DNA of 11,462 bases from Promethearchaeota archaeon (lineage in GTDB: Archaea; Asgardarchaeota; Lokiarchaeia; Sigyniarchaeales; SOKP01). The stretch spans positions 1 through 11,462 of the forward strand of contig JBHLLU010000094.1 of the NCBI GenBank assembly GCA_048938895.1, read 5' to 3'. This document shows, one piece after another, positions 1-11,462 of the stretch. Each line of letters opens with the position of its first letter. Within the stretch, counting starts at the first letter, position 1. The position numbers and the translations under genes were made by a program. Below the pieces are notes generated by a model. The model saw only the letters and a list, made by a program, of their open reading frames with translations, did no database searches and was not told where the DNA came from.

Positions 1-393
1 GATTAGTTGATTATAAAATTTTGAGCTAAGGAAGGGTCTGTCTTTCACACTGGCAACTTTATGATCAAATCCCCTCCCAGCTCTCCTCGGTACTTTCAGA
101 TGGTAAAATCTTAATGTGCTCTCTAATTCGTTTATATTTGCTCTTGCATTTTCAAGTAATTGATCATTAATAGAAACTTCCTCTTCTACATTATCAATTT
201 TTTGAGATCCTCTATGTCTTCCATTGTTATCTATAAATGCAATGAATGGAGGACAATTTTCCCCATTTGGGTGATTTTTAATTAAAATTGTGAAAAGACC
301 TGTTTTTTTTTGAAATTCTACCTGCTTTCTGAAACTCTCCTTACAATATGGACATATCATATTTACTAATGTACTTTCCTCAGTCCCAATCAC
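1..393 (-). CDS. Partial hypothetical protein (runs off the left edge) with an N-terminal CPxC...H/C putative zinc-binding domain of a type common in Lokiarchaeia
   Basis: Not in the ORF track; translated by hand. The frame is open from GTG at 393 (or ATG at 360) to base 1: (VIGTEESTLVN)MICPYCKESFRKQVEFQKKTGLFTILIKNHPNGENCPPFIAFIDNNGRHRGSQKIDNVEEEVSINDQLLENARANINELESTLRFYHLKVPRRAGRGFDHKVASVKDRPFLSSKFYNQLI. The CPxC, H-x5-C and F-x-A-F-I-D-x-N-G-x-x-R-G-x-Q-K-x-D pattern matches my recollection of an expanded Lokiarchaeal domain family. Confidence 0.8.
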   Translation of the reverse strand, partial: MIGTEESTLVNMICPYCKESFRKQVEFQKKTGLFTILIKNHPNGENCPPFIAFIDNNGRHRGSQKIDNVEEEVSINDQLLENARANINELESTLRFYHLKVPRRAGRGFDHKVASVKDRPFLSSKFYNQLI

Positions 394-674
394 AGTCTTT
401 CATATGGATAATCTAATTGGAATTTTTAAATGTTAGTAAAACGTAAAATGTGAAATTCTCACCAATTTGATGGATAATCTTAAGAAATTTATAGTATCGA
501 TTTTATGGATTGTTTAAAAAAAGTCTTTTAGAAAAGATAAAAATTTAATAAAAGTATTTTTATTAATCTAATATATTAACATTAATAATTCAAACATCTT
601 ATTTCCTATAGTATTTGAAAAGTTTTGAATGATCATATGGAAATAAAGGTTTTAATAAATCAAAATAACAAATT

Positions 675-680
675 GGTGAG
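675..680 (+). promoter_or_regulatory. Putative Shine-Dalgarno site (GGTGAG) for the GTPase gene
   Basis: Archaeal SD core GGTGA lies 7 nt before the in-frame ATT at 688. A TATA-like TTTAATAA lies at about 651-658. Confidence 0.45.
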
Positions 681-687
681 AGTGTAA

Positions 688-1236
688 ATTTCTGCAACCC
701 GATCCTTTATTTATAAAGTGTGTGTAGTAGGTGACGGAGGAGTAGGGAAAACTTCTATGGTACTCCGCTACTGCGAGAATACTTTCAAAGAAAATTATAT
801 CATGACAATTGGATCGAATTTCTCTACTAAGCAAATTGACCTAGTAGAATTCCCAAATTATCTCGTTAAACTACAGCTCTGGGATCTCGCAGGACAGAAA
901 CATTTTAGTTTTGTTCGTCCACCTTTCTACCGAGGGGCGACAGCGATCGTATACGTCTTTGATCTAACGCGAAGGAGCTCGTTTCAAAACATTTTAGATT
1001 GGAAAGTTGAGGTAGAGAAAGTTATCGGGAATGGTAAACCAAGTGTTTTGGTCGGGAATAAGATAGATTTAGCCGAACAAGGATCTAGAGAGGTGGGGGA
1101 AACAGACGGGGAAGCACTCAAAGAAGAAATAAACGCAATCTCCTATTATGAAGCAAGTGCTAAGGATAACATTAATGTTGAAGATATCTTTAAGGAAATA
1201 ACTTTAGCGATTTTGAAAAACACTCAAAAGATTTAA
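688..1236 (+). CDS. Rab-like small GTPase (Ras superfamily), Asgard type, with no C-terminal prenylation motif
   Basis: G1 GDGGVGKT, G2 YIMTIG, G3 WDLAGQ, G4 NKID, G5 SAK. RabF-like motifs: IGSNF, KLQLW, FYRGA, YVFDLT. The track start (GTG 718) cuts beta-strand 1. The frame is open back to ATT 688 (ISATRSFIYKVCVVGDGG), with GGTGAG at 675-680. The C-terminus (ILKNTQKI) has no Cys. Confidence 0.95.
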   Translation: MSATRSFIYKVCVVGDGGVGKTSMVLRYCENTFKENYIMTIGSNFSTKQIDLVEFPNYLVKLQLWDLAGQKHFSFVRPPFYRGATAIVYVFDLTRRSSFQNILDWKVEVEKVIGNGKPSVLVGNKIDLAEQGSREVGETDGEALKEEINAISYYEASAKDNINVEDIFKEITLAILKNTQKI

Positions 1237-1337
1237 CTTTTTATGTGCTATAAACATTAAGTTAAAATTATTTAAATTATTTAAGATACTCAATTCATTC
1301 TATTATTATTAATTAAATAAAAACGATTTGAATTTGT

Positions 1338-2057
1338 ATGTTTGGTGGACAAGGTAGAGCATACGATAGAGCTTTAACAGTATTCAGCCCTGAAGGTCGT
1401 CTTTTTCAGGTTGAATATGCATTAGAAGCAGTTAGAAGAGGAACTCTTGCAGTTGCTGTAAAATCTAAGGAGGATGTATGCTTAGCTGCGCAGATTAAGT
1501 TAGCCTCTAATTTGATGGATGGAGAATCAATAGATAAAATATTTCAAGTAGATGAACATATTGGCGTAGCAATATCTGGATTACATGCAGATGCTCGTGC
1601 ATTAATTAACTATGCTCGTGTTCAAGCTCAATCTTTTAGGCTAACATATGATGAACCTGCTCGATTAAATATGTTAGCAAAAGCAGTAGCAGACTTAAAA
1701 CAGCAATATACTCAGTTCGGAGGGGTGAGACCATGGGGCTGTGCGCTTTTTTTCATTGGAATCGACAATTTGGGCACTCAAATCTACACGACATCACCAA
1801 GCGGGATTTACCGCCCGTTTAAAGCATATGCACTTGGAAATGGAGAGGCAAATGCTAGACAATATCTAATTGATAATTATAATCCAGAAATAACGTTCGA
1901 TGAGTTGATTAGTTTAGCTTTAAAAGCCCTTAAAGAATCAATAGATGATGAAGCATCTAAAGAAAACATCCGATTGGCTTATATTAAGGGTGAAACGAAA
2001 AAATTTCACATGGCAGATAAAACAGAAGTAGATGAATTTCTGAAAAAAATAGTATAA
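1338..2057 (+). CDS. psmA: Proteasome (20S) alpha subunit, probably a divergent paralog
   Basis: N-terminal alpha signature AYDRALTVFSPEGRLFQVEYALEAVRRG, plus SIDKIFQVDEHIGVAISGLHADARALINYAR and YTQFGGVRPWG. Length 239 aa is typical. Confidence 0.96.
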   Translation: MFGGQGRAYDRALTVFSPEGRLFQVEYALEAVRRGTLAVAVKSKEDVCLAAQIKLASNLMDGESIDKIFQVDEHIGVAISGLHADARALINYARVQAQSFRLTYDEPARLNMLAKAVADLKQQYTQFGGVRPWGCALFFIGIDNLGTQIYTTSPSGIYRPFKAYALGNGEANARQYLIDNYNPEITFDELISLALKALKESIDDEASKENIRLAYIKGETKKFHMADKTEVDEFLKKIV

Positions 2058-2176
2058 ATCTCTTTTTTAATAGTTTTAGTTATCATAAAAGATTTTATTA
2101 TCTAAATTTATATTATAGATAGTAATAAACGGTTACAAATTTTTTCATTTTTATCAAATTAAAGTAGGCGTCGTTA

Positions 2177-2569
2177 ATGGCAAAGAAGAAGATCCGAGAA
2201 GAGTTCGATAAAGCATTTAAGAAGGGTGATGAGAAAACAATTAAAAAATTACTAGAGAAAAATCCTTGGCTCCAAGATGAGATTTCAAGCTCTATGGATG
2301 CGGGAATGGCAGAACAAAATCAAGTTATAGCTGCTTTAGGTGTTATGGAAGATGAGCTTGGAGGTGCAGTTCCTATTGACGAGGTTGTCTTTAGCTTAAG
2401 GACTGATTTTAATATTCGTAAAGCTGAAGCTGAAGTTCTTGATATTTTGAGAGATGTTGAAAAACTCCATTTAGTGAAACGAGATTCTAATGGGTGGGCT
2501 TTGACAAATGAGGGAGGAAAAATTTGTGATGAGTTTCTTAATAAAAAATTAGGAAAGTTCGAACTGTAA
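2177..2569 (+). CDS. Hypothetical 130-aa protein with an N-terminal helical hairpin and a probable C-terminal winged-helix domain
   Basis: The C-terminal half has the wHTH pattern helix-helix-helix followed by LRDVEKLHLVKRDSNGWALTNEG (L..L...GLV.....(Y/W).LT..G wing motif). The N-terminus AFKKGDEKTIKKLLEKNP resembles a single ankyrin-like helix pair. Confidence 0.7.
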   Translation: MAKKKIREEFDKAFKKGDEKTIKKLLEKNPWLQDEISSSMDAGMAEQNQVIAALGVMEDELGGAVPIDEVVFSLRTDFNIRKAEAEVLDILRDVEKLHLVKRDSNGWALTNEGGKICDEFLNKKLGKFEL

Positions 2570-2683
2570 ATAATTAAATTATTATCCTTGATTTATGAAT
2601 TCTAGTAGTAGTAGAATTAATACATTTTTTTATAGATATGAATTAAATTACTTTAAAATTTTCCTTTAAATTGGTTGAGTCTC

Positions 2684-5600
2684 ATGGATGAGCATGATGA
2701 AGAGGATTTTGAACAAGAGTTTGATGAGGATGGATTTGATCCTACAAAAGAAGCGTTTTTTTCTGATCTAATAGGTATCGAGGAAGATATCGCCTCGGAG
2801 GCATATGAATTAGTAGAACATGCAATAAGTCTCATAGCTACAAAGTATTATGATGATAGTATAGAAGTTTTAAGACAAGCAATTGGATTATACACTCAAA
2901 TAAACAGAGAAGAGGAAATTAAGGCAATAAATGATAAAATTTCTGAAGTATATCTATTGAAAGAAAAGGCATTTATGGAGGATGAAATTGAAACTGAACA
3001 AGAAGTTGAGATTAATTCCTCATTTGAAGTGCCTGATGAGAGACTTGCTTCTGATCTCAAAGCGGAACTAGCTCAAGAGGAGCAGAAAATAGATTTATTA
3101 GCAAATGCAGCGCAATTGATAAATGATGGTAAGAACTTGCTAAAAAGTAATAATTTTGAAGAAGCTTTAGATAAGTATGATGAAGCTGTTGAAATTTTCG
3201 AAAAAATGAATAAAGCAGATGAGGTTGAGCGCGTATTTAAACTTATAGAGGAATGTTATAATACAAAAGCAGAATTCTTGCGAAGCGTTAAAACCGAAAT
3301 ACCAAAAGATGAAATTGAATTAGAAAAAAGAGAGGTATTCGATAAAGAACAATTAAAAGATGAAAAGATTGAACAATATCTTACCTCGAAAAAGCGAGAG
3401 GAGGAAATTTCTAGTCAAGCATATGAAGTTTTAGGACAAGCAGCGGAGTTAGCAAAAGATAAAAAGTATAATGAATCTTTACTCCGATATGAGGAGGGGA
3501 AAAGATTATTTCAAGAATTAGGGTGGGATTATGAGGTTAGTAAAGTTGAAGAAACTATGACTCAATTAAAGGAGGAACAATCTGTTTCCTTGAAACCGTT
3601 AGTAGAAGAAGGAGTAGAAGAAAAAATCGAGCCTCAAAGGCAACAAGTAGATATCATTGATCAACAAATTATAGAAAGGGAGGAGCGAGAAAGAATTGAG
3701 AGATTGGAGAGATTAAGGGGTATAGAGCTTCAAAAGATGGAAACTGAATATTTCAAAGCCCAAATCGATAATATGGCTACAGAAGCGGTTCGTATGGCTC
3801 GTGAATATGAACTGGCTATGCAGAAAGCAATTAAGAAGGGAGAACTAATAGGGGAATGTATTTATCCACAAGTTATTGACCTATATAAAAGAATTAAGGA
3901 GTTGCTTATAGATAAAGGTTGGAGTAATGAGGCTGCAATTTATGATGATACTATTGATATATATATCCAAAAATTCGAACAAGATAAGAAAGTTAGAGAA
4001 ATTGAAGCTGAAAAGATTACTAGGCAATTACAAGCAGAAGAATTATTAAAAGTAAAAGAAAATGAAGAAGTTACCTCTTTAAAAGGTGTAGAACAACAAA
4101 AATTAGAGCAACTTCATAAACAAGAGATGGAAACTGAGAAGATCAGAGCAGAAATCACTAAAATGACTGATAGAGCTGATCGCTTAGCAAGAGAATATGA
4201 AGTCGCTCTAAGGAAAGGAAAATTTGAGTTAAAATGTCCCTTTCCTGAAATAATAGAAACTTATAGAATAGCACGGCAAAAATCACTAGAAAGAGGTTGG
4301 GAAACTGATGCGACCATTCATTTAAGTCAAATTCAAGCCTATACTGAGAAGCTAGAGAAAGACAGAAATTTAAGGAAGATTGAAGCAGAAAAGGCAATCA
4401 AGCAAAAGCAAGTAGAGGATACATTAAAAATTCAAACAACAGAGAAAAAACCTGTTATAGATGAAGAAAAATTAAAGAAAATAGAAGAGCAGACGATATT
4501 AGAAGAAGAAGCAGAATTCGAAAAAATGATAAATGAAATGGTGAAAAAAGCAGAAGATATGGCAAGAACGTATGAAATAAATATGAAGAAAGCAGTGAGA
4601 AGAGGTGAGTTAGCCGAAAATCCGCCTTTTGAGGAGATTATTAAAATTTATGAAAGAGCAAAACAAATGGCCGTTGTAAAGGGAAGAAATGAGGAAGCTA
4701 TGGCATACACTACTCAAGTAAATTATTATACTCAACAATGGGAAAAGGATATTAGATTGCGCGAAATTGAAGACCAAAAAATCCAGAGACAGAGAGAGAT
4801 TGAAGAGATGCATAAAGTTAGTAGAGAAGACAAGCTTGATACGGAACGTTTAGTCGCTATTGAAAAGAAAAAGGAGGAAGAAGATTTTGAAAGGTACATT
4901 ACCAGCATGGTTGATAAAGCAGAGAAAATGGTACGAGATCATGAAATTGAAATGCGAAAGGCTATGAGAAAGGGTGAAATAATAGAAAACACACCCTATG
5001 AGGAGGTAATTGATATTTATAATATAATACGGGAAAAGGTTTATGCTAGGGGGTGGAGAGAACAAACAGACATATTTGCAAACCAGATCAAAATATATAG
5101 GGATAAAGTGGAAAAGCATAATAAATTACTGGAAGTAGAAGCCCAAAAAATCCAAAAACAGAAAGAGATTGAAGAAATTCAAAAAGTTAGTAGAGAAGAT
5201 AAGCTTGATACGGAACATTTAGTCGCTATTGAAAAGAAAAAGGAGGAAGAAGATTTTGAAAGGTACATTACCAGCATGGTTGATAAAGCAGAGAAAATGG
5301 TACGAGATCATGAAATTGAAATGCGAAAGGCTATGAGAAAGGGTGAAATAATAGAAAACACACCCTATGAGGAGGTAATTGATATTTATAATATAATACG
5401 GGAAAAGGTTTATGCTAGGGGGTGGAGAGAACAAACAGACATATTTGCAAACCAGATCAAAATATATAGGGATAAAGTGGAAAAGCATAATAAATTACTG
5501 GAAGTAGAAGCCCAAAAAATCCAAAAACAGAAAGAGATTGAAGAAATTCAAAAAGTTAGTAGAGAAGATAAGCTTGATACGGAACATTTAGTCGCTATTG

Positions 5601-7945
5601 AAAAGAAAAAGGAGGAAGAAGATTTTGAAAGGTACATTACCAGCATGGTTGATAAAGCAGAGAAACTTGAAAGAGAATATGACTCAGCAATGAAAAAAGC
5701 TCTAAAGGAGGGAGAATTTATTGAAAAAACACCCTATCCAGAAATCATTGAAATTTATAGGGAAATTCAGAATAAATTATTGGAGAGAGGTTGGGTAGAT
5801 CAATCTAAAATTTATTTCAATCAAATTAAAAAAATTAAAGAAAAATTAAAGAAAAGCGAAAAATTAAGAGAAGTTGAGGCGAAAAAAGCAAAAAGACAAA
5901 AGGAACTAGAGGATATGCATAAGGTAAAGGAAGAATTCAAGCCTGTCCGACCAGAGAAAATCAAAGAACTTGAAGGAGAAGAGACAGAAGAAGATAAAAT
6001 AATTGATAGGGCTATGGAATTAATTGACGAAGCGGAACATTTAGTGAAAAATTATGAAATTAACATAAAAACTGATGTATTATTATATCAGAGCCCTTAT
6101 GATAATGCTATTTCTAATTATAATGACGCTAAAAAATTATTTCAAGAAATAGGATGGAATGAAGAAGCAATACGCCTAATCGATACAATTAAATTTTATA
6201 AAGACAAAAAAGAAAAAGATGAAAAGTTAAGAGAAATTGAACAAAATAAGCTGAAAGAACCAGAAAAGAAGCTTATAGCTGCTAAAATTGATGCGGAAAA
6301 AGAGTTGTTAGCAAAAGAGAAAAGGATAATAGAATTTGAAGCAAGCAAGAAAGAAGAAGCAAAACTAGCTGAAAACGTTTTTGATGAAATCCATAATGCT
6401 GAAAGAATAGCACAAGAATATGAATTGAAAATAAAGGATGGAAATTTTGATACTGAACCTCCTTATGAAAAAATTCTTAAGATTTATCGCAATGCACGTA
6501 GTAAATTCGAGGAAATAGGGTGGATGGAAGAATCAATGAAACTATTAAACCCAATTCAGTTTTATAAGGATAGGTTAGAAAAGGATAAAAGATTAAGAAC
6601 TTTAGAACTCGAGAAGGCTAAGAGACAAGAACAAGAGCTTTTAGCAAAAAGAAGACTCTTAGCTCAAGCTAAAGCCGAACAGGAACGGATTCTTAAAGAG
6701 AGAAAAGAATCTTTAACCCAAAGAGAAGTAGAGGAAAAATTGTTTGAATCCACTAAAGATAATGCTTTTCGGTTAATGGATCATGCAAAAAACGAATTGA
6801 AACAGAATAACTTCGAAAAAGCAATAGACCTATATAAAGCCAGTGAAGAAATCTTTATCCAGATAGAGTGGCAGGAAGGAATTAATATGGTTAGAGATTC
6901 TATTACTATGATCAAGAGAAAACAGAAATTCTTAGAATTAGAAAAACAAGCTATAGAAAAGAAAAGAATGGAAGAAACTAGAATTGAAGAACAATTAGAG
7001 GAAAAGATAGTCAAAGCTAAAGAATTAAGGAAACTCCAACAAGAACAAAAAAGAAAAGAATTGTTAAAAGTTCAAAATGAAAAACAGCGGGAAAGAGAAA
7101 TATCGGAGGAAGCTTATGAGATCTTAAAACAGGGTACTAAATTACTCGATAAGAAAAAATTTGATGAAGCTTATGAAAAGTATATTGAAGCACGTAAACT
7201 TTTTGATAGAGTTTCATGGAAACGTGAAGTATCTCGAATTAATAATGATCTTTTATATAAACTTCAAAGAGAGAGGAAAGCATTTGAGGCTCTTGAAGAT
7301 ATAAAAAAGAAAAAAGTTGAAGAACAAAAAGCTTTAGAAGCTTTAAAAGAAGAAGCTGCAAAAGAACAACGTGAACTCGCTAAAAAGCAAAAGGAAGAAA
7401 AACGAAGGTTAGAGCGAGAGAAATTTGATCAAGAAATACTCAAAGAAGTGGAGAGAGCAGAGAAGCTTATTGAAACTTATAAATTCAATGAAGGTGTGAA
7501 AATCCTTAAAATCGAGAGTAATAAATTGGAGAGATCTGGAAAAAGTGATGAAATCAAAAGGATTGATGAGATAATTAAAAAAATTGAAGGAGAAACTCAA
7601 GTTCCAATTATTACGATAGATACATTAGAGAAGTATGGTCCCAATCTTAAATTAGAAACTGCTTATAAGGCATTAGATAAAGCTCAAAGTTCAATAATAA
7701 GCGAAAAATTCATGAAAGCAATTTCAGAACTGAAGGAGTCTAAGTTTAATCTGTTAGAACTCAAATTTGATGAGAGGTATATCAATAAAATTGATGACAA
7801 AATTCATGAACTACAGGAAAAACTAGGAAAAAGCACAAAACCAAAAAAAGGAGCGCCTGAAGATGAGAGAGATTTACTGAAGGATCGTATTGCTGCTAGA
7901 AGGGAAGAAAGAAGAAAAAAAGTTTTAGATTTATTAAAAAAATAA
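2684..7945 (+). CDS. Giant (about 1750 aa) Glu/Lys-rich helical repeat protein: about 15 MIT/TPR-like three-helix modules joined by charged coiled-coil/SAH-like linkers
   Basis: Uninterrupted ORF (TTG 2675 or ATG 2684). Recurrent module A(Y/F)x(L)xxxAxxxxxxxx(Y/F)xxAxxxYxxAxxx(F)xxxGW. Eight central copies carry the extended motif AxEYE...KG......P(Y/F)xx(I/V)IxxY...GW......I..Y..K.EKD..LR.IE..K. The N-terminus is acidic. Confidence 0.9.
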   Translation: MDEHDEEDFEQEFDEDGFDPTKEAFFSDLIGIEEDIASEAYELVEHAISLIATKYYDDSIEVLRQAIGLYTQINREEEIKAINDKISEVYLLKEKAFMEDEIETEQEVEINSSFEVPDERLASDLKAELAQEEQKIDLLANAAQLINDGKNLLKSNNFEEALDKYDEAVEIFEKMNKADEVERVFKLIEECYNTKAEFLRSVKTEIPKDEIELEKREVFDKEQLKDEKIEQYLTSKKREEEISSQAYEVLGQAAELAKDKKYNESLLRYEEGKRLFQELGWDYEVSKVEETMTQLKEEQSVSLKPLVEEGVEEKIEPQRQQVDIIDQQIIEREERERIERLERLRGIELQKMETEYFKAQIDNMATEAVRMAREYELAMQKAIKKGELIGECIYPQVIDLYKRIKELLIDKGWSNEAAIYDDTIDIYIQKFEQDKKVREIEAEKITRQLQAEELLKVKENEEVTSLKGVEQQKLEQLHKQEMETEKIRAEITKMTDRADRLAREYEVALRKGKFELKCPFPEIIETYRIARQKSLERGWETDATIHLSQIQAYTEKLEKDRNLRKIEAEKAIKQKQVEDTLKIQTTEKKPVIDEEKLKKIEEQTILEEEAEFEKMINEMVKKAEDMARTYEINMKKAVRRGELAENPPFEEIIKIYERAKQMAVVKGRNEEAMAYTTQVNYYTQQWEKDIRLREIEDQKIQRQREIEEMHKVSREDKLDTERLVAIEKKKEEEDFERYITSMVDKAEKMVRDHEIEMRKAMRKGEIIENTPYEEVIDIYNIIREKVYARGWREQTDIFANQIKIYRDKVEKHNKLLEVEAQKIQKQKEIEEIQKVSREDKLDTEHLVAIEKKKEEEDFERYITSMVDKAEKMVRDHEIEMRKAMRKGEIIENTPYEEVIDIYNIIREKVYARGWREQTDIFANQIKIYRDKVEKHNKLLEVEAQKIQKQKEIEEIQKVSREDKLDTEHLVAIEKKKEEEDFERYITSMVDKAEKLEREYDSAMKKALKEGEFIEKTPYPEIIEIYREIQNKLLERGWVDQSKIYFNQIKKIKEKLKKSEKLREVEAKKAKRQKELEDMHKVKEEFKPVRPEKIKELEGEETEEDKIIDRAMELIDEAEHLVKNYEINIKTDVLLYQSPYDNAISNYNDAKKLFQEIGWNEEAIRLIDTIKFYKDKKEKDEKLREIEQNKLKEPEKKLIAAKIDAEKELLAKEKRIIEFEASKKEEAKLAENVFDEIHNAERIAQEYELKIKDGNFDTEPPYEKILKIYRNARSKFEEIGWMEESMKLLNPIQFYKDRLEKDKRLRTLELEKAKRQEQELLAKRRLLAQAKAEQERILKERKESLTQREVEEKLFESTKDNAFRLMDHAKNELKQNNFEKAIDLYKASEEIFIQIEWQEGINMVRDSITMIKRKQKFLELEKQAIEKKRMEETRIEEQLEEKIVKAKELRKLQQEQKRKELLKVQNEKQREREISEEAYEILKQGTKLLDKKKFDEAYEKYIEARKLFDRVSWKREVSRINNDLLYKLQRERKAFEALEDIKKKKVEEQKALEALKEEAAKEQRELAKKQKEEKRRLEREKFDQEILKEVERAEKLIETYKFNEGVKILKIESNKLERSGKSDEIKRIDEIIKKIEGETQVPIITIDTLEKYGPNLKLETAYKALDKAQSSIISEKFMKAISELKESKFNLLELKFDERYINKIDDKIHELQEKLGKSTKPKKGAPEDERDLLKDRIAARREERRKKVLDLLKK
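4814..5665 (+). repeat. In-frame tandem duplication with a 369-bp (123-codon) period, about 2.3 copies, near-identical
   Basis: Units start AAAGTTAGTAGAGAAGA at 4814, 5183 and 5552. I found only two mismatches between copies 1 and 2 (C4831/T5200 and G4848/A5217, the latter R to H). Identity ends at 5665. The identical antisense ORFs at 4850-5119 and 5219-5488 confirm the 369-bp period. Confidence 0.95.
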
Positions 7946-7962
7946 GTAAAAAGTAGTAAAGC

Positions 7963-8184
7963 TTATGTAAATAAATTTTCTTCCACTTTATTTGTGATTT
8001 CAGATTCAATTATCGAAGGCTGAACATTTCTTTCTATTGATTCCTCTATAAGATATTCTGTTTTAATTAAGTCTCGAATTGCAACTCGAATTGCCTCTGA
8101 TCTATTAGGAAAACGTCCATCAGATACAAGAATCTCTAAAACTTTTAAATATGATTCAGGCAAGTTTACAGAAATTAATTTTAT
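7963..8184 (-). CDS. Ribbon-helix-helix (CopG/Arc/MetJ) transcriptional regulator, CdrS-like
   Basis: (M)KLISVNLPESYLKVLEILVSDGRFPNRSEAIRVAIRDLI gives an N-terminal beta-strand plus two helices with the G-x-F-P-N-R-S-E-A-I-R motif. The track start (8283) adds an implausible extension. The likely start is ATA 8184 (AGGTGA at 8195-8190, 5 nt upstream) or GTG 8193. Confidence 0.88.
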   Translation of the reverse strand: MKLISVNLPESYLKVLEILVSDGRFPNRSEAIRVAIRDLIKTEYLIEESIERNVQPSIIESEITNKVEENLFT

Positions 8185-8484
8185 AAAAATCACCTTGACA
8201 TTTTTAGTTTTAATTGATACAAATATATACGAGAGTGATATATTTAAAGATTTAGTGGAAATAAACCCCAAGAAATCCGACATAATGTCATTATATCTAT
8301 ATGAACCAATTGTGAAATATTTAATATTAGATCTTGATTAGTTGGCAGTAATCAAAAATCTTTAGAACCAGGTCAGAAACTGATTTATAGAAATATTTTT
8401 ATGTATGGCTTATATGTAACATGTAACTCACTTAAAAAATATTAAATATTGTAAAATTAAAATATATGAAATTGTTGATGGTTC

Positions 8485-8805
8485 ATGGCAGATATTCAAA
8501 CACAGTTAAAAGAACATCTAAGTAGTGGAGACGATTGGGAAAAAATGGCTACTCCTGTTGAAGGAGTGAGTGTAGTTAAAGTCCCTGCTACAAAAACAAG
8601 GCCAGCGCTATTATTTCTTGAAATTAATCCTTTAAAAGAGGATGGGAAACCTTTAAAGAAGAAAGGTTTGTTTGTGGGATCTAAAGAGATGCTCATTAAA
8701 TTCAGTGAAGCTCTAAATGACGATAAAACGTTCCAATTAATTAGTGAATTAGAAAAAGTGAATCCAAAAGTTACAGGTCGTAAAGGAAAAAAATTGGAAA
8801 TGTAA
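8485..8805 (+). CDS. Small hypothetical protein (106 aa), probably from a conserved archaeal family of unknown function
   Basis: Clean ATG ORF followed by a T-rich tract. The DWEK..T...GV.VVK.P......A.L.LEINP....G.P.KKKGL pattern resembles uncharacterised archaeal proteins as I recall them; not verified. Confidence 0.8.
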   Translation: MADIQTQLKEHLSSGDDWEKMATPVEGVSVVKVPATKTRPALLFLEINPLKEDGKPLKKKGLFVGSKEMLIKFSEALNDDKTFQLISELEKVNPKVTGRKGKKLEM

Positions 8806-8817
8806 GTATTATTTAAG

Positions 8818-8850
8818 ATTTTATTTTTCTTCTCTTTTTGTTTTTATATT
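8818..8850 (+). terminator. Putative archaeal oligo-T terminator
   Basis: TTTTATTTTTCTTCTCTTTTTGTTTTTAT lies just downstream of the stop at 8805. Confidence 0.5.
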
Positions 8851-8935
8851 AATTTACTACTCTCTCTAGTTTTAAGTTGGTTCTATTCAATTCATTTAAG
8901 AAATAATAATTGAATATAATCTCCAATGACATTAA

Positions 8936-9874
8936 ATGTTAGAGACATATAACGATTTTATGATATTTAAAGTCAAAGATAATGGGGAAGAATTTAGAGT
9001 TAATGCTTCAGAAGAATTATTCAGACAGAATAATGGAAATGAAATTTTGGACCCTTTACAAGTTGTAATAATTATTAAAGAAGCTCTTAGAAGAATCTAT
9101 ATTTGGAAAGGTGTTTCCTCTTCAGTAAGAAAAAAGTTTATCGCATCACGAATAGCCTCAGATATGCAAAGAAAATTGACGGAATCATCAAATTTTCACC
9201 GATGTAAAATTATCTCGGTGGATCAAGGAGATGAACCGGAAGAATTTCTGAATGCGTTTGGATTTAAAAAAACTCTAATTCCTCATAGTAAATTGAATTC
9301 AGATGATCTAACAAAAATGAATAATACCTTTGAAATATGTTCCAACGCTAAAATGTTGCAAGAAAAGGATAAAAATGTAAGCAAAAGGACTCTTAAGCCA
9401 AATTATTCCCCCTCTTATTCTGATTTAAAAAAAAATAAAAACTTTAGAAACGTGTTAGAAAGAGTTTTAAAAGAAAAAATTCCAGATAATTTCAGGAGGA
9501 TAAATATTCTTATTGGAAATAATACTTTGTATGGTTTAATTACAAAAAAAACAGAAATTTTTAATGATTTTGTAGAAATCAAGGAGTGGGATCAAATTTC
9601 AAATCTTTCAAATCAAATCATTGAGCTTGAGGGTCAAAAACTCAGAATATACCTAAATCGAGAAAGAAAAATAGTTGAAGCTATAGAGATTTTAGAAAAA
9701 ATACCTTCATATTTTGAGACTATGGAGGATGGCAAACAGGAGGATTATAATAAGTGGACGGTAAAACAATTGAAACAATTCTGCCATGAAAATAATATTA
9801 AAATTCTCTCTTCTTATAGAAAAGCTGACATTGTTCAAGCAGTTACAAACTATAATTCGTCGTGTTCTAATTAA
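8936..9874 (+). CDS. Asgard gelsolin-domain protein (1DGelX-like: gelsolin domain plus domain X) with an additional C-terminal SAP/Rho_N-like domain
   Basis: Gelsolin-fold signature LDPLQVVIII...RIYIWKGVSSSVRKKFIASRIA...KIISVDQGDEPEEFLNAFG (about 9047-9262). Then a low-complexity linker, IPDNFRRINILIG...LRIYLN...VEAIEILEK (about 9479-9700, resembles Asgard domain X), and YNKWTVKQLKQFCHENNIKILSSYRKADIVQAV (9746-9844, helix-extension-helix). Confidence 0.8.
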   Translation: MLETYNDFMIFKVKDNGEEFRVNASEELFRQNNGNEILDPLQVVIIIKEALRRIYIWKGVSSSVRKKFIASRIASDMQRKLTESSNFHRCKIISVDQGDEPEEFLNAFGFKKTLIPHSKLNSDDLTKMNNTFEICSNAKMLQEKDKNVSKRTLKPNYSPSYSDLKKNKNFRNVLERVLKEKIPDNFRRINILIGNNTLYGLITKKTEIFNDFVEIKEWDQISNLSNQIIELEGQKLRIYLNRERKIVEAIEILEKIPSYFETMEDGKQEDYNKWTVKQLKQFCHENNIKILSSYRKADIVQAVTNYNSSCSN

Positions 9875-9894
9875 AACTCATAACTGTGAAAAGA

Positions 9895-9940
9895 TTTAAA
9901 AAAAAAAAAATGAAATTAGGATTTATTTGTTTTTTGATAT
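9895..9940. terminator. Putative bidirectional oligo-T terminator region between convergent genes
   Basis: An A-run at about 9898-9910 (T-run on the minus strand, downstream of the SBP stop) and TTTATTTGTTTTTT at about 9922-9935 on the plus strand (downstream of the gelsolin-domain gene stop). Confidence 0.45.
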
Positions 9941-9949
9941 GTACTACTA

Positions 9950-11461
9950 CTATTCCTTATACCAATTCCAACAATCTAACATAGCCATAACATTATACCC
10001 GATTCCCTTTAAGTCATTTTGATGAACCTGTTGTATCAAGAAAACCCAACCAGGTATGTGAGTATATGAAGCAGGAGTCGTTCTGGTTATATCATAGATG
10101 TAGGATTGAATATCCATATAAACTTCTTGCCTAGCCGTTGGGTCGGTTAATGCTGAAGCTGTTTGTAACATTGTAATCAAATCAGGATCACTGATTCGAG
10201 AAAAGCATGAGCCCGACTGATTATTAAACAATGGATCAAGCATATTAAATGCATCAAGATAATCAGGGCACCAACCGATATATCCAACGTCCATCTCCCA
10301 AGGTGTGTGTTCACCAGTATCTAGATATTCTCCCCATGTTCTTATTGTTATAGAAATATCTATTCCGATTAAATCGAAGTTAGTTACCATTAATTGGTTC
10401 AATCGTTGATTAGTGCTATCTCCAAAATGTTGGTTTACTTCAAGTGTCATTAAGGATAAACTTGACCACCCAGATTCGGTAGTACCAGGATAATTTGGAT
10501 CAAGACCAGAAGTATTTGTTGGATACAATGCCATCATCAATTCTCGAGCTTTTTTAATATTACTCTCATAATTACCACCAAAAGGATAATCACTTGCCAT
10601 TTTTCCCTCTATTGAACTATTGTATCCCGGCATTGCTCGTGGAACAGCTGGACATCCAGGATATGCATATCCAAAGAGTATTTCATTTGTGATGTATGAA
10701 TAGTTTATTGATAGAGCAAGAGCTTTTCTGAAATCTGCTGAAAGTTTTTGATTGACTTGCCCTCCGACAACGGGAGATTCCCCTTCAGGAGGACCGCAAT
10801 ATATTTCTAAATAGAAATAACAGAGATCTTCACCGACATCTTCTACATGTAAATCAGGATCTGATATAAAACTTGGAATAAATGATTTTGGTACTCCTCC
10901 TACATAATCATACTGTCCTGATAATCCCGCGGTCATCCTGGCAGTATCATCTTCAACTATTCGAAATACCAAAAACTCAGCCCAAGGTCCAGTAGCCCAA
11001 TATCTTCCCCATCTTTCAAATCTTACATCAACATCATATTTGAATCGAAGAAATTCGAAGGGACCTGTACCTACAATCTTCTCTGTATTTAGATCTAAAA
11101 ATCTATATTTTGGAGTAGAAGCAGGAGATAAGACATATGCGGCTGAAAATGTCATTAAGTCTAGGAATGCGCCAAATGGTTTGTTTAAAAATATAGTAAA
11201 ATTATAATCACCAATAACTTCAGTTCTATTAATAATAGGAGTGCCATCAGAAAAGAAGTATAATGCTGATGGAAATGCTTCCCATGAGGTGTCATTTGCT
11301 ACCAGATCCCCGGTCCAGTTAATAAAGTACATAAGTCTGTCAAAATTCCATTTTACATCATGGGCAGTAAGAAGATTCCCATCGTGAAAATACACATTTT
11401 GTCGTATGGTAAATGAAATTTCTTGTGGACCATTCCATATCCAATCTTCAGCGAGTTTTGG
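9950..11461 (-). CDS. ABC transporter substrate-binding protein, family 5 (OppA/DppA-like), 5'-truncated by the window edge
   Basis: The frame stays open past the track start to the window edge: PKLAEDWIWNGPQEISFTIRQNVYFHDGNLLTAHDVKWNFDR (SBP_bac_5 signature). Also GTGPFEF, FRKALALSINY and GWCPDYLDAFNMLDPLF. Confidence 0.93.
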   Translation of the reverse strand, partial: PKLAEDWIWNGPQEISFTIRQNVYFHDGNLLTAHDVKWNFDRLMYFINWTGDLVANDTSWEAFPSALYFFSDGTPIINRTEVIGDYNFTIFLNKPFGAFLDLMTFSAAYVLSPASTPKYRFLDLNTEKIVGTGPFEFLRFKYDVDVRFERWGRYWATGPWAEFLVFRIVEDDTARMTAGLSGQYDYVGGVPKSFIPSFISDPDLHVEDVGEDLCYFYLEIYCGPPEGESPVVGGQVNQKLSADFRKALALSINYSYITNEILFGYAYPGCPAVPRAMPGYNSSIEGKMASDYPFGGNYESNIKKARELMMALYPTNTSGLDPNYPGTTESGWSSLSLMTLEVNQHFGDSTNQRLNQLMVTNFDLIGIDISITIRTWGEYLDTGEHTPWEMDVGYIGWCPDYLDAFNMLDPLFNNQSGSCFSRISDPDLITMLQTASALTDPTARQEVYMDIQSYIYDITRTTPASYTHIPGWVFLIQQVHQNDLKGIGYNVMAMLDCWNWYKE

Positions 11462-11462
11462 T

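What the first reader, a model, noticed from the sequence alone, without database searches (positions are those of the whole stretch)
8936..9874. Gelsolin + domain X + SAP/Rho_N-like fusion: a possible link between actin and nucleic acid in an Asgard archaeon
Seen: an N-terminal gelsolin-fold motif set (IYIWKG, DQGDEPEEFL), a middle domain, and a C-terminal 33-aa W-T-V-x-x-L-K-x-x-C-x-x-x-x-I-x-x-x-S-x-x-R-K-A-D-I-V module. Established: Asgard gelsolins, including one-domain 1DGelX proteins, regulate actin filaments, and SAP/Rho_N/LEM-type HeH domains bind DNA or RNA. Inference: this protein could tether actin (lokiactin) to the nucleoid or to RNA, or couple actin state to chromatin, loosely like eukaryotic MRTF (actin-binding RPEL plus SAP). 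I do not know this three-domain architecture among described Asgard gelsolin classes.
Basis: partly seen in the sequence, partly recalled or inferred. Interest (0 to 1): 0.75.

Follow-up and report, generated by a model that had tools for sequence, protein, structure and literature searches.

The report
Asgard gelsolin-X protein with SAP tail
This gene from an Asgard archaeon encodes a member of a known class of small actin regulators (gelsolin plus "domain X"); here domain X resolves into a beta-rich module that is predicted to pair with itself, followed by a small SAP-type tail of the kind that binds DNA, which hints at, but does not prove, a link between actin and the chromosome.

Summary
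ORF 8936-9874 (+, 312 aa) has four parts:
- a gelsolin domain, aa 1-114 (Thor ProGel 7C2F: phmmer E 1.3e-6; Foldseek E 1.6e-6, TMt 0.83);
- a disordered linker;
- a conserved helix plus six-strand beta domain, aa 160-258;
- a SAP/HeH module, aa 268-306.

This matches the published Asgard "1DGelX/GelX" class, so the architecture is not a new class. The passages I read call domain X "unknown", "coiled-coil" or "disordered", and I found no mention of SAP/HeH. Supplements were not readable.

Evidence bearing on the tail and the beta domain:
- The same SAP module sits on this genome's topoisomerase VI-B and on its ScpA kleisin.
- In relatives the tail is doubled, or replaced by a helix-hairpin-helix or by a strongly basic tail.
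- The beta domain is predicted to homodimerise (score 0.42, best control 0.00).

Best reading: a dimeric actin severing/capping factor steered to DNA. Actin binding and DNA binding are both inferred, not shown. Earlier notes of this scan report the same family on other DNA (five notes). I rate it a new variant of a known kind, of moderate interest.

The parts
8936..9874 (+). Whole CDS, 312 aa plus stop: GelX-class protein (gelsolin - linker - beta domain - SAP)
   Evidence: Only long ORF here. 396 homologs at E<=1e-3 among 1909 candidates.
8936..9277 (+). Gelsolin-fold domain, aa 1-114 (strands 8-13, 19-22, 43-48, 53-58, 91-96; long helix 64-84; helix 102-108)
   Evidence: phmmer to Thor ProGel 7c2f_B E 1.3e-6 over aa 18-113. 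Family profile E 1.1e-6. Foldseek 7c2f_B E 1.6e-6, TMt 0.83, followed by many gelsolin, villin and adseverin domains. pLDDT 84-95.
9278..9412 (+). Disordered, poorly conserved linker, aa 115-159
   Evidence: pLDDT below 50 for aa 116-159. Mean pairwise identity 0.15. Variable in length in the alignment.
9413..9709 (+). Core of 'domain X', aa 160-258: one helix (161-178) packed with a six-strand antiparallel sheet (186-255); predicted homodimer interface on strand 188-201
   Evidence: Model of aa 160-312, mean pLDDT 88. No PDB match at Foldseek E<=1e-3; only weak hot-dog-fold rows, Z 3.8-4.6, rmsd 4.2-5.3 A. Homodimer score 0.42 against best control 0.00. Tandem duplication of this domain in 6 of 80 related loci.
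9710..9736 (+). Short flexible hinge, aa 259-267
   Evidence: pLDDT below 50 for aa 260-267. Identity 0.15 for aa 256-269.
9737..9853 (+). SAP/HeH (helix-extension-helix) module, aa 268-306, helices 276-285 and 296-311
   Evidence: Sub-threshold Pfam SAP, Rho_N and HeH hits on this protein. The same column block hits HeH in 16, Ish1 in 15, SAP in 8 and Rho_N in 4 of 32 orthologs. VIA-align: Hcc-1 SAP Z 6.0, SLX4 SAP Z 6.0, Rho N-terminus Z 5.7, emerin LEM Z 5.6, Tho1 SAP Z 5.0, MKL1 SAP Z 4.5.
8806..8935 (+). Intergenic region upstream: T-runs after the stop of the upstream gene, then an A/T-rich TTTAAGAAATAATAA about 30-40 nt before the ATG (possible own promoter; inference only)
   Evidence: Read directly from the sequence. 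No test was made.

Best explanation
The gene encodes a member of the Asgard GelX (1DGelX) class of actin regulators.

Shown here by computation: the order of modules. This is a gelsolin-fold domain, a floppy linker, a family-specific helix plus six-strand beta domain, a short hinge, and a SAP/HeH module.

Inferred:
1. The gelsolin domain binds the organism's actin (Lokiactin; the genome has five actin-family genes) in the way Thor ProGel binds actin in 7C2F. As reported for Thor 1DGelX, the protein would then sever, cap or nucleate filaments without calcium control.
2. The beta domain pairs with itself through its first strand. The working unit would then carry two gelsolin heads and two tails, which would explain how a one-domain gelsolin can sever and bundle.
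3. The SAP tail binds DNA without sequence preference, RNA being less likely. That would concentrate this actin-cutting and capping activity on the nucleoid, or anchor filament ends to it.

In this lineage the same SAP module is attached to topoisomerase VI-B and to the ScpA kleisin. I therefore read it as a lineage-wide 'go to the chromosome' tag.
For: Gelsolin domain:
- PDB phmmer to 7c2f_B gives E 1.3e-6 and the family profile gives 1.1e-6.
- Foldseek gives E 1.6e-6, TMt 0.83, with 102 matches at E<=1e-3, and every row printed is a gelsolin-superfamily entry.

Class:
- Published passages define 1DGelX as one gelsolin domain plus an unknown domain X. They report Kd 7.7 uM for rabbit actin and calcium-independent severing and nucleation (PMC7444086).
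- In L. ossiferum, five gelsolin-homology proteins were enriched in a Lokiactin co-IP, and B35_GelX clusters with Thor_GelX (preprint passages).
- The genome has actin genes, the best at E 4.9e-125.

SAP fold.

SAP as a DNA tag:
- My SAP HMM finds the module in 6 ORFs of this genome.
- One is Topo VI-B (NF003218 E 1.4e-94, over cut-off; SAP at aa 938-970).
- Another is a 340-aa protein that is followed 10 nt later by ScpB (PF04079 E 4.7e-23), so it is ScpA by context.

Tail swaps on a tree of 77 GelX cores:
- Two helix-hairpin-helix tails (Pfam HHH_5 E 8.8e-5 and 4.8e-7) nest inside the 42-row single-SAP clade.
- Four strongly basic tails (net +15 to +34) sit next to SAP-bearing sisters.
- A 12-row clade has two SAPs.

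Conservation: the SAP block is as conserved as the beta domain (0.60 against 0.55; linker 0.15).

Dimer:
- Score 0.42 with best of 3 controls 0.00. That mark was reached by 20 of 30 proteins solved as pairs of one chain and by 1 of 23 solved as single chains.
- The runs agree in at least 85% of contacts and the partner's pLDDT is at least 72.
- My own alignment was used, so the counts hold only roughly.
- The symmetric interface lies on aa 188-201.
- The domain is duplicated in tandem in 6 of 80 loci.
Against: - No binding of actin, DNA or RNA is shown for this protein or for any SAP-bearing relative.
- The SAP block is only mildly basic (net +2 for aa 268-306; net 0 for aa 259-312).
- It is below every Pfam cut-off on this protein.
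- SAP-like folds also make protein contacts. CDNF and MANF C-terminal domains bound to the BiP ATPase domain, and SLX4 with MUS81, are among the best structural rows (Z 5.8-6.0).
- GFP-tagged Thor 1DGelX in human cells was excluded from the nucleus and gathered near the nuclear membrane and ER (passage). I could not establish whether that protein has a SAP.
- In the sampled phylum, matches that reach the SAP end were listed only for the window's own family. Other families gave gelsolin-plus-beta matches only. The tail is therefore an add-on and not part of the family's core function.
- Neighbouring genes give no DNA-related hint, and synteny holds only in the nearest 9-10 of 80 loci.
- The dimer score sits exactly on the mark.
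Confidence: 0.45

Rival explanations
1. The SAP tail is a protein-binding module and not a nucleic-acid one. It would give the protein a second contact with actin (filament side binding) or with another partner, as the authors of the 1DGelX paper proposed for the C-terminal extension in general.
For: - The authors state the hypothesis that the C-terminal extension holds an actin side-binding domain (PMC7444086 passage).
- Top structural rows include SAP-like domains seen in protein complexes: CDNF-BiP ATPase domain (9i5y Z 5.8, 24% identity), MANF-BiP (6h9u Z 4.9) and SLX4-MUS81 (7bu5 Z 6.0).
- From recall, not tested: the Hsp70 ATPase domain shares the actin fold.
Against: - The same module on Topo VI-B and on ScpA is hard to explain by actin binding.
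- Replacement by HhH and by lysine/arginine-rich tails points to a polyanion such as DNA.
- Relatives outside the window's family lack the tail yet keep the gelsolin and beta domains.
Confidence: 0.2
2. The tail binds RNA rather than DNA (Rho-N-like use). The protein would then couple actin dynamics to transcripts or ribosomes, for example for local translation or mRNA placement in protrusions.
For: - Rho_N is among the Pfam hits: 4 of 32 orthologs, best E 9.5e-8.
- The Rho RNA-binding domain 1a62 scores Z 5.7.
- Several SAP rows come from RNA machines: Hcc-1, SF3B2 and spliceosome entries.
Against: The in-genome partners of the module that could be named are DNA enzymes or condensin. From recall: in Rho the helical N-terminal sub-domain is not the main RNA-contacting part.
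Confidence: 0.12
3. The tail is a general polyanion or membrane anchor. SAP, HhH and basic tails would all stick the protein to acidic lipids, or to the filament itself, at the cell envelope or in protrusions, with no role at the chromosome.
For: - Some relatives carry very basic low-complexity tails.
- Thor 1DGelX-GFP gathered at membrane-rich regions in human cells.
- Lokiactin fills protrusions (passages).
Against: From recall, SAP and HhH are not known lipid binders. This protein's own tail is nearly neutral. The module is shared with Topo VI-B and ScpA.
Confidence: 0.08
4. The gelsolin fold has been re-used for something other than actin, and the protein is a chromatin or nucleic-acid factor with no cytoskeletal role.
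For: Pfam Gelsolin is below cut-off on this protein (14.6 against 21 bits). No actin assay exists for a SAP-bearing member.
Against: - It is closest to Asgard gelsolins solved in complex with actin.
- The gelsolin block is the most conserved part (0.67).
- The GelX class member that was tested acts on actin.
Confidence: 0.05

Closest known systems
Thorarchaeota 1DGelX (Thor_GelX) and Lokiarchaeum ossiferum B35_GelX (Akil et al. 2020, PMC7444086; bioRxiv 10.1101/2025.11.30.690169)
   Same: One N-terminal gelsolin domain followed by a long linker and a non-gelsolin 'domain X'. Asgard only. Several paralogs per genome: this genome has two gelsolin-beta-SAP genes, one diverged gelsolin-beta gene and six further gelsolin-domain ORFs.
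   Different: The published passages describe X as unknown, as a coiled coil (I-TASSER) or as disordered. Here X is a folded beta-rich domain plus a SAP/HeH module. I could not obtain the Thor or B35 sequences: supplement PDFs are not held and bioRxiv supplements are closed. Direct homology of the X regions, and whether those two proteins carry a SAP, are therefore untested.
Thor ProGel, PDB 7C2F (single gelsolin domain bound to rabbit actin)
   Same: Best sequence and fold match of aa 18-113.
   Different: ProGel is the bare domain (94 aa) and showed little or negligible actin binding (Kd 337 uM). This protein adds about 200 residues.
SAP / HeH / LEM / Rho_N helix-extension-helix modules (for example Tho1 SAP 1H1J, Hcc-1 SAP 2DO1, emerin LEM 2ODC)
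   Same: About 35 residues forming two helices joined by an extended loop. Structural Z 5.0-6.0 with rmsd 2.1-2.9 A over 44-46 residues. Orthologs hit these Pfam models, best E 1.4e-10.
   Different: No gelsolin-plus-SAP pairing turned up in my literature searches. Which ligand this copy binds is unknown. At Z 5-6, a domain this small shows fold likeness only.
Eukaryotic MRTF/MKL1 (actin-binding RPEL motifs plus a SAP domain; architecture recalled)
   Same: An actin-binding part and a SAP on one chain. The MKL1 SAP (2KW9) is among the structural rows (Z 4.5).
   Different: There are no RPEL motifs here (none among the Pfam hits at E<=1). The actin-binding part is a gelsolin fold. This is an analogy of layout and no evidence of kinship.
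Hot-dog fold (thioesterase/dehydratase) dimers
   Same: A long helix lying on an antiparallel sheet, and a predicted dimer made by pairing edge strands into one continuous sheet. Tandem 'double' forms exist in relatives.
   Different: The match is only weak (Z 3.8-4.6, rmsd 4.2-5.3 A, 6-10% identity). The helix comes before all the strands. There is no hint of a catalytic site. The resemblance may be no more than a common arrangement.

Membership tests
Gelsolin/cofilin-fold domain (Asgard gelsolins) | Gelsolin fold: a mixed sheet packed against a long helix | tested here: met
   Foldseek 7c2f_B E 1.6e-6, TMt 0.83, then villin, adseverin and gelsolin domains. Model pLDDT 84-95 over aa 10-110.
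Gelsolin/cofilin-fold domain (Asgard gelsolins) | Significant sequence similarity to a solved gelsolin | tested here: met
   phmmer to 7c2f_B E 1.3e-6 and to 2DGel3 E 1e-5. Family profile 1.1e-6.
Gelsolin/cofilin-fold domain (Asgard gelsolins) | Pfam PF00626 over its curated cut-off | tested here: inconclusive
   14.6 bits against 21 on this protein. 5 of 32 orthologs hit at E<=1e-3. This is a detection criterion and does not define the fold.
Gelsolin/cofilin-fold domain (Asgard gelsolins) | Binds actin | not testable with these tools
   Inferred from homology only.
1DGelX / GelX class | Exactly one gelsolin domain at the N-terminus, followed by a non-gelsolin C-terminal extension | tested here: met
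   HMM layout GEL 1-113, BETA 160-256, SAP 269-306. The GEL and BETA profiles are unrelated (hhalign probability 0.3%). Definition taken from passages.
1DGelX / GelX class | X region homologous to that of Thor 1DGelX or B35_GelX | not tested
   The sequences and accessions are in supplements that I could not read.
1DGelX / GelX class | Calcium-independent severing and nucleation of actin | not testable with these tools
   Reported for Thor 1DGelX only.
SAP / HeH / Rho_N helix-extension-helix clan | Two helices of about 10-15 residues joined by an extended loop, about 35 aa | tested here: met
   Helices 276-285 and 296-311. VIA-align Z 5.0-6.0 to solved SAP, LEM and Rho-N domains, covering the whole module.
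SAP / HeH / Rho_N helix-extension-helix clan | Profile match over the curated cut-off | tested here: inconclusive
   This protein is below cut-off: SAP 19.0 against 23.9, Rho_N 17.3 against 24.9, HeH 13.9 against 28.9. For the aligned block in orthologs, HeH hits 16, Ish1 15 and SAP 8 of 32 at E<=1e-3, best E 1.4e-10.
SAP / HeH / Rho_N helix-extension-helix clan | Binds DNA or RNA | not testable with these tools
   Indirect only: the module is shared with Topo VI-B and ScpA, and is swapped for HhH or basic tails in relatives.
Hot-dog fold (for the beta domain) | Confident structural match | tested here: inconclusive
   Best rows Z 3.8-4.6, rmsd 4.2-5.3 A. The domain was not modelled and searched on its own.
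MRTF-like actin sensor | RPEL actin-binding motifs | tested here: not met
   No RPEL family among the Pfam hits at E<=1. This is an analogy only.

The most novel reading that the evidence does not exclude
In Lokiarchaeia-type Asgard archaea, a dimeric gelsolin is physically tied to the chromosome through a SAP tag that it shares with condensin (ScpA) and topoisomerase VI. Lokiactin filaments would then be cut, capped or anchored on DNA. This would be an actin-based system for placing, compacting or segregating the nucleoid that predates eukaryotes and foreshadows the eukaryotic coupling of actin to chromatin (SAP, HeH and LEM proteins at the nuclear periphery, MRTF, nuclear actin).
Probability: 0.15. 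Interest if true: 0.85.

Novelty: new variant of a known kind. Interest (0 to 1): 0.5.

Why it matters
[quoted passage not shown] The GelX class was the most active Thor gelsolin on rabbit actin, yet two thirds of the protein was a blank labelled "X".

Resolving X gives the field two concrete, cheap experiments: a test of self-pairing by the beta domain, and a test of DNA binding by the SAP tail. It also gives a specific hypothesis, that actin dynamics are steered to the chromosome. If that holds, it bears on how eukaryotic links between actin and chromatin arose. If the tail proves to be only a second actin or partner site, the result still explains how a one-domain gelsolin can sever and bundle.

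Tried and rejected
- Beta domain, sequence level: no PDB sequence match with the family profile and no Pfam family. The YkyA hit (E 2.3e-4, below cut-off, aa 196-270) is taken as chance.
- Beta domain, structure level: Foldseek on the model of aa 160-312 gave nothing at E<=1e-3. VIA-align gave only weak hot-dog rows.
- ESM Atlas on aa 160-262 returned only unnamed Asgard clusters. Scores were 0.79-0.80 by features, and structure rows with TM 0.59-0.74 all came from the same family.
- Beta domain as a degenerate second gelsolin domain: rejected (hhalign probability 0.3%).
- Longer fused forms: none at E<=1e-8 among proteins of 547-2000 aa. The tool itself calls this weak evidence.
- Gene neighbourhood: the layout giant MIT protein, RHH, orf106, GelX is shared only by the nearest 9-10 of 80 loci. 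No neighbour is conserved across the SAP-type clade. Context gives no functional lead.
- Expression: no RNA holder was listed for window 8400-9950.
- Rfam and tRNA scans of the window found nothing.
- Linking the protein directly to the published Thor 1DGelX sequence failed. No accession appears in the main texts and the supplements were not readable.
- The ScpA call by Pfam alone is weak (E 0.003) and there is no PDB sequence match. It rests on the adjacent ScpB gene.
Full report
**What is there**

The window carries one long open frame at 8936..9874 on the + strand (312 aa).

The surrounding genes fit an Asgard archaeon:
- a Ras-family GTPase (718-1236);
- a proteasome alpha subunit (1338-2057);
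- a 1756-aa protein with MIT domains (2675-7945);
- a ribbon-helix-helix protein (7963-8283, minus strand);
- a 106-aa ORF (8485-8805);
- a family-5 solute-binding protein (9950-11461, minus strand).

Named relatives of the protein are all labelled Promethearchaeota, Lokiarchaeota or other Asgard groups.

**Is it more than chance?**

Yes. The word-indexed search gave 396 proteins at E<=1e-3 among 1909 candidates of 171-546 aa. The exhaustive search of 50%-identity representatives gave 218 at E<=1e-3, 102 at E<=1e-10 and 34 at E<=1e-30.

In an alignment of 32 full-length relatives (A1), conservation comes in blocks. I used 28 rows, leaving out two double-SAP rows, one HhH row and one row with a long insert. 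Mean pairwise identity is:
- gelsolin block 0.67;
- beta block 0.55;
- SAP block 0.60;
- linker 0.15;
- hinge 0.15.

**Gelsolin domain**

On this protein Pfam Gelsolin is below its cut-off (14.6 against 21 bits). Other evidence establishes the fold:
- phmmer against PDB sequences gives Thor ProGel 7c2f_B at E 1.3e-6 over aa 18-113, followed by Asgard 2DGel proteins, adseverin and gelsolin.
- The family profile gives 1.1e-6.
- The AlphaFold2 model (mean pLDDT 76.8; 84-95 over the domain) matches 7c2f_B by Foldseek at E 1.6e-6 and TMt 0.83. There are 102 matches at E<=1e-3, and all the printed rows are gelsolin-superfamily entries.

**Middle part**

- Residues 116-159 are predicted disordered (pLDDT below 50).
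- Residues 160-258 fold as one helix (161-178) plus six antiparallel strands (186-255). Confidence is high in a second model of aa 160-312 (mean pLDDT 88).
- No PDB sequence match exists and there is no Foldseek match at E<=1e-3.
- VIA-align finds only weak hot-dog-fold thioesterases (Z 3.8-4.6, rmsd 4.2-5.3 A over 68-73 residues). The tool's own notes class this as a possibly common arrangement.
- It is not a second gelsolin domain (hhalign probability 0.3%).
- I did not model it alone, so I make no claim that the fold is new.

**C-terminal module**

On this protein SAP (E 0.0011), Rho_N (0.0048) and HeH (0.045) are all below cut-off. Across the 32 aligned relatives the same block hits HeH in 16, Ish1 in 15, SAP in 8 and Rho_N in 4 at E<=1e-3, with best E-values of 1.4e-10 to 9.5e-8.

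In the structure search against about 48,000 representative chains, model residues 104-153 (protein aa 263-312) match these entries:
- SAP of Hcc-1 (Z 6.0, rmsd 2.8, 46 aligned);
- SLX4 SAP (Z 6.0);
- E1B-AP5 SAP (Z 5.9);
- the Rho N-terminal domain (Z 5.7);
- emerin LEM (Z 5.6);
- Tho1 SAP (Z 5.0);
- MKL1 SAP (Z 4.5).

For a 45-residue domain these Z values show the fold and not the function.

**Place among known families**

Passages of Akil et al. 2020 (PMC7444086) define three Thor gelsolin layouts. [quoted passage not shown] Those passages report:
- Kd 7.7 uM for rabbit actin;
- calcium-independent nucleation and severing;
- failed crystallisation;
- an I-TASSER coiled-coil prediction for X;
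- the hypothesis that the C-terminal extension binds filament sides;

Other papers add the following.
- The 2019 preprint says the same about X.
- A 2022 paper counts two 1DGelX in MK-D1 and three in GC14_75 (one passage).
- The 2025 L. ossiferum preprint calls X a "disordered domain of unknown function". It reports five gelsolin-homology proteins enriched in a Lokiactin co-IP (passages).

The window's protein fits this class by layout. I could not compare it with the Thor or B35 sequences, because accessions are only in supplements that I could not read.

On whether the SAP is in print:
- No paper in the library holds 'gelsolin', 'SAP domain' and 'Asgard' together.
- The one hit for Asgard + gelsolin + HeH is a surname.
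- The two papers with 'Asgard archaea' and 'SAP domain' are, by title and abstract start, about viruses and about Dictyostelium (listing only).
- 'sap' occurs in PMC7444086 only inside a file name. It occurs 0 times in PMC9433394. 'sap' and 'heh' each occur 0 times in the 2025 preprint.
- Supplementary figures could still show it.

**Family survey**

A scan of species-representative genomes found 145 stretches encoding relatives, and 80 loci were kept. I scored their ORFs with my three domain HMMs. The 80 public loci hold:

| Architecture | Loci |
|---|---|
| gelsolin-beta-SAP | 46 |
| gelsolin-beta-SAP-SAP | 13 |
| gelsolin-beta | 13 |
| gelsolin-beta-beta | 6 |
| cut by contig ends | 2 |

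Among the 13 gelsolin-beta ORFs:
- two end in a helix-hairpin-helix (HHH_5 E 8.8e-5 and 4.8e-7);
- four end in lysine/arginine/proline/alanine-rich tails of net charge +15 to +34;
- the others have short tails or are cut.

Thirteen public loci and one paralog in this genome end in a short [RK]-x-L-P-x-[IV]-P motif.

I built a quick maximum-likelihood tree of 77 gelsolin-to-first-beta cores. I left out one duplicate locus, one truncated ORF and rows with a gelsolin hit under 90 aa. The tree shows:
- The window sits in a starred 10-row single-SAP clade.
- The HhH pair (99) nests inside the 42-row single-SAP clade.
- The double-SAP proteins form one clade (99).
- The basic tails (98) are sister to SAP-bearing proteins.
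- The double-beta proteins form one clade (99).

The tree is rooted at the midpoint for drawing only, so the directions of change are inferred.

In a sample of 201 genomes of the phylum, 77 have a match at E<=1e-10. The window's own family has 39 of 40. Among the listed rows, only genomes of that family have matches reaching the SAP end of the query. Other families match aa ~3-280 only (30 rows were not listed). The gelsolin-beta core is therefore broad in Asgard, and the SAP tail looks like an addition in one family.

**Where else the SAP module sits in this genome**

My SAP HMM hits six ORFs in the six-frame ORF set of the genome:
- this protein;
- its paralog on contig 88 (362 aa; gelsolin-beta-SAP plus the LPxIP end);
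- a 1089-aa ORF that is topoisomerase VI subunit B (NF003218 E 1.4e-94, over cut-off; Topo-VIb transducer E 2.2e-29; SAP at aa 938-970);
- a 340-aa ORF with the SAP at its N-terminus and a weak ScpA match (E 0.003), followed 10 nt later by ScpB (PF04079 E 4.7e-23), hence ScpA by context;
- two unnamed proteins, one of them with Rho_N E 4.9e-7.

The six copies align with the same W/L-T-V-x-x-L-K ... [RK]-K-x-x-I-I pattern. This is the best indirect evidence that the module targets DNA in this lineage.

**Self-pairing of the beta domain**

Two copies of aa 160-263 scored 0.42 with the best of 3 controls at 0.00.
- That mark was reached by 20 of 30 proteins solved as pairs of one chain and by 1 of 23 solved as single chains.
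- The runs agree in at least 85% of contacts and the partner's pLDDT is at least 72.
- My own alignment was used, so the counts hold only roughly.
- The interface is symmetric and centred on the first strand (aa 188-201), with contacts from aa 170, 174, 178, 218, 221, 231-238 and 247-252.
- The model supports pairing but does not show it, and the score is exactly at the mark.
- The tandem double-beta relatives fit the same idea.

**Mechanism**

Shown: the module order and its conservation.

Inferred, in falling order of confidence:
1. The gelsolin head binds Lokiactin. The genome has five actin-family genes, the best at E 4.9e-125.
2. The beta domain makes a dimer, giving two heads per unit.
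3. The SAP tail binds DNA and so places the activity on the nucleoid.

Points against are the near-neutral charge of the tail, protein-binding uses of SAP-like folds, the extranuclear location of Thor 1DGelX-GFP and the lack of any informative gene neighbourhood.

**Novelty and score**

The class is known and the gene is one of hundreds of orthologs. What is new relative to the print I could search is the resolution of X and the SAP tag shared with chromosome proteins.

Earlier notes of this scan describe the same family on other DNA. I checked their main claims here independently and they hold. My rating is a new variant of a known kind, with interest 0.5.

Noticed in passing
window 8485-8805 (+): A 106-aa ORF lies directly upstream. 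It has no Pfam or NCBIfam family, yet is 81-87% identical in 10 related loci, more conserved than the GelX gene beside it (53-61%). The protein Atlas places it near widespread unnamed archaeal families of about 100-112 aa (score 0.94). A distant lead to bacterial DUF3276 scores only 0.79.
   Followed up: partly
window 2675-7945 (+): A giant 1756-aa protein with MIT domains (PF04212 32.6 bits, over cut-off) and no other clear family. It is syntenic with the GelX gene in 9 of 80 related loci.
   Followed up: partly
own genome contig 88, 44117-45202 (L002:1495-2580), and L061, L067, L073, L074, L076-L078, L080-L082, L085, L086, L088: A GelX subfamily ends in a conserved C-terminal [RK]-x-L-P-x-[IV]-P peptide, for example ...RRQLPKIPSKDD. 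Short proteins made of the beta domain alone end the same way (P0207, P0223, P0259, P0231). From recall only, the motif resembles class I SH3 ligands and the MIM2 motif bound by MIT domains. This subfamily has its own conserved neighbours, a 259-aa membrane protein and a 653-aa protein, in 17-18 loci.
   Followed up: partly
own genome contig 51, 2653-5919 (L089), and contig 138, 2430-3449 (L006:1492-2511): Topoisomerase VI subunit B carries a C-terminal extension with the same SAP module. The ScpA kleisin, placed by the ScpB gene 10 nt downstream, carries it at its N-terminus.
   Followed up: yes
L068, L070, L075, L073: GelX relatives whose tails are repeats such as PTAKRR or AAKKKP, with net charge +15 to +34. 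From recall they are reminiscent of linker-histone tails. L073 contains a run of N.
   Followed up: partly
own genome contig 85, 6982-7818 and 12245-13345: A diverged gelsolin-beta paralog (279 aa, no SAP) lies about 4.4 kb from an actin-family gene (E 1.1e-42) on the same strand.
   Followed up: no
L009:4001-4858: The closest public ortholog (61% identity) reads as a 286-aa ORF that stops inside the SAP block, while the tblastn match runs on to 4909. This may be a frameshift or an assembly error.
   Followed up: no
own genome contig 44, 35317-36525 (L003): A 403-aa protein has a GelX-like gelsolin head (E 1e-36 to my GEL profile) but a different, unplaced C-terminal part. ORFs of similar length with only the head matching recur in other genomes of the family.
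   Followed up: no
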